Of a stretch of 59,203 nt of DNA, positions 1 through 59,203 are shown piece after piece; within the stretch, counting starts at the first letter, position 1, and the number at the start of each line of letters is the position of its first letter. The stretch comes from a virus (taxonomy: Duplodnaviria > Caudoviricetes), in IMG/VR virus record IMGVR_UViG_3300002143_000074, positions 1-59,203 of that record; one strand, 5' to 3'. The notes below the pieces were generated by a model. The model was not told where the DNA came from and searched no databases. It saw only the letters and a program-made list of their open reading frames with translations. The position numbers were made by a program, and so were the translations under genes.

Positions 1-98
1 ATGCCAATATTGCTAAGGGAAATTTAGAATTGGGACAGTTTCTATCTTTATGTGAAGAAATATTAAAATACAACGGATACACAGTTTTTAAAAATTAA

Positions 99-602
99 AT
101 GGAAACTATACCAGAGTATGAAACCATAAAAGAAATACCAATCCATAGTTGGATGTGTAAAATGATTTTGCGTTATGATAATTTCATTTGGTATGATGAT
201 AAAATTGGTAAAATAAGACAAGATATTCTCAATTGGATGAATCAAGTTTCATCCTCGGTTGGAATAAAACATGGAAGTAGTTTAATATGGTATTATAGAA
301 TACCAGAAGCATCCACGCCAAACTTTAAATGTTTGCATATTGATGTATATTTATCAAAATTTAAGATATTTGATAGAATTCCGAGAAGTCATGTGGATTT
401 TGAACATTTTTCCAAATTTGTTAAAAAATCTTGGAATTTGGGAGAATTAACTATTGATAGTAATGTTACAACGGACGATGTAATGTCATCTTGTATTAGA
501 ATGACAAGAACTGAACAGATATATCACGATGTATATGTTTATTTTTCAAAAGGATTTGTAAATCGAAGAAGTGAATTGATTACTGATGTAATGGCAGCAT
601 GA
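99..602 (+). CDS. hypothetical protein
   Basis: 167-aa ORF, ATG start, no recognised motif. Confidence 0.6.
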   Translation: METIPEYETIKEIPIHSWMCKMILRYDNFIWYDDKIGKIRQDILNWMNQVSSSVGIKHGSSLIWYYRIPEASTPNFKCLHIDVYLSKFKIFDRIPRSHVDFEHFSKFVKKSWNLGELTIDSNVTTDDVMSSCIRMTRTEQIYHDVYVYFSKGFVNRRSELITDVMAA

Positions 603-651
603 AATGCTCTGAATATTTTCGTCCACGTTCAAATCGTGGGTAATCAACCAT

Positions 652-903
652 ATGTTAATGTCAGACGTCAAATTAAATATTAATTGGAAAGTGACTTGGT
701 GGAAAAAATCCGAATCACCGACTATAGAACATTATTTGGGAAAAACAGCCGGTCCAGTGTTTACTACGATGGATGAGTGTCAGGGTGCTATCAACACATT
801 CCCACAGGTGGATAAATTTTTTAATCCATGGGTATATCAAGTAAGTCCGACAGATGAAGAAGTCACTCATAAGTTTGAAGACAATAAAGTGATTGCGTTT
901 TAA
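652..903 (+). CDS. hypothetical protein
   Basis: 83-aa ORF in the gene-dense + strand run. Confidence 0.55.
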   Translation: MLMSDVKLNINWKVTWWKKSESPTIEHYLGKTAGPVFTTMDECQGAINTFPQVDKFFNPWVYQVSPTDEEVTHKFEDNKVIAF

Positions 904-907
904 GGTG

Positions 908-935
908 TTGACAAATCAGAAAGACCTGATACAGT
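908..935 (+). promoter_or_regulatory. sigma70-type promoter for the tRNA cluster
   Basis: TTGACA 908-913, 16-nt spacer, TACAGT 930-935, 20 nt upstream of the first tRNA. Confidence 0.7.
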
Positions 936-955
936 AAAACCAGATTAGATTTTTT

Positions 956-1028
956 GGTGTTGTGGCCGAGTTTAGGCATCTGTTCGCAAGACAGATTTAC
1001 ACTGGCTAAGTTCCAGTCGATACCTCCA
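956..1028 (+). tRNA. tRNA-Cys(GCA)-like, atypical loops
   Basis: Acceptor GGTGTTG/CGATACC, U73, encoded CCA; anticodon arm TCTGT-TCGCAAG-ACAGA; T arm ACTGG-CTAAGTT-CCAGT lacks TTC. Confidence 0.7.
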
Positions 1029-1037
1029 TTTTATTAT

Positions 1038-1109
1038 GGGTAGGTCGTCTAACTGTTAGGACAGTTCCCATTTCTGGAACAAATGCTGGTTCAAATCCAG
1101 CCCTACCCA
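1038..1109 (+). tRNA. tRNA of undetermined identity (non-canonical anticodon loop)
   Basis: Acceptor GGGTAGG/CCTACCC, D arm GTCT..GGAC, T arm GCTGG-TTCAAAT-CCAGC; anticodon arm GTTCC-CATTTCT-GGAAC. Confidence 0.7.
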
Positions 1110-1118
1110 CCTTTTAAT

Positions 1119-1318
1119 AGGACGTTAGCTCAATTGGTGTAGATATAGTTCTAATTGAATAGTTAGAAATATTTTACAGTATGAACTTGGTAGGTGAGTT
1201 GAAATCAACCAAAGTTACCGGTGACGATGGATGTGAGTAACCTTAAATATCATACTTTGTGGAGAGCACTTACTTTCTAAGTAAGGGGTTGGTGGTTCGA
1301 GTCCATCACGGCCTGCCA
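1119..1318 (+). tRNA. tRNA-Arg(TCT) interrupted by a ~124-nt insertion in the D-loop
   Basis: 5' piece AGGACGT-TA-GCTC-AATTGGT (1119-1138); 3' piece GAGC-A-CTTAC-TTTCTAA-GTAAG-GGGTT-GGTGG-TTCGAGT-CCATC-ACGGCCT-G-CCA (1264-1318); acceptor 6/7 paired, D stem GCTC/GAGC spans the insertion. Confidence 0.8.
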
Positions 1319-1321
1319 TTT

Positions 1322-1552
1322 ATGGTTTTGACTGAAAATGAAGAGAAGTTTTTGAAACGGTATTTTAACGAATACGCAATACACCGTGGAGAAGATGTTA
1401 TTGGTGTGTTGATGTTAAATGGTGCGTTCAAAGAACTTCCCGATGGTCAATTGGTTGAATTTTCTAATAAGTTAGAAGATAAACGGGTGGAAATTGAGTT
1501 AAGAGAACAGATTGAAAAACAAAAACAACGATACAACAAAAATGAAAACTGA
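1322..1552 (+). CDS. hypothetical protein
   Basis: ATG at 1322 just after the tRNA; the track's GTG start at 1259 lies inside the tRNA. Confidence 0.6.
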   Translation: MVLTENEEKFLKRYFNEYAIHRGEDVIGVLMLNGAFKELPDGQLVEFSNKLEDKRVEIELREQIEKQKQRYNKNEN

Positions 1553-1799
1553 ATTGTAGAATTGCAAAGAAGCCGTGTTTCACTTTAATAAAGCACATTT
1601 AACGAATCCGTCGATTCCTATGTGGGTGATTAAAGCCAAGGGTGAAACATTTTACGTGAATCACGTTACGGCGAATGTTGGTTGGACAACGAAAGAAACA
1701 GTTGACAATCCTCATACTAAGGGTAGTATCAAGTTTAAGAATGTGGATGTAGTAATTGAAAACGGTGACGGACTGATTACAAATGCATCAGTAGCTTAA
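1542..1799 (+). CDS. phage hypothetical protein, in-frame TAG at 1557-1559
   Basis: ATG 1542 overlaps the upstream gene end and reads MKTEL*NCKEAVFHFNKAHL in frame with ORF 1575..1799. Confidence 0.55.
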
Positions 1800-1855
1800 T
1801 GGCAAAGCGGGAATCTCTAAAATTCTGCATGTGGGTTCGATCCCCACCTTTTGCA
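1785..1855 (+). tRNA. amber suppressor tRNA (anticodon CTA)
   Basis: D arm GCTT/AAGC, anticodon arm GGAAT-CTCTAAA-ATTCT (CTA at 1817-1819), T arm GTGGG-TTCGATC-CCCAC; acceptor GCATCAG/CTTTTGC has 2 mismatches; no full CCA. Confidence 0.75.
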
Positions 1856-1928
1856 CCTTTGTTGAAAATTAAAATAAGTCGTTTGGAAAGTTTGATAATA
1901 CTTATCTGAACAATGAAGTGAAAATCGG

Positions 1929-1956
1929 TTGACAAAAAGAAAAACGGTGATAGAGT
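1929..1956 (+). promoter_or_regulatory. sigma70-type promoter for tRNA-Cys and the large ncRNA
   Basis: TTGACA 1929-1934, 16-nt spacer, TAGAGT 1951-1956. Confidence 0.7.
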
Positions 1957-1974
1957 AAGTGAAGTAAGAAAAAC

Positions 1975-2048
1975 GGTGTTGTGGGAAAGCGGTAATCCAC
2001 TTGTTCCGCAAGAACAGGAAATCAGTGGTTCAAATCCATCCAGCACCT
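1975..2048 (+). tRNA. tRNA-Cys(GCA)-like, atypical anticodon loop
   Basis: Acceptor GGTGTTG/CAGCACC, U73; anticodon arm TTGTT-CCGCAAG-AACAG; T loop TTCAAAT. Confidence 0.7.
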
Positions 2049-2052
2049 CTTA

Positions 2053-3064
2053 GGTTAGTTGAGTGTTATACGTGAAACCTTAGATTAAAAACTCAACAGT
2101 ATGGTCGATAATACTAAAAGTTATCCGTCACCTATTGCCGACAAATAATGGAAACTATCATGAAGGGTGATTCATGACATTATTGGATTTATGTGTAAAT
2201 CCACGTTTTTGTAAATTTGTTCTTTGTAAGTTTAGAATTTGGGGGCTTGACCCCTTTAGATAAGTCATCGAAAGGTGACAAAAGAGAATTCCCCCTAACG
2301 GGAGCTCGCCATCGCAAGATGGACACTCAAGCAACTGATAGAGTCGTTGTCCTTCACTCAAAAGGTGGAGGTATATCTGACGCTGGATTGGAAAATTGTT
2401 GGTTTAGGGTAACACTGTAAACCGCATACTAACGGTACCGCCGAGCAATACCAATTCCTAACGGAACAGCCAAGAATAAGATTCAAGTCAAACATGTAGG
2501 TGTGAAACCGCAATTAAATGCTTACATGTAGAATGATAGAGAGTGGTCGGGGTAACCATGAACACAATCTTGAAATTCCGTTGAGTATCCGCAAGAGAAA
2601 GACATGGGTCGTGTCGCATATTGTATCCCAAAAGGATATGAAACGACAAGTAACGCACGACCCTGTTAGGTGCATTAATAGCTCAATGGTAGAGCAATAG
2701 TATTATACACTATATGATTGGTTCAATTCCAAGAATGAAAACGCAAAGTCGTTACGCTCAGTGAATGAAAGTGACTTAATTCCGAACTCTTAGGAGAATT
2801 CGGACGATAGACTGCTCGCAAGGCATAAATCGTTGATATTAAATCAAACGGTGCTCGCAAAGCTTAACTGTCCGCAAGACAGACGGGTGTAGAGATATTG
2901 AGTAGTTCATTGGTTGACTGGAAAAGCTACCAGTATAAAAAAGCAGTCATGTTAAATACTGATATAGGTTTCGACCATATTAGTGGATAAAATTAGGAAG
3001 CATTGTCGGCAGACGATGTATAATCTAATCAAAGATTAACGTAATATGGTGTAATCTCAACCAT
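2053..3064 (+). ncRNA. large ornate structured ncRNA (GOLLD/ROOL-like)
   Basis: ~1 kb without a credible ORF, higher GC than flanks, many GNRA/UAAC-capped hairpins and several 8-11 bp pairings between the 5' and 3' ends; lies in a phage tRNA cluster; family assignment not verified. Confidence 0.75.
2672..2738 (+). other. degenerate tRNA-like element embedded in the large ncRNA
   Basis: TA-GCTC-AATGGTA-GAGC D arm, ATAGT-ATTATAC-ACTAT anticodon-like arm, TTGG-TTCAATT-CCAA T arm; acceptor reduced to CATT/AATG. Confidence 0.6.
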
Positions 3065-3610
3065 TTAAACTAAAACCCACCCAAAATAAGACTTTTTCTT
3101 TTTAGAGATTAAACTAGAAATGCAACAATCAGCCGATTTTTTATTTTCCGATTTTAACATCTTGATAAAATCAAATCGTAACCCTGTAAAATTTCGACCA
3201 TCATATTTATTTTTAAAATTATAAATGAGATTATCAAACGATGGATTTTTATTTTTTGGTTGACTCCTTTTTTTTCGTTCCAAATCATTATAAAAAACGG
3301 TTAGTGGAGTACATGCTTTATAGTGTATATTATAAGCATTTTCGGTTTTGGCTATATCTAAATAAGTCTGTTCGACATTACGTAAATTGTTTATGTCTTC
3401 AACTATTTCTATTATTTGAAAATCGAAGTTTTCAATACCATATTTATTCCAAGCATTTTGTAAAGGTGCATTTTTATGTTTATTGTTGATTAAATCTTTT
3501 TTATGTCGGTTGAATCTTGATGTACATCCATAATTTATATTTTTACTACTACCGACGTAATATCGACTGTTAATTTTATTGATTATCTTGTATATTCCCA
3601 CTTTTTTCAT
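3065..3610 (-). CDS. GIY-YIG homing endonuclease
   Basis: GIYKIINKINSRYYVGSS, R..RH, LQNAWNKYG, EQ.YLD, YN motifs. Confidence 0.9.
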   Translation of the reverse strand: MKKVGIYKIINKINSRYYVGSSKNINYGCTSRFNRHKKDLINNKHKNAPLQNAWNKYGIENFDFQIIEIVEDINNLRNVEQTYLDIAKTENAYNIHYKACTPLTVFYNDLERKKRSQPKNKNPSFDNLIYNFKNKYDGRNFTGLRFDFIKMLKSENKKSADCCISSLISKKKKSYFGWVLV

Positions 3611-3731
3611 AATATCTGTTTAAATTTTTCAACTGTTCCATTTTTTGATTTTTCCAGTAATATTTCATTCTTCGTTTATTACGGGCCTCAATTCGATCCG
3701 ATTCCGTTAAATATTTCTTTTTTCTTCCCAT
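3576..3731 (-). CDS. 51-aa basic protein (MGRKK family) overlapping the GIY-YIG start
   Basis: Hand translation MGRKKKYLTESDRIEARNKRRMKYYWKNQKMEQLKNLNRYYEKSGNIQDNQ; colinear paralog at 18616-18771. Confidence 0.65.
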   Translation of the reverse strand: MGRKKKYLTESDRIEARNKRRMKYYWKNQKMEQLKNLNRYYEKSGNIQDNQ

Positions 3732-3825
3732 GTATATACATATGAAACATATAATAAAAACAACAAAAAAGTTACAAAAGAAAATGTTGACGTTTTCAAA
3801 TCTTGAGTTATATTTATTTGGACAT

Positions 3826-3915
3826 GGATGAGTAACCGGACAGGCGTGCCGGAACGGTTTTGAAAACCGATTGGTCCTTCACGGGATTGGCCTTCGAGTG
3901 GTCACTTTTCCGCCA
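3826..3915 (+). tRNA. tRNA-Ser(TGA)
   Basis: Anticodon arm ACGGT-TTTGAAA-ACCGA, long variable arm, G73, encoded CCA. Confidence 0.85.
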
Positions 3916-3916
3916 T

Positions 3917-4003
3917 GGTTCTTTGGGTGAGAGGATTAAACCAGAAGTTTGCTAAACTTCCGTAGTGTAAAATCTACCATCAGTTCAAATCTGATAGGAA
4001 CCG
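3917..4003 (+). tRNA. tRNA-Ser(GCT)
   Basis: Anticodon arm GAAGT-TTGCTAA-ACTTC, long variable arm, acceptor GGTTCTT/AGGAACC, G73; CCA not encoded. Confidence 0.9.
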
Positions 4004-4055
4004 CAGAGTCCCCTTCTTTCTTCTAATTCTTCAAACTTCTTCGTCTCATTCCCAC

Positions 4056-4063
4056 TATTTATA
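4056..4063 (+). promoter_or_regulatory. putative late promoter motif TATTTATA
   Basis: Motif 3 nt before ATG 4067; recurs before many genes on both strands. Confidence 0.55.
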
Positions 4064-4066
4064 CCC

Positions 4067-4441
4067 ATGGACAAACAACCGAAATCTGATTTAACGCAAA
4101 TTGCGAAGGAATTTACTGCATTTATCGTTAAGGAATTGGGAATACAAAAACCCTACAAGATTAAATTGTCTCCAACCAGAACAGAAGCCTTCACCACCCA
4201 CGCATACTACAATCCCTCCAATGGTGAAATCGGTGTTTGCATAAATAAGCGTCAAACCGCAGATGTATTACGTAGTTTAGCCCATGAAATGATTCATCAC
4301 AAACAAAATCAGGAAGGCCGATTGAAAACCGGTGAAGAAATACCTGATATTGGTGGAGAAATCGAAGATGAGGCCAATAGTGTTGCTGGGCAACTAGTTA
4401 AGAAGTTCGGTTACACCACAAAACACCAGATTTACGAATAA
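4067..4441 (+). CDS. zinc metallopeptidase-like protein (HExxH)
   Basis: LRSLAHEMIHHKQ ... IEDEAN motif. Confidence 0.7.
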   Translation: MDKQPKSDLTQIAKEFTAFIVKELGIQKPYKIKLSPTRTEAFTTHAYYNPSNGEIGVCINKRQTADVLRSLAHEMIHHKQNQEGRLKTGEEIPDIGGEIEDEANSVAGQLVKKFGYTTKHQIYE

Positions 4442-4445
4442 CGAC

Positions 4446-4473
4446 TTGACACAATCGGTGTAGATAGTATCAT
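4446..4473 (+). promoter_or_regulatory. sigma70-type promoter
   Basis: TTGACA 4446-4451, 16 nt, TATCAT 4468-4473, 9 nt before ATG 4483. Confidence 0.65.
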
Positions 4474-4482
4474 TCTCTATGA

Positions 4483-5109
4483 ATGAGAGAAATTTATACT
4501 GACAGTGTTTTGCCCAGTGATTTTCGTTTACGTCACGGTGATAAGGTCATTTTCTTGGCCGGACCAACTCCACGGGATGTCACCGTCAAATCTTGGCGAC
4601 CAGCCGCATTAGAACATTTGAATAGATGTTTATATGATGGTGTCGTGTGTATCCCCGAACGAAAAGATTGGAATGCACAGTTTGATTATGTGGACCAAGT
4701 TTCGTGGGAAAGAAAATAGTTACAAACCGCTGATGCCATTTTGTTTTGGATTCCTCGTAATCTGGTAGATATGCCAGCATTCACAACCAACGTGGAATTT
4801 GGTTATTATCTCTGTAAGAATCCACGTAAGGTTTATTATGGTCGTCCAGATGATTCTGAAAAGAACAAATATTTGGATTGGTTGTTTGAGTTGGAGACTG
4901 GTATGAATCGACTATGTGCGGTTATGCCTTATCCAAATATGACGAAAACACCTTTTATTGACCAATTCATTCATAGTAATACCGTTGACATTTGGTGGAA
5001 ATTGAAGTATAAACCAGTAGATATAAAAACATTGGATGTGAGTAAGATATTCGCTAAGGCGATTAAGAGCATCCATAACAACGAAAGTGTAAGTGAGTTA
5101 TTTGTATGA
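4483..5109 (+). CDS. nucleoside 2-deoxyribosyltransferase-like protein, in-frame TAG at 4717-4719
   Basis: IFLAGPTPR, SWR, QVSWERK*LQTADAILFWIPR, TTNVEFG; ORFs 4483..4719 and 4741..5109 are one frame and one domain. Confidence 0.75.
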
Positions 5110-5456
5110 ACACAGTTGATAAATATACATTTGGAAATACTACGTCGGCCATAAATTTGGCCGACATTCTGACCAAAGAAAATAATCCAAAACTACTTGG
5201 AAAGGTAAGTTCGGTGTTGTCACGGGTCAACCGATACATTAATCTGATTGACTGTGGGTTGGAAAAAACTGATGATAGGAAAGTCATTCTCCAAATGGTC
5301 AAGAATGCAATCATATCGGAGATAGATGAAAAAGAGTGGCCGAAGTCGGTTAAAACACATGTCAAATTGATGGTTACAACAAATTATCGAAAAGCCTTTC
5401 ATGGAGAACCTGATAGAAATGATTTAACCAGAAAATTACAAAAGACTAGAAAATGA
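5106..5456 (+). CDS. hypothetical protein
   Basis: 116-aa ORF with ATGA overlaps at both ends. Confidence 0.65.
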   Translation: MNTVDKYTFGNTTSAINLADILTKENNPKLLGKVSSVLSRVNRYINLIDCGLEKTDDRKVILQMVKNAIISEIDEKEWPKSVKTHVKLMVTTNYRKAFHGEPDRNDLTRKLQKTRK

Positions 5457-5749
5457 AATCAAGAGAATATACCGAAGAGGAAGTAAGAAAAATGTTTTTG
5501 GACCACATTCGAGGTCTGGCTGCATATTGGGATAGTGTTGAAGGTAGAACATCACGGGAGAAATTAGATGGGTTGGCATTTTCAATTTTGGTTATGTTAG
5601 ATGGTGGAAGTGCGTTGCCCGGATTTGATGTGTCACCAAGTCCTCATCCAAGTGACAAGGAATTTCACATTGACGAGGGAACAAATTATTTCCCAAGTGA
5701 CGGAGAGTGTCAAATTGCCGGTTGTTTACACGAAGAATACCATAAGTAG
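5453..5749 (+). CDS. hypothetical protein
   Basis: 98-aa ORF coupled to the upstream gene. Confidence 0.7.
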   Translation: MKSREYTEEEVRKMFLDHIRGLAAYWDSVEGRTSREKLDGLAFSILVMLDGGSALPGFDVSPSPHPSDKEFHIDEGTNYFPSDGECQIAGCLHEEYHK

Positions 5750-5752
5750 ACT

Positions 5753-6061
5753 ATGATAGAGTATCCATCAATTATCAATTCAAGTAAAGCTCCACGGGGA
5801 AACTGTGTCGCTTTCGTGAAGTATGATGGGTCGAATTTTAGAGCCAAATATACTCAAAAACAGGGATTTAATCTATTTGGTTCACGTCGAGAATTGATTG
5901 ACGAATCACACAAATTTTTGGGGGAGTCGGTGACTATATTCAAGAAGAAATATGCCAGTACCCTCACCGACTTCTTCAAGAAAGATAAAGAACTGCGTAA
6001 TGAAAGAGAAATCATCGTTTTTGGTGAATTTTTCACCGAAAGATTTACCGAATTATTTTAA
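5753..6061 (+). pseudogene. RNA ligase-like nucleotidyltransferase, C-terminally truncated
   Basis: YPSI, motif I KYDGSN, FGSR, motif III VFGEFF, then ends 8 aa later without motifs IV-V. Confidence 0.65.
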
Positions 6062-6065
6062 ATTT

Positions 6066-6551
6066 ATGAAATTACAATCAACAGACGAGTGTAAACAGTT
6101 TTTGAGTGACCATTATGGGTTAGCCGTTAATGGTTGGAAACGAGTATCGAAATCGGGAGATAAAAAAGAATCGACTCGAATCTTTACTCACAAAGATTCA
6201 AAATTTCGATACCAAGTAATTACCGTGGGAGATTACTTTTTCTCCGTGTCACCAATCGTAGAATTACCAGTATTTACTACCGAGGAATTGAAAAAGGCTG
6301 CGAAGGGAATTAAACACTGTGGGGATTATTGTCATTTTTACTTCAATCGAAAACTTGGAGAATTGTATATTTCTATGGGTGATGGAGATTGTGCGGGTGA
6401 GGAAGAAAATGGAACCTCGACATATGAAGAAATCGTTGAAATGGTCAAAGATTTGAAAGGTGTCAAAACCATCACTGTTGAGGCCGAATGTAATCCCGAC
6501 ACAGATAGTGGAGAATGGGTTAGGATTGAGGGTACATTTGGAACCACATAA
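6066..6551 (+). CDS. hypothetical protein
   Basis: ATG at 6066 within track ORF 5952..6551. Confidence 0.6.
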   Translation: MKLQSTDECKQFLSDHYGLAVNGWKRVSKSGDKKESTRIFTHKDSKFRYQVITVGDYFFSVSPIVELPVFTTEELKKAAKGIKHCGDYCHFYFNRKLGELYISMGDGDCAGEEENGTSTYEEIVEMVKDLKGVKTITVEAECNPDTDSGEWVRIEGTFGTT

Positions 6552-6663
6552 ACATGGAACGTGGACTTTCTACACCTTTGACGAAGCTCTAAAGTTACCA
6601 TTAATGGTTAGTACGGACGATATTTTGAGACATTTGATTAAGAAAAATTATGAGGCCAAGTAA
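6538..6663 (+). pseudogene. possible Nudix hydrolase C-terminal remnant
   Basis: LEPHKHGTWTFYTFDEALKLPL resembles a Nudix C-terminus; no Nudix box or good start upstream. Confidence 0.4.
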
Positions 6664-7351
6664 GATATTTATTGTCAGGCACGGTGAAAGTGAAGGAAAC
6701 ATAGATAAGAGTGTATATGGCACAAAGCCTGATTATGCGGTTAGATTGACACCCAAGGGTATCGAACAGTCGTTTGAGGCTGGAAAGTCCTTGGTAAGTC
6801 GAATGGTTGATAATGGTGAGGGAAAGAAAAACTGCATCATCTACCACAGTCCATATATACGTGCGATTGAGACAACCAACCACATTATTCGAGGAATGAA
6901 GCCGGATGTTGTTCTTACTAGAGACATGGTTATAGAAGAACCACGGTTGAGAGAACAGGAATGGCACTCGACTACTCCGTTGAGTGACTATACCAAACAA
7001 GCCGAGTCGGATAGAGTTGGTTACGGTATATTTCACTATCAGTTTCCATTTGGTGAAAGTTGTGCGCACGTCTTTGATAGATTGTGCGGATATGTCACAG
7101 ATATGGGACTTTCTTTTCAACAGTCGTCGAAATTTCCACCGAATCTCATAATTGTTACTCATGGTATGACTATGAGAGTGTTGTTAATGAAAATTTTCGG
7201 TAAAACTGTGAGTGAGTTTGAAACGTGGAGGAATCCACACAATTGTCAGATTTTGGAATTGACGAAGGAAAAGGTTCATTATCACTTTGATTTTGAGACT
7301 CTAAGAAAACGTCCGTTGGCTCACGAACATAGTTTACAGATTGAAGTATGA
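6650..7351 (+). CDS. histidine phosphatase (phosphoglycerate mutase family)
   Basis: IVRHGESEGN, SPYIRAIET, LREQ, GES, VTHG motifs. Confidence 0.9.
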   Translation: MRPSKIFIVRHGESEGNIDKSVYGTKPDYAVRLTPKGIEQSFEAGKSLVSRMVDNGEGKKNCIIYHSPYIRAIETTNHIIRGMKPDVVLTRDMVIEEPRLREQEWHSTTPLSDYTKQAESDRVGYGIFHYQFPFGESCAHVFDRLCGYVTDMGLSFQQSSKFPPNLIIVTHGMTMRVLLMKIFGKTVSEFETWRNPHNCQILELTKEKVHYHFDFETLRKRPLAHEHSLQIEV

Positions 7352-7767
7352 AAACTTGGACACAAATTATAACAAATACCCTTGACCAACAACGAGTCCG
7401 TCGTTGGTCAAATGTATTCTGGGCGATTGATTTACATGACAGTGTAATCACCGGTAAGTATAATAGATTCAATCAGGGGTCTACTCTTTACCCTTATGCC
7501 AAGGAGACATTGGACCTATTGTATAATAGTCCAATACACCGAACGACTCTATGGACGTCCAGTTACAAAGACTCGGCTCAAGAGGTAATTCATCGGTTTG
7601 ATTTGAAATTTCACTATTTTAACGCAAATCCAGAGTGTCCTAATGATGAATTGTGCGATTTTGGTTCCAAATTCTACTTTAACTTCCTAATTGACGATAA
7701 AGCAGGGTTTGATGGTAATAGTGATTGGGAAGAAATCTACAACTGTTTAAAAACGTTGTCGGTTTAA
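7348..7767 (+). CDS. HAD-fold phosphatase-like phage protein
   Basis: AIDLHDSV motif I-like, LWTS, IDDKAG motif IV-like. Confidence 0.6.
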   Translation: MKTWTQIITNTLDQQRVRRWSNVFWAIDLHDSVITGKYNRFNQGSTLYPYAKETLDLLYNSPIHRTTLWTSSYKDSAQEVIHRFDLKFHYFNANPECPNDELCDFGSKFYFNFLIDDKAGFDGNSDWEEIYNCLKTLSV

Positions 7768-7779
7768 GTATAATTCCTC

Positions 7780-7787
7780 TATTTATA
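7780..7787 (+). promoter_or_regulatory. putative late promoter motif TATTTATA
   Basis: 4 nt before ATG 7792, heading the five-gene MIKLK-leader operon. Confidence 0.6.
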
Positions 7788-7791
7788 GAGT

Positions 7792-8628
7792 ATGATTAGT
7801 CTCAAAGAATTACTATCCGAAGTTCCAGTCGATACGTTTCAAACCGTAGGTGACTTTGAAAAGGGTGCATCGTTCCAAGATAAACGGGACCGTGCATTAT
7901 TAACCAACCCTATAACTCCGGTAAAAGTTAGGGATTTCTTCAAAAACACCAGTTCGGATTTCGACTTCTATTTCGTAAATTTAAAAGGTCGTCGTAAATT
8001 TGCAGAAAGAGGTAAAGTTGATGAATCCGTCATCTATGCACCCTATCCAGATGGGTTGGGTATTAAACGTGAAACTTTGGCTGGTGGTGGTATAAATGAA
8101 AACAATATCACCGTATTCTTCGTTGGTAATTCCGCAGCTGAAAAAGTTCCCATGACTTCGTGGACCATTGCACATAGATTCGGTCATGCAATTCGATTTG
8201 AATATGGTTTTAAAGAATATGTCAAATGGTTGGAATCCCAATTCAATGAAATTTTAAAGATGTATAATGTGGGAATAAACCCACGATATGATCGTTATGG
8301 TTATCGTATCGACACTAATGTAGATTCCGCAAAAGCAAAATTATTCAATCAGGTTGGAACCATGAGAAGTGCAAGACAAGGTGGAATTGATAGATATGCA
8401 GAGTTCTACTATGAATTATTTGCACAATATTTGAAAGATGGTAAGGTTACTCTCAATAGATTGAAAAATACCATTAAGACGGGAACTGGACCTTATGGAC
8501 GTGCTGAAACCGCTTATACGAAACAGGTAGAGGTTGTAAATGATATATTGGAGGGTATTGAAAGAGATTTCTACTTCTATGCCGAAGATGCTTTGAATGG
8601 TTGCGTGGGAAATGTTTACATCATGTAA
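7792..8628 (+). CDS. hypothetical protein with MISLKELLSE leader
   Basis: 278-aa ORF; AHRFGHA (HExxH-like without Glu). Confidence 0.75.
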   Translation: MISLKELLSEVPVDTFQTVGDFEKGASFQDKRDRALLTNPITPVKVRDFFKNTSSDFDFYFVNLKGRRKFAERGKVDESVIYAPYPDGLGIKRETLAGGGINENNITVFFVGNSAAEKVPMTSWTIAHRFGHAIRFEYGFKEYVKWLESQFNEILKMYNVGINPRYDRYGYRIDTNVDSAKAKLFNQVGTMRSARQGGIDRYAEFYYELFAQYLKDGKVTLNRLKNTIKTGTGPYGRAETAYTKQVEVVNDILEGIERDFYFYAEDALNGCVGNVYIM

Positions 8629-8634
8629 AAGGTT

Positions 8635-9399
8635 ATGATTAAATTGAGTAAATTACTAATTGAAGCTTTATCCCGATTGAAGAAAATATCGTTGGGAGAA
8701 TCCACCGACTCGAATACGGATGGGGATGAAAATTTTGATGAACATCCTGATTGGTCGCCTGGTAAAATTGTAGTTGGTTATGTTGATGGAAATTTGAACA
8801 TCATAGGAAGTTCCAAACACCCCGGCCATGCTGAATTATACAACGCGGGATTAACAAAAAGAATCAACTACGCGGGGAGAATAGCATGGAGATATAATAT
8901 TCTACATAAAACTTTGTTCATGTGGCAAACGACTTCTACTTCGTAACAACGTGATGCAATAAAAAGTTATTTGTTAAAAATGAACCCATCATATAAAATT
9001 GAAGATATACAGTCTTTGGCTAGTTTTGAACCAAATTCTTATGAGAGTCAAGCAGCTCAATATTTGTCGCATGGTGGATATTCTGGTTATGAACAAAAAC
9101 CCGTTAAACCGGAAAAAACCAGAACATATTCCTATGACCCAAATATGGATGCAATTGCAGAGTCATTGGTTGATATTAAGTGGATTTTAGGATATATTGA
9201 CAATTATGGAAAAGTCCATTATAAGGTTGTCAAGAAACAAGATACGGTGGATAATCACAATGGACTGTGGCCCGGACCAAAACAACGTAAGTGGAGATGG
9301 TTACCTGAAAAACCAAATCATATCAATGCCTATGGTGATGAATTGGATGTAGAGGATCAAGATGTGATATGGAGAATAATAGACCGATATAAAGTATGA
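8635..9399 (+). CDS. hypothetical protein with MIKLSKLLIE leader, in-frame TAA at 8944-8946
   Basis: ORFs 8635..8946 and 8971..9399 share a frame (TSTS*QRDAIKSY); two similar G-Y-(V/I)-D...H..L...WR units. Confidence 0.6.
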
Positions 9400-10202
9400 T
9401 TAAACTCAAAGATATTTTAGAGAGTGTGGGAATTGACGATGGTGAAGTCAAATTTGATTTGATGAATGACCATCCGAACGACCCACTCAAGACATTCATC
9501 AATTCCAAACAGAATAGATTTGAACCAGTCAGTGCATTTCGATTGACAAATGTTTACTATGCGTATCGGTTTACTCCATACACCCAACAAGTTAAAATGT
9601 ATGGTGACAAAAACGCATTAACCAGAGATGAGTGGAATGATAAAATCAATGCAATTAGAACGGATATAAAGGCGTATAAGAACCCCAATACGGTTACGAA
9701 TGTCAATACCATGATTGATACCTCGTTGTTGAGATTTGAGAGAGTTGCTAAATTATCAAGCTTCGATACCATTATCCCACTCAAATCCTCATCGGTGTTG
9801 AACGACGTTATTGCAGAAAAGATAAGCAAGAAAACCAATGCTAAGGTGTTATCAGACATTATCGTAAAAAACACGTTAAAGAACGTTAAGTTGAGTATTC
9901 CAAGTTCCGAAACGAGTGATAAGACGAAAGAATATTTGGCAACAATTGATAAACGATTCGCTAAAATGTCGGATGAGGAATTCAAGAGTAAGATGATAAA
10001 AGCTAGCTTTAGACGATATGTGTCAAACTTCCTAAAGTATAAAAACGACCCGAATTTGGTCAAAGAATATATCGCTGGTAAAAATATTCTAATTATCGAC
10101 GATACGTTGGGTGAAGGTGCAACTCTCGCTGAACTACGTCGGTTAATTATGGAATATAACCCAAAATCTATCACATTCTACGTCTTTTTGAAAGACTATT
10201 AA
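9396..10202 (+). CDS. type I phosphoribosyltransferase-domain protein
   Basis: PRPP-binding loop ILIIDDTLGEGATL; MIKLKDILE leader. Confidence 0.8.
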   Translation: MIKLKDILESVGIDDGEVKFDLMNDHPNDPLKTFINSKQNRFEPVSAFRLTNVYYAYRFTPYTQQVKMYGDKNALTRDEWNDKINAIRTDIKAYKNPNTVTNVNTMIDTSLLRFERVAKLSSFDTIIPLKSSSVLNDVIAEKISKKTNAKVLSDIIVKNTLKNVKLSIPSSETSDKTKEYLATIDKRFAKMSDEEFKSKMIKASFRRYVSNFLKYKNDPNLVKEYIAGKNILIIDDTLGEGATLAELRRLIMEYNPKSITFYVFLKDY

Positions 10203-10205
10203 ACC

Positions 10206-10604
10206 ATGATTAAATTAAAAGACCTTATACAAGAAGGGTGGATTGATGAGGTATCCACGACCACTCGTAGTTTTCGTCAAATTCATCAAGATGAAGATCC
10301 TTCTGGACAAAGACACGATTTGAGATTAACATGTGTCGAATGTGGAACTACCTCGACATGTAGATGTAGGAAACCAAAGAGAGAATTTAAGGGTTTATGT
10401 GATACGTGTGCTAAGGTCGATGAAAATAACGATTTTCTGGCCAAATTTGGAGTCGGTCCAAAATACAAAGCTCCCGAACCAGTAAAACGTAAATGTCCTA
10501 AATGTAATAAAGAAAATGCGGTTGTGAGAGAAAGTCATGCCGATACTGACATGAATGAAATGGTATTGGAATGTCCTGACTGTGGTTGTGAGGTAAGTTT
10601 ATGA
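10206..10604 (+). CDS. Cys-rich zinc-ribbon protein with MIKLKDLIQE leader
   Basis: CVEC, CRC, CDTC, CPKC, CPDC. Confidence 0.7.
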   Translation: MIKLKDLIQEGWIDEVSTTTRSFRQIHQDEDPSGQRHDLRLTCVECGTTSTCRCRKPKREFKGLCDTCAKVDENNDFLAKFGVGPKYKAPEPVKRKCPKCNKENAVVRESHADTDMNEMVLECPDCGCEVSL

Positions 10605-12052
10605 TTAAGATGAAAGATTTAGTTATGGAAGGTGCGAAGGAAAATGCTGCGTTAGATTACTTGAGTCAGTTGGTCCAAAGTGGACCATTCAAAAACCGAG
10701 TATATCTGGCGGGTGGTGCCGTGCGTGATATGGAATTGGGTAAAGACCCAAAAGACCTAGATGTAGTGGTAACGGGTGGTATTGACGCAGGCATGGAGTT
10801 TGCGAAGTGGGCAACGCAACATATGGGGAATTTCAAGGATGGTAGTAATCCTGTCTTATTTCCGACGTATGGAACGGCTAAATTTACATTATCTGGTATC
10901 ACGCACAAGGATATTGATTTGAGTGACGTCGATATTGAGGCGGTTGCAACTCGTAAGGAGAAATACACGGCTGGTAGTCGTAAACCAGAGGTTAGTGCTG
11001 GTGACTTGGAAGATGATGTAAATCGTCGTGATTTCACTGTCAACAGTTTGTTGAAAGATTTGACGACGGGTGAAATCTTGGATTTGACTGGTAAAGGTAA
11101 AGAGGACATTAAACGTGGTGTGGTTCAAACACCACTGAATCCTGATGTCATCTTCTCCGAAGACCCACTGCGTATTTTGAGAGCGGCACGATTTGCGGTC
11201 AAGTATAATTGGGATTTACCAATGTTCATGATTCGGGCAATGAAACGAAATGCACCTCAGTTAAAGAATATCAGTTTTGAACGTATCCGTGATGAATTGG
11301 ATAAGATGTTATTGACGACTTCCCCACACCGTGCAATCAAGTTGTTGAAGGTGACGGGTGTTCTTGATTATGTCATTCCAGAGTTCAAGGATGCGTATAA
11401 AATGACGCAGAACAAGTATCATACTGCGACGGTATTCAATCATACGTTGGACGTGTTATCCAACACACAATCGAATAGTTTGATTTCTCGTATTGGTGCA
11501 TTATTGCACGATATTGGTAAGACGGCTACACGAACGGTGGTAGATAACGAAGTTCATTTCTATGCACACGAAATGGTTGGTGCAAAAATGGCTGAGAAGA
11601 TTCTTACCCGTTTGAAGTATCCACGGGAAATCATTGATGCGGTTGTTTTGGGTGTTCGTAACCACATGCGTTTGAAACAGTCGGGTGAAGAAGGAGAGAA
11701 AATTTCCGACAAAGCCCTACGTAAAATTACGGTGGAATTACAACCTCATTTACATGACATTTTGAGTATTATCCAAGCTGATAACTTGGCTCATGCTCCG
11801 GGTCATCAAATGCCAAATCAAATTCCGAATATCATCAAACGTATTGAACAGTTGATGAATACCATTCCTGTTAAGGGTCAGAAATTACCTGTCACGGGTG
11901 AGGACTTGAAGGCCATGGGAATTCCTACTGGACCATTATACAAAGAGTTGTTGGACTTGGTGAGAGACAAGAGATTGGAAACACCAAACGCAACAAAAGA
12001 AGAGTATTTAGAGTTGATTAAGAACTACCTGTCAACGAAGAATCCTCAATAA
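10601..12052 (+). CDS. cca: CCA-adding tRNA nucleotidyltransferase with HD domain
   Basis: GGAVRD, DLD, RRDFTVN, EDPLRILRAARF, ERIRDEL, LLHDIGK. Confidence 0.9.
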   Translation: MIKMKDLVMEGAKENAALDYLSQLVQSGPFKNRVYLAGGAVRDMELGKDPKDLDVVVTGGIDAGMEFAKWATQHMGNFKDGSNPVLFPTYGTAKFTLSGITHKDIDLSDVDIEAVATRKEKYTAGSRKPEVSAGDLEDDVNRRDFTVNSLLKDLTTGEILDLTGKGKEDIKRGVVQTPLNPDVIFSEDPLRILRAARFAVKYNWDLPMFMIRAMKRNAPQLKNISFERIRDELDKMLLTTSPHRAIKLLKVTGVLDYVIPEFKDAYKMTQNKYHTATVFNHTLDVLSNTQSNSLISRIGALLHDIGKTATRTVVDNEVHFYAHEMVGAKMAEKILTRLKYPREIIDAVVLGVRNHMRLKQSGEEGEKISDKALRKITVELQPHLHDILSIIQADNLAHAPGHQMPNQIPNIIKRIEQLMNTIPVKGQKLPVTGEDLKAMGIPTGPLYKELLDLVRDKRLETPNATKEEYLELIKNYLSTKNPQ

Positions 12053-12117
12053 TAGTCTATTTAAAAAGGCTGAAAAGCCATTTAATAAACTCGACTATTT
12101 GAACTAAAATAAACACA

Positions 12118-12158
12118 ATCGCCATAATGAAGAACGTAACTGTTGTCATTATGGCGAT
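12118..12158. terminator. hairpin between convergent genes
   Basis: ATCGCCATAATGA / TCATTATGGCGAT 13-bp perfect stem. Confidence 0.6.
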
Positions 12159-12190
12159 AAACGTGCAGTAAAGAAATATCAGTAAATAAA

Positions 12191-12391
12191 TCATGGGGAT
12201 ACGATTTCAATTTTGGATTTCTTCTTTTCGATAAATGCTTCATCCATGAGATATTGGACTAATCTATCGGATGTGGATTTGAAGTCGTAAAATGGAATAT
12301 TTTCGTCGTTAAAGATTCTGACCTTACCTTCGTAAATATGAATCTTCACACCCATTAGTGTAATTTCCTCGTAGTTATCAGTTTTCTTCAT
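12191..12391 (-). CDS. hypothetical protein
   Basis: 66-aa ORF, only candidate in the interval. Confidence 0.6.
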   Translation of the reverse strand: MKKTDNYEEITLMGVKIHIYEGKVRIFNDENIPFYDFKSTSDRLVQYLMDEAFIEKKKSKIEIVSP

Positions 12392-12478
12392 ACTTCAAAT
12401 GTATATACAGGAGAGGTGAGATAGTCAAGGTTATTATGACTCTCTATTTGATAAATAGAAACAGTTAAACCAAATGTA

Positions 12479-12506
12479 TTGACTTTGTGAAAAAAACTTC
12501 TATGAT
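12479..12506 (+). promoter_or_regulatory. sigma70-type promoter, probably leaderless transcript
   Basis: TTGACT, 16 nt, TATGAT, 6 nt before ATG 12513. Confidence 0.65.
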
Positions 12507-12512
12507 ACAGAA

Positions 12513-12851
12513 ATGATTTACACGATTACTCGTTTATGTCCAATTGTTAGATGGTATCTCAATGAAGAGGAAGATAGATTCTTCAAGAGGGAAAGATATG
12601 AACACGACTGCGTTGGTTACTTTAATTACTTCTCGGATGCGATAGAATTTGTAGAGAGTGACGCTGGTAGAGAATTGGTGGAGTGTCTTTATGACTATTT
12701 GGTGATTGAAAGTTGTTTAGAAGGAATTCAACGTTATTCACCATCTGACTACAATCAATGGTGGTATAAATACAACGATGTATCTAAAAAGTGGGAGTAT
12801 GTCGAGGAAACTCCCAAACAATTTTATGGAACGGTTGGATTTGCGATGTGA
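12513..12851 (+). CDS. hypothetical protein
   Basis: 112-aa ORF directly after a promoter. Confidence 0.7.
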   Translation: MIYTITRLCPIVRWYLNEEEDRFFKRERYEHDCVGYFNYFSDAIEFVESDAGRELVECLYDYLVIESCLEGIQRYSPSDYNQWWYKYNDVSKKWEYVEETPKQFYGTVGFAM

Positions 12852-12907
12852 GATAAGGCAACCATATCAGTTTTGAAAAAGAATACAATCAATGGATACA
12901 GTCTGAA

Positions 12908-13483
12908 ATGTATGACCGTATAAAACAGATTTATAAGAAAAATAAATATGCACATTATCATACATTTAAACACATTGAAAACTGCCTTCATTTGTTAGAG
13001 ACTCATCCAAAGTTAAAACAACTCGACAGTCCATTAATGCGTTGGGCCATCATATTCCACGACCATGTATATGACCCAAGAGACAGTGATAACGAAATTA
13101 AGAGTGCAATGATGTCCCGAATAAATTTGGAATTTTACTTTCGTGATAATCTGGAAATTCGAGAAATGGCGAAGTATCTTGCTAGGTTAATCAGAGTGAC
13201 GGATCATAAAAAAAGTGAATTCGCATTGGATGACAACATGAAAGCTTTGTTGGATATTGATTTATCCATATTGGGGTCTGAACCAAGGAAATATCTGACA
13301 TACAGTAAACAGATTCGGAAAGAGTATGCACACGTTCCCCACAATGCGTATAATGAGGGACGTATCGCAGTTTTAAAATCATTTTTGAATCGTGAAAGAA
13401 TTTATCATTTCCTTCTTGAATTAGAGGGACCAGCTAGAAAGAATATACAAAATGAAATCGTGCGTTTATCCGGGCAGTTTTGA
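12908..13483 (+). CDS. HD-superfamily metal-dependent phosphohydrolase
   Basis: HYHTFKHI, IFHDHVY, NEIKSA, LDIDLSILG, IRKEY. Confidence 0.85.
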   Translation: MYDRIKQIYKKNKYAHYHTFKHIENCLHLLETHPKLKQLDSPLMRWAIIFHDHVYDPRDSDNEIKSAMMSRINLEFYFRDNLEIREMAKYLARLIRVTDHKKSEFALDDNMKALLDIDLSILGSEPRKYLTYSKQIRKEYAHVPHNAYNEGRIAVLKSFLNRERIYHFLLELEGPARKNIQNEIVRLSGQF

Positions 13484-14585
13484 CCCATTTACTTTGGGAC
13501 ACCTTGACGTAGTTGAGAGGGCCGCGTCATTGTTTGACAAAGTTTATGTTTTAATTGGTGTAAATATCGGTAAGAATTACACCTTTACGTTGGAAGAACG
13601 AATTGCGTTAATTCGTCACAATGTCAAACACCTACCCAACGTCAGTGTTCAATCATTCACAGGTTTATTGGTTGACACAGCCTATGAATTGGGTGCTAAA
13701 GCGGTTATTAAGGGAGTTCGTAATCTACAAGATTTCGACTATGAAAGACTTCTCCACGAAGTCGGCGCGACTCAACAACGAGGCATCGAAACTTTCACTA
13801 TCTTCTCAAGAAATGAGTTATCACATGTCAGTTCATCCGCAGCCAAGGAGATTTGTAAGAATTATGGTTTGTTGGACACATACGTTCCTCTGAATGTCAA
13901 ACAGTCGATGGAATTGAAGTTTATGAAAAAGAGGATTGTTGGATTAACTGGTAGTATTGGTATGGGTAAGTCCTACATTATGGACCAATTAAAGAATCGT
14001 CAATACCGACACAGTTACTTGAATATTCATCATATTGATTTGGATAAAGTTGCACATGACATTCTTCACACTCGTACAGAAGAGGTTTACATACAGTTGC
14101 GACAGGACATTATTGATGTATTTGATTTGGGTGAAACCAGAGTCATTAATAGAAAGAAATTGGGTGATTTGGTTTTCAATGACCCGGACGCATTAAATAC
14201 CCTGAATGCAATGATGCGTATTCCTATTCTGACACGTATTCGTAAAGAAATGGCGTTAGAGGACAACAAACATAAATCTACGGTGATATTGGATGGAGCA
14301 ATTATCGCAGAAGCCAATTTGTTGACGATTGTAAATAATAACGTAATTGTGGTGGATGCCCCTCTAAGTCAACAATTGGAAAGACTCAAAAGACGTGGAT
14401 TAGATGACACTCAGATTCAAACGAGATTGAAATCTCAACTGAATACCAAGTGCAAGATTGAATTGATTGAACGTTCAATTGCTAAACACAATTATGGTAA
14501 ATTATTCTACCATTTGAATGATTCCAATGAAACGGACACCACACAGTCTTTTGCAAATTTGGGTAGTTTCGTTAGCTATAATTAA
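13452..14585 (+). CDS. coaD-coaE: fused phosphopantetheine adenylyltransferase / dephospho-CoA kinase
   Basis: YPGSFDPFTLGH, KGVR..DFDYE, VSSS (CoaD), then GLTGSIGMGKS, DLDKVAH, INRKKLGDLVF, RLKSQ (CoaE). Confidence 0.9.
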   Translation: MKSCVYPGSFDPFTLGHLDVVERAASLFDKVYVLIGVNIGKNYTFTLEERIALIRHNVKHLPNVSVQSFTGLLVDTAYELGAKAVIKGVRNLQDFDYERLLHEVGATQQRGIETFTIFSRNELSHVSSSAAKEICKNYGLLDTYVPLNVKQSMELKFMKKRIVGLTGSIGMGKSYIMDQLKNRQYRHSYLNIHHIDLDKVAHDILHTRTEEVYIQLRQDIIDVFDLGETRVINRKKLGDLVFNDPDALNTLNAMMRIPILTRIRKEMALEDNKHKSTVILDGAIIAEANLLTIVNNNVIVVDAPLSQQLERLKRRGLDDTQIQTRLKSQLNTKCKIELIERSIAKHNYGKLFYHLNDSNETDTTQSFANLGSFVSYN

Positions 14586-14588
14586 TGT

Positions 14589-15188
14589 ATGAGAACTGTA
14601 AATGGTAACAAGACGTTTATTGCGGAAATCAAGACTCAATCACCATTTGGGTATAAATCGACGCATAATTTCAATCAATTAATGGATGTCGCATTGGAGT
14701 GTGGTGACTGGATTAGTGTCCATACTTGCGCCATGTGGGGTGGAGACTATCAGACTCTTTCATACGTCCGAAAATACACCGACAAACCCATTGTGGCCAA
14801 GGGAATACACGGAACAGATGATGATATTGCACGAGCGTTTGACCATGGTGCTAATTATGTTTTGGTGGTCAATAGATATTCTTACAAATATTTGTCAAAT
14901 TTCGATGTAAGTGATAAAATCCTCAATGAATTGACCACTTTTGAGAGTTTACAAAACTTTAATATATCTGGTTCTTTTTTTGATTATCGTAACAATAATT
15001 ACGTCTGGAATAGTCGTGATTTGAGAACTGGAAACGTACAGGAATGTCGAATTAAAGAACTTAAAGACTTACAGTTGAAAACCGTCGTTCAAGCCTCCAA
15101 TATCAAGTCTATCGACGACGTTCATGCAAACGCAGATGCGTTTATTGTGGGAACCCACTTGGTCGATTTTTGCGAAACATTAAAATAA
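14589..15188 (+). CDS. indole-3-glycerol-phosphate synthase (TrpC)-like TIM-barrel protein, divergent
   Basis: FIAEIKTQSP, ISVHT, PIVAK, N.RDL, AS.I, DAFIVGT align with TrpC motifs; N-terminal extension missing. Confidence 0.65.
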   Translation: MRTVNGNKTFIAEIKTQSPFGYKSTHNFNQLMDVALECGDWISVHTCAMWGGDYQTLSYVRKYTDKPIVAKGIHGTDDDIARAFDHGANYVLVVNRYSYKYLSNFDVSDKILNELTTFESLQNFNISGSFFDYRNNNYVWNSRDLRTGNVQECRIKELKDLQLKTVVQASNIKSIDDVHANADAFIVGTHLVDFCETLK

Positions 15189-15191
15189 CCA

Positions 15192-15219
15192 TTGACTTTG
15201 TTTAATCTGTTAGTAGAGT
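15192..15219 (+). promoter_or_regulatory. sigma70-type promoter
   Basis: TTGACT, 16 nt, TAGAGT, 7 nt before ATG 15227. Confidence 0.6.
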
Positions 15220-15570
15220 GTTTCCTATGAAGATTGTTCGTTTTTTTAAAACTATATTTTTGGATTTTGGGTGGCATCTTTGGTCACTCATTAAAACTGG
15301 ATACTACTATTAAATCTCATGAGAGTTGTTTTGAAAAAAGCCAGAGAGTTTGATAAGATTTCCTATGAGAAATATGCGGAATTCACCCTGAAAGGAATTA
15401 CTTGGGGACCGACAATTGGTGAAAAGTTCACCATTTTATCAACCAAAGGTAAAGAACACTTTGAGGATAGAGATTACTTTGATTACGACGTTAGAGACAC
15501 TAAACGGTGAAAACATATTTTCAATAAAACATGACTTTCTATGTTGTAATACATTTGTTAAACGATAATT

Positions 15571-16353
15571 ATGAATTCAACTATTCACGCGAAAATTTCG
15601 GTTAAGAATTATGGTGGGTCTATCGAAGACTACAATCATCTACATGATTGGATGGATTGTAGCAAAGAAGTCGAGTCGTCAAACAAACACCGATTTCTGA
15701 CTCACACCATGTTCTTCATCAAACGTGTGATGGTTCCTATCTACGGTTTCACAATCACGAATAGTGATGGTAAGTCGGTCAATCTCAAGGATTTACTTGA
15801 ACAAGACCACGTTCTCGCTGATTACCGGGGTAAGTTTATTCCTACTCTCATGGACTTCGCATGTGAAATTGAAAAAGACAATAATGACGAAACCATTTTG
15901 AATCATTATCACGACGATAATGCACATTTCTACAAAGACAATCCCGATGTCGAGGAAACCATGATGTTACCATATCACCTATCAGGTGATTACCGTGCAT
16001 TATTTGCAACGCATAACAGTTGGTTTGTCGGTTACATCCTTCCCAAAGTATTCAAAAATATGAAGGGTAAATTGGAGTGTAATATCTCACCATCGCACTT
16101 TTTCAACAAGATGGCCTACAAACCGTGGATGCAAAATGGTCAGGGAGTTCCACCAAGTTTTGAGATGATGGAGAAAACCAAAAAGACGCGAGTTCTCGAA
16201 GAACTTGCACCAAAATCAGTTAAACCTGAAAATGTGGTTATTGATGGTTCACGACAATTTGTGGTTCGGGAGTTGTTACAACCTGTAACGGATGATTTTG
16301 CTAAAAAACCAGTTGAACCAGAAATACCCTATTTTCCACGTAGATTGGATTGA
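15571..16353 (+). CDS. DUF6915-like protein (two His-rich units)
   Basis: HA..S...GG..EDY...HDWMD.SK....HR..TH pattern, partly repeated (YRALFATHN). Confidence 0.6.
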   Translation: MNSTIHAKISVKNYGGSIEDYNHLHDWMDCSKEVESSNKHRFLTHTMFFIKRVMVPIYGFTITNSDGKSVNLKDLLEQDHVLADYRGKFIPTLMDFACEIEKDNNDETILNHYHDDNAHFYKDNPDVEETMMLPYHLSGDYRALFATHNSWFVGYILPKVFKNMKGKLECNISPSHFFNKMAYKPWMQNGQGVPPSFEMMEKTKKTRVLEELAPKSVKPENVVIDGSRQFVVRELLQPVTDDFAKKPVEPEIPYFPRRLD

Positions 16354-16357
16354 TTTT

Positions 16358-16717
16358 ATGGACAAATATAGAAAACTTACTAAAGAAGAACTTCGTGTTT
16401 ACGGATTTGGTTCCAAAGACACGTCATCAGACAATGTATATCGTGATTTTGCACGAAAATACTATCCAAAAGAAGCTGCGTTGGTTGAAATTGTTATTCA
16501 TAGTGAATACATCGCCATCCGCGAGAACAGTATTACTTATGTTGCGGTATATGACAAAAATGGTGATGAGTTACTTCCATTGAAAGAAAGTCGTGTCGAG
16601 GCTCGTAGAGCAATGACGGCTTTACCACTCACGTCATACCGCACAAATGATGGTTTGGATTCATTGTTTATCCGAATGGAAAAAACGTTGCCAGACTTTT
16701 ACATTAAAGAGAGTTAA
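16358..16717 (+). CDS. hypothetical protein
   Basis: ATG 16358 within track ORF 16292..16717. Confidence 0.65.
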   Translation: MDKYRKLTKEELRVYGFGSKDTSSDNVYRDFARKYYPKEAALVEIVIHSEYIAIRENSITYVAVYDKNGDELLPLKESRVEARRAMTALPLTSYRTNDGLDSLFIRMEKTLPDFYIKES

Positions 16718-16726
16718 TCTAGTTGG

Positions 16727-16754
16727 TTGACTTTCAATAAAACTGATTTAGGAT
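16727..16754 (+). promoter_or_regulatory. sigma70-type promoter
   Basis: TTGACT, 16 nt, TAGGAT upstream of the DNA ligase. Confidence 0.6.
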
Positions 16755-16774
16755 AGAAGTTGAATAGTTTCAAT

Positions 16775-17935
16775 ATGAAAAAAACTTACGATAATCTCTA
16801 CACTCTTGACACCACTGGTAAAACCCGTATTTGGCATATGGTCCAGAACGGTAATAAATACCGAACGATTTCGGGTGTGAAAGACGGCCAGCTCGTAGAA
16901 TCTGATTGGACCGAGTGTGACGGAAAGAATCTTGGTAAGACGAACGAAACGTCTGGTGCGGACCAAGCAACCAAGGAAATTGAGGCCAAGTACAAAAAGC
17001 AACTCAAGACTGGTTATCACAAAAAAGAGAGTGATATTTCCGAAGGAACGACTTATTTTAAACCAATGTTGGCTAAGCATTTGGACGATTATATTGAAAA
17101 GATTGACTTCAAAAAGGGTGTTCTTGTCCAGAACAAATACAACGGTGTCCGGTGCGTAGCTCGGTTGGAAGATGGTGAAGTTGTGCTTCGTAGTCGTAAA
17201 GGTGAGTTGTGGATTAGTGTTCCCCACATCAACCGAGATTTGGAGTCGTTTTTTAACGAATACCCAAGTGCTATTTTGGATGGTGAATTGTATAATTATG
17301 ACCTACGATTCAAATTGAATGAATTGGTCAAGCTGGTCCGTAAAACTAAATCGTCCAGTATCACACCTGACATTCTCAAACAGAGTGAAGAGATGGTGCG
17401 ATTCTATGTTTACGATGGTTATGACAATTCGTGGGACCAATATAGTTCGGAGACGTTTTACACCATTCGTAAAACTTGGATTGATAGTATTGTTCCTAAA
17501 TACTCCAAATACTATCGTAAGGTAAAGAGTGATTTGGTTCATTCTATGGCCGCAGTGGATAAAATTTATGAATCCTATTTGGCCGATGGGGAAGAGGGTG
17601 CGATTATTCGTTTGGCCGATTCTCCATATGAACATAAACGTAGTAAATATCTTCTCAAGTATAAACCAGAAGATGACGCGGAGTGTGTTATCATCAAATT
17701 GATTGAGGGAACGGGTAATTGGTCAGGCACGGCCAAGACGGCCACAATTACATGGAATGGAGAAACCTTCGATGCGACGTTCAAAGGAACGTATGAACAA
17801 GGTGTGGAACGCCTAAACAATCCTAAAGATTGGGAAGGTAAGACGGTTACTTTTCTTTATACCGGATTAACGGGTAAGGGCGTGCCTAACTATGCTCGAA
17901 TTGACCCGGATAATTGTTTTAAAGGGGACCGATAA
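16775..17935 (+). CDS. lig: ATP-dependent DNA ligase
   Basis: PMLA, motif I KYNGVR, LDGELY, YVYD, EGAIIR, LLKYK and OB-fold tail. Confidence 0.92.
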   Translation: MKKTYDNLYTLDTTGKTRIWHMVQNGNKYRTISGVKDGQLVESDWTECDGKNLGKTNETSGADQATKEIEAKYKKQLKTGYHKKESDISEGTTYFKPMLAKHLDDYIEKIDFKKGVLVQNKYNGVRCVARLEDGEVVLRSRKGELWISVPHINRDLESFFNEYPSAILDGELYNYDLRFKLNELVKLVRKTKSSSITPDILKQSEEMVRFYVYDGYDNSWDQYSSETFYTIRKTWIDSIVPKYSKYYRKVKSDLVHSMAAVDKIYESYLADGEEGAIIRLADSPYEHKRSKYLLKYKPEDDAECVIIKLIEGTGNWSGTAKTATITWNGETFDATFKGTYEQGVERLNNPKDWEGKTVTFLYTGLTGKGVPNYARIDPDNCFKGDR

Positions 17936-18776
17936 GTGTCCATCCTTTATGATGAGGACGTTGTTTATAACAAACTAAAGAAACGTTACTTGGATTTAGA
18001 GAATATTTTGTATATAAATCATATCTAGTTCCGGTAAACGTTTCTTGGGAATTTGTATTATAAAATTTATAAATGGTGTGGTCATAACATGCATTATTAC
18101 TTCCTTTGGATATATTACTTTTTATTCTTTTATCTCGTAATATTTGCTTCGTCACCTCTGTATGTTTTTTACCATAAAAAGAATTTTTTTCACCAATATT
18201 TAATTCACGTAGTTTATCAATTGTTTCTTTAGAATGTTTTGTTCCCAATTTAATTATTTTTAATTTGTTTTTTGTTTCGTTGGTGTGTTTACGACCGATA
18301 TTAGCTTTTCTGAGCTTTTCGATAACTTCCGGGGTCATTTCCACCTTTCCAGCTATAAAACTTAAATTATAACATTTATTTGGTTCGAGTTTTGCAATAT
18401 CTAAATATTTTTGTTCAGTTATTAATAACTCACCGATATTCGTCAGTTCTACTATTTCCCATACAAAATTTTCACTTCCATATTTATTCCACGCACGTTG
18501 TAAACGGATGTTAGGGTGTGTTTTGGAATTAAGCATATATTTATGTGTCACCCATCTACCCTTGTATTTTGAGTTGATGTCTTTTGAACTTCCCACATAA
18601 TACTTTCCGGTCACCTTATTCACTATTTTGTATATCCCGCTGAGTTTCCCAATATCGTTCCATTCTTTTTTTATTACATTTATCTCGGTTTCTTTGATAA
18701 TATCGTTTGGAACGTTCGTTTGATTGTTTTCGACGATATTCGACTGTTCGGTTAAGTTTTTTTCTTCCCATATCAT
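17919..18776 (-). CDS. GIY-YIG homing endonuclease with NUMOD3 repeats (start uncertain)
   Basis: SGIYKIVNKVTGKYYVGSS, LQRAWNKYG, GRKHTNETK / GTKHSKETI / GKKHTEVTK repeats. Confidence 0.88.
   Translation of the reverse strand: MIWEEKNLTEQSNIVENNQTNVPNDIIKETEINVIKKEWNDIGKLSGIYKIVNKVTGKYYVGSSKDINSKYKGRWVTHKYMLNSKTHPNIRLQRAWNKYGSENFVWEIVELTNIGELLITEQKYLDIAKLEPNKCYNLSFIAGKVEMTPEVIEKLRKANIGRKHTNETKNKLKIIKLGTKHSKETIDKLRELNIGEKNSFYGKKHTEVTKQILRDKRIKSNISKGSNNACYDHTIYKFYNTNSQETFTGTRYDLYTKYSLNPSNVSLVCYKQRPHHKGWTLIGPL
18616..18771 (-). CDS. 51-aa basic protein (MGRKK family) overlapping GIY-YIG gene
   Basis: MGRKKLNRTVEYRRKQSNERSKRYYQRNRDKCNKKRMERYWETQRDIQNSE; TATTTATA 8 nt upstream. Confidence 0.65.
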   Translation of the reverse strand: MGRKKLNRTVEYRRKQSNERSKRYYQRNRDKCNKKRMERYWETQRDIQNSE

Positions 18777-18864
18777 GATTATAAATATAACGTGAAAACA
18801 TAAAACGTGAAAGAATCTTGACTTTTTGGTGAGAGTAGTCGATACTAGATTCAGATTAATAAAA

Positions 18865-19113
18865 ATGAACACACCTGAGAGTTTATACGAAGTCTGGCTT
18901 AACACTCGGAATATAACCACCGTTTATGATGAAGCGATTGAACGGTATGAAGGTGATATAAAGGGTTATGAATGGTCCATTCGTGAACAGGAATGGTTGG
19001 ATATAAGTAAACCGGTTAAAGAACATAATTTAAAAATATTAAAAAAAGAGTTACGTAAAGTTAAATCGAAATTGACTAAAACTCTAAAAATCAGAAAAGA
19101 GATAGTAAAATGA
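18865..19113 (+). CDS. hypothetical protein
   Basis: ATG 18865 downstream of TTGACT at 18818. Confidence 0.55.
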   Translation: MNTPESLYEVWLNTRNITTVYDEAIERYEGDIKGYEWSIREQEWLDISKPVKEHNLKILKKELRKVKSKLTKTLKIRKEIVK

Positions 19114-19778
19114 AAATAAAAGTATCAGATTTTAAATGTGACGCCATACTATGTTTGGAGATGTGTAAATTTAGTAGTACATGTGCAAACCACGACTCAG
19201 CTGGTGACTTTCGTAACGAAGGTGGATTTAAACCAGAACTTATAATGGTTGATAATGAAGTACATTGTGAGACGTATAACCAAGAAATATCAGATTATGA
19301 CGATTGTGGTAATCTACCAAAAAATCATGGACAATTGTCGAGTGGTTTGGTTGTTTGGGATGATATCAAATCACCGGATTTGAGTGTTTCTTTGGAAAGT
19401 ATTTTTGGCCCCACATACAGACTTACTATATCTGCTGATGGTAAGGAATTCATGGGAATGAGTGTGAAGGGCACAGCTCCAAAAAGAAGTGGTGAAATTT
19501 TGCCAGTATTAAAAGAGATTGTCCGTATGTTAGAGGCTCCTGATTTGCCCGATGAATGGGTTTTAGGTAAATATTCCCCAACCGTGTCTACGGTTAAAGG
19601 AGTTGGTGAGGGTGCAAAAGCTTTTCTAGAAGCAAATCCAGATTTTTGGCCGGGAGTTTCGGATAAAATACCAGATTCCGGCGTGGAGATAGACAATAAT
19701 GTTCCTGTTTCTAAATTAACCAAGGATTTGGAAAGTATTGGTGTCGAGCAGTCAAAACGGATGGATGGATTAATATGA
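19110..19778 (+). CDS. hypothetical protein
   Basis: 222-aa ORF, Cys/His-rich N-terminus. Confidence 0.65.
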   Translation: MKIKVSDFKCDAILCLEMCKFSSTCANHDSAGDFRNEGGFKPELIMVDNEVHCETYNQEISDYDDCGNLPKNHGQLSSGLVVWDDIKSPDLSVSLESIFGPTYRLTISADGKEFMGMSVKGTAPKRSGEILPVLKEIVRMLEAPDLPDEWVLGKYSPTVSTVKGVGEGAKAFLEANPDFWPGVSDKIPDSGVEIDNNVPVSKLTKDLESIGVEQSKRMDGLI

Positions 19779-20135
19779 TATTTACTATCTATTTAATTAT
19801 TGGGATTATTATGGCGATATATGCGTGTATAAACCAATCAAAGTATTTCCCAGATAGAACTTGCTTTTTGGATTATGCGTTGTGTTTTTCGGCCAATGTT
19901 TTGTTGTGGCCAATATCTATATATTTCATCTATGTCAATTATATAAATAAATAATTATAATGATTCTAGTTTACATTTTAATTGGGATAGTCTGGTCTTT
20001 GGTGTTATCATTTCTACAACGTAAAAATTTTAACAATGGTGTAGATTTACTATCAATTGTCTTGTTCTTTTTAATCAATATGATACTGTGGCCGGTGTCG
20101 ATGTTTAGTTTACATTTACAGTCGAATAAGAAATT

Positions 20136-20663
20136 ATGAGTGATTTATTGTATAATGAAGTTCCGGTGGTTGGAAATGAGTATAAAAAAGGTGATTGGGA
20201 AAAAATTGCAATCCACGATGAAAACAGTATCAAGGGTTTCTTCGGAGATTTTAGGTGGTTAAGCAATTTTTACACCACTCCAGTATATTATGATGGGCTT
20301 TTGTATAAAAGTTCCGAAAACGCATATCAAGCAGCCAAACTACTTCCACACTATCGGGTAGAATTACAAACCGTTAGTGCATCAACTGCCAAAAGATTGT
20401 GGAAGTCTTTTGGTGAGGATAGTCTTTATGACGATACTCCCGATGCTTGGGATGATAGAAAATATGACGTAATGAGTGTCATTCTATTTGATAAATTTTA
20501 TCGGAATGTCTTATTGCGTGAGAAGCTATTAGAAACAGATGATAAATTCCTAGAAGAAACTAATTGGTGGAAGGATGTGTACTGGGGGGTTGACGCCAAA
20601 TTGGGTGGTGAAAACAATTTGGGTAAAATTCTCATGAAAATTAGGACGTATTGGAAAGTTTAA
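20136..20663 (+). CDS. NADAR family protein
   Basis: WLSNFY, SENAYQAAK, W.....VM....DKF, LLET, D.YWG, G.NNLGKILM.IR. Confidence 0.88.
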   Translation: MSDLLYNEVPVVGNEYKKGDWEKIAIHDENSIKGFFGDFRWLSNFYTTPVYYDGLLYKSSENAYQAAKLLPHYRVELQTVSASTAKRLWKSFGEDSLYDDTPDAWDDRKYDVMSVILFDKFYRNVLLREKLLETDDKFLEETNWWKDVYWGVDAKLGGENNLGKILMKIRTYWKV

Positions 20664-20666
20664 TTT

Positions 20667-20909
20667 ATGAAATCAATTTTGATTTCAACATTAATATTGT
20701 TTTTGGTTGGTTGTGCAACGGTCTATTCTCCAACAAGATATGAAGTTGCATATAATGAATTGAAATCCAAGTATCCATCATGTAACGTCCTATCAACCAA
20801 CACCCACGTCACGTTTTTGATGGAAAATGGTGGAATCCACTATTTTGTTCGATTCGACAATGTTGGTAAAATAACCAGAATCACCAAACACAATTCTCTG
20901 GACAAATAA
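20667..20909 (+). CDS. putative lipoprotein
   Basis: MKSILISTLILFLVGC signal peptide with lipobox. Confidence 0.6.
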   Translation: MKSILISTLILFLVGCATVYSPTRYEVAYNELKSKYPSCNVLSTNTHVTFLMENGGIHYFVRFDNVGKITRITKHNSLDK

Positions 20910-20932
20910 AAAAACCATGATAGGGTTTTTAT

Positions 20933-21259
20933 ATGAAAGAAAAAGCAACTGCACCAGAACAAAAAACTGAACGGTTTGAGGTAAAGAGTGGTGATTGGGA
21001 CTTCAAAGCTCCTGCAAATTTTCGTGGTTGGGAAGACCAAATAAAGGGTTTGTTTGGAAACGAATCCTATGTTGGAACTGACCACTGCGTTCTCTTGGTT
21101 GAATACTCACCAAAATTAGTTCAACTGTTACGTCCGTTTCCAGACCCGAATGTTGTTGAAAAGGTCAACTTCAAGTTGTATGATGACGTTTTAAGTGAAC
21201 GTGCAAAGAGTGGAAAATGGGTTGTGAAATCCACGACTCGTAAACTGGTATTGGAGTAA
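20933..21259 (+). CDS. hypothetical protein
   Basis: 108-aa ORF in operon. Confidence 0.65.
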   Translation: MKEKATAPEQKTERFEVKSGDWDFKAPANFRGWEDQIKGLFGNESYVGTDHCVLLVEYSPKLVQLLRPFPDPNVVEKVNFKLYDDVLSERAKSGKWVVKSTTRKLVLE

Positions 21260-21265
21260 AATAAC

Positions 21266-21697
21266 ATGAATAGAGTAATACAAAATGCGGTCAAAATCAC
21301 CGAGGATGGTGTTGTCACCTATCTGCGGTCATCACATCGTCACGATTATGTCGTTCACACCTTCAAGAATGGTGGACGATATGCACTCGACGGTGGATTG
21401 GATTATTGTAAAGTTGGAACGAGTAACATTCCAGACAACGCCACCATTGAACCATTTTCCGTGGTTGATACTGATAATTTCACAACTATTGCGGATAGAC
21501 TTCTTTGGGGAACAAGGGGACCATCTGGTAACGACAAAATCCGTATTGTGCCATTTAAAGAATTGACTTTGGACCACCTTCAAGCTATATTGGATTATAA
21601 CGATACGTTGACAACGAAGTTGAGTGACATTCAAGTTGACGTTATCAATCATTGGATTAAAGAAAGACTAACAAGTAAAAATTATGGGACTATTTAA
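21266..21697 (+). CDS. phage hypothetical protein
   Basis: NAVK..S.HRHDY..DGG.DY and WGTRG...L..DHL.AIL motifs typical of phage proteins. Confidence 0.7.
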   Translation: MNRVIQNAVKITEDGVVTYLRSSHRHDYVVHTFKNGGRYALDGGLDYCKVGTSNIPDNATIEPFSVVDTDNFTTIADRLLWGTRGPSGNDKIRIVPFKELTLDHLQAILDYNDTLTTKLSDIQVDVINHWIKERLTSKNYGTI

Positions 21698-21992
21698 GAA
21701 AGCACCACCGGTTATTGAATCAAAAACTCCTGAGTATCAATCACAATATTTGATTGGTATGGACGCGGAGAGAGATTCTATCAAATTTTGTTTGACACCA
21801 CGATTTGTAGATAGCATTGTTGGAGTCGAACGTGTCGATATTGGAACGCCACACGAAAGAACCACAATCACGTATATTCGTGACGATGAATCCACAAAGT
21901 CATCGGAGTTTTATATGGCAATCAGTCGCAAACAACACAATGCGTTTGTGGATAGAATGGTCAAAGACAAACAAGCAATTTCAGGGGATTAA
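21684..21992 (+). CDS. hypothetical protein
   Basis: 102-aa ORF overlapping upstream gene. Confidence 0.6.
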   Translation: MGLFKKAPPVIESKTPEYQSQYLIGMDAERDSIKFCLTPRFVDSIVGVERVDIGTPHERTTITYIRDDESTKSSEFYMAISRKQHNAFVDRMVKDKQAISGD

Positions 21993-21995
21993 TTT

Positions 21996-22355
21996 ATGAC
22001 AGTTGGAATTCTTATTTTTGTGTTAATTGTAATTGCAATTGCAATTTTCAACTACAAAACTTTTTATGGAGATATGGGAACAACAGTTTTGATGACGTTG
22101 TTGTTATCAATGTTTCCATTAATGTTGTTTATGATAGTCACACCGTCATATAAACAATCTGAAATAACAACGAACGTCGTTCAGGGTGAACATAATACAT
22201 TTGTGGAATATTTTGCACAGGGTCAACCTAAACATGTGGTATTTCCAAAAATATCTGAGAATGCAATGAAACGTGCTAAGTTTTATAAACGTGATTACTA
22301 CAATCTTTTCTCTCAAGAATTCAGAAGTGAAGTCGTCGCACTATACGGTGAATAA
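21996..22355 (+). CDS. membrane protein
   Basis: Two N-terminal hydrophobic segments. Confidence 0.65.
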   Translation: MTVGILIFVLIVIAIAIFNYKTFYGDMGTTVLMTLLLSMFPLMLFMIVTPSYKQSEITTNVVQGEHNTFVEYFAQGQPKHVVFPKISENAMKRAKFYKRDYYNLFSQEFRSEVVALYGE

Positions 22356-22360
22356 ATAAC

Positions 22361-22969
22361 ATGAATCTCCGAACCCTCATAAACAAATGTCATTTACCAG
22401 ACGTCTATACATACATCTTTAACAAGGAATCTGATGCGTATAGTCGTGGAGTCAATCTGGACAAAATTATTTTGGCATATTCCAAGGTTATTGAGGATTT
22501 GAAGTCAAGACCCGAAATGTCGGTAGATACGAAAATATCGGTTGATTATGATATTGATTGGTATTGGGATTATTTGAAACAACACCCCGACAAAAAAACT
22601 AAGGAGGATAGTGATAATATTGAAGATTACAAGTATATCAACGTATCGTTATTGAATTCCGAATATGAGTCTGAACCACCTTCCAATCTAGCACCTTGGG
22701 GTGGAAGTTCGGATAATAAAAACGATTGTCCAGAAGGTTATTACAATCTCAATTACAAAGGTTATCAGAAACGTTACGGAATATCCGGTCAATACTGGAC
22801 GGAGTTTGTGAATATGGAAATTGTGAATAACGACAATTTGGATGATTCTGATTTGTTGGCTGAGATTCTTTGGGAATTGACATTCCATGGGTTTACGGAG
22901 AAAGTTTCCACCGAATTTTGGGAAGAAATGGGTCGTCGTGTCAAAGAAATTGACGAGAATAATCCTTAA
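22361..22969 (+). CDS. hypothetical protein
   Basis: 202-aa acidic ORF, C-terminal LAEILWELTFHG. Confidence 0.7.
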   Translation: MNLRTLINKCHLPDVYTYIFNKESDAYSRGVNLDKIILAYSKVIEDLKSRPEMSVDTKISVDYDIDWYWDYLKQHPDKKTKEDSDNIEDYKYINVSLLNSEYESEPPSNLAPWGGSSDNKNDCPEGYYNLNYKGYQKRYGISGQYWTEFVNMEIVNNDNLDDSDLLAEILWELTFHGFTEKVSTEFWEEMGRRVKEIDENNP

Positions 22970-23336
22970 ATTGATGGAATAGTTGTATGAGTGACTCGAA
23001 ATTGAATTTTAACTTAGACCGAATTCATATTAATGAGTTTAGTAAAATGACACATGAAAATGTTAGTCGAGATGACCTACTTAAAGACGTATTTGACCCA
23101 CTATATGTGGATAAATTTTTTCCCATTCAATTAGACCAAGAGGTTAGATTGGAACATTTTTATGAACGACAATAGATGTCCAAAGTGCGGTGTGCTATTC
23201 TGTATCTACCCAAAACCGGAAGATTCGGATTACTGTTTAATGTGCGCATATAAAGAATTGCAACACATGCGTCGTGATTACCGAACTGCAAGTGAACAGT
23301 GGAATCAATACAGAAAACTTTACACTACAAATTGAT

Positions 23337-23741
23337 ATGAATAATAGAGAAACACATTTTAGAGTTTGGGATACTGATAGTAAAAAATTTTGGAATGGTC
23401 CATTTAATAATTATTTAAACGAAATTTTTGAAAAAAAGAGATTTATTTTTCAACAATATACCGGATTAAAAGACAAAAACGGTGTAAGAATTTATGATGG
23501 TGATATTTTAAAAGAAACCCACTATGAAGATTGGACCGATGAAAATGGATTTGAATATTTGGGTGTGGTGAGACATAAAGTTTACTCTAATAATGATGCT
23601 GGTAATCAGTTTTCAGGTTTCGTAACATTTCCTAATTTAAATGAAAATAAAGAATATAGTGGAAATCCAATAAAGACAAATTGTGAAATTGTCGGGAATA
23701 TCTTTGAAAACCCCGATTTAATTAAACAAACCTTGGAATAA
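23337..23741 (+). CDS. YopX family protein
   Basis: FRVWD, QQYTGLKDKNG.IYDGDI, EIVGNIFENPDL. Confidence 0.85.
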   Translation: MNNRETHFRVWDTDSKKFWNGPFNNYLNEIFEKKRFIFQQYTGLKDKNGVRIYDGDILKETHYEDWTDENGFEYLGVVRHKVYSNNDAGNQFSGFVTFPNLNENKEYSGNPIKTNCEIVGNIFENPDLIKQTLE

Positions 23742-23791
23742 AAACTTCTTCTTTTTTCTTTACCTTTCTTGTAATACTCTTGAACTGACAT

Positions 23792-24223
23792 ATGAAGATT
23801 TTATCGAAGGTAAAGACTATCAAATCAAAGACTGGTGAATTGCATTTTGAGAGATTTGCAATCATTGAGTTGTCACGATTCGCTATCTACATTCACCGTA
23901 TTCATAAGGAGGATAAGGATTTACACCTACACAGTCACCCATGGAATTTTTGGTCAATGATTTTGAGTGGTGAGTATTACGAGAAATACATTGGTCGGGA
24001 TGTTTTTTACGAACCGCAAGAATTCACACGTATTCGTGATAAATGGTCAGTGTCAAAGGCCGATAGAAGTTTTTATCATAAGATACTTGCTATTGTGAAG
24101 GGACCAGTATATACTCTATTCGTTACGTGGGGAAAACACGAACCGTGGTATTATATGGTCGATGAGGAAAAAATCGAATCGACAAAATATCGTGAAATGA
24201 AGAATACAACCGGATTCAAATAA
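23792..24223 (+). CDS. cupin-like phage protein
   Basis: IH.I..ED.D.HLHSHPWNF.S.IL.G.YYE ... YHKI. Confidence 0.6.
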   Translation: MKILSKVKTIKSKTGELHFERFAIIELSRFAIYIHRIHKEDKDLHLHSHPWNFWSMILSGEYYEKYIGRDVFYEPQEFTRIRDKWSVSKADRSFYHKILAIVKGPVYTLFVTWGKHEPWYYMVDEEKIESTKYREMKNTTGFK

Positions 24224-24225
24224 TT

Positions 24226-24795
24226 ATGACTGGATATACTGCAGTATTACAAGAGGGTGACGTATCACTTAAACAATTTGTGTTGACTTGTGCGCGAGCA
24301 TTTGGTCCATGTATTGAACAACGTGATGAAAATTCTGACGTTCCTCCACGAAAAGTTGAGTTGGACGTTTCCTATGAACAATCGGAAATTGAACGATTGA
24401 AGAATGAAGAATACACTCTCACAGACTTTGAGGAATACGTTGCAAAACAACGTGAGTATTATGTGACCACCAAGAATAAAAAGAAGGTCATTAAGAAAAA
24501 ATATCAAGAAATGTTGACTCAGGTTAAAAATTGGTCACCACCAACGGAATCCCATACTCCATTGAAGAATTTCATGATTTCGCAGATTGAAGATTCTATC
24601 GAATTCGATTGTAAAATGAAGTATTATGATGATGAACAACGTCGTCTTGGTGAATTGACGTTTGGAGAATGGCAATCCACTATGATTGAATGCCGTGATA
24701 AAGCTCTCAGAAACATGAATATTTCGATTGAAGAGAAAACACGAAACGTCAAATTCCAAAACGAATGGATTGACAAACTCTACGCTAGCCTATAA
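24226..24795 (+). CDS. phage hypothetical coiled-coil protein
   Basis: TGYT..F...CARAFG, W.PPT..H..LK.FM..QI. Confidence 0.7.
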   Translation: MTGYTAVLQEGDVSLKQFVLTCARAFGPCIEQRDENSDVPPRKVELDVSYEQSEIERLKNEEYTLTDFEEYVAKQREYYVTTKNKKKVIKKKYQEMLTQVKNWSPPTESHTPLKNFMISQIEDSIEFDCKMKYYDDEQRRLGELTFGEWQSTMIECRDKALRNMNISIEEKTRNVKFQNEWIDKLYASL

Positions 24796-24798
24796 AGT

Positions 24799-25011
24799 AT
24801 GAAAATAACCAGAGAACGACGTATTGAATTGACAGATGGAAATATGGTCATTACGTGGGACGAAAGATTCTATTCCGATAGAGTCCAGATAAATGTCAAA
24901 AATGATACATATAGAGGTGATAGTCTCATTATTAAAATCAGTGAAATCGACAAACTTATCGAGACATTAAAATCAATGAAAGAGACGTTGAAAACAGACA
25001 AAATTATATGA
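24799..25011 (+). CDS. hypothetical protein
   Basis: 70-aa ORF after TTGACA at 24770. Confidence 0.55.
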   Translation: MKITRERRIELTDGNMVITWDERFYSDRVQINVKNDTYRGDSLIIKISEIDKLIETLKSMKETLKTDKII

Positions 25012-25820
25012 AAACGACAAGACAAGGTGCATTTGAAACCAACAGTAGTTCATCTCACAGCATCACGATTAATGATAAGAATGTCCTTTTGGACAGCATT
25101 ACTCCCGATGCGAATGGTGTGATTACTTTGTATGGTGGTGAATTTGGTTGGGAATATGCGAAATATACCGACCCTATCACCAAGGCCAATTATTGTGCAA
25201 TTGATGCGCAACATAATGAAGAAATGATAAATATGCTCCGTGAGGTTATTATGGAACATACCGGAGCCAAGGATGTCGTCATTAAATTTTCAACTGATTG
25301 GAATAGTCCAGACCATTCCTACATTGACCATCAAAGTATGGGAACCAGTAACACCGCATTTGTCAGTAAAGACCAATTGAAGAATTTCATTTTCAATGTC
25401 AAGAGTGTTCTTTACACCGGAAATGATAATGATAGTGGTCCTCCAAATTTCTACGATGAAGATGTAGATTCGATGACGTATTATGTTTCTCTCGAAGGAA
25501 CATCTGGTGGTAAATGTTATATTCATGAAAAGGATATTGATAACAAAGAAAAATTGACAAAAATTCTATGTAATCTCTATAGAGAAAATGTCAACAATGA
25601 ATATTCATCTTGGAATCAATCTCATAACTTCATGACATATGAAGAAAGAAAAAGTCACTATTATCACATGGATTATAGGTCTGGTGACGAGGGTATCGAC
25701 TTTGATAAAAAGACGGTGAGACTTGTTAGAGAATCGTATCTATATGATGGTGAGGGTAATTTAAAAGAACGAAAAGTTGACGCTGAAAAATTCATCAAGT
25801 TTGAAGTTCTTCCTCGATAA
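25008..25820 (+). CDS. FETNSSS-motif protein
   Basis: R.G.FETNSSSSHS, GEFGW, YIDHQS, TGNDN motifs. Confidence 0.7.
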   Translation: MKTTRQGAFETNSSSSHSITINDKNVLLDSITPDANGVITLYGGEFGWEYAKYTDPITKANYCAIDAQHNEEMINMLREVIMEHTGAKDVVIKFSTDWNSPDHSYIDHQSMGTSNTAFVSKDQLKNFIFNVKSVLYTGNDNDSGPPNFYDEDVDSMTYYVSLEGTSGGKCYIHEKDIDNKEKLTKILCNLYRENVNNEYSSWNQSHNFMTYEERKSHYYHMDYRSGDEGIDFDKKTVRLVRESYLYDGEGNLKERKVDAEKFIKFEVLPR

Positions 25821-25826
25821 AATCGG

Positions 25827-25854
25827 TTGACTTTATCTAAAACCTAGATATAGT
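25827..25854 (+). promoter_or_regulatory. sigma70-type promoter, probably leaderless transcript
   Basis: TTGACT, 16 nt, TATAGT, 7 nt before ATG 25862. Confidence 0.65.
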
Positions 25855-25861
25855 GACGTCA

Positions 25862-26305
25862 ATGAATGTTTTGAACAAATACATCAATGGTAACTACACA
25901 GTAACCATCTTTGATGATGGAACCAAGGAACGGGAGTATGAAGGTATTCCCGTTCCTAAATGGCCCGAATCATGTGATGTGAAGGTGACTGATTACTGTG
26001 ATGCGAATTGTCCGTTTTGTTTTCACCCCGATTCCGAAGTAATGACATTATTAGGAAACAAAAAAATATCAGAATTGGTGGTTGGTCAATTGATATATTC
26101 TTTTGATGAAACTAAAAAACAGATAGAACTATCTACAATAGAACAGGTTATAACTAAAAATGTAGATGAAAAGTTGATTGTAATTGAATTAGAAAATGGG
26201 AAAGTCATCAAATGTACCTATAATCATGAAATTTTTACAAATAATCGTGGTTGGGTAGAAGCATCTAAACTTTCAATAGAAGACGATATAAATCACATTT
26301 TATAA
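25862..26305 (+). CDS. radical SAM protein N-extein fused to split intein N-fragment
   Basis: YCDANCPF then intein block A CFHPDSEV (from 26018) and block B CTYNHEIF; stop after 95 intein residues. Confidence 0.88.
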   Translation: MNVLNKYINGNYTVTIFDDGTKEREYEGIPVPKWPESCDVKVTDYCDANCPFCFHPDSEVMTLLGNKKISELVVGQLIYSFDETKKQIELSTIEQVITKNVDEKLIVIELENGKVIKCTYNHEIFTNNRGWVEASKLSIEDDINHIL

Positions 26306-26330
26306 TTGGTTTTAGATACTTATATCTATA

Positions 26331-27122
26331 ATGAATAGATATATAACAAATTTAAAATTAAAAACGTGCCATATTTGTAATTCCACATTTAATGGAACAC
26401 GACATAGAAAAACATGTTCTCCAGAATGTACTAGAAAATCAAAATTAAATGGAATGGTTAAGGTATTCCATCGTAAATTTTGTAAAGATTGTAATATTTT
26501 AATTTCCGAAAAAATTAAATTTGGATCTCTTGCAAAAGAAATAAACAATAACAATAAAAGATGTAAAAAATGTTCGGATATAAATCGACACAATTGGTAT
26601 ATCAATAGAAACAAAATTAAATCCGAAGCAAATAAGAAAAGTAATGGTAAAAAAATGGAAACCTTAAAACATCGGATGAAGATTAATAATCCAATGTTTA
26701 AATCGGAGACAAGATTAAAAGTTAAAAAAACTTTAGATGAAAAAATAAAATCTGGAATTATAAAATACAAAACTGGTCCAGAACACCATCTATGGAAAGG
26801 AAATCGTCAAAATAACAGTGTAATTAGAACAAGATTGAAAAATTGGAAAAAATCAGTATTGGAGAAATTTGATTACAAGTGTTATCATTGTGAATCTAAT
26901 ATAAATTTAGAAATACATCACATAGAACCATTAAGAAATATCATAAAAAAATTCACAGATAAACCGTTAAAAGAATACAATCAAGATTCCAAAGAATTTG
27001 AAAATTTAATTTTTATCTTGATTAATTATCATTTCAATAGTAATATTGGCGTATGTTTATGTGATAAGTGTCATTCGCAAGTGGATAAATTTAGAAAACA
27101 AACTTTTATTAATGAAAATTAA
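26331..27122 (+). CDS. HNH homing endonuclease with N-terminal zinc fingers
   Basis: CxxC pairs, H.WKG, CYHC...LEIHHI...N.G..LCDKCH. Confidence 0.85.
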   Translation: MNRYITNLKLKTCHICNSTFNGTRHRKTCSPECTRKSKLNGMVKVFHRKFCKDCNILISEKIKFGSLAKEINNNNKRCKKCSDINRHNWYINRNKIKSEANKKSNGKKMETLKHRMKINNPMFKSETRLKVKKTLDEKIKSGIIKYKTGPEHHLWKGNRQNNSVIRTRLKNWKKSVLEKFDYKCYHCESNINLEIHHIEPLRNIIKKFTDKPLKEYNQDSKEFENLIFILINYHFNSNIGVCLCDKCHSQVDKFRKQTFINEN

Positions 27123-27957
27123 ATCAATTAGTCGAGAAAAATATACTGGTGTTGTCTATGATTTGACCGTGGTTAAAAATCATAATTATTTTGTTTCTAA
27201 TTGTTTGGTACACAACTGTCACGAAAAATCAACCGTGGATGGACTTCATGGTGATGAAGAATTGGGATTGAATCTATTTCGAGACTTGCCAGCCGGTGCA
27301 GAACTTGCTATTGGTGGTGGTAATCCTTTGAGTTGGGATGGTTTGTATAGATTTACCGACACCATGAAAGAACGGGGTGTAATCTGTAACATCACCGTCA
27401 ATAGTGTTCACGTTCGTAAATTCGATTCTCTAATCGAAAGTATGGTTCAAGACAAAACCATTCACGGTCTTGGTATCAGTTACTTCCGAGCATTACTGCA
27501 CAATTGTCTCCCATTCACTAAGATGACTCCAAATGTCGTATTTCACGTCATTATGGGTGTTCATACCATTGAGGATTTGCGACACATTATCAAGACAGTT
27601 CCCAACGCAAAAGTGTTGTTGTTGGGATACAAACAATATGGTCGTGGTGAAAAATACTTCTCCCCAACCATTGAGAAAAATTTGTATGATTGGTATGTGA
27701 CTTTGCATGAATTTTTCAAGGTCAAGGATTTGACTCTCAGTTTTGATAACTTGGGAATCAAACAAATGAAGCTGGAGAGATTCTTTGATAAAGAACAATG
27801 GAATCAATTTTACATGGGTGACGATGGAAAGTTCACACTTTTTGTCGATTTAGTTAAACTAGAATATTGTAAATCTTCAACCACACCAATACGATATAAA
27901 ATTGAAAAAGACGATAATTCTGAGTCTATTTTTAGAAAAATTAGAGAAATAGGATAA
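27112..27957 (+). CDS. split intein C-fragment fused to radical SAM C-extein
   Basis: MKIKSI...VYDLTV..NHNYF...LVHN (35 aa) then CHEKS, ELAIGGGNP, NITVN. Confidence 0.88.
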   Translation: MKIKSISREKYTGVVYDLTVVKNHNYFVSNCLVHNCHEKSTVDGLHGDEELGLNLFRDLPAGAELAIGGGNPLSWDGLYRFTDTMKERGVICNITVNSVHVRKFDSLIESMVQDKTIHGLGISYFRALLHNCLPFTKMTPNVVFHVIMGVHTIEDLRHIIKTVPNAKVLLLGYKQYGRGEKYFSPTIEKNLYDWYVTLHEFFKVKDLTLSFDNLGIKQMKLERFFDKEQWNQFYMGDDGKFTLFVDLVKLEYCKSSTTPIRYKIEKDDNSESIFRKIREIG

Positions 27958-27978
27958 TGATATATATTTATATGGGTA

Positions 27979-28872
27979 ATGAGTAAAAATTATCACATAT
28001 ATAGAATAAAAAATATTCTCACAAATAAAGTTTATGTCGGAATGACAACATGTTTAACAAATCGTTGGAAAAGACATCTAAAACTGTTAAAGTGGAATAA
28101 ACATCATAGTGTAAAATTGCAAAGAAGTTATAATAAATATGGCGTTGAAAATTTTACATTTGAGAAAATATCGTCACACATCTGTTCATTATCCGAAATA
28201 CGGTTGATAGAAATAAAAATCATAAAGATAGAAAATTCTTATCATGATGGGTATAATTGTACAGAAGGTGGAGATTGTTATACACATAAACTTGGTAAAT
28301 TACATCCTCTTTCAAAACCTTTACATCAATATGATTTAGATGGAAATTGGATTAAAACTTGGGAATCCCGTTCTCTCGCAGTTGGTGAATTAAAAAAAGA
28401 AATATCGGTGACCAAATCAAAAAAACCAAAAATTTCACACAATCATATATGGTCATACGATTTCTACGGACCATTAACACGTCGTTTTCATAAAGTGTTT
28501 AAGTATTCTCTCAATGGTCTATTCATATCATCTTATGTCAATTGTCAACATGCGGCTAAGGTAAATAAATTAAATTCATCAAATATAGACCGATGCATCC
28601 GAGGAAAGACAAAAACTGCATATGGGTATCAGTGGAATTCTAAGTATTGTGATAAAATTTGTGAAGTAATTCCCAATAATCATGATAAAATAGTAAAACA
28701 GTCGGGAAAACGTATAGTGCAATATGACATTTATGGTAATTTAATTAACTCATTTCCATCATTAGGGAAAGCCGCTTTATCGGTTTCTGGAAACTACGAA
28801 AATATATCAAAATGCTGTAACGGTCACAGTAAAACCGCATATGGGTATATCTGGTCGTTTGAAAAGAGTTGA
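27979..28872 (+). CDS. GIY-YIG homing endonuclease with NUMOD1-type repeats
   Basis: IYRIKN...YVGMT, RW.RH, three QYD/KYS-L-DG...W/Y/F-S repeats ending TAYGY.W. Confidence 0.88.
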   Translation: MSKNYHIYRIKNILTNKVYVGMTTCLTNRWKRHLKLLKWNKHHSVKLQRSYNKYGVENFTFEKISSHICSLSEIRLIEIKIIKIENSYHDGYNCTEGGDCYTHKLGKLHPLSKPLHQYDLDGNWIKTWESRSLAVGELKKEISVTKSKKPKISHNHIWSYDFYGPLTRRFHKVFKYSLNGLFISSYVNCQHAAKVNKLNSSNIDRCIRGKTKTAYGYQWNSKYCDKICEVIPNNHDKIVKQSGKRIVQYDIYGNLINSFPSLGKAALSVSGNYENISKCCNGHSKTAYGYIWSFEKS

Positions 28873-29043
28873 CATTGTATAAACATGTGATAAAAATTAA
28901 GAAGTCTATGATTCGTTTTAATAATCTTGTTCATCAATTTAGAGTATTGGATGATATTAAATCGTTGCCACCAAGTGGAACGGTGAGGACAAACGTAACT
29001 CCCAATCTTCGTGCTGATAAGGTGGCGTTTTTCGACGGAAAAG

Positions 29044-29574
29044 ATGAAGCCTAAACGTATTTTCAAAGTCACACGTAATCCAGATGATTATGATGAACTT
29101 CGAGATGTGAACTATGTAAAGGAGAACTTTGCATCGGTAATCAATGTCTCTGATACAGAGTGTCTTACGTTTAAATATATGGAATCTGGAATACCTAGTT
29201 ACTGGTTTCCAATCCACGAAACTTGGCATTGGGGTTATGGCCCATTTTACGCAACTGCGAAAATTCACGACCAAAACACGACTGGCAAACCAATCCTCAT
29301 TCACTGTCACGCAGGAGCCAATAGGTCTGTCACGGTTGCTTACTGTGTGTTGAAGTCTCTTGGACGAACCGATGAAGAATGTAATCGTGAAATTGGTAGA
29401 GATGCCAAGTTTCAATATGATATGAATATCTATAAGGGATACATACCTCATGACGTTATCGACTTTTTATATGGTCGTTACGAAAAACCTACATACTCTA
29501 TTGGTGGATTACTGCAAAATATCGGAAGTCCCAACATTTTTTTAAAGAAAAAAGAAATCACAATCACTAAATAA
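29044..29574 (+). CDS. dual-specificity / tyrosine phosphatase family protein
   Basis: P-loop IHCHAGANRS (HCx5R). Confidence 0.85.
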   Translation: MKPKRIFKVTRNPDDYDELRDVNYVKENFASVINVSDTECLTFKYMESGIPSYWFPIHETWHWGYGPFYATAKIHDQNTTGKPILIHCHAGANRSVTVAYCVLKSLGRTDEECNREIGRDAKFQYDMNIYKGYIPHDVIDFLYGRYEKPTYSIGGLLQNIGSPNIFLKKKEITITK

Positions 29575-29622
29575 AAACCATTGACAAAATAAACAAACCA
29601 TAGTAAAACTTAAAACCTAGAT

Positions 29623-30717
29623 ATGACAGCTCCAAATACTGAAACACCAAAGTATAAACTAACCGAAGAACATCGAGCACAACTTGACCCATGGGCAAAG
29701 AGATGGGTTAAAAACGCATTGTCAACCGACGCAATGACGGATGACGACAAGTTGGATTGTGTGAAGTATGTTCGTGAAATGTATAAAGCAGCTGATGTTG
29801 CTGAACCCAAGGATATTTTCTTTGTCAAGAGTCCATTTGCATTGGCTCTCGCGGGTGGATTTTGTTTGGCGGCTGACCGACTTGGTGCCGCTAGTAAGTT
29901 CACGAAGTCTGAAATTGTGAATCACATCAACTCTCTTGAAGGTCCAATCGTTTCCGACGAGAAGTGGTATTCAACCAAATACGACAAACGTGCGTTGTCT
30001 GAATATTTTGGGTTTGGTCAAAGTGGATTGGACGCAATTAAGGAAGTCCACGACATGTGGAATGGTGGTAATCAATGGAGTGGTTGGATTAGTTATATTT
30101 CCTTCTTCCGATACGTCGCCAAGTTGGACATCGACTATACCAAGTGGAATCCATATGAAAAACTCGCTGAGTTGTCTGGACCACGTATTGTTCATGAGAA
30201 TTTCTGTATTATTTCCGATAAGCCAGAGGTTTTGAAGTTGAATTCGACGGATGCTCCCCACAACGAAACCGGACCATTCTGTAAGTGGCGGGACGGTTCT
30301 GCTCTATACTGTCACAACGGTGTACGAGTTCCTGCTTACGTCATTGAATCGCCACAAACCATTACGGTTGAGGATATTGAACAAGAAACGAACGCGGAAG
30401 TCCGTCGTGTCAAAATCACCAAGTATGGTCAAGAGAAGTTCATTCTTGATAGTAAGTCGGACGTTGTTCACACCGACGACTTTGGAACATTGTATAAAAA
30501 GTCAATGTCCAACGATGAACCAATGATGATGGTCAAGGTGGTTAATTCGACACCCGAACCAGATGGTTCATTCAAAGATTATTTCATCCGAGTTGACCCG
30601 AACGCATACGGTGGTTTACAAACCGCCAGAGCCGCTGTGGCCTCCACTTGGAGAAAAGAAGATGGTTCGATGTTATTTCCTCGACCAGAAGATTATGTCT
30701 TGGAAGTAGAGACTTAA
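29623..30717 (+). CDS. DUF6745-like protein
   Basis: H...GP...W.DG..LY..NGV.VP, I..E.NAEVRR, V.NSTPEPDG..K.Y..RV.P...TA.AAVA.T. Confidence 0.7.
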   Translation: MTAPNTETPKYKLTEEHRAQLDPWAKRWVKNALSTDAMTDDDKLDCVKYVREMYKAADVAEPKDIFFVKSPFALALAGGFCLAADRLGAASKFTKSEIVNHINSLEGPIVSDEKWYSTKYDKRALSEYFGFGQSGLDAIKEVHDMWNGGNQWSGWISYISFFRYVAKLDIDYTKWNPYEKLAELSGPRIVHENFCIISDKPEVLKLNSTDAPHNETGPFCKWRDGSALYCHNGVRVPAYVIESPQTITVEDIEQETNAEVRRVKITKYGQEKFILDSKSDVVHTDDFGTLYKKSMSNDEPMMMVKVVNSTPEPDGSFKDYFIRVDPNAYGGLQTARAAVASTWRKEDGSMLFPRPEDYVLEVET

Positions 30718-30751
30718 TTCGGTAAACAAACTAGTTATTAATACAAATATT

Positions 30752-31069
30752 ATGAAAAACAACACATATCGACAGGGAGATGTTCTATTGGTTCCAACCA
30801 ATGAAATTCCAACAACACTCAAAGTCACTGAACGTGTCACATTGGCACTCGGTGAAGTAACCGGACATCATCACAGCATCCTCGACGGTTCTACCGTTGG
30901 TTATGCCGCTGATGCAGAGGGACTATGTGAATACCTCGAAGTCAAGTCCTCCGCTGGTGGACAATTGACTCACCAAGAACACAGCACCATTGTTTTGCCG
31001 AAGGGTAAATACAAGGTTGTGAAGCAAGTGGAATACACTCCTGCTGCCTTGGTCAACGTCCGAGACTAA
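30752..31069 (+). CDS. His-rich partner of DUF6745-like protein
   Basis: YRQGDV, LALGEVTGHHH, LTHQEH, QVEY. Confidence 0.7.
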   Translation: MKNNTYRQGDVLLVPTNEIPTTLKVTERVTLALGEVTGHHHSILDGSTVGYAADAEGLCEYLEVKSSAGGQLTHQEHSTIVLPKGKYKVVKQVEYTPAALVNVRD

Positions 31070-31096
31070 GTTGATTAGTCTCAATTAAAATTCAGT

Positions 31097-31138
31097 GTTT
31101 GTGGGGATATGGTTTATTCCAATCCCCACCAACTTTTT
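31097..31138 (+). terminator. intrinsic terminator
   Basis: GTGGGGAT/ATCCCCAC stem followed by a T run. Confidence 0.65.
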
Positions 31139-31552
31139 GTAAAATGAAAAAGAAAGAGTTTTGGTCAGCATCTTTTAAAACGCAAAGAATTTATTCCGAT
31201 ATGGATAGGGTTATTGATACTAAGAAAGATAATACTTTCTGTTTAGTATTTAACTCAACAAATAAATATCCACAGATCCATACGCATGTGGAGTTATACG
31301 AAGGTATTTATGAATTTATTAGTTAATAGAAATATTCAATTTCTAAACAAAATTGATTATATCAAACCTTTTACAAAACTGCGCATTTCATATGCGATAA
31401 CAGAAAAATATGTTGTAAAGGTAATTGATGAAGCGGATATTTGGTCCGGTTTAAAGATTTTTGGAAATCCCAAAGATATATTCAGCAATTCATCGAAACC
31501 ATATAGTGAATTTATTTTTTAGTAACCATGACTTATCGAAGTTGTCAAGAAT

Positions 31553-31816
31553 ATGATGAAAACACCAAACGTCTATAATTTAATTGAAGATCGAATTTAC
31601 AAAACAGTTAATGCACAAATAACTAAAAACTGTGAAGATGGTGCTTGGATGGAATGTTTTTCTACATGTGAAACGAGTAAAGGTGGGGATGATTACGATT
31701 TCGCAACGGTTAGAAATGGTGTATGCGAATTTACGTTGGGGCTGACCACTGGGGCTGCGGATGAGCAGATAACGAAATATATCATCGACAAACCGAGATA
31801 TTGGCTGAAATCGTAG
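31553..31816 (+). CDS. hypothetical protein
   Basis: 87-aa ORF. Confidence 0.5.
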   Translation: MMKTPNVYNLIEDRIYKTVNAQITKNCEDGAWMECFSTCETSKGGDDYDFATVRNGVCEFTLGLTTGAADEQITKYIIDKPRYWLKS

Positions 31817-32118
31817 ATTCGGATTGTCTATTTATTGTTACTGTATTTTGCATCTCAAGGCATTCCTATCCAATTTAGAGATAGTGATGATTTTTTGTAT
31901 GAGTAAGAAATCAAAGAAATTGAAAAGTTATAACGTTAACACACTAAACGATTTTTCACACCGAACGTCTAATAGTTTAGAGTGGGGGCATGAAAATGAA
32001 TCCATTCCCATGTTGATTCACATTGATATAGTCCACACGTTAAACGACATGTCATATGATGTGCGTGAGGAATTTCGTATTGACAATATAACAATCCATG
32101 GTAAATTGAAGTCAGATT

Positions 32119-32565
32119 ATGAAAACCAAAATTGACACATTAATTCTCGAAGCACGTAAATCACGTAATACCCCTCATTTGGCTGCGTATCAATACGTCA
32201 AATCGGCGATTCAAACTACCGAGGGTAGAGATACGGTGTTGCCCGATGGTAAGGTAGTTCCAACAGTGTTGTCCGATGTGGATGTTTTGAAGGTCATTGA
32301 GAAGGAGATTAAGTCTCTCAACGAAATGATTGAAAACAAAATTGCACATAACAACGAATCGGAAATGGTGACGGTTTTGTTGAAACTTCTTCCAGCCAAG
32401 GTTGAGGTTTCCCAATACGATTCGATTGTCACTACCGCAATTACAACAGTTGGTGCAACCACTCCAAAAGATATGGGTAAGGTCATGGCTGAAATCAAGA
32501 AGGTCTATGGTTCAACCGTTGACAACAAGGTAATCAGTGAAGTGGTTAAATCCAAATTGAAATAA
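32119..32565 (+). CDS. GatB/YqeY domain protein
   Basis: A.K, KEIK, LP, KDMGKVM, D.K.IS..VK pattern, 148 aa. Confidence 0.85.
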   Translation: MKTKIDTLILEARKSRNTPHLAAYQYVKSAIQTTEGRDTVLPDGKVVPTVLSDVDVLKVIEKEIKSLNEMIENKIAHNNESEMVTVLLKLLPAKVEVSQYDSIVTTAITTVGATTPKDMGKVMAEIKKVYGSTVDNKVISEVVKSKLK

Positions 32566-33235
32566 CCTCTATATGAGTCAAGAAATCAAAATCCAAAAAG
32601 ATTTGACAGTGAAGTTGGATTGTGGTAATTTCCATATACATGGTGGAAAGGGTATGACGACGGTGCGAAATGGGAAGCAAGAGATTGTTTTCTACACTCC
32701 CGAAGTTGATACTCTCATAAATATGTTGAATAAACTGAAAGAAGAGTTGAAATGAAAAAACAACAACTATTTGATGCTATTAATAATCTAGCTAAAGACC
32801 TTGGATTATACCATTGGATTGAAATAAATGACTTGGTTCATGTTCCTATGGCTATGAATACTCTTTCATCTGTGGCTTGGTATAAAAATTTTCCAGAAAA
32901 TAACAATACTAAACTAATCCGAGAACAATTGGATAATCTTTGGATACGTGGTGGCATGAAATTTTTAGATTAAAATCATGAAAAAATCTGATTTAAATAA
33001 ACTAAACGAAATAATCGGTAAGATGACCGATTTAGAAGTTGCTATTGCTCAACATTCTCATTTTTCTGGTGTCTATGGTGTGGCTACACAAGCAAAGCAA
33101 TTAGAATGGTTCAATAGTTTAAGCAAAATAACTAGTGAATTGGATACATTTTATAAAGAACAAGCAAAGATAAAATAAATATGGCACAACCTGAAAAATT
33201 GATAGAATTTTATTACACATACTATTGGAAAACCC

Positions 33236-33484
33236 ATGAAATTTAGAATAATCCAGTCCGAATCCGATGATAGATACTATGTCCAAGTTGAAACGAAATT
33301 TTTGTTTTGGAAATCTTGGAGATATTATGACAGGGATGTATATGGATTTACAAATCCTACATCTGGATTTGTAAATTTATTGTCTGCCGAGTATTTCGTG
33401 GCAGCAGTAATTGCTCGTGAACAGAATGAAATCGAGGCAGATAAAAAACGGGGATTTAAGGTGATAAAGGAAATAGAATTATGA
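33236..33484 (+). CDS. hypothetical protein
   Basis: 82-aa ORF, MKFRII...YYVQ...FLFW..W. Confidence 0.6.
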   Translation: MKFRIIQSESDDRYYVQVETKFLFWKSWRYYDRDVYGFTNPTSGFVNLLSAEYFVAAVIAREQNEIEADKKRGFKVIKEIEL

Positions 33485-33549
33485 AAGATACACTTGGCGA
33501 TAGAATGAAAATTTTCATTCTTTATCCCATTCGGTTTAATATATATTAA
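33481..33549 (+). pseudogene. orphaned original N-terminus of Thg1-like gene
   Basis: MKDTLGDRMK matches the typical Thg1-like start and is ATGA-coupled to the upstream gene; ends after 22 codons. Confidence 0.7.
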
Positions 33550-33550
33550 T

Positions 33551-34318
33551 ATGAAGAAATTCTATGTATATATTTATTTAGACCAGCGAAAACATGGCAA
33601 GTGGATTTTTAAAGATAAAGTTTTTAGCTATCAGCCATTCTACGTAGGAAAGGGAACAAATAAAAGAGATATCTCGCATTTATGCCCGTATATGTTGAAT
33701 AAAAAAACATATAAATCATCAACAATAAAATCAATCATTTCAGAAACTGGTGAATTACCGATACATGAAAGAATATACGAAAATTTAACAGAAGCAGAAG
33801 CTATTTCAATAGAAAAAGATATAATCAAACATTTTAAACGAAAAGATTTATTCACGAGTGGTATTTTATGTAATCACACAGATGGTGGTGATGGTGTAGT
33901 TAATCTCTCAAATGAGATTAGAAATAATATGGGTAAGAAATTCCAAAAACCCGTATATCAATACGATTTAGATGGTAATTTTATTAAAAAATGGGATTCT
34001 TTAACATCTGTTTCAAATATAGTAGAAACTATTTCTAATATATCTACTGCTATAAAAAGAAATGGAACTTGTGCAGGGTTTCGATGGTCTTATGAAGATA
34101 AAGGAAAAAAAATCGAAAAAACAATAAAATATCAGATGCCTATAAAATACAAAAATATTCATCAAATTTCAATAGATGGCGGGACTACTGTGGCAGTCCA
34201 TAAAAGTGCATTGGAAGCAGCTACCAGTTTAAACTTGACAAACAGATGCGCCCGTAATAAGATAACAGAGGCTGTTAAAAAAGGAACAACTGCATATGGA
34301 TATAAATGGAAAATATAA
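33551..34318 (+). CDS. GIY-YIG superfamily homing endonuclease with NUMOD1-type repeats
   Basis: FYVYIY...PFYVGKG..R, E..II, L.N.TDGGDG, QYDLDG.FIK.W.S, TAYGYKW. Confidence 0.82.
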   Translation: MKKFYVYIYLDQRKHGKWIFKDKVFSYQPFYVGKGTNKRDISHLCPYMLNKKTYKSSTIKSIISETGELPIHERIYENLTEAEAISIEKDIIKHFKRKDLFTSGILCNHTDGGDGVVNLSNEIRNNMGKKFQKPVYQYDLDGNFIKKWDSLTSVSNIVETISNISTAIKRNGTCAGFRWSYEDKGKKIEKTIKYQMPIKYKNIHQISIDGGTTVAVHKSALEAATSLNLTNRCARNKITEAVKKGTTAYGYKWKI

Positions 34319-35150
34319 AAAAGACGCATTAGGTATGCGTATAAAATCTAGTTACGAGGATAGAACTAGATACTCTCTACCTCGTAGAACATATACAATT
34401 ATTCGTTTAGACGGAAAAGCATTTCATACTTACACAAAAGGGTTGAAAAAACCATTTGATAAAGAATTGATTGATGATTTGGACAATACTGTAAAAGCAA
34501 TCCTTCCTCAAATACAAGGGGCAGTATTCGCATATGTTCAAAGCGATGAAATCTCAATTCTCTTGACTGATTTTGAAAAGGATACTACTGATGCGTGGTT
34601 TGATGGTAATATTCAGAAAATCTGTTCTGTGTCAGCAAGTTTGATGACTGCTGAGTTTAACCAATATAGGTTTAAAACTTGGCTTAAAGAGTATTCCAAA
34701 GCATTATCTGAATCGGATTTACATACATTTTCAGACGGACAAGTGGTGGGTATCGAAGAATTTCGTCCTGCGGCATTCGATTCCCGTGTATTCACCATTC
34801 CCGATAGAACGGAAGTGATGAACTACTTTATTTGGAGAAATCAAGACTGCACACGTAACAGTGTCAGTATGGTGGCCCAAAGTCTATACAGTCACAAGGA
34901 ATTGCACGGTAAGAACAGTTCTCAACTCCAAGAAATGATTTTCCAAAAGGGAATCAATTGGGCTGACTATGACCCAAGTTTGAAGAATGGTCGTGTCATT
35001 ATCAAAGAGAAAGTGTTTGATTTGGATGAAATAACTCCTGAGAACATTGCACCACCCGCAAGAACTCGATGGACATCACAACCTGCGTGGAAATTCACAC
35101 AGGACAAGGATAAGTTGTTGACCATGATTCCCGAATACCAATATGATTAA
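34296..35150 (+). CDS. thg1: tRNA-His guanylyltransferase Thg1-like protein
   Basis: IIRLDGKAFH, YVQSDEIS, WFDG.IQK, FDSR, YFIWR.QD..RNS. Confidence 0.92.
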   Translation: MDINGKYKKDALGMRIKSSYEDRTRYSLPRRTYTIIRLDGKAFHTYTKGLKKPFDKELIDDLDNTVKAILPQIQGAVFAYVQSDEISILLTDFEKDTTDAWFDGNIQKICSVSASLMTAEFNQYRFKTWLKEYSKALSESDLHTFSDGQVVGIEEFRPAAFDSRVFTIPDRTEVMNYFIWRNQDCTRNSVSMVAQSLYSHKELHGKNSSQLQEMIFQKGINWADYDPSLKNGRVIIKEKVFDLDEITPENIAPPARTRWTSQPAWKFTQDKDKLLTMIPEYQYD

Positions 35151-35892
35151 AATTGAAAATGAGAAACGTGTTCCGGCTATTTTAGCCAAGGCTGCACGTG
35201 ATTATTGTGAATCCATCGGTGCGATAGAGATTTACAATATCGCAACTTTATGCGATAGAGACTATCGTATTATGTATTATATCATGGAAGGTGAAAAACG
35301 AGTGATGCGAGCGGTCATTCTACAAACTCCCGAAGAATACAACCGATGAATCCACTACCACAAATGTATTGTCTGGTTGCGATGGACGAACTACGTGATT
35401 GTAAAAATTTCGGAGAAACGTTTGTGCATTTGAAGATGCACTTTTTCCGAACATATCAATCAGGTGTCATCTTCTCTACTCGGTTTGGTGCTGAATTCTT
35501 CAATGAGGTTTATTATCGAATTGTCAACAATAAACCCATTGTTGCGGAGAAGGGAAGTCTATTGGGTGAGTTTGATAAGAATTTTAATGCGTGGTTAAAA
35601 ACTGTGGTCAATGATTAATATGAAAAAATTGAAATTGTGGTGGGGATGGTTTTTTCATCCAAATGAAACAATCCGTGAAGAACGTAAAGTGGTTGTTTGG
35701 GAATTTAACCCGGATGAAACCATATCGGCATTTGATTTATACCAATGTCGGAAACGACAAATTGTATTCAATACTATAGATGAATATTTAAAACACAATG
35801 AGTTGTGGTATAATGGACTCACACCCTCTGCTAAAAAATATCTCAAACCAGTTGAGGTAACATTAACGGAAACGCGGTTGAAATACGAATAA

Positions 35893-36076
35893 ATGAATAC
35901 AAATCTAAAATTTAGAGCGTGGAATGCGTTTACAAAAAGTTTTTATACTAAACCGTTTTTAATTGGTTCGACGGGATTACCATTTATTTATAACGAGGAA
36001 TACCTTCATATACTTCAATTCGGAAGTAAAGGGAAATATCATGGAATCTCCAGAACTATTAACTAAATATGACTAA
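35893..36076 (+). pseudogene. YopX family gene with internal deletion
   Basis: N-terminus KFRAW...LQF joined out of frame near 36022 to C-terminus EVKGNIMESPELL. Confidence 0.65.
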
Positions 36077-36483
36077 ATATAAATGGATTGAATTGACCGA
36101 GGATGATGTGGTACAATTTGAGAAAATTATCAAAGAAACTGAATTGAATGCCAAACATACTTTCAAAGATGATGAAGATGGTCCCGATGGGCGTTTTGAT
36201 GATATGAGTCGTGAGGATGTGATTAAACGAGCCGAACAATCGGCCAAAGATTTATTGAGATATGAAAATTAATTGTGATAAATGTGGAAAGGTTTTGGAT
36301 AAACCGGGAGCCTTGGTTTTTTCCCCACCATCTAATAATGCGTTGGTTGGTCAATCAACATTGAAGTTTCATTTTTGTGTGGGTTGTTGGGATTTACACT
36401 TGAAACCAATGGTATCCACGTTTAGACTTCGTACTATCGAAGAAGATGACGTCGAAGAAGATAATCATATTGGAATATAATAT

Positions 36484-36906
36484 ATGAATACAAATCAAAA
36501 CGGTAAGGGTGATGCTCCACGGAATTGTTTTAGTGAAGAGTATCGTCAGAATTATGACCTTGTGTTTCGTAAAGTAAAACCGGTTATTAAACGAAAATCC
36601 AAAAAACAAGTGAGTGTTCCAGTAGAGGGTGACGAGGGTCGTTTTGGTAAAACATTCATTGGGAATTCCTGTGACGTTTGTGAACCAAAAGTAAAAAAGG
36701 GATATAGTCTTTGGATTGAATGGGGACGTTGGTTCATCGCACCAACTGTGGATTCTAAACAATTTGGTCGCCACTCTTATGATGATGAAATGGCGACATA
36801 TCATGGAATTCATGACTGTTCGTGTGGTTGTTATATGGGTTCTAGTGCGTCATCTGGTCCGGTTGACCCATTTGGTCCATGTCCAATGAATCAATTCAAA
36901 AAATGA
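36484..36906 (+). CDS. hypothetical protein
   Basis: 140-aa ORF; NGKGDAPR N-terminus, Cys-rich C-terminus. Confidence 0.6.
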   Translation: MNTNQNGKGDAPRNCFSEEYRQNYDLVFRKVKPVIKRKSKKQVSVPVEGDEGRFGKTFIGNSCDVCEPKVKKGYSLWIEWGRWFIAPTVDSKQFGRHSYDDEMATYHGIHDCSCGCYMGSSASSGPVDPFGPCPMNQFKK

Positions 36907-37317
36907 ACGAACGAATATACAGTCTCGACGATTACCGAGCATACGACATTATTCGTCGTGCATCTATTAAATTGACGAAACTCAAATACAACACGTATGT
37001 TGAAGTCACCTTTAACGAAACATATGGATACCAACTGTCCGTTCGGGGAGTCATATTTGCAAATTCCCACGATGAACAAGAAGCTTGGAGAATTCTCTTG
37101 GATTTATTGATGAAAGAGATACAATGATTGTCGAAACGTGTCCATTTTGCGGTGCAGGTAGAGATGTGACATCCGAAAGAATTCGTATCCCACATAAGTC
37201 GGATTGTTTCTTTCGAGGTGTCGTCCACCTATTTCCTCTCAATGAGACACAAGAATTTTTGACAAGATGGAACAAACGGGTTGACAAAAACAAAAAGAAG
37301 ATATAGAATCTAAAAAT

Positions 37318-37722
37318 ATGAAAACACTAACAGAAATCAAACAACAAGTCGCTGACCTTCATAAACAAATTGAAGCTCTCAAGGAAACACTGCAACTATC
37401 TTTTAAGGAAGATTTGAAAGAACTACTACAAAAACATAAAGGTAAGTTTGATGAGATTTCCATGGGCATTAATAACCACGAATTTAATGATGGAGATTCA
37501 ACCTATTTTAGTCTCTACTATGATGATTTGACACTCATATACACAAACGCTGATGGAGAATCAGTGGAATGTGGTGGTTATGGTGAAGAGTCTGACAATA
37601 AAGAAATGGAATCCATTCGTGAAGAGTTTTTTGAACTGTTTTCATCCTACGACGTGGATAATCTTCACGAAGAGATTTATGGTGGTGAATACGGAACTAT
37701 TGCCATTCAAGGAGTAAAGTAA
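37318..37722 (+). CDS. hypothetical acidic protein
   Basis: 134-aa ORF 8 nt after TTGACA-N17-TAGAAT (37281-37309). Confidence 0.7.
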   Translation: MKTLTEIKQQVADLHKQIEALKETLQLSFKEDLKELLQKHKGKFDEISMGINNHEFNDGDSTYFSLYYDDLTLIYTNADGESVECGGYGEESDNKEMESIREEFFELFSSYDVDNLHEEIYGGEYGTIAIQGVK

Positions 37723-37947
37723 AATGTTGGAATTTTATAAACACGTAACGAGTGGAATATTTGAATATTTGATATTCGCATGCTTGATGGTGGGAACACT
37801 ATTCACCATACAAATTATGGTGGTTGCCGCTATTCGAGTGGTTATCTCAGAATTCTTCACACAGAAGCTCGTACATAAACATTCGGTAAAAATTATGGCC
37901 GACCTTGACGCAGAAGAAAAAGAAGAAGTCAAGGCTATTTTGAAAGA

Positions 37948-38400
37948 TTAATTACACTCACCTAATTCATAACCGACTGTCACACCAACTCCATCTTTCA
38001 GATGGAGTTTCTTTTTGCCCTGATATATCGCAATCAAATGTAGTTCCTTACATTGAAACGTCATATTCACATTAAATAGGTTTGCGATGGCATATTTACT
38101 AATAGATGAGAAATCTTCCTCCGATACACGGACACGACCATTGCACTTCAATAACTCTTTATAGGGAATGGTGAAGTCTTCACCAACTTTACAATCCAAG
38201 TTGATTTTCTCTGGAAAGAATAACAAGTCCATTTCTAAGGAATTTTCAATGGTGTCGGTTATGATAGTCAAATCGACAATCTTACCACTTAAAAATTTGC
38301 CAGATGTCGTCACCAAAACCACAGGGTTACATAGGAGTTTGTTTTCCCCATCTATTTCAGTCGGAACAGTTAAAACCGTAGATACTTCACGTATATCCAT
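37948..38400 (-). CDS. hypothetical protein (paralog of 46539..46991)
   Basis: Shared MDIRE, DLLFFP, AIANLFNVNMTF, GYELG. Confidence 0.75.
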   Translation of the reverse strand: MDIREVSTVLTVPTEIDGENKLLCNPVVLVTTSGKFLSGKIVDLTIITDTIENSLEMDLLFFPEKINLDCKVGEDFTIPYKELLKCNGRVRVSEEDFSSISKYAIANLFNVNMTFQCKELHLIAIYQGKKKLHLKDGVGVTVGYELGECN

Positions 38401-38447
38401 ATGTTAATATATATCACAAATGAGTCATAATTTGATATTTATATGGT

Positions 38448-39176
38448 ATGATGATACTAAACCCATATTTTTTTGAACCAGTTTCTTTGGGAGTTGATTT
38501 AACTGCCTATTGGAAATTAGATGAAACTACTGGCACACGTGCAGATGTATTTTCTATATCTGACTTAACCGATTTCAATAGTGTTGGGTTTGCAGCTGGT
38601 AAACAAAGTAATGCGGCTGAATTCGTTAGGTCATCTGAACAACGGCTTACAACCCCGTCTAACTCGTCTTTAACGGTTGGGGATATAGACTTCACATTTT
38701 CCATGTGGATTCGTCCTACGGGAACTGTGTCAGATGTACAGGGTGTTATAAACAAGTGGTATGATAACAGTGAAAGAGAGTATTGTTTATATCTCTCAGT
38801 GTTTACTCCAAATCGACTTTCTTTCATTGTTAGAGATGCGGCGAATACTACGGATACAAGTATAGATTCCACATTTGATTTAGTTGCGGATACGTGGTAT
38901 CATGTTGTAATATACCATGACTCGGTGAATAATGAATTGGGTATAATTATAAACGACGGTACACCAGTTACAGTGAGTTACAGTTTGGGTGTTTATGATG
39001 GTAGTGTCAATCCAAGAGAATTCAGTGTAGGATGTGACCAAGACCCACCAGTAACCGGAAATAACAGCTATTTTGATGGTCGCATAGATGAGTTAGCAAT
39101 GTGGAAACGTATGCTTACACCTGCTGAAATCACATATTTATACAACTCTGGAAACGGACTTACCTATCCATTTTAA
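38448..39176 (+). CDS. LamG/concanavalin-A-like jellyroll protein, probably virion-associated
   Basis: AYWKLDE, FTFSMWI, TWYHVV, FDGRIDELAMW.R.LT..EI..LYN; TATTTATA upstream. Confidence 0.82.
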   Translation: MMILNPYFFEPVSLGVDLTAYWKLDETTGTRADVFSISDLTDFNSVGFAAGKQSNAAEFVRSSEQRLTTPSNSSLTVGDIDFTFSMWIRPTGTVSDVQGVINKWYDNSEREYCLYLSVFTPNRLSFIVRDAANTTDTSIDSTFDLVADTWYHVVIYHDSVNNELGIIINDGTPVTVSYSLGVYDGSVNPREFSVGCDQDPPVTGNNSYFDGRIDELAMWKRMLTPAEITYLYNSGNGLTYPF

Positions 39177-39979
39177 CGATTTGATTTAGCAAGTTGTGCC
39201 AACACGCTATTTGCTTTGTCAATTTCCAACTGCAATCTATCAATAGATGGTAAAGAATTATAATTACCTTCTTTAAGTTTTTGCACACCAATTGTGGATG
39301 CAATAGCACTTTTTGTTTGTGTTTCTTTTAACACCGCATTTAGGATATTTTTAGTAGCTTCGTTGACTTTTGTCAAAGCCAATACAAATGCTTCTTTATA
39401 TTTCGTATTGGTTCTTTCATAACCCGCTTTTTTAATGACTACCAAATAATGTTCGGTCATCAAAGTCTTTTCCTTGGTTTCTTTCAACTCTTCCAACAAT
39501 GGTCTTAATTCCTCTTCAATGTTTGAATACTTGGTTTTAAGTTCTTGTATTTTAGAACCCAACAAATCGATTTGGTCAGATAACAAACCAAATTCCTCAA
39601 TTTTCTTCTCTAATTCGTGATCGGTTACTTGCATCTCCGATACCACCGATGTTTCATTCATCTCATTGACATGCTTTTGTACAAAATCACGGTTTGAATA
39701 ATTCAACCAATCTAACTCTTCATGTGTCAGTGGTCTATAATCTTCTGATCCATCGATGTGGAAGTCACCCGCTGGATAATAAGCCATTGAAATGTATGCA
39801 TCGGAAAAGTCGGGTGCATCTTGTGGGTCAATACCATCCACTTCAACATCTACAATTTTATTTAAATCCAGAATTGGTTCTTGGGTTATTTCTCCCAATA
39901 CTTCTTTGATTATGGATTTTAGTTCGGACACTGTTATTTTATTCATATTGTTTCCTTTTCTGGTTGTTATTTTATTCAT
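39173..39979 (-). CDS. hypothetical coiled-coil protein with ELKSIIKE leader
   Basis: 268-aa ORF; N-terminus duplicated by a 33-nt repeat. Confidence 0.75.
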   Translation of the reverse strand: MNKITTRKGNNMNKITVSELKSIIKEVLGEITQEPILDLNKIVDVEVDGIDPQDAPDFSDAYISMAYYPAGDFHIDGSEDYRPLTHEELDWLNYSNRDFVQKHVNEMNETSVVSEMQVTDHELEKKIEEFGLLSDQIDLLGSKIQELKTKYSNIEEELRPLLEELKETKEKTLMTEHYLVVIKKAGYERTNTKYKEAFVLALTKVNEATKNILNAVLKETQTKSAIASTIGVQKLKEGNYNSLPSIDRLQLEIDKANSVLAQLAKSNR

Positions 39980-39997
39980 ATTGTTTCCTTTTCTGGT
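39932..39997. repeat. perfect 33-nt tandem duplication
   Basis: TGTTATTTTATTCATATTGTTTCCTTTTCTGGT at 39932-39964 and 39965-39997. Confidence 0.95.
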
Positions 39998-42900
39998 GCA
40001 ATGGTTTTTGGTTTCTTGACTTTATTCATAGTCATTCTAATTTTATACATGGTGATACCACCCCAATCCCACGTGCTTTCTGATTCGATATTCAACCAAC
40101 CCAATGCCTCAGCTTTCTTTAACATACGGTAGGAAGTATCTTCCTTACAATCCGCAACAATTGTCTTGTCTCCAAATCCCTTCATAATATTGAAGAATTT
40201 CTTTGCACCGTTGATACTGAATCCACCAGCACATGCCAAGTCTTCAATTTGAACTTTATTAGGTCTGACACATGCCAATATATACCAATTGTCTCCGACG
40301 TAGATAAAGACTTCACTTACATCACACTCTAAATAGTTTGCAATGTCTTCAATACTAATATCATCACCGATATTTCGATTGATATATTGCATATATCGTG
40401 GGTAAGTTTTTGCTTCAATCTCCTTAACCTTCATCAAATCCGCATGACTGACGTTTTCGGTGAAAAATTCATTGAGTGTATGTTTTATAGACTCATCCAC
40501 GATAGAGTCAACCGTTGGTTTGTTGTTCATAATTTCTCCCAATTTGATTTTTGATTTTGCGCTTTTCAAGTCAACTAATATTTGATATAAAGTTTCTTGT
40601 GCCCCAGTATAGTAGTCTCTAGGTCGCGTTCCAGGAAAGCGTGGTGGATTGGGCCATAAAAAGTGTTCTATTTTTTCTTTTCCAAGGATTTTAGGTATAT
40701 ACCATTTTTTAGAGGTATTACCCATATAATCGACTATATGAGAAATTTCTTTATCTGTCAATTTATTAAGATTTTCTCTACCCAACAATTCGGCGTAAGG
40801 CATCCATATACCATCCTCGCCCGTCAATAGAGTAGCTATTGTTCCTGCAGGTAGTAAATTTATTTTATCTTTACCGATAAGATTTATCATTAAACTATAA
40901 TCTTTTGGAAGGGAATTTATCAACATACTAAGTAAGTAAGAATCGGCGTGAATTTTTCTGATATTTTCAATACCTAAAATCGGTATTACTGACCGAATGT
41001 TTTTTATGTTGTCGATAACCATACTCGCAATGGTATATTCGGAAACATCTTGTAATATTTCACGACCAAACACCTTAACCAGTTGTAATGGTGCTCGTGA
41101 AGTATATATAAGATTCGTATAATCAGATGGTTCCAATTTACTCTTTATAAAATCCGCACCCAAAATCTGTATAAGTTTTTCGGGATTTCGTGTTTTTAGT
41201 AAAACTTGGTTAACATTTTCACCACTCATTTTTTTGAGATTTTCTAAACCAACGGATTGAACCAATATATTCAAATCTGTCCGCATATTTAGAAATGACA
41301 CAAGGAGGTATGCTATATCATCATCACCCAATTCATTAATTCTCTCCTGACCAATAAGACGAGCAATAATCGGAGCCTTTTCATCCGCAGAACGTATAAA
41401 CGATTTAGTTAAGTAAGGTGTGATTACAATTTGATTTTGTTCAAAATATTGAAAAAGTGTTTGTAAAAATTCCATATCACTACTATTTTGAATTAGTAAT
41501 GATAAATGGGTTGGGTCTAGTCTTTTTACTAACGTGTTAAAATCAATATGTTTGATAAATTGTAATGTATATGAGCTACTAATCAAATAGTCCATTATTT
41601 GATATACAGGAACGACTTGCCAAAATTGGGGATTGATAGCATCGAGAAATGCGTATAAATTCTCATCCTCACGAAATCTACTAATCATGGACATGATACT
41701 ATTTGGTGTGAATGGATAACCAACTTTGTTAAAAAAAGTGTAAAGACTAATCACCGAATCAGCCCGACCTTCAATCTTCCCGGCGTTATACTTCGTATAG
41801 AATATTGTATCAATTTGCTCTTCATATAACTTTTTTATATTAGATTCACCAAGAAACTCAGCCATTTGAACAGCGTTATCTGCTTTTTGTAACATAAAAC
41901 TAACGGATGAACTATTTAATTTATCAACTCCATTAGTCAGTAACATATTGTTTATAAATTCCGACGTAACACCCTCGTAATGAAGAAAATCATTTAAAGT
42001 ACTTGATGAAAAACTTTGTATAATATCTGGACCAACTCTCTGTAATACATCAACGGGATTATCAGATGCACTAACAAATGTTTTAATTGCTTGTTCAAAG
42101 TTATATGAATCATCTTTAAATTTTTGAAAATTGTTTTTGAAAAATGATAACATGAAATTTCTATCTTCGGGGGAAGCTGAAACTATAATATCTCCTAAAC
42201 GACTTGCACCAAGGTCTAATATCTTACTCATGTCGATTTTCTCAAAAACAATTCGTTTGTCACTTGAGTTTAATAATATTGATGAAATAGCATTTATATC
42301 CAAATCTTTAACGCGATATTCCAGAAGGAAGTCAATTACTTTCTGTCTATATTCCGTAGAAGTTCTTTTTATAAGTTTGTATAACTTATCACCATCCATA
42401 CCCATCATAATTCTACGACCTTCTGATTTATCTATGATTAAAGGAAGGATGTCCGCTGGAATTGGTACCAATGCAGCTTCAACTAAAGCTAAATAGGTAT
42501 TTTTCATACCTTTATCCATCATCTCCCATTTAGCGACGTTTATAACACGCCAACCAGTTTGTAAATACAAAAGTCTTTCTTGATAATTTAATCTTTTAAA
42601 TTCATCATCTCCAATGTCATTATCCATTTCCACAATTTCCCTTTCATGTGGATTTGGTTCGATGTAAGGAAATGCTTTTTTCAAATCGACATTAGCCAAT
42701 TCGGTAAAGTTACGCTTTACCCATAGTAACGTTTTTACAGATTCATGATTACTACGATTGGTATAACTTACCTCTTCGTCATTATTAACTCCAAAATGTA
42801 TTACTGCATCAAGATCTTCAGGATTTGCAGCATATCGTTTTGGAAAATAAACATAATACATTGTCTGTTTACCAATTTCACCATATTCACCCGACTTGTA

Positions 42901-43437
42901 AGCATAAAAATAATTTGTTCCTTCGGATGGATTTTTCGCAGTACACCAGTCTGAAAACCCACTTCCATACTTGATACTCTTAACCATGTTATCGGCTCTT
43001 ACAACCACCACATTTTCATCTTTATAGGTTACATCGGTCATATCAATATTTTTACCACAAACTTCGAGTGAACCGTTACCCGAAGTCATTTTATCTTTAT
43101 TTACATCTTTGGTATCATGTTTGTTTTCAATGGTGACGACATCATCTGAAAACTCTTTAAAGTTTTTATATGTGTTGATGTCTTTTTTCAACAATTTGCG
43201 TTTAATTAAATTCAAAAACCTAGTAAAAAAGTCTTTAATGTGCGTGAAATGGTGTTCTTCTGGTTTCTCAAGAAAGAATTTAGATAATTTTGGGGAATAA
43301 ACGTGATTTGGGGTTGGGTCTAACGCAAGAATTTTATCAACGAATTCGGGATGTTTTTCCAATCGTTTTACAACCGCGTCTTTATTCAAAAATTCAAGGA
43401 TTAAAGCCTCTACTAAGAGTCTGAAAGTATCATTCAT
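39976..43437 (-). CDS. 1153-aa multidomain protein with helical repeats
   Basis: N-terminal YG..WCTA domain, central ~35-38-aa LG.E.I.KL repeats, possible GNAT-like C-terminal domain. Confidence 0.8.
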   Translation of the reverse strand: MNDTFRLLVEALILEFLNKDAVVKRLEKHPEFVDKILALDPTPNHVYSPKLSKFFLEKPEEHHFTHIKDFFTRFLNLIKRKLLKKDINTYKNFKEFSDDVVTIENKHDTKDVNKDKMTSGNGSLEVCGKNIDMTDVTYKDENVVVVRADNMVKSIKYGSGFSDWCTAKNPSEGTNYFYAYKSGEYGEIGKQTMYYVYFPKRYAANPEDLDAVIHFGVNNDEEVSYTNRSNHESVKTLLWVKRNFTELANVDLKKAFPYIEPNPHEREIVEMDNDIGDDEFKRLNYQERLLYLQTGWRVINVAKWEMMDKGMKNTYLALVEAALVPIPADILPLIIDKSEGRRIMMGMDGDKLYKLIKRTSTEYRQKVIDFLLEYRVKDLDINAISSILLNSSDKRIVFEKIDMSKILDLGASRLGDIIVSASPEDRNFMLSFFKNNFQKFKDDSYNFEQAIKTFVSASDNPVDVLQRVGPDIIQSFSSSTLNDFLHYEGVTSEFINNMLLTNGVDKLNSSSVSFMLQKADNAVQMAEFLGESNIKKLYEEQIDTIFYTKYNAGKIEGRADSVISLYTFFNKVGYPFTPNSIMSMISRFREDENLYAFLDAINPQFWQVVPVYQIMDYLISSSYTLQFIKHIDFNTLVKRLDPTHLSLLIQNSSDMEFLQTLFQYFEQNQIVITPYLTKSFIRSADEKAPIIARLIGQERINELGDDDIAYLLVSFLNMRTDLNILVQSVGLENLKKMSGENVNQVLLKTRNPEKLIQILGADFIKSKLEPSDYTNLIYTSRAPLQLVKVFGREILQDVSEYTIASMVIDNIKNIRSVIPILGIENIRKIHADSYLLSMLINSLPKDYSLMINLIGKDKINLLPAGTIATLLTGEDGIWMPYAELLGRENLNKLTDKEISHIVDYMGNTSKKWYIPKILGKEKIEHFLWPNPPRFPGTRPRDYYTGAQETLYQILVDLKSAKSKIKLGEIMNNKPTVDSIVDESIKHTLNEFFTENVSHADLMKVKEIEAKTYPRYMQYINRNIGDDISIEDIANYLECDVSEVFIYVGDNWYILACVRPNKVQIEDLACAGGFSINGAKKFFNIMKGFGDKTIVADCKEDTSYRMLKKAEALGWLNIESESTWDWGGITMYKIRMTMNKVKKPKTIAPEKETI

Positions 43438-43476
43438 AGTATTTTACTACCATAAATATCTACAAACCGTCTTAAA

Positions 43477-44841
43477 TTAGATAAATAGTGAGCTTAATTT
43501 CTCTTTATCTTTTTTACTTTTCAAATCTGCAAATTTAGAAGTCGGTTGAACTTCTCCACTTTTAATGTCTTTTGCAGGTAAACCAGTCATGGAAGACGAA
43601 CCATTCAGGGTAAATCTAACCTTACCATGTTCTCTAACAGCGGTAATAGTCTGAGAATCAGCCCCATTTTCGGATTTTAAAACAACTTTATTTCTCGACT
43701 TGGCGATTTTGGGTAAAATTAGAAAATATTGAATCCACTTTACGAAGATACTTGGTGTTTTGACAATGGTGCTGGAAAGATACCTAAACTCAATGGTTCC
43801 ACGTAACATTGCTTTTACATTGGTTCCGTGAAATCTATCAATACCAGTCAATAGTGTTTGTAAATCCGAATTGCTTAACACAAACGTATTCGTTGCACTG
43901 GACTGATTTGACTTGGTTTTGATTATCTGATTTACAATGATATTGTGTAACGAATTTCTTAATTTAGACCATGACTTAAATTCTCTTTGCGGACCAGCGT
44001 CGGTTTTGACTGCGTTTTCATCTGTTAAAGTGGTTATGGTCAATAAATCAAATGCGTCAAAGTCTTTGGGTAAACCAATGTGAACGTGAGCACTTGTTCC
44101 CCCACTGGTTGTCTGGTATCTAACATGATTACAAATACTTACCACCAAATCAAATTCGGTTTGTTTCAAATGTTTACTTCGTATTTCTACATTATCACCA
44201 TCGGGACCAACCGCCCACGTATCAGCATCTGTATCTGTTCCCTCAACCACGTTCTGATTCATTTCATTTTGAATATAGTCAATGGAACCATCCACACCAA
44301 ATTGAATATCTACGTCGTTATTAGAATCGAGAAAATAATTTCCATCGTCAATATAATTAACCCACTCCCCATCGTCAATTAATTCATCAACAAACTCCGA
44401 AATATTATCCAATTTATCATTTCTTTCCCACCTTCTATATTCCCAATCCACATCACTTTGTTCATCTTCCCACAGTTTGTGTTCTTCTTCATTGGTGGAA
44501 TCTGGTTCTGCGTTATGAGATGACCAATCATCTAAACTAACCGGTCCATATGAATCATCCCACCTAGATAGAGTCCCATCCCAACGACGATTCAACTTTT
44601 CACGTTTATTATCCAACCATTCAAAATATGCATCCGTAACAGAACTGTGATCCATTAATGCGTCTCTTATTGCATCAACATCCAATTCTTTATCTTGGTC
44701 CGACGAGTCGGGAACGTATTCTAATTCAATGCCAAACGTGTAAGCTTCCAATTCTTAACGATTGTATTTTTGAACAAGTCCTTGTTGAATCGCTGATGCC
44801 GATACAAATGGAACTATTTCGGATAGTAAAATATTTGACAT
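43477..44841 (-). CDS. putative amidoligase (COOH-NH2 ligase type 2), in-frame TAA at 44755-44757
   Basis: FGIELE, EIRS, SAHVHIG, TIEFR; ATG 44841 follows TATTTATA and reads MSNILLSE...KYNR*ELEAYTFGIELE. Confidence 0.75.
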
Positions 44842-44873
44842 TTAGTATAAATATACACTAATGTCGGTTAATT

Positions 44874-45236
44874 CTAAGAATCTAACGGATTGTCAAATTT
44901 GTAGATATTTTTATCGACAATAATAACTTTGTATGCACTGTGTATTGGTTGTGCGTTTTTACGTAATACGAAGGTTTTGTAGATGTAAGGATTGTAAGTG
45001 ACCTGACTACCTCGTTTGTCGATATTACGATAGTTTAATCCGTAGTTGATTAAGGTTCCACGAATGACTGCGTGAACATTCTTACGTCTCGTCTTGACTA
45101 CTCTTCGACGACCCTTCTCACTAACAACGAATGTAACATCATCCAATTCAACGGTTTGTGTATGATGTATAACCTTACCTTTGTGTCTTATGGAAAGACA
45201 CTTCTTGTGTAAATTGTAATAAACATCGACTCTCAT
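44874..45236 (-). CDS. phage hypothetical protein
   Basis: VYYNLHK...SIR, GR.RV....KNVHA, YNPY. Confidence 0.75.
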   Translation of the reverse strand: MRVDVYYNLHKKCLSIRHKGKVIHHTQTVELDDVTFVVSEKGRRRVVKTRRKNVHAVIRGTLINYGLNYRNIDKRGSQVTYNPYIYKTFVLRKNAQPIHSAYKVIIVDKNIYKFDNPLDS

Positions 45237-45237
45237 T

Positions 45238-45849
45238 TCAAAAGAATTTGTTGTAACTGTCAGTTGGCTTCTTAATTTTCATCTTCCACACATCCAACTC
45301 TGCAAAACTATAATCGTTGTAATTAGACATATTCTTCTTGATTGAATCCAACGTAATTTTCAATTCGTTGTTGGTTTCAATTTTCCAAGGTTTGATGTTT
45401 TGTCCGGGGTTTTTAATAATGTGTATTTCAACATAATCACATACACCCTCAACCACCTTACTGAAATCCAACCATATCCACAAATCGCAATCCAAATTGT
45501 TTTTACTTACCGTTGTGAATAAATCTTCACTGGTTGTCGCCTTCACTTCAATCTTATGTTTTCCGTTAATGTATAAGTCGTTTGATTTCTGTTTGTTATT
45601 ACGACCCGTTGATTCAACCAATGGAGTGTCACCGTATCTATCTGGTAACAACTGACGTTGTTGTATCAATAACTTCGCCATGTCTTCTGTGGCCTCACAA
45701 GAGATGTTGTCATTCTTCTGTCTGTATCTCTTGTTCTTATTCATCATTTTTTTGAGATTACGTATTTCTATGTAATCCCTAAGATACACTTGGATGTCCC
45801 GAATGGTATCTTTGATGTTGAAATCTTTTTTTGTTTTCTTGGAACTCAT
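45238..45849 (-). CDS. PD-(D/E)xK restriction-endonuclease-like protein
   Basis: E..E helix, NDLY....IEVKAT, D..IWLDF. Confidence 0.6.
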   Translation of the reverse strand: MSSKKTKKDFNIKDTIRDIQVYLRDYIEIRNLKKMMNKNKRYRQKNDNISCEATEDMAKLLIQQRQLLPDRYGDTPLVESTGRNNKQKSNDLYINGKHKIEVKATTSEDLFTTVSKNNLDCDLWIWLDFSKVVEGVCDYVEIHIIKNPGQNIKPWKIETNNELKITLDSIKKNMSNYNDYSFAELDVWKMKIKKPTDSYNKFF

Positions 45850-45947
45850 GATTCTAATATAGTATCAATGAGTTAATTAAAACCCATCAATCACAACCTA
45901 ACACCCAAAAGTGTTTTCACAACTTCTTATAAATAGAATGTGAGTTT

Positions 45948-46247
45948 TCAAATCTCACCAGTATCAACGAATTTCTGCAATAAAGGAATTAGTTCAGCCA
46001 CTTGTTGACGGTTGAGATGCATTTTCTCATTACCAACATAATGTTCTTCAATGGTCGATTCTGGATATACAACGGTATTCCAACCTTGACCAGCTTTGAA
46101 GTGTTGGACTTTTAATTTTTTAGCGCCTAGAAAAATGAAATCTCCTACAGCACTACTTTTTTGTAGGATACATTCATCTCCATTAGAATTTGAAAATGTG
46201 TAGTAACTAAATCCTCGTGCGGTAATTTGTTTGTCGTTCATAATCAT
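45948..46247 (-). CDS. phage hypothetical protein
   Basis: T.RGF...F..C.LQKSS..IFLG..MHL.R.QV..L.P.L..FV.TGE. Confidence 0.7.
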   Translation of the reverse strand: MIMNDKQITARGFSYYTFSNSNGDECILQKSSAVGDFIFLGAKKLKVQHFKAGQGWNTVVYPESTIEEHYVGNEKMHLNRQQVAELIPLLQKFVDTGEI

Positions 46248-46507
46248 TTATGGTATGTATCAATCAATTTCTTGACATTATCAATGGGAACTGAATAACC
46301 CCTATCCGGTGTGTTTGCATCGGTTTTCAATTGTTCAAAGTCAAGTTTGAGTGCATTTTGCAAATCAGTTTCATCCAACAACCGAGATGTAATTGGGATT
46401 GACCCGCCCGAATCCAAATTCAAAAATTTGATTGGTGAGTTGTAAAACAATCGTTGTCCAAGGTTAATTCTTTTTTTAAAACTTCTAAATGGTATGTTTT
46501 TTGACAT
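46244..46507 (-). CDS. hypothetical protein
   Basis: 87-aa ORF coupled to the next gene. Confidence 0.5.
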   Translation of the reverse strand: MSKNIPFRSFKKRINLGQRLFYNSPIKFLNLDSGGSIPITSRLLDETDLQNALKLDFEQLKTDANTPDRGYSVPIDNVKKLIDTYHK

Positions 46508-46538
46508 TTATATTCTTGAATTGTATATTTATAAGTAT

Positions 46539-46991
46539 ATGGACATACGCGAAATATCTTTATCTTTTAACAATGTTGGGTAATTCAAGGAGAAAAACAC
46601 TTTGATGATGCCTCCGACATGTTTATTAACAACCCCCATTGGATATAAATGTGGTAAATTCACCGATGTCACCCTAATAACAGATTCATATAAAAATGTA
46701 TTTGAGTTGGATTTGTTATTTTTTCCAAAAAAAATAACACCTGATTCTAAAGTTGGAGAGAAATTTAATTTGGATTACAATGAGTTAAAATCCTGTGTAG
46801 GTAGGATGAGAATCATGGAAGATGATTTCACTCAAATAGGAGATGCTGCTATTGCAAATTTATTCAATGTCAATATGACATTCAGTTTCAAAGATTTATA
46901 TATGATATTAGTGTATCAATCTGATAAAAAGTTATCATTTAATAAAGATTTATCTTTGAATCTTGGATATGAGTTGGGAGACAGTTTTTAA
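46539..46991 (+). CDS. hypothetical protein (paralog of 37948..38400), in-frame TAA at 46581-46583
   Basis: MDIREISLSFNNVG*FKEKN colinear with MDIREVSTVLTVPTEIDGEN; TATTTATA at 46526-46533. Confidence 0.75.
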
Positions 46992-46993
46992 TT

Positions 46994-47479
46994 CTATCCA
47001 AACATACATTCTTTAACCAATTTCTTTAAATCATTTCTACTGATATGACTACTGAAATATTTATCTGTGGTGTTTTCATCCAAAGATGAAATATCTTCCC
47101 CACCAACTGTCACCGTTTTCATTATAGAATTATTTAAAGACAATCCATCAGACCAATATTTATTGATATCCTCCAATTCGATATATGTATTTCCGTTAGC
47201 ATCTTCGACATCAACTATTTTACCTTGATCAAACATGACGGTTATTTCTTGACCGTTACTTGCTTTAAATCTAAATCTGCCACTCTTATTTCCAATCTGA
47301 GTATTTTTTATGAATCCCTCGCCACCGTCGCCAATTTTATCTAGATTTTCACTAATTACTTCATTTATAAACTTCTTTAGTTTATGTTTAATCTAAATTT
47401 CGGATAATTTGGGTTTGGTTGACATGTTCAGTTCAGACATACATTCTTTTATTAGTTTTTTAAAAAGTTCTTTGTTCAT
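46994..47479 (-). CDS. hypothetical protein with repeated KKLIKE motifs, in-frame TAG at 47393-47395
   Basis: MNKELFKKLIKECMSE...KLSEI*IKHKLKKFINEVISE runs in frame into ORF 46994..47236. Confidence 0.65.
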
Positions 47480-47483
47480 AATT

Positions 47484-48680
47484 TTAGTGAATTAATAGAT
47501 ATGTTCCCAATACATCTGATCTATTTGCAGAATCGTCACCATCCCCTGGACGCACAATTACATTATATTTAGGTTCGTCACTAGACGAAATTTTTTGCAT
47601 TTCATCATACGTGATGATACTATCAGTAGACACGTTATACTTATTACCAAGTCGTTTTCTCAATATATCCAAATTTTCCGGACTAAATTGTATTCTACCC
47701 CTCTCATCTTTAATCACTTTTCCATCTTCATTTTTTGTTATCAATTCTGCGAAAATATCCTTTGGAACCACCGTGCTGTGTTTCGTGTTTTTGAAATCTA
47801 TTTGTTTTTCTTGTTCAGGAGTAGCCCCGCTGGAGAAATTTATTTTAAAGTTTTTAGGTTTTTCTCCCATAGCAACGCTAGCCATTTTAGTGTAAGCATA
47901 AAATTCTACGTCTGGGAGAGTTCTAGCCACACTATAAGCTAAAGATAGATAATCCGGTGAGAAAAAGTCTCCCGCATCGTGCCATCTAACCACCACATTG
48001 GTATTTTTCTTTTTATACTTGACTTCTTCGGCTCTCAATTCTGATATTAATTTTGTCTTAAATCCCTCCGGATCGTTAAGTAGAAAATTTAACATTCTGG
48101 TCTGAGACATACTGGATGATTTCCACTGAACATATCCCCCTTTACGAGCATAACAATATACCTTACAGGCTCCTGCGCCGGGACACGTATCGACAATCAC
48201 GAATTGATCCGACTTCTCATCTACAGCTAGACCCTTGAGAGCTGGGAGGCCTATATTAAAATAAATTGTCGAATCCCCACCCGAATGAGTAATCTTCTCA
48301 TTTTGTTTTAAAATCTTAGCCGGTCGGGTTTTTACTGCCAATTTTAATTTTTCTAAATCAAATTTTCTATCTAACTCATCTTTTATTTCAACATTACTTC
48401 GGTGGATGAACGGCATTTTATATTTTTCGCCCGGAGTTTTTGTCTTGTCAACGACTCGATTTAGATATGATTGCATCTCGTCAGATGACATGGGGCGTGT
48501 AGTCGATCCTAACATATCACCTTCCGCTTCTGATAATTCTTCTTTCTTGGGATTTGATAAATCTAGAAAACTATCTAAGCTCATAGTTTTTAATTCACAT
48601 ATGGGTATGTGTTTAGCGTATTCTGACATACATTCCCGTATGATGATTTTAACTACATCTTTTAATTTTAAATTTGACAT
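47484..48680 (-). CDS. GP88-like (radical-SAM-like) phage protein
   Basis: TCPGAGACKVYCYA, VRWHDAGDF, FYAYTK, INFS; ATG 48680 3 nt after TATTTATA. Confidence 0.75.
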   Translation of the reverse strand: MSNLKLKDVVKIIIRECMSEYAKHIPICELKTMSLDSFLDLSNPKKEELSEAEGDMLGSTTRPMSSDEMQSYLNRVVDKTKTPGEKYKMPFIHRSNVEIKDELDRKFDLEKLKLAVKTRPAKILKQNEKITHSGGDSTIYFNIGLPALKGLAVDEKSDQFVIVDTCPGAGACKVYCYARKGGYVQWKSSSMSQTRMLNFLLNDPEGFKTKLISELRAEEVKYKKKNTNVVVRWHDAGDFFSPDYLSLAYSVARTLPDVEFYAYTKMASVAMGEKPKNFKINFSSGATPEQEKQIDFKNTKHSTVVPKDIFAELITKNEDGKVIKDERGRIQFSPENLDILRKRLGNKYNVSTDSIITYDEMQKISSSDEPKYNVIVRPGDGDDSANRSDVLGTYLLIH

Positions 48681-48731
48681 GTCTATAAATATATGGTAAA
48701 TTGTCAAATAGATGATAATATTTATTAAAAT

Positions 48732-49181
48732 ATGGATAATTTTAAATTAAAAAATATTGTAAAAGGAATTTTTGAAAATTCCGATATTAAAAAGCCAAGG
48801 TGGTGCGCTATTATTTTAGATGATGAGTCTCACAATAAACTAACATCATTTTTCAGAAATAATTTTTCTAAATTAGATAATTGGGATATTATTTCACATC
48901 ACATGACTGTCGATCCTTTTAACCCATTGACCAGTAAGGATATAGATAAGATTGGTAAAAAATACACATTAACCGTCACCGAAGTTGGACTTAGTAAATT
49001 AGCATGTGCTGTAAAAGTAGAAGGTTATGATGGAGAGACTAATAATAAATTTCCACATGTCACATTGGCGATAAATCGTGATATTGGCGGCAAACCCAAG
49101 GATAGTAATGATGTTTCAAAATGGAAACCCCTCCATATTACTGATCAAATTGAACTTAATGGTGTCGCCGAGAATTTGTGA
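48732..49181 (+). CDS. 2H phosphoesterase
   Basis: Two HxT motifs, HHMT and PHVT. Confidence 0.8.
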   Translation: MDNFKLKNIVKGIFENSDIKKPRWCAIILDDESHNKLTSFFRNNFSKLDNWDIISHHMTVDPFNPLTSKDIDKIGKKYTLTVTEVGLSKLACAVKVEGYDGETNNKFPHVTLAINRDIGGKPKDSNDVSKWKPLHITDQIELNGVAENL

Positions 49182-49214
49182 CAAATCACATTTTCTTATA
49201 ATAAAGTCAACGAA

Positions 49215-49247
49215 AAACCCACCATCAGTTTTAATGATGGTGGGTTT
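49215..49247. terminator. bidirectional intrinsic terminator
   Basis: AAACCCACCATCA / TGATGGTGGGTTT perfect stem between convergent genes. Confidence 0.8.
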
Positions 49248-49323
49248 GTCTTATAAGTTGTTATATTTTAGTAACCCTTACTCTTCTTTGTATCAGGAGT
49301 TGGAAAACCAGATTTCTTCGCAC

Positions 49324-49596
49324 TCATCCACCACCAAATTCAGAACCACCCTCTTCACCAACTGGTCCTAAAACACCCATTAATGCAGTGTGTAGTTGAC
49401 GTGCAATTTCCATAGGCATAACAAAAGATTGTTCTCCTTCTGGTCCGGTAATAACAAAAGTAACGTCTTTTGGTTGTTCCTCTTGTTGTGGTTCATCGGA
49501 ACCCATTGGTTTTTCAAATGGTGTTTCCATTCCTCCATCAGATTGAAGTTCATTGATACATTCTCTGATAATTGATACAAGTTGTTTTCTGGTCAT
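49324..49596 (-). CDS. acidic low-complexity protein with LVSIIRECINE leader
   Basis: 90-aa ORF; TATTTATA 4 nt upstream. Confidence 0.7.
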   Translation of the reverse strand: MTRKQLVSIIRECINELQSDGGMETPFEKPMGSDEPQQEEQPKDVTFVITGPEGEQSFVMPMEIARQLHTALMGVLGPVGEEGGSEFGGG

Positions 49597-49644
49597 ATCC
49601 TATAAATATAATCTTCAAGAGAAAAACGTCATTTTAAAATCATT

Positions 49645-50160
49645 TTATGATTCAAAATCGAATACATAAATTATACGTTTACACCCCCAAGGTGGCATTA
49701 TGATTGCTTTCAGTGGTTTGGTTTGATTAAACCACTTGTCAAAGTCAGATAATTTAAGGTTATTATGACAATCTTTTGGGTCAGCACATCACCACTCCAA
49801 TGGTAAACTGATAATTGCCCGTCGTGCGACTCGTTTGACTTCCTCGAAGATTTTAGATTGGTGTCCGTCTAAATGTTCAAACACCTGTAAGGCCATGAAT
49901 ATATCAAATTGTTTATTTTCAAACGGCCACGGAGTTTTACGTGCATCATGAATGACTCCACCCATTTTACAAGACTGTTGATTCATTGGAATGCTATTTT
50001 TAAACAATGGAAAATCCCACGTTCCTAACTCTAAACAAGTGTTGGGTTTGAACTCCATTGTTTGTTTTATAGCTTCTGCATAATATGGCCACCTATCCGC
50101 ATAATAGGGATTTTGTTTTAAGGTGTTGAGATAATCTTCATAATTTACTGGTTCTAACAT
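49645..50160 (-). CDS. class I SAM-dependent methyltransferase-like protein, in-frame TGA at 49789-49791
   Basis: CLELG, PWPF..KQFD, QVFEHL, EVKRV; frame continues LPLEW*CADPKDCH to TAA at 49645. Confidence 0.7.
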
Positions 50161-50164
50161 ATAT

Positions 50165-51880
50165 TTAATCCTCCCAATCATCGAAGAATTTACCATTACC
50201 CATCCAATATACGATGTTTACATTTGGGTGGTCACGTCGTATTTCTTTCAATGCGGTTTCCTTACCATACTTTTTACGTGGGGTTTTTCTTACATCAACC
50301 GCAGTCAATTTATTAGCTGGACAATTCCAACTCATATCATTAATCATACATTTATCCATTACACAAATTCTCGTTGCCCAAATCAATGCACCTTGGTCAA
50401 AACATTTGAGTGACTCTTCAACCTCTGGTTTAGTTAATGCTTGTTTGCATGCAAATAACCAGTTGTATAATAGACCACCACACTCACTTTTATCTATTGC
50501 CAATATACCGGTGTTGAATGTCAAACTTGGGTCGTTGGTGCTGTTGTATGGTAACACCGATTCCACATTACCATTGATACAAAATGATGGATTGTAAGTG
50601 TCCTTGAATACCACAAACTTTTGTTTATTCATCATTTCAATCAATGGATACAGGGGTTCCAACACAATCGCATCAACATCAATCCAGAGGATTTTGTTAT
50701 ACTGACACTTGTTTATGAGAAATGGTTTCTTCCAAATATTCAGATGGTATAGTTTATCTTTGAACTGTTCATGTATTTCTTCGTGAGTGAATATATCGGT
50801 ATCAAATCTATGTTTGATTGGGTTGATTCCATTTTTGACACACCACGTTGTTTGTTCAGGTGTCAAACCCAAATCATAAATTACAATCGGACCATTCCAC
50901 ACATTACGTATCGCAGCCAACCATGTTGGAAAGACTTTGAAAAATTTACTATCAATAGCAGAAACAACAGCGGTTTGATTGACTCCAACCAATCCATCAT
51001 CGTTACGTATAAGAAAATACTGTTTAACCAAATGAATCATTTCTTCATCTGCGATATCAGTCCATGTCAACAATCCATCTTCATTATATGTTAGGTCTGT
51101 ATAAGGATTGAGATTGGTAATGTTGTCTTGACGTTTAATATACTGTCTATCTTTCTTGTCACCATGCCATAAGTGTTGAATATTGGCACGTAATACACCA
51201 ACCTCATCTGTGCTCGATATATATTCTCTCACTTTATTGGACCATACATCATATGCAGCCATTAACTCACTGTTGAGATTATAGAAGCGATTGTGTAGTT
51301 TTATATCCAACACGGTAACGACAAACCACGAATCGTTTGACCCCATAATATGTTTATCAAACAAACCAACCTGAGTAAAGAAATCACGTCGAGCAGCCCA
51401 AGCCCACCCCGGTCGAAATATTCTCCAATCCTCACATGTCTCTATTTTTTGTTTAAGACTAGCGACAGATTTCACAATTTGTATAATATTACCAGATGAA
51501 TCCAAATCCTCACAATATTCAAACATTTGAACAATTTTATATTCATCTAATAATGTTTCAGCACGTTGTGCCCAAGTATCGTCACTATATAATAAATCAG
51601 CATCAATCCACGCAACCTTGGTTATGTAGTCAGGTAACTTGGATACCATGACGTTAATTAAGTTCTCTTTATACCACAGAACTGTATTGCTTCGTAGTTG
51701 TAACGTGTTTGGTCCAGCTGGTAAATCGAATGGTTTATCGTCAAACGCAACTTCGATGGTAAACAACTCATAACCAGTTCTTTCCACACCCTCTTTGAAC
51801 TTGAAATAATTGTCTTTAATTAGTTTGTAACCACCGTAGTTAAAATAACATGCGATTATTGCTAATGACTTCTGACTCAT
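50165..51880 (-). CDS. two-domain glycosyltransferase
   Basis: Two GT-A-type DxD motifs (WIDAD, WIDVD), HLWHG, KP, FNTG, DQG. Confidence 0.8.
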   Translation of the reverse strand: MSQKSLAIIACYFNYGGYKLIKDNYFKFKEGVERTGYELFTIEVAFDDKPFDLPAGPNTLQLRSNTVLWYKENLINVMVSKLPDYITKVAWIDADLLYSDDTWAQRAETLLDEYKIVQMFEYCEDLDSSGNIIQIVKSVASLKQKIETCEDWRIFRPGWAWAARRDFFTQVGLFDKHIMGSNDSWFVVTVLDIKLHNRFYNLNSELMAAYDVWSNKVREYISSTDEVGVLRANIQHLWHGDKKDRQYIKRQDNITNLNPYTDLTYNEDGLLTWTDIADEEMIHLVKQYFLIRNDDGLVGVNQTAVVSAIDSKFFKVFPTWLAAIRNVWNGPIVIYDLGLTPEQTTWCVKNGINPIKHRFDTDIFTHEEIHEQFKDKLYHLNIWKKPFLINKCQYNKILWIDVDAIVLEPLYPLIEMMNKQKFVVFKDTYNPSFCINGNVESVLPYNSTNDPSLTFNTGILAIDKSECGGLLYNWLFACKQALTKPEVEESLKCFDQGALIWATRICVMDKCMINDMSWNCPANKLTAVDVRKTPRKKYGKETALKEIRRDHPNVNIVYWMGNGKFFDDWED

Positions 51881-54800
51881 ATATCATAAATACTAATGGA
51901 TGTTCAAAACCACCTCAAATCTTTTGTTGACAAATCAATCGGGGTATGGTTATATATAAACATGTGGATTAAATGGAAATACAACGACCATGCTCACCCC
52001 GGTAGTGCAAGAGATATGTCTTATCAAGTTGGTGTTCAACTTGCACTTTACGATGAACTAATGAAAAATAGAAATGAACCTGTATGATTTGGGGAAGTGA
52101 CATAAAGCCAAAGAAGAATCCTAAGTATTTATTCCGTTCGGATGACGGTGTAAGATTCACCCGACAATCTGATGGTCTATACACAATGGACGATAGTTAT
52201 ATGGACGAGATTATTCGTCATAGATACAGTTATGATGTATTGATGTCACATAGATTTGTTACACGACTGAGAGACTGTCGTATAACAAAAACAATTCAGT
52301 ATAACGATGGACATGGAAATGGTGATTTTGATGAGTGAAGAAGAATTTGAAAAATATATCGACGTGTTGGGTGATGAAGTCATGTGCAAATTTTTGGAGT
52401 TAGATGAGGTTCAGATGGAACACTTCGATTCAAAGTTAACCAAGTTAATTATGGATAGAAAGAATAAGTTATGTCCACCAATTCTATAACATTTATGACA
52501 ACTAAAATAGACGAATCTATAAAATCCGTAGAAAATGCAACCGAACACTATATGACTCTAACTCGTTGGATGTATACTGAGGAACTTGATGGAGAAATTG
52601 GTAATCTGTTTAGTAGAGTGTACTATCAAACCTACGATTTTATTCACTCCGATTCTATTTAATCCTCGGTAACGGTTATCATGATTTGTGGTATCATCAG
52701 TTCATCTGGAATGGTAGGCATCAACGCATCAAAACATTCGTAACTTGATTCTTTGTCAATCAATTTATCGGTGTATAACACCCATTCATATAATCTAATT
52801 TTCGGTGATTTATTCATGGTGATAGTCCCAAATACTTACTATCATTTCATTATTTGCCATTCTGAGTTGTCTGGTGACGAATAACTCTGCACAGACACCA
52901 CTAATTGTCTCTTTATCAATCCACTCATTTTGACCAGTCATTACATTAATGAGTTCAAACATGTTATCTACATTCTTATTCTTCATCTATAAACTCCATA
53001 TCATATCGACGTCCTAAGTTTAAAAGGTCATGCACTACATGTACAGTTTGATAAAAAGCTGCATCGGCTGTTGATGTATAAATTTTCTTATTCGTAGCCA
53101 ACGGATAGATATACCATGGGATTTGTATTTCTATAATTTCACTCATTTACAAACTCCTTTATGACGGTTGGAAAGTTTGTTAGTCCCACAATTCTAATAT
53201 CACTAAAACGACGATGTGCATTATATGTTGTTCTAAACACAATATCCAAAGATTCATCACCCAATACACAATCGTCGGTAAGATGTATATACTGATATAA
53301 TTTAATGGGTGCAAATTTAGTCATTGGTGAAATCTTGGATATAACTTGGGTTATTGTCGGCACCAAATTCTCTTGGGATGAACCGTAAATCATCGGCTGC
53401 CCACACTACACGAATCCAAGTCTCACGCATGATGACCCCATAATCATACGTTTCTGCATATGAACCCATTGTCACTATTAAACGTGAATGAGAGTTTATT
53501 CAAACATTCGACGGTTGGTGATAATAATCGTTTATCCATATTTAACGCATAAATTCCTCTGCCGCAGTTCCTCGGAGAGCCCAATCTTCATCCGATGTCT
53601 CGAATATAGATGTATTAAAAACTCTAGCTGATTCAATAATAACAAAATCTTTACATTCACGAACCGACTGACGAGATGAATCCCCACATTTTACTCGTAT
53701 ATCCGCGTCCAATTTATATTTTGTTTTGAGATGTTTTTCGATAAGTTTATTCATCTTCTAAATAATCTATTAAAATACTAATATGATTACCCATCATATT
53801 TTCCATACTTGGTTGAAAGTCGATACGTGTATTTTTTGTCAATCCAAAGTCAAAATCTTCACATTTTTCTCCAAGCTGGTTATACATATCTGGTCCACGC
53901 ATATTTTCTATTTTATAGTGAGTGTTCATAACTCAATCTGTCAAAAATTCATGAATGATGTTTGAACTTTCCGCTAGGAAGAAGTGTTTGCGTTCATTTT
54001 CGTTATATACATCTATTACCAAGTCACCACTAAACACATGTCCAGATGTGCTAGTGAATAAAAGTCTATGAAATAAAGCAGTCGAAAATATCTCTTCACG
54101 GGATTTTCCAAATTCAAATCCATTTTCAGATAAACACTTTAAAATTGGTAACGGAAATTTATTCATAACCAACTTTTTAGAATTTTAGTCCTGTAAATTT
54201 CCATGAAGAAAGTATGTGCGGGTTCTAACAAAAATATATAACCACCTGTGAACATTAACAGTTGAATCACATGTAGGGTGGTGTTCCACAACTCCACAAC
54301 ATTAACCATCGCACCGAAAATGAATAGTGCATAGAGTAACATACTAATAAATCTGGTTAAAAAATTGAGATATTTCATACAAATCTACTTTACTGGAAGT
54401 CCGTGCATTGTCAATGATTTTTTAGATACGTCAATGATATTGGTCATACAAGTATTTTTCAACTGTTTCCATGCTATACTCTTTATCTTTCTCTTACTCA
54501 ATGGTTTAGGTGTGAATGTGGAGAATTTAACCGATGTCATAAATTTACGGTTGCTGTCGAAGAATTCGACTTCATAATCTTTCGTTTCAATTGTTATTAT
54601 TGACGTATTCATTTAATGAGACTACATCCTCATTTGAGATACACAACTTATTATAGATTGACTATTTGAGTTGTTTGTGGTTCACTGGATGAGTTAAATG
54701 AAAATCAGTGACTATGACAATATGTGGATTGATGATTTTCTATCAGATTGATATGACCAAGTATAAAGATAAAGAACGTGTAGTGTTTATGATGATTTTA

Positions 54801-56451
54801 GACGACATTGAGAAAATGACGGATGGTATGAATGACAATAACATGAGCCTGACCTTGTGGCCACCAAACCAGTTTTGGTCTGGTGATTTTTTTGTAGATG
54901 AAAATTAAAAATGATGAAAATGTGGTATTCACAGCATACTGTCGTCAAATTCAAAATACGACGGATGATAATTGTGATGTAGTCCAGTGGAAATCATATG
55001 AATTCCACCCATTCATATTCAATGAATATATCATTTTGGAGTTTGCAAAATATGAAAACTAAGACTTACAACTTATCACAACGTATCAATAACATAGCTT
55101 CTGGTTATGATACTGACCCATGGTGTAAAGATGAAAACTATCTGTTTATATGGCGTTCAGCACCACGAACGGATTTAATACAACTGACTCAGGGTATGGC
55201 TGTTAATGATTATAAAGATGATGAAAACTAAAATTTGTTACATTACCGACCGTATCACCGAAATGGCTGCAAATTATGATGTTGACCCATGGTGTATCAA
55301 TGATGAAAATGTGACTATATGGAGAACATTGGGATTGGTGAAATTTAACAACTCATTATCCATACAAACCGGCATTATCGGGGAATATATGTATTAAGAC
55401 TAAACTTAAAAATAATGAAGATTGTATTTTTTCATTACATTGTGATTCCATTATAGAAACAACTGATAGAGGGTGTCATGTTTTAATGTGGGATTTATAT
55501 TCATCCAACCACATACAACCATTTGATGTATTTGAATTAATTAGAGATGAACATGAAGACTATGATTAATAAAGATGTCCTTTGGAGACATAAAGTGGAA
55601 AAATTTACCAAACTTCAAAATGAAATGAAAGAATTAGTGTCACAACAATTCGCAGGAGACATTGTTGATTCGTCGTGTAGATTTGGATTGATAATTTCTC
55701 CACTGAGGTTGATTGTAAATTATACACATGAAAATTAACGACGCACATCTCAATAAACGAATCAATGCCATGGCTTCAAGTTATGATTTTCTAAACAGTT
55801 TAGATGAACCATATCTGTCTATATGGGCTAAATTAACTCGTATGAAAAAACACTCAGGTGTCCGAAATATTGTTATAAGCGAATATATTTACGATGAATA
55901 CGAACCAAAAAAGCAATATTAATTACACCGTCTTTAATGGTGACATATACAATCTCCGTAAGGAGATGAACGTCACAATCTATGATGATTTGGTAGCTTG
56001 GGAACATTTGGTTTTATTAGTTAGGAATACTCCCGCACAAATAGATGGTTTTATCAACGATAGTGATATTTTATGAATACTAAAAATGCAAATGAAACTA
56101 ATAAACGTATATCACGGGAAATTGGGCATTTCAGTAATAAACATGGTGTCATGGATGGTGATATTTTTTGGTGTGGAAAAAGGCATCACGATTAACTCCG
56201 ATAACCGCAATGTTTATGAGTGATAATTTTAACGGTACCCTTGATTTTATCGACGACAATAATATATGAATCCTGAAAAAAACATTAATAGGTGTATAAT
56301 GAATATAATTGGCCCTTTCAGTAAAAAACATGGGGACTTTGATGATGATGTTTTTTTGGTTTGGCAAAACGTAGCATTGACAACTCCAACAACATCAATA
56401 TTGATGAGTGATAATGTTGATAACACCCGTGATTTTAGCCGTAATTAAAAT

Positions 56452-56817
56452 ATGAAAGTAATACTAGAAAACCTCGACACCCCGAATAAAAACAACCGTA
56501 TCTATTCCAAGGAGTGTATAACCAACGCTATTGAAAAGTCTCGTAGTGACACAGTATTGGTTTATTTAAATCAAACATCCAATCCTCGACTACAAGATGC
56601 GGCTGGTGTAGTCAATGAAGTGAAAATTGAGAATAACCAAGTGGTTGCCGATATTCAAATTCTTTCATCTCCAAGCGGTATGGTGTTGAAAGATACTCTA
56701 CTCAATAATTCGGTTGGTTGGAATATGGTAGGAGTTGGTCGGTTACAAACTAATAAAGATAATCAACAGATAGTCACCGATTATCGAATTGAGTATATTA
56801 ACGCAAATCCTACTTAA
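56452..56817 (+). CDS. prohead protease (T4 gp21-type) fold protein, probably inactive
   Basis: D.PN.N.RIY..E and I.IL.SPSG...K..L; the His and SSRG catalytic motifs appear replaced. Confidence 0.6.
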   Translation: MKVILENLDTPNKNNRIYSKECITNAIEKSRSDTVLVYLNQTSNPRLQDAAGVVNEVKIENNQVVADIQILSSPSGMVLKDTLLNNSVGWNMVGVGRLQTNKDNQQIVTDYRIEYINANPT

Positions 56818-56918
56818 AACCTCTAATCAGATGAAAAATATCAAAAGAATCGTCTAATTCCATGAAATATATCACCGGAACCCACTTTTTGTTCGTAACC
56901 GCATAAAACAAAATTCGA

Positions 56919-56946
56919 TTGACAATTGTTAGACTTAGTATAAAGT
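56919..56946 (+). promoter_or_regulatory. sigma70-type promoter
   Basis: TTGACA, 16 nt, TAAAGT, 9 nt before ATG 56956. Confidence 0.65.
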
Positions 56947-56955
56947 TGTGAATGT

Positions 56956-57357
56956 ATGAAGAAATTCACATTCAAAGTCTACTCATTTAAGGAACGAAGG
57001 TTCTTGCCACAAAATGGTCAAGAGTGTTACGTTCTTGCAAAGGATGCGTGGGTTGGTATTGGTGACCTATTGAACAATGCTGATTACCACGTTTGTATAT
57101 CAACCGGAGTCTTGGATAAGAATGGGTGGGAAATCTATTGTGATGACATTGTGTTCAAGTTACACACTCATGCAGACTATGTTACTCCACGTAAGTTTAG
57201 AGTATTTTACGAATTGGGAAGTTTCAAAATTGGTCCGGTTGGTAATAATGGAACAACTCTCTGTGGAGAAGATTCAGACAATATGCTCTTGGAGAATTGT
57301 ATAACCGGAGTTCCATACACCTTTCTGGAAGTATCGGGTAACGCATTTGTTGTATGA
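56956..57357 (+). CDS. YopX family protein
   Basis: STG.LDKNG.EIY.DDIV, EVSGN. Confidence 0.75.
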   Translation: MKKFTFKVYSFKERRFLPQNGQECYVLAKDAWVGIGDLLNNADYHVCISTGVLDKNGWEIYCDDIVFKLHTHADYVTPRKFRVFYELGSFKIGPVGNNGTTLCGEDSDNMLLENCITGVPYTFLEVSGNAFVV

Positions 57358-58941
57358 ATGACTTATTTTTAAAACGTAAGTTGAAATATTATAAATGGAG
57401 TGACGTCTATAAAGATACCAAACGTCATGATATGGAAACCTTAAATCTTACCACATGCATTGACCATAGTGAATATAAAATCATAGGTGATGCGACCAAT
57501 AGTGTCTTGGAAACATCCGCAGTAAGGTTGTATGAGAGTCAATTGGATTTTATTAGCGATTTATGAACTTCCAAGTTAAAATTCAGATGGATGTCTTTGA
57601 TGAGATTTCTAAAAATATACAGAAGCCGTTGGGTTTTAATGTCAACCATACGACTGAATATATAGTCATATCGAAATTGGCTTCACCAATACTGGCTCCG
57701 TTGAACAATACATTTGATTTCAACTTTACAGACTCTAAGAATGAATAACGTATGAATGTCCTATCACCAAATTATATTAATGATGTCGTCCGTAGTATGG
57801 TTGACGATAAATCATTTAAACCCAATAGTTGTGATGAACTGTGGATGTTAAACAAACCATTTATGGGCGTGTGGTGTGATAATAACTTGGTTTACATAGT
57901 TGACCCATCAAATGATTATGATATACTGTGGAATCTCGGTTTTCCGTATAATACGAGTTTCGTTTATGTAGAAGATGAAGAAGACACTGATAGCATATAA
58001 TCTACCACCATTCGACATAACTCCTAGAGTCAATGCATTGTTGGATAAAGAACCACATCCAAATCAATATCAAACACTTTGGTTGCCCGGACACGCATCT
58101 GTGAATACACTGTTTGAGTTAGAATGTTTAACTGATTTTACAGAGAATTGATATGTCATTACAGAGATACACTTCACCCGATTATGTGAGTAAAAAAGTC
58201 CGCGATAAAGTCGCTGATGAATCGTATGAGTCGTTCGGATTCGATGTATTATGGATGTCGTTGAGAGAAGAACCGTCCCATATTGACATAGCCAAATTTA
58301 TTCTTTATGGTGATGTATGGACAGTGTTGAATGCTACCACGGATAGTCTATGGGAATTCAAACACAATGAGGATTGATATGAACGATTCAAAAAATAAAG
58401 AAACAACGGTTTATGGTGGAGTCGATGTCCTTCTATCCGAAATTGGAGAGTTAATTAATGATGAGAATTCACCATCCATGGCCGGTTGTCTTTATACTGA
58501 ATTGGAGGATGGTCCTCTAAACATGACAATAGCCGTTTCACATAGTCGAGATGCGTTTATAAAGGATTGATATGTATAGTAAAAAACTAGAAAGAATAAG
58601 AGATTTTCAATACGAGTAAGAGATAGAAAGACTGTTGTCAATAGTTGGAATAATCGACCCCACTAGTGATACATTGATATGTTATAAACTAAATATGCCT
58701 GCACTTAGGGATGTTAGAATGGAATTTCATAGTGGTGTATTACAATCAACCTATGATGACATATGAATGAATTAAAAATTAGTCCACGTCGTCATATGCT
58801 TGAAAGTTTGGACTCGGTAATAGATTATTCACATACTAAGGATGTGTATGACATAATAATACTCGGTTATAATAATGGTATGAGACTCAATACATTTGTC
58901 AATCAATTTACCTATACTGAAATGACCACCCTCTCCATGGT

Positions 58942-59203
58942 GGGTACCCCTCCCCCACGTTAACGGTAACGCACCAAGTCTAAAATCGCACTTATAAATT
59001 CACCACCGACACGCTGAAACAAGCCCGGTTAATAATAAATTTATTTCTATATCACTACAACCAATTCAGGAGATATACAAACGCAATTATCATATACGCA
59101 TATAACAACAGTAGAAGAATCAAATATACAAGAATAACAAGATATAGACAATATGCTATAAGACAATCAAACTCCCTCATGGGGAGGGGGTACCCCCCCC
59201 CCC
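58942..59203. repeat. GC-rich imperfect inverted repeat pair at window end
   Basis: GGGTACCCCTCCCC (58942-58955) vs GGGGAGGGGGTACCC (59181-59195). Confidence 0.6.

What the first reader, a model, noticed from the sequence alone, without database searches (positions are those of the whole stretch)
1119..1318. tRNA-Arg(UCU) split by a ~124-nt structured insertion in the D-loop
Seen: removing about 1139-1262 gives a canonical tRNA with D-loop AATTGGTA and encoded CCA. The insert is structured: a long hairpin 1139-1177 (TTCTAATT/AGTTAGAA core) and a junction closed by AGTATGA/TCATACT (1178-1256) with inner stems TTGGT/ACCAA and GTTAC/GTAAC. Known: bacterial tRNA introns are mainly anticodon-loop group I introns of roughly 200 nt or more; short D-loop introns are archaeal and need a bulge-helix-bulge, which I cannot see. 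With this boundary the 5' exon ends in U and the insert in G, like group I, but it is too small for a group I core. Inference: a new mini-intron/ribozyme, a protein-spliced intron, or a tRNA scaffold displaying an RNA domain.
Basis: partly seen in the sequence, partly recalled or inferred. Interest (0 to 1): 0.8.

Follow-up and report, generated by a model that had tools for sequence, protein, structure and literature searches.

The report
Phage arginine tRNA split by insert
An uncultured giant phage carries an otherwise well-formed arginine tRNA gene interrupted in its D-loop by 124 bases that match no known intron or RNA family, so it is either an unknown kind of tRNA intervening sequence, a tRNA-shaped RNA with an extra domain, or a recently broken gene.

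Summary
Positions 1119-1138 and 1263-1318 are the two halves of a tRNA-Arg(UCU) gene with an encoded CCA. They are separated by 124 bases (1139-1262) lying between D-loop positions 20 and 21. Two independent DNA assemblies carry the insert, so it is not a misassembly.

The insert fits no Rfam family, is too small for a group I core, and has no convincing bulge-helix-bulge. It has no second copy in the window. I found no relative in GenBank phages, IMG/VR, GTDB genomes or, through the neighbouring gene, JGI metagenomes. Only its first hairpin (1139-1177) folds better than shuffled sequence; the proposed three-way junction does not. Its G+C equals the genome background. RNA contigs from two metatranscriptomes cover the neighbouring GOLLD RNA but not this gene, so splicing is untested.

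A generic scan did find a separate three-member phage family of Arg(UCU)-type tRNA-shaped genes with a 121-122-base insert at the same D-loop site. That family keeps its stems by compensatory changes and sits beside an intact tRNA-Arg(UCU). A covariance model shows the window's insert is not a member.

My odds: removed intervening sequence about 0.40, dead gene about 0.30, retained domain about 0.22, new self-splicing ribozyme about 0.05. This scan has noted D-loop inserts in phage tRNA-shaped genes before, on other DNA.

The parts
908..935 (+). Sigma-70-like promoter (TTGACA, 16 nt, TG-TACAGT) likely driving the RNA operon 956-1318 and the ORF behind it
   Evidence: 10 of 12 consensus matches. 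Near-repeat promoters stand before other tRNAs at 1702 and 1929. This is a consensus match only.
1038..1111 (+). tRNA-Lys(UUU), upstream neighbour, 7 nt before the split gene
   Evidence: ARAGORN; Rfam tRNA 51.4 bits.
1119..1138 (+). 5' exon: acceptor 5' strand, U8 A9, D-stem 5' strand, D-loop A14-U20 including G18 G19
   Evidence: Sequence; stem pairing counts; ARAGORN after in-script removal of the insert.
1139..1177 (+). Insert, first domain: A+U-rich 16-bp hairpin with GAAU loop (G+C 0.21)
   Evidence: Present in all folds; z -2.4, 6 of 500 shuffles as good; G+C.
1178..1256 (+). Insert, second part: possible multi-stem domain closed by AGTATGA/TCATACT; fold not robust
   Evidence: Fold of the insert alone, z -0.9; not kept in the 200-nt fold. 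A/G polymorphism at 1227 in run X3.
1257..1262 (+). Insert, 3' tail TTGTGG, unpaired in the folds; partly repeats the D-loop TTGG motif, which makes the junction ambiguous
1263..1318 (+). 3' exon: A21, D-stem 3' strand, anticodon arm with UCU, variable loop, T-arm, acceptor 3' strand, G73, encoded CCA
   Evidence: Rfam tRNA partial match 1254-1307, 28.3 bits.
1322..1552 (+). Downstream 76-aa ORF starting 4 nt after the CCA; a real gene of unknown function
   Evidence: Relative at 67% identity over 52 residues in metagenome locus L096, which has no tRNA nearby. No Pfam family.

Best explanation
This is a genuine tRNA-Arg(UCU) gene of an uncultured jumbo phage of bacteria. It carries an orphan 124-nt intervening sequence between D-loop nucleotides 20 and 21. 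Proposed working, all inferred: the gene is transcribed with the tRNA-shaped RNA at 956-1030 and tRNA-Lys from the promoter at 908. RNase P cuts at 1119, and the CCA end is encoded. The insert sits in the variable stretch of the D-loop, between G18-G19 and A21, so the cloverleaf and the elbow can still form with the insert pointing outwards. In the fold of the insert alone, its two helical parts abut without a linker, which brings its two ends side by side. Proteins then take the insert out, not the RNA itself. This could be a cut-and-rejoin by an endonuclease plus an RNA ligase. It could also be excision without rejoining, as RNase III does with rRNA intervening sequences (recalled), leaving a two-piece tRNA held together by the acceptor and D stems. 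The product would read AGA, the phage's commonest arginine codon.
For: Shown: every tRNA element except one acceptor pair is intact, including the tertiary-contact nucleotides U8, A14, A15/U48, G18, G19, A21, U33, G53, U54 U55 C56, A58 and C61. ARAGORN calls tRNA-Arg(tct) once 1139-1262 is removed. Removal restores exactly a common D-arm. The insertion is precise: no target duplication, no terminal inverted repeats, and no second copy in 59 kb. That pattern fits an intron-like element better than a transposon. The cloverleaf-constrained fold of the 200-nt RNA costs only 1.6 kcal/mol more than the free fold (-48.5 against -50.1). The insert's G+C (0.33) matches spacers and background (0.34-0.36), not the stable RNAs of this phage (tRNAs 0.39-0.52, GOLLD 0.39-0.41). 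That suits a discarded segment better than a working domain. AGA is 221 of 642 arginine codons in 80 ORFs, and no other tRNA-Arg lies in the window. The gene sits 7 nt behind tRNA-Lys in a promoter-led RNA operon. The genome is rich in selfish elements: four GIY-YIG endonuclease ORFs and an intein-bearing gene. Lak megaphages are reported to have tRNA introns of unknown class (PMC6784885, passages read).
Against: No RNA evidence: contigs of the two metatranscriptome runs laid cover only 2258-3041 (GOLLD), not this gene. Bacteria and phages have no known machinery for a D-loop intron. No splicing endonuclease or RNA ligase family appeared among 80 ORFs scanned; the one ligase hit is the ATP-dependent DNA ligase domain, but only about 17% of the genome is in view. 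No relative of the insert was found, so there is no sign of selection on it. With the 1139-1262 boundary the product has U, not A, after G18-G19. All 3 intact phage tRNA-Arg(UCU) genes and all 3 members of the D-loop-insert family I read here have A there. A20 is a main ArgRS identity element in E. coli (recalled, not tested). The acceptor stem has an A.G mismatch at 4:69.
Confidence: 0.4

Rival explanations
1. Dead gene: a tRNA-Arg(UCU) gene recently broken by 124 bp of functionless DNA. It is still transcribed or not, but yields no working tRNA.
For: The acceptor stem has an A.G mismatch, and U stands where 6 of 6 comparison genes have A after G18-G19. The insert has background G+C and folds no better than shuffles outside its first hairpin. 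No relative was found anywhere. There is no RNA cover. A truncated tRNA-Arg copy beside an intact one in another viral contig (L264) shows that broken tRNA genes do persist in phages.
Against: Apart from one pair, all stems and all tertiary-contact nucleotides are intact. The break is a clean insertion at one point that exactly preserves the D-arm. The gene keeps its place in a promoter-led operon. AGA is the commonest arginine codon. The same allele is seen in runs of two studies. A very recent break would leave the same picture, so none of this excludes it.
Confidence: 0.3
2. Retained expansion: the 200-nt RNA is the final product. It is a tRNA-shaped RNA whose D-loop carries an extra domain beside the elbow, used for something other than ordinary decoding (decoy, scaffold or partner of other phage RNAs), or tolerated during decoding.
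For: A separate family shows such genes exist and are kept. L098, L134 and L277 (phages of 140 kb, 45 kb and a complete 183 kb) have an Arg(UCU)-type tRNA body with a 121-122-nt insert just 5' of A21. In that family 11 of 52 predicted pairs have compensatory changes, in the acceptor stem, the anticodon stem and the insert. An intact tRNA-Arg(tct) lies elsewhere in 3 of 3 of these phages. The window itself holds two other tRNA-shaped RNAs that cannot decode normally: 956-1030 and the tRNA-like piece inside GOLLD. The insert lies in the D-loop stretch that varies in length among tRNAs (established knowledge, recalled).
Against: The window's insert is not homologous to that family: model R1 scores 1128-1267 at 1.3 bits, E about 0.9, with filters off. 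That family has a 6-nt 'anticodon' loop, whereas the window has a canonical 7-nt loop. The insert's G+C is at background and its fold is weak, unlike the stable RNAs nearby. A 124-nt mass at the elbow would probably hinder ribosome contacts (inference).
Confidence: 0.22
3. New small self-splicing or self-cleaving ribozyme in the D-loop.
For: With the 1139-1262 boundary the 5' exon ends in U and the insert ends in G, as in group I. ACCAA at 1207-1211 could pair with the exon's TTGGT.
Against: No Rfam ribozyme or intron family matches at E up to 10 on either strand. 124 nt is well below the smallest natural group I introns (about 200 nt, recalled). The putative guide sequence lies about 70 nt from the splice site and gives A-U, not G.U, at the site. 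There is no conservation or covariation to point to a catalytic core. The fold is at chance level.
Confidence: 0.05
4. Assembly artefact or chimera.
For: None found.
Against: A 45-kb Logan contig of run X1 spans 900-3100 with one base difference and one 18-nt gap elsewhere. Contigs of run X3, from a different study, tile 1001-1558 across both junctions. No joint skipping the insert was seen in the 4 runs laid.
Confidence: 0.01

Closest known systems
Group I introns in bacterial tRNA genes (anticodon-loop introns of tRNA-Leu, tRNA-fMet, tRNA-Ile, tRNA-Arg; recalled)
   Same: An ORF-less intervening sequence in a bacterial-type tRNA gene. U ends the 5' exon and G ends the insert for one boundary choice.
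   Different: It lies in the D-loop, not the anticodon loop. It is 124 nt, against roughly 200 nt or more. It has no Rfam group I match at E up to 10 and no recognisable core.
Archaeal and some eukaryotic tRNA introns at non-canonical positions, cut at a bulge-helix-bulge by the splicing endonuclease
   Same: Introns in the D-loop are known there, and removal is by proteins.
   Different: The host is bacterial by its signals: sigma-70-like promoters, encoded CCA, GOLLD. Only one relaxed, G.U-rich bulge-helix-bulge candidate was found, about what chance gives. No endonuclease family was found in the 80 ORFs scanned.
'Enigmatic' introns of Lak megaphage tRNA genes (Devoto et al. 2019, PMC6784885; passages read)
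   Same: Huge-phage tRNA genes interrupted by sequences of no known class; the phages also carry suppressor tRNAs and large tRNA sets.
   Different: Those were found with eukaryote settings of tRNAscan, which look for anticodon-loop introns. I did not see their sequences (supplementary table not read). No D-loop case is mentioned in the passages I read.
D-loop-insert tRNA-Arg-like family found here (L098, L134, L277 in IMG/VR)
   Same: Arg(UCU)-type body, insert immediately 5' of A21, insert length 121-122 against 124 nt, large phages with many tRNAs and a CUA suppressor tRNA.
   Different: No sequence or profile similarity of the inserts. Members have a 6-nt loop and A after G19, and an intact tRNA-Arg(UCU) stands beside them. 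No GOLLD was found in those phages, but the control genomes did not ring either, so that search is uninformative.
Intervening sequences of bacterial rRNA genes removed by RNase III without rejoining (recalled)
   Same: A short, ORF-less, hairpin-forming insert in a stable RNA gene of a bacterial system, which could be cut out and leave a working fragmented RNA.
   Different: This has never been described for a tRNA. The hairpin here is only 16 bp with a bulge and a mismatch.
tRNAs embedded in the GOLLD linker (Kretsch et al. 2025, PMC12286853; passages read)
   Same: Same phage locus type: tRNA island with GOLLD, and tRNA-shaped pieces covalently joined to other structured RNA.
   Different: There the tRNA sits inside a large RNA. 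Here a small RNA segment sits inside the tRNA.

Membership tests
tRNA (Rfam RF00005 / cloverleaf) | Four stems, 7-nt anticodon loop with U33, T-loop TTCRA, and conserved tertiary nucleotides | tested here: met
   Acceptor 6 of 7, D 4 of 4, anticodon 5 of 5, T 5 of 5. Conserved nucleotides read. ARAGORN calls tRNA-Arg(tct) after in-script removal of the insert.
tRNA (Rfam RF00005 / cloverleaf) | Contiguous gene reaching the Rfam gathering score, or called by ARAGORN | tested here: not met
   Native DNA is not called by ARAGORN. Rfam gives a partial match only, 28.3 bits against 29.
tRNA-Arg identity (bacterial ArgRS) | C35, U36 or G36, and A20 (recalled) | tested here: inconclusive
   C35 and U36 are present. 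Position 20 is U with the 1139-1262 boundary. Other boundaries place A after G19 but shorten the D-loop.
Group I intron | Match to the conserved core (P3-P9, G-binding site), i.e. Rfam RF00028 | tested here: not met
   No match at E up to 10 with permissive filters over 1050-1400, both strands.
Group I intron | U.G pair at the 5' splice site in a P1 formed with a nearby internal guide, and terminal G | tested here: inconclusive
   U1138 and G1262 fit. The only complement to the exon end (1207-1211) is about 70 nt away and gives A-U at the site.
Bulge-helix-bulge tRNA intron | Two 3-nt bulges around a 4-bp helix at the two junctions, with flanking helices | tested here: not met
   Of 484 placements, 18 have a 4-bp central helix, and one of those has 3 outer pairs. 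That one is rich in G.U and uses D-stem bases. About 0.5 is expected by chance.
Bulge-helix-bulge tRNA intron | Splicing endonuclease and RNA ligase available | tested here: inconclusive
   None among 80 ORFs scanned against Pfam, but only about 17% of the phage is in view and the host is unknown.
Known self-cleaving ribozymes (hammerhead, twister, pistol, hatchet, HDV-like and others in Rfam) | Covariance-model match | tested here: not met
   No such family at E up to 10.
L098/L134/L277 D-loop-insert family | Match to covariance model R1 built from the three members | tested here: not met
   Nothing in the whole window with default filters. With filters off, 1128-1267 scores 1.3 bits, E about 0.9.
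Miniature transposable element | Terminal inverted repeats, target-site duplication, several copies | tested here: not met
   No other copy in 59 kb: the best other match is 13 nt. No such repeats around the insert.

The most novel reading that the evidence does not exclude
Large phages of bacteria have a so far undescribed way of building or processing tRNAs with a roughly 120-nt insert just before A21 of the D-loop of Arg(UCU)-type tRNAs. The window's gene and the L098 family would be two fast-diverged or independent cases. Either a phage or host enzyme system splices at the D-loop, which would be the first non-group-I tRNA splicing in the bacterial world. Or these are elbow-decorated tRNAs that work as decoys or adaptors, for example against anticodon nucleases.
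Probability: 0.15. Interest if true: 0.85.

Novelty: new variant of a known kind. Interest (0 to 1): 0.55.

Why it matters
Bacteria and their phages are thought to interrupt tRNA genes only with self-splicing group I (rarely group II) introns in the anticodon loop. A clean D-loop insert without a ribozyme in a phage tRNA has two possible meanings if the gene is alive. It may point to an unknown removal pathway. It may also point to a class of tRNA-shaped RNAs with an added domain at the elbow, the part of tRNA read by RNase P, T-boxes and the ribosome. A second, conserved family with the same tRNA type and the same insertion site makes this testable. Both can be cloned and probed for processing, aminoacylation and effect on infection in ordinary laboratory hosts. 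If the gene is dead, the finding is a minor curiosity.

Tried and rejected
1. Relatives of the insert were sought and not found.
- blastn of 1100-1330 against 50,697 GenBank phage records: no match.
- Two exact words of the insert or anticodon arm in IMG/VR: 0 matches.
- Anticodon-arm word in GTDB genomes: 0 matches.
- Junction pattern in GTDB genomes: 8 hits, all chance matches inside coding DNA.

2. The route through neighbouring genes gave nothing useful.
- Proteins 99-602 and 1322-1552 have no relatives in IMG/VR.
- Protein 1322-1552 gave one metagenome locus (L096), of a different phage with no tRNA.
- Protein 4067-4441 gave 64 loci. No tRNA was found in the 5 scanned with ARAGORN, and my split-tRNA scanner found none in the loci held.
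- The tRNA islands of relatives G001 and G003 hold only uninterrupted tRNAs. G001 has an intact but dissimilar tRNA-Arg(tct).

The UCU-specific scan gave 93 loci, all examined. It yielded 3 real cases (one family) and none like the window.

4. The idea that the insert derives from tRNA pieces does not hold. TTCTAA and TTGGTAG words recur in it, but local alignments against 10 tRNA or tRNA-like sequences on both strands were no better than shuffles (lowest p about 0.05 of 20 tests).

5. A 12-mer at the 5' junction recurs with one mismatch inside GOLLD. I treat this as chance.

6. No promoter-like site lies inside the insert.

7. RNA runs X5 and X8 have no contig over 900-2257. This says nothing about expression or splicing of the tRNA.

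8. GOLLD search in five other phage records: nothing, but the control genomes did not ring either, so it is uninformative.

9. GenBank relatives of the phage: the 1153-aa protein and the GOLLD region have no match. The Thg1-like protein matches only distant phages, below 60% identity.

11. Literature: four full-text searches listed no paper describing a D-loop insert in a phage or bacterial tRNA gene. I read only the listings, not the papers.

Full report
**What the window is.** The window is a whole IMG/VR virus record of 59,203 bases, rated 17% complete. That makes it a fragment of a jumbo phage. Its left end is an RNA island.
- ARAGORN finds tRNA-Gln(CUG), Lys(UUU), a CUA suppressor, Cys(GCA), an Ile(UAU)-like piece and Ser(GCU).
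- Rfam finds a GOLLD RNA at 2606-3063 with 209.8 bits.
- Sigma-70-like promoters stand at 908, 1702, 1929 and 3787, each ahead of RNA genes.
- The rest of the window encodes a CCA-adding enzyme, a Thg1-like enzyme, a YqeY-like protein, NAD and PRPP metabolism genes, a DNA ligase, four GIY-YIG endonucleases and an intein-bearing gene.
- G+C is 0.356.

**The observation.** The sequence reads as a tRNA whose D-loop is opened after U20.
- The parts in order: acceptor 1119-1125, U8 A9, GCTC, AATTGGT, then 124 bases (1139-1262), then A21, GAGC, A26, CTTAC/TTTCTAA/GTAAG, GGGTT, GGTGG/TTCGAGT/CCATC, ACGGCCT, G73, CCA (ending at 1318).
- My scanner counts acceptor 6 of 7, D 4 of 4, anticodon 5 of 5 and T 5 of 5 pairs, with a 132-nt 'D-loop'.
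- In the same 59 kb it gave one weak false positive, so the scanner alone is not proof.
- The 13-base stretch from U8 to U20 is a textbook tRNA 5' part, and the acceptor strands match each other.
- ARAGORN and Rfam miss the gene as it stands. Rfam aligns only 1254-1307, at 28.3 bits.
- With 1139-1262 removed inside a script, ARAGORN calls a 76-nt tRNA-Arg(tct). It does so too for three other boundary choices, because TTGG recurs at the insert's 3' end. The junction is therefore not fixed.
- The 1139-1262 choice restores a D-arm identical to that of an intact tRNA-Lys in another large phage.

**Is it an artefact?** No. A 45-kb contig of run X1 spans 900-3100. Contigs of run X3, from another study, tile 1001-1558 over both junctions, with a single A/G polymorphism at 1227 inside the insert. 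No contig of the four runs laid skips the insert.

**Is the insert structured?** Only in part.
- The hairpin 1139-1177 appears in every fold and is modestly better than shuffles (z -2.4; 6 of 500).
- The rest (1178-1256) is not better than shuffles (z -0.9; 85 of 500), nor is the whole insert (z -1.3; 54 of 500).
- The 200-nt RNA as a whole has z -1.34.
The junction dissolves in the 200-nt fold.
- Forcing the cloverleaf costs only 1.6 kcal/mol, so the tRNA can form around the insert.
- The insert's G+C (0.33; hairpin 0.21) equals spacers and background. The tRNAs (0.39-0.52) and GOLLD (0.39-0.41) lie above it.
- Thermodynamic scores are a weak guide, however. In the conserved family described below they run from z -2.9 to +0.4.

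**What it is not.**
- No Rfam family (group I, any ribozyme, tmRNA and so on) matches 1050-1400 at E up to 10, apart from the tRNA parts and noise.
- A search of 484 placements for a bulge-helix-bulge gave one relaxed, G.U-rich candidate, about the number chance predicts.
- There is no second copy, no inverted terminal repeat and no target duplication.
- The insert is not made of tRNA pieces and holds no promoter-like site.

**Search for relatives.** Nothing like the insert was found.
- Searched without result: GenBank phages, IMG/VR by exact words, GTDB genomes, and the flanks of relatives of neighbouring proteins.
- The nearest phages reachable (51% identity in one protein) have ordinary tRNA islands. 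One holds an intact but dissimilar tRNA-Arg(tct).
'Orphan' therefore means orphan within that reach.

**A parallel family.** I scanned IMG/VR for any tRNA with the common D-arm split by 100-130 bases. The scan was truncated at 120 rows, mostly tandem tRNA pairs. A second, UCU-specific scan gave 93 loci, all of which I examined.
- Together they gave three real cases: L098, L134 and L277.
- These come from phages of 140 kb, 45 kb and a complete 183 kb, each with 27 or more tRNA genes called and a CUA suppressor.
- Each is an Arg(UCU)-type tRNA body with perfect 7-bp acceptor stem and ACCA end. Each has a 121-122-nt insert immediately 5' of A21 and a 6-nt loop containing UCU.
- The three are homologous. 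11 of 52 predicted pairs show compensatory changes, spread over the acceptor stem, anticodon stem and insert.
- An intact tRNA-Arg(tct) lies elsewhere in all three phages.
- This family is therefore a selected, probably non-decoding, tRNA-derived RNA.
- Its covariance model does not recognise the window's gene: 1.3 bits, E about 0.9 with filters off, and nothing with default filters. No Rfam family fits it either.
- The shared length and site are partly a product of how I searched. The shared Arg(UCU) type in the first, type-blind scan is not.

**Reading.** Three readings survive.

(a) Removed intervening sequence, about 0.40 (a further 0.05 for self-catalysis is counted separately).
- For: the clean, single-copy, duplication-free insertion into a near-perfect gene; its spacer-like composition; the operon position; the phage's need for AGA decoding (221 of 642 arginine codons); the abundance of selfish elements in this genome; and the published precedent of unexplained tRNA introns in megaphages (PMC6784885, passages).
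- Against: there is no known machinery and no RNA evidence.

(b) Dead gene, about 0.30.
- For: the A.G mismatch; U instead of the A that 6 of 6 comparison genes have after G19; and the lack of any sign of selection on the insert.
- A recent break would look exactly like this.

(c) Retained domain, about 0.22.
- For: the parallel family, and two other non-decoding tRNA-shaped RNAs in this very island (956-1030; the GOLLD linker piece; GOLLD-linked tRNAs are noted in PMC12286853, passages).
- Against: the weak structure, the background composition and the canonical anticodon loop.

**What is shown and what is inferred.** Shown: the gene anatomy, that the insert is real DNA, that no known class fits, and that the parallel family exists. 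Inferred: transcription, processing, removal and any function.

**Novelty.** Four full-text searches listed no description of a D-loop insert in a bacterial or phage tRNA gene (listings only). Earlier notes of this scan report similar D-loop inserts in other phages and in Patescibacteria. The phenomenon therefore recurs, but this insert is its own orphan. I rate it a new variant of a known kind (interrupted tRNA genes). It is of moderate interest, and high if RNA data show processing.

Noticed in passing
window 956-1030 (+): A tRNA-shaped RNA with a 7-bp acceptor stem, discriminator and encoded CCA. Where the anticodon arm should be it has a 7-bp stem with a 5-nt loop, and its D- and T-loops are non-canonical. 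The free fold is a cloverleaf. ARAGORN and Rfam do not call it. Its arm sequence recurs twice inside GOLLD. Run X1 differs at 968.
   Followed up: partly
window 2258-3063 (+): GOLLD RNA (Rfam 2606-3063, 209.8 bits) with an embedded tRNA-Ile(UAU)-like piece at 2671-2740. RNA contigs of two metatranscriptome runs from different studies cover 2258-3041 with no differences, which suggests the RNA starts about 350 nt upstream of the Rfam match.
   Followed up: partly
L098 (- strand 283-479), L134 292-489, L277 292-489: An apparently undescribed family of Arg(UCU)-type tRNA-shaped genes with a conserved 121-122-nt D-loop insert and a 6-nt 'anticodon' loop. It lies next to tRNA-Asn in G007 and G008, beside an intact tRNA-Arg(tct). 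11 of 52 predicted pairs are compensatory, and there is no Rfam match.
   Followed up: partly
window 1785-1857 (+): A tRNA with a CUA anticodon (amber suppressor type). TAG ends only 5 of 80 ORFs under table 11 (TAA 50, TGA 25). Whether TAG is recoded was not tested. The L098-family phages also carry a CUA tRNA.
   Followed up: no
L093 4508-4593, 7578-7662, 8583-8666, 17579-17666; L134 111-194: Class I tRNAs (Gln, Glu, Trp, Lys, Asn-neighbour) of 84-88 nt in other large phages carry an extra short hairpin, often with a GNRA-type loop, in the variable region.
   Followed up: no
window 3065-3610 (-), 17919-18920 (-), 27979-28872 (+), 33551-34318 (+); 25853-27957 (+): Four GIY-YIG homing-endonuclease-like ORFs, one directly behind GOLLD, and a gene carrying intein or Hint pieces. 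The genome is rich in selfish elements.
   Followed up: no
window 10601-12052, 32119-32565, 34296-35150 (+): tRNA-handling genes: a CCA-adding enzyme with an HD domain, a YqeY-like protein and a Thg1-like 3'-5' polymerase. The Thg1-like protein matches phage genes annotated as tRNA-His guanylyltransferase at 40-48% identity.
   Followed up: partly
window 1322-1552 (+): The ORF starts 4 nt after the tRNA's CCA with no visible Shine-Dalgarno sequence, so 3' processing of the tRNA would leave an almost leaderless mRNA. Run X1 has an 18-nt in-frame deletion at 1408.
   Followed up: no
L221 9286-9363; L298 19826-19902: ARAGORN calls tRNAs with four-base anticodons (catt, cgaa) at syntenic places in two phages of the L098 family.
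   Followed up: no
L264 (- strand): A truncated copy of tRNA-Arg(UCU) (5' part through the anticodon arm) stands about 60 nt before an intact copy in a small viral contig. It is an example of a broken tRNA gene kept beside its replacement.
   Followed up: no

What the first reader, a model, noticed from the sequence alone, without database searches (positions are those of the whole stretch)
2053..3064. ~1-kb ornate non-coding RNA with pseudoknotted end-to-end pairing
Seen: no credible ORF; hairpins GTCATC-GAAA-GGTGAC (2264-2279), CCATC-GCAA-GATGG (2309-2322), GGGTCGTG/CACGACCC (2606-2663), repeated cGCAAg and cTAACg caps. Long-range complements: AGTATGGTCGA 2098-2108 / TCGACCATATT 2971-2981, TTATCC 2121-2126 / GGATAA 2985-2990, TGCCGACAA 2136-2144 / TTGTCGGCA 3003-3011, TTAGATTA 2080-2087 / TAATCTAA 3021-3028. 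The first three occur in the same order at both ends, so they cannot nest and imply pseudoknots. Known: GOLLD and ROOL RNAs are large ornate RNAs found near phage tRNA clusters. Inference: an expanded member of one of these classes or a new class, co-transcribed with the upstream tRNA-Cys.
Basis: partly seen in the sequence, partly recalled or inferred. Interest (0 to 1): 0.85.

Follow-up and report, generated by a model that had tools for sequence, protein, structure and literature searches.

The report
GOLLD RNA in a jumbo phage
This stretch encodes a GOLLD RNA, a known giant structured phage RNA that builds RNA-only cages, and the end-to-end pairings that made it look new are not kept in its relatives.

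Summary
Window 2606-3063 (+) matches the whole Rfam GOLLD model (RF02032, positions 1-416 of 416, 209.8 bits, cut-off 150). Window 2219-2605 is a GOLLD 5' domain: RNAalifold on 13 relatives predicts 92 pairs, 48 with compensatory changes. A tRNA-like insert with anticodon UAU (2671-2740) sits in the GOLLD linker, which the literature already describes.

The four end-to-end pairings are not supported:
- Their 3' partners lie inside local hairpins that fold in 14 of 14 relatives with different sequences.
- In L262 and L290, the only relatives with the same 5' stretch, pairings A and C keep 3-5 of 9-11 pairs.
- 61 other GOLLD loci show no excess of such complements.

Window 2050-2218 is an extension found in only three lineages. 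It consists of a leader hairpin, also found ahead of tRNA arrays in related phages, and about three local hairpins.

Verdict: an ordinary new member of a known class with a minor 5' add-on. Low interest.

The parts
1929..1956 (+). Sigma-70-like promoter (TTGACA, 16 nt, TAGAGT, with TG before the -10). It is the likely start of the tRNA-Cys + GOLLD transcript.
   Evidence: 10 of 12 matches. This is a consensus match only. Similar promoter-like sites lie directly upstream of the GOLLD leader in L033, L262 and L290.
1975..2049 (+). tRNA-Cys (GCA), immediately upstream of the RNA.
   Evidence: ARAGORN. Rfam tRNA 40 bits.
2050..2097 (+). Leader hairpin module (stem 2058-2064 / 2091-2097).
   Evidence: The same module, GTTAGTTGAG..AAAACTCAAC, recurs right after promoter-like sites ahead of tRNA arrays with no GOLLD nearby in L033 (4619), L264, L265/L272/L273, L266 and L270. 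L290 has CTCGAC, which keeps a U-G pair in the stem. There is no Rfam family at E<=10 apart from chance-level snoRNA hits.
2098..2218 (+). 5' extension found in three lineages. It has local hairpins E1 (2098-2115), E2 (2158-2177) and E3 (2184-2203) and a conserved single-stranded TTATCCGT (2121-2128).
   Evidence: It is shared only with L262 (92 of 153 aligned bases identical) and L290 (100 of 155). E1 closes with A-U, U-A or G-C in the three sequences. E2 and E3 form in WIN and L290 with unrelated stem sequences. The fold energy is no better than shuffles (z -0.2 to -0.75).
2219..2605 (+). GOLLD 5' domain, closed by helix 2221-2224 / 2593-2596.
   Evidence: RNAalifold on 13 relatives predicts 92 pairs, 48 with compensatory changes. 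GTTCTTTG (2219) is present in 64 of 95 other GOLLD loci, at -790 to -960 from the 3' end in the 61 loci used (positions listed).
2606..3063 (+). GOLLD conserved 3' domain.
   Evidence: Rfam RF02032, model positions 1-416 of 416, 209.8 bits against a cut-off of 150, E 6e-58.
2664..2756 (+). Variable GOLLD linker. It carries a tRNA-like element (2671-2740, anticodon UAU) with a weak acceptor stem.
   Evidence: ARAGORN calls tRNA-Ile(tat). The Rfam tRNA match covers only positions 8-63 at 35.9 bits. The D, anticodon and T arms are present in 13 of 16 subfamily rows, and the loop reads UAU in 8 of those. ARAGORN calls a tRNA in 4.
2757..2912 (+). The real long-range helix of the 3' domain: 2757-2766 pairs with 2903-2912.
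   Evidence: Rfam consensus structure, bracket pairs, 9 of 10 pairs formed in the window.
2957..2985 (+). Local hairpin X with a UUCG cap (2970-2973).
   Evidence: It folds locally in 14 of 14 relatives with different stem sequences and a bulge at the same place.
2992..3029 (+). Local two-tier hairpin Y. The inner stem is 3001-3007 / 3012-3018 with a GGCA cap.
   Evidence: It folds locally in 14 of 14 relatives. The outer stem is in the Rfam model. The change that breaks pairing D in L262 is compensated within this hairpin.
3048..3062 (+). Terminal hairpin with the conserved loop GUAAUCUCA, at the 3' end of the RNA.
   Evidence: Rfam model end. All 3 pairs show changes on both sides across 14 sequences, with 100% of cells paired.

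Best explanation
The stretch is a GOLLD RNA gene in a fragment of a large phage. The window is a virus record that CheckV rates about 17% complete.

Layout:
- A promoter-like site (1929-1956) and tRNA-Cys (1975-2049) lie upstream.
- The RNA starts at about 2050 with a 48-nt leader hairpin and a roughly 120-nt extension of local hairpins.
- The canonical, helix-closed 5' domain follows (2219-2605).
- The conserved 3' domain comes next (2606-3063), and its linker carries a tRNA-like element with a UAU anticodon loop.

By analogy with the solved GOLLD structures, the RNA should assemble without protein into a closed homo-oligomeric cage of 12 to 14 copies. In that cage the 5' domains form the caps, the 3' domains form the rings, and the linker with its tRNA-like element points inward. 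The biological role of such cages is unknown. Published suggestions are enclosure of tRNAs or other cargo, or 'storage' of the embedded tRNA.

Shown here: family membership, the domain structure, covariation of the local helices, and non-conservation of the end-to-end pairings. Inferred: co-transcription with tRNA-Cys, the exact RNA ends, cage formation, and any function.
For: Full-length Rfam GOLLD match at 209.8 bits against a cut-off of 150. The relatives L033 and L262 score 212.3 and 211.4 bits.

The 5' domain has 92 predicted pairs, 48 with compensatory changes, in 13 sequences.

The 3'-terminal helices were counted on 14 sequences. Of 34 pairs, 21 show changes on both sides, and 0 of 500 shuffles reach any of the five measures. 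Hairpins X and Y fold in 14 of 14 sequences.

Context fits the family. There are six tRNA genes within 4 kb, the record is viral, a CCA-adding enzyme gene lies at 10601-12052 and a GIY-YIG endonuclease gene at 3065-3610.

The literature passages read agree. GOLLD has a conserved 3' region and a variable 5' region, lies near tRNA islands in phages, sometimes has tRNAs in its linker, and forms 12- to 14-mer cages.

Contigs from four metatranscriptome libraries of four studies lie on 2258-3041. In run X3 they show no differences and run unbroken across the domain boundary and the tRNA-like insert.

Against the end-to-end pairings, the pairs kept in L262 and L290 were:
- A: 5 and 4 of 11
- C: 5 and 3 of 9
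- a: 3 and 2 of 7
- D: 7 and 6 of 8

Neither the nearest relative L033 nor L262 has a complement of 8 or more between its 5' flank and its 3' end. In 61 other GOLLD loci the observed rate is 0.377 per locus against 0.371 expected.
Against: The window-specific complements are somewhat unlikely by chance for this one locus (P about 0.012-0.017).

One short complement is kept without any variation in the three sequences that have the extension. It joins AUCCGU in 2121-2128 to GUGGAU in 2983-2990, with 8, 6 and 7 of 8 pairs. Covariation can therefore neither support nor reject it.

The MAFFT alignment A1 is shifted by 2 columns for the window around hairpin X. Only 64.8% of cells are paired, and partners slid by +1 or +2 columns also score fairly high.

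RNA-library contigs do not prove transcription, and no RNA ends were mapped. Cage formation was not and cannot be tested here.
Confidence: 0.9

Rival explanations
1. The 5' end (2074-2144) pairs with the 3' end (2966-3028) through four or five non-nested helices, giving a pseudoknotted, circularised architecture. That would make the RNA a new class or a structurally novel GOLLD.
For: There are three perfect complements of 8-9 nt, where shuffles give a mean of 0.46 (P = 0.0115). Partners A, B and C lie in the same order on both sides.
Against: The 3' partners are strands or loops of hairpins X and Y, which fold locally in 14 of 14 relatives with different sequences and covary. The hairpins carry stable UUCG and GGCA caps in the window. 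In L262 and L290, pairings A and C keep 3-5 of 9-11 pairs. Pairing D's 5' partner belongs to a leader module that is also conserved where there is no GOLLD, and the change in its 3' partner is compensated inside hairpin Y. Ten of the 14 metagenome relatives have the full 190 nt of upstream sequence and no leader. The nearest relative L033 lacks homology to the 5' partner region 2098-2214. The GOLLD family shows no excess of such complements.
Confidence: 0.04
2. Window 2050-2218 is not part of the mature GOLLD RNA. It is an operon leader or spacer that is transcribed and then trimmed off, or that acts only during transcription or processing. The functional RNA would then be about 845 nt, from about 2219 to 3063.
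For: The helix that closes the 5' domain starts at 2221. In the other subfamily members a promoter-like site lies only about 50-110 nt upstream of GTTCTTTG. The leader module also heads tRNA arrays that have no GOLLD. The extension folds no better than shuffles (z -0.2 to -0.75).
Against: Hairpins E1-E3 keep their positions with changed stem sequences in the window and L290, and E1 does so in L262 as well. TTATCCGT is conserved in all three. No processing site has been identified.
Confidence: 0.35
3. The region is a different large RNA that only partly resembles GOLLD, such as ROOL, a group I or II intron, HEARO, RNase P RNA or tmRNA.
For: None found.
Against: Rfam release 15 (4227 families) gives only GOLLD and tRNA in 1900-3300 at E<=1 and in the whole window at gathering thresholds. 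The GOLLD match covers the whole model.
Confidence: 0.01

Closest known systems
GOLLD RNA (Rfam RF02032); solved examples are env-38 (833 nt, 14-mer, PDB 9MEE) and Streptococcus agalactiae GOLLD (700 nt, 12-mer, PDB 9L0R), as named in the passages read
   Same: It has the conserved 3' domain at full model length, a variable helix-closed 5' domain of about 390 nt, a variable linker after the first 3'-domain hairpin, a position inside a phage tRNA cluster, and many GNRA-capped hairpins.
   Different: It carries an extra stretch of about 170 nt before the closing helix of the 5' domain, which only two relatives found here share. The total is about 1012 nt including a 70-nt tRNA-like insert. Oligomeric state is untested.
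Mycobacterial GOLLD RNAs in tRNA arrays, with an embedded tRNA-Phe or pseudo-tRNA (PMC6582537 passages; review PMC12990946 passages)
   Same: A tRNA or tRNA-like element lies inside the single-stranded linker, and the gene sits within a tRNA gene cluster.
   Different: Here the element has a UAU (Ile-type) anticodon loop. It is kept across a whole subfamily, in 13 of 16 rows. In most members it is too degenerate for ARAGORN, which calls it in 4.
ROOL RNA
   Same: It is a large ornate phage-associated RNA near tRNA genes that forms RNA-only cages.
   Different: No ROOL match appears at any threshold used. According to the passages, the sequence and secondary structure are unrelated.

Membership tests
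GOLLD RNA (RF02032) | The covariance-model score for the conserved 3' domain is at or above the curated gathering score. | tested here: met
   209.8 bits against 150, model positions 1-416 of 416, not truncated.
GOLLD RNA (RF02032) | The helices of the 3' domain, including the long-range helix and the terminal hairpins, are formed and covary. | tested here: met
   The alignment to the model forms 9 of 10 pairs of the long-range helix. For the last 125 nt, 21 of 34 pairs show changes on both sides in 14 sequences and 0 of 500 shuffles are as high. Only the last 125 nt were counted.
GOLLD RNA (RF02032) | A separate, less conserved 5' domain of about 400 nt precedes the 3' domain. | tested here: met
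   Window 2219-2605 has 92 predicted pairs, 48 compensatory, and is closed by 2221-2224 / 2593-2596. The motif GTTCTTTG is shared with 64 of 95 other GOLLD loci.
GOLLD RNA (RF02032) | It is encoded in a phage or prophage, near tRNA genes. | tested here: met
   The window is a virus record. tRNA genes lie at 577, 1038, 1785, 1975 and 3917.
GOLLD RNA (RF02032) | A variable linker follows the first 3'-domain hairpin and sometimes holds a tRNA. | tested here: met
   The linker is 2664-2756 and holds a tRNA-like element at 2671-2740.
GOLLD RNA (RF02032) | It assembles into an RNA-only homo-oligomeric cage. | not testable with these tools
   No tool here predicts RNA quaternary structure. This is inferred from env-38 and S. 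agalactiae GOLLD.
ROOL RNA | A match to the Rfam ROOL model. | tested here: not met
   There is no match at gathering thresholds over the whole window or at E<=1 in 1900-3300.
Canonical tRNA (for the insert at 2671-2740) | A full cloverleaf with a 7-bp acceptor stem. | tested here: inconclusive
   ARAGORN calls tRNA-Ile(tat). The Rfam tRNA model aligns only positions 8-63 at 35.9 bits. By eye, the acceptor stem has 5 of 7 pairs in the sequence.

The most novel reading that the evidence does not exclude
In a small group of jumbo-phage GOLLD RNAs (the window, L262 and L290), the RNA carries an extra 5' domain of about 170 nt. Its first 48 nt are a leader module shared with the tRNA operons of these phages. 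Its invariant AUCCGU (2123-2128) docks by base pairing onto the GUGGAU junction (2983-2988) of the 3' domain, a junction kept in most GOLLD loci examined. That would add a base-paired 5'-to-3' bridge, within one chain or between chains, that the solved GOLLD cages lack. It could change the cage's stoichiometry or couple its assembly to tRNA-operon transcription and processing.
Probability: 0.08. Interest if true: 0.5.

Novelty: new member of a known kind. Interest (0 to 1): 0.22.

Why it matters
The identification itself changes little. A routine Rfam scan names this RNA, and its context and embedded tRNA-like element match what is published for GOLLD.

Its practical value is as material for study:
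- It defines a subfamily of at least 18 GOLLD loci with good covariation.
- That subfamily keeps a tRNA-like element with a UAU loop in the linker, which points into the cage. This could help test the published ideas of tRNA enclosure or storage.
- A three-lineage subset carries a 5' add-on that could be used to ask how extra domains affect cage assembly.

The case also shows that several perfect 8-9-nt complements between the ends of a 1-kb AT-rich RNA can arise by chance.

Tried and rejected
Phage GenBank records: blastn of 2053-3064 found no match.

Searches for relatives that gave little:
- 22 loci were found through the small upstream protein. I scanned 20 of them with Rfam and none has GOLLD within 3.5 kb. 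nhmmer on all 22 gave only one weak hit.

k-mer sharing with other GOLLD loci first suggested that AGTTGAGT and GTATGGTC (2057, 2099) were conserved GOLLD motifs, each present in 28 of 95 loci. Their positions in those loci differ from the window, so I dropped them as positional homologues.

Rfam on 2045-2230 at E<=10 gave only two chance-level eukaryotic snoRNA hits far below their cut-offs. The resemblance of the leader to a preQ1-type pseudoknot comes from memory only and has no tool support.

Read laying: no metatranscriptome contig of the four runs covers 1400-2257 or 3042-3700. X3 and X6 both end at 3041.

Fold energies are weak evidence. The z-score is -2.65 for 2050-2610, -2.05 for L033 and -0.2 to -0.75 for the extension alone.

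Alignment-based counts of pairing B (2-3 of 6) are unreliable, because MAFFT shifts the window by 2 columns there. Anchoring on the motifs gives 6 and 7 of 8 for the extended pairing.

TAG=Q re-translation did not create a credible ORF in 2053-3064.

I know them only from citations in the passages read and from memory.

Full report
**What is there.** The window is a 59,203-nt virus record that CheckV rates about 17% complete, so it is a fragment of a very large phage. An Rfam scan of the whole window gives one large hit. GOLLD (RF02032) matches at 2606-3063 on the + strand, over model positions 1-416 of 416, at 209.8 bits against a gathering score of 150. The Rfam model covers only the conserved 3' domain of GOLLD.

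ARAGORN finds six tRNA genes in the first 4 kb:
- Gln at 577
- Lys at 1038
- a CTA-anticodon suppressor at 1785-1857
- Cys at 1975-2049
- an 'Ile(tat)' at 2671-2740
- Ser at 3917

The Ile-type element lies in the unstructured linker that follows the first hairpin of the 3' domain. Rfam's tRNA model aligns only its positions 8-63.

**Checking the observation.** No ORF in the region exceeds 67 aa. CGCAAG occurs 5 times in 2000-3100 out of 10 in the whole window.

Between 2053-2200 and 2900-3064 there are three Watson-Crick complements of 8 or more. Dinucleotide shuffles give a mean of 0.46, with P(>=3) = 0.0115. A longest run of 9 or more arises in 11% of shuffles. The sequence facts are therefore right, and the long-range complements are only mildly unusual.

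**Relatives.** By blastn and nhmmer only L033 shares the window's 5' domain, at about 75% identity from window 2292 to 2967.

A 19-mer conserved between the window and L033 then found more:
- L262, and L261, which is identical to L033 over the aligned region
- 15 metagenome loci, of which 14 carry the same GOLLD subfamily

A later leader-based scan added L290. L033 and L262 reach 212.3 and 211.4 bits on the Rfam model.

**The 5' domain.** On 13 sequences RNAalifold predicts 92 pairs for window 2205-2612, and 48 of them have compensatory changes. The domain is closed by 2221-2224 pairing with 2593-2596. The motif GTTCTTTG (2219) is present in 64 of 95 other GOLLD loci, 790-960 nt from the 3' end in the 61 loci used (positions). 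The canonical GOLLD body in the window therefore starts at about 2219.

**The end-to-end pairings.** Four lines of evidence speak against them.

1. The 3' partners are not free. TCGACCATATT (2971-2981) is the loop and 3' strand of hairpin X, which is capped by UUCG. TTGTCGGCA (3003-3011) is the 5' strand and GGCA loop of the inner tier of hairpin Y. TAATCTAA (3021-3028) overlaps the 3' strand of Y's outer stem, which is part of the Rfam model. Both hairpins fold locally, with the same architecture and quite different sequences, in 14 of 14 subfamily members. A pair count on the MAFFT alignment of the last 125 nt gives 21 of 34 pairs with changes on both sides, and 0 of 500 shuffles are as high on any measure. 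Only 64.8% of cells are paired, because MAFFT shifts the window by two columns around hairpin X.

2. Only L262 and L290 share the 5' partner region. The pairs they keep are listed below. L262's own 5' extension has no complement of 7 or more to its own 3' end. L290 has two 8-mers at unrelated places.

| Pairing | L262 | L290 |
|---|---|---|
| A | 5 of 11 | 4 of 11 |
| C | 5 of 9 | 3 of 9 |
| a (2074-2080 / 2966-2972) | 3 of 7 | 2 of 7 |
| D | 7 of 8 | 6 of 8 |

3. Pairing D's 5' partner lies in a leader module that is equally conserved where no GOLLD follows (see the next section). The base change in D's 3' partner in L262 is compensated inside hairpin Y, not in the 5' partner.

4. In 61 other GOLLD loci, complements of 8 or more between the 170 nt upstream of GTTCTTTG and the last 165 nt occur at 0.377 per locus against 0.371 expected. 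L033 has none. The window is the only one of the 62 loci (itself included) with three, which is about what one locus at P about 0.017 among 62 would give.

One item stays open. An extended version of pairing B joins TTATCCGT (2121-2128) to GTGGATAA (2983-2990) and keeps 8, 6 and 7 of 8 pairs in the three sequences. Its six-base core never varies, so covariation cannot test it. GTGGATA is conserved in most GOLLD loci that lack the extension, so its conservation does not depend on this partner.

**The 5' extension.** In L262 and L290 a sigma-70-like promoter (TTGAC[G/A], 16-17 nt, TATAGT) ends 7 nt before the sequence homologous to window 2052. This is read directly from the sequences printed. 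In the window the comparable promoter-like site lies upstream of tRNA-Cys (1929-1956). This is inference.

The first 48 nt form a hairpin (2058-2064 / 2091-2097). Its sequence, GTTAGTTGAG..AAAACTCAAC, recurs directly after promoter-like sites ahead of tRNA arrays in L033 (position 4619), L264, L265/L272/L273, L266 and L270, with no GOLLD nearby. The window has only this one copy.

Downstream lie hairpins E1 (2098-2115), E2 (2158-2177) and E3 (2184-2203). E1 closes with A-U, U-A or G-C in the three sequences. E2 and E3 recur in L290 with unrelated stems. The extension folds no better than shuffles, though (z -0.2 to -0.75).

None of the 14 metagenome relatives shows this leader in the up to 190 nt of upstream sequence available. 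Four of them are cut by contig ends. Most have a promoter-like site 50-110 nt upstream of GTTCTTTG instead. Whether the extension stays on the mature RNA is open.

**The embedded tRNA-like element.** L033 has a tRNA-Thr(UGU) at the same linker position, with the same D and T arms. Across 16 subfamily rows, 13 keep the D, anticodon and T arms, and 8 of those have a UAU loop. Three (L262, L279 and L284) have only a remnant. ARAGORN calls a tRNA in four: the window and L288 as Ile(tat), L033 as Thr(tgt), and L286 as Asp(atc). tRNAs or pseudo-tRNAs in the GOLLD linker are already described (passages).

**Expression.** Ten of the 20 public runs that hold part of the stretch are on record as RNA. 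I laid four metatranscriptome runs from four studies, and their contigs lie on 2258-3041. In X3 the contigs show no differences from the window, and one contig spans 2409-3041 unbroken across the domain boundary and the tRNA-like insert. Contigs in an RNA library are compatible with a stable transcript but do not prove transcription or show its ends.

**How it most likely works.** According to the passages read, GOLLD RNAs fold without protein into closed cages. env-38 forms a 14-mer and S. agalactiae GOLLD forms a 12-mer. The 5' domains form the caps, the 3' domains form the rings, and the disordered linker faces inward. Expression rises during phage lysis, and the function is unknown. The window's RNA has every sequence-level feature of the family, so the same assembly is the best inference, with the UAU tRNA-like element displayed inside the cage. 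None of this can be tested with the tools here.

**Verdict.** This is a GOLLD RNA: a new member of a known class with a minor 5' add-on found in only three lineages. Interest is low.

Noticed in passing
window 1512-1799 (+) and tRNA 1785-1857; also L033 and L239-L245: A small conserved ORF (..FHFNK..) has an in-frame TAG 2-5 codons after its ATG (MKTEL-TAG-NCKE in the window). This is seen in 9 loci, and every one of these in-frame stops is TAG. In 4 of them (window, L033, L239, L240) a CTA-anticodon suppressor tRNA gene overlaps the ORF's last 14 nt, and in L245 one lies 60 nt downstream. Seven homologous loci without the TAG are not followed by a suppressor: six have tRNA-Cys next and L246 has no tRNA listed within 150 nt. 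This looks like a gene whose translation depends on amber suppression.
   Followed up: partly
whole window: TAG is almost never used as a stop codon. Among 59 non-overlapping ATG-started ORFs of 100 aa or more, 41 end in TAA, 17 in TGA and 1 in TAG. Reading TAG as sense lengthens ORFs only modestly. Together with the suppressor tRNA, this hints at TAG avoidance or partial reassignment.
   Followed up: partly
window 2050-2097; L033 4617-4655; L264 9809-9847; L265 6579-6617; L266 5377-5422 (-); L270 8650-8686 (-): A conserved leader element of about 45 nt, (U/A)AGGUUAGUUGAG..CCUUAGAUUAAAAACUCAAC, sits at the predicted 5' end of tRNA-array and GOLLD transcripts in related jumbo phages. It has no Rfam family. 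It could form a hairpin or an H-type pseudoknot. Its function is unknown.
   Followed up: partly
window 2671-2740 and the same linker position in L275-L289, L033: The tRNA-like insert of the GOLLD linker is conserved across the subfamily. Most copies have a UAU loop and a shortened acceptor stem, and ARAGORN calls a tRNA in 4 of the 16 rows. L033 carries UGU and L286 carries AUC on the same scaffold, so the anticodon arm has been exchanged.
   Followed up: partly
window 3065-3610 (-): A GIY-YIG endonuclease domain protein is encoded convergently, with its stop codon one base after the end of the GOLLD match (Pfam PF01541, E 1.8e-07).
   Followed up: no
window 10601-12052 (+), 6650-7351 (+), 9396-10202 (+): Nearby genes encode a CCA-adding enzyme type protein (PolyA_pol head, RNA-binding and HD domains), a histidine phosphatase and a phosphoribosyltransferase-domain protein. 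The CCA-adding enzyme suggests a tRNA-related gene neighbourhood.
   Followed up: no
L245 6-355 and L244 4641-4726: Related jumbo-phage loci carry a full-length tmRNA match (92.1 bits) and a match to the tRNA-Sec model (53.4 bits, cut-off 47) inside their tRNA arrays.
   Followed up: no
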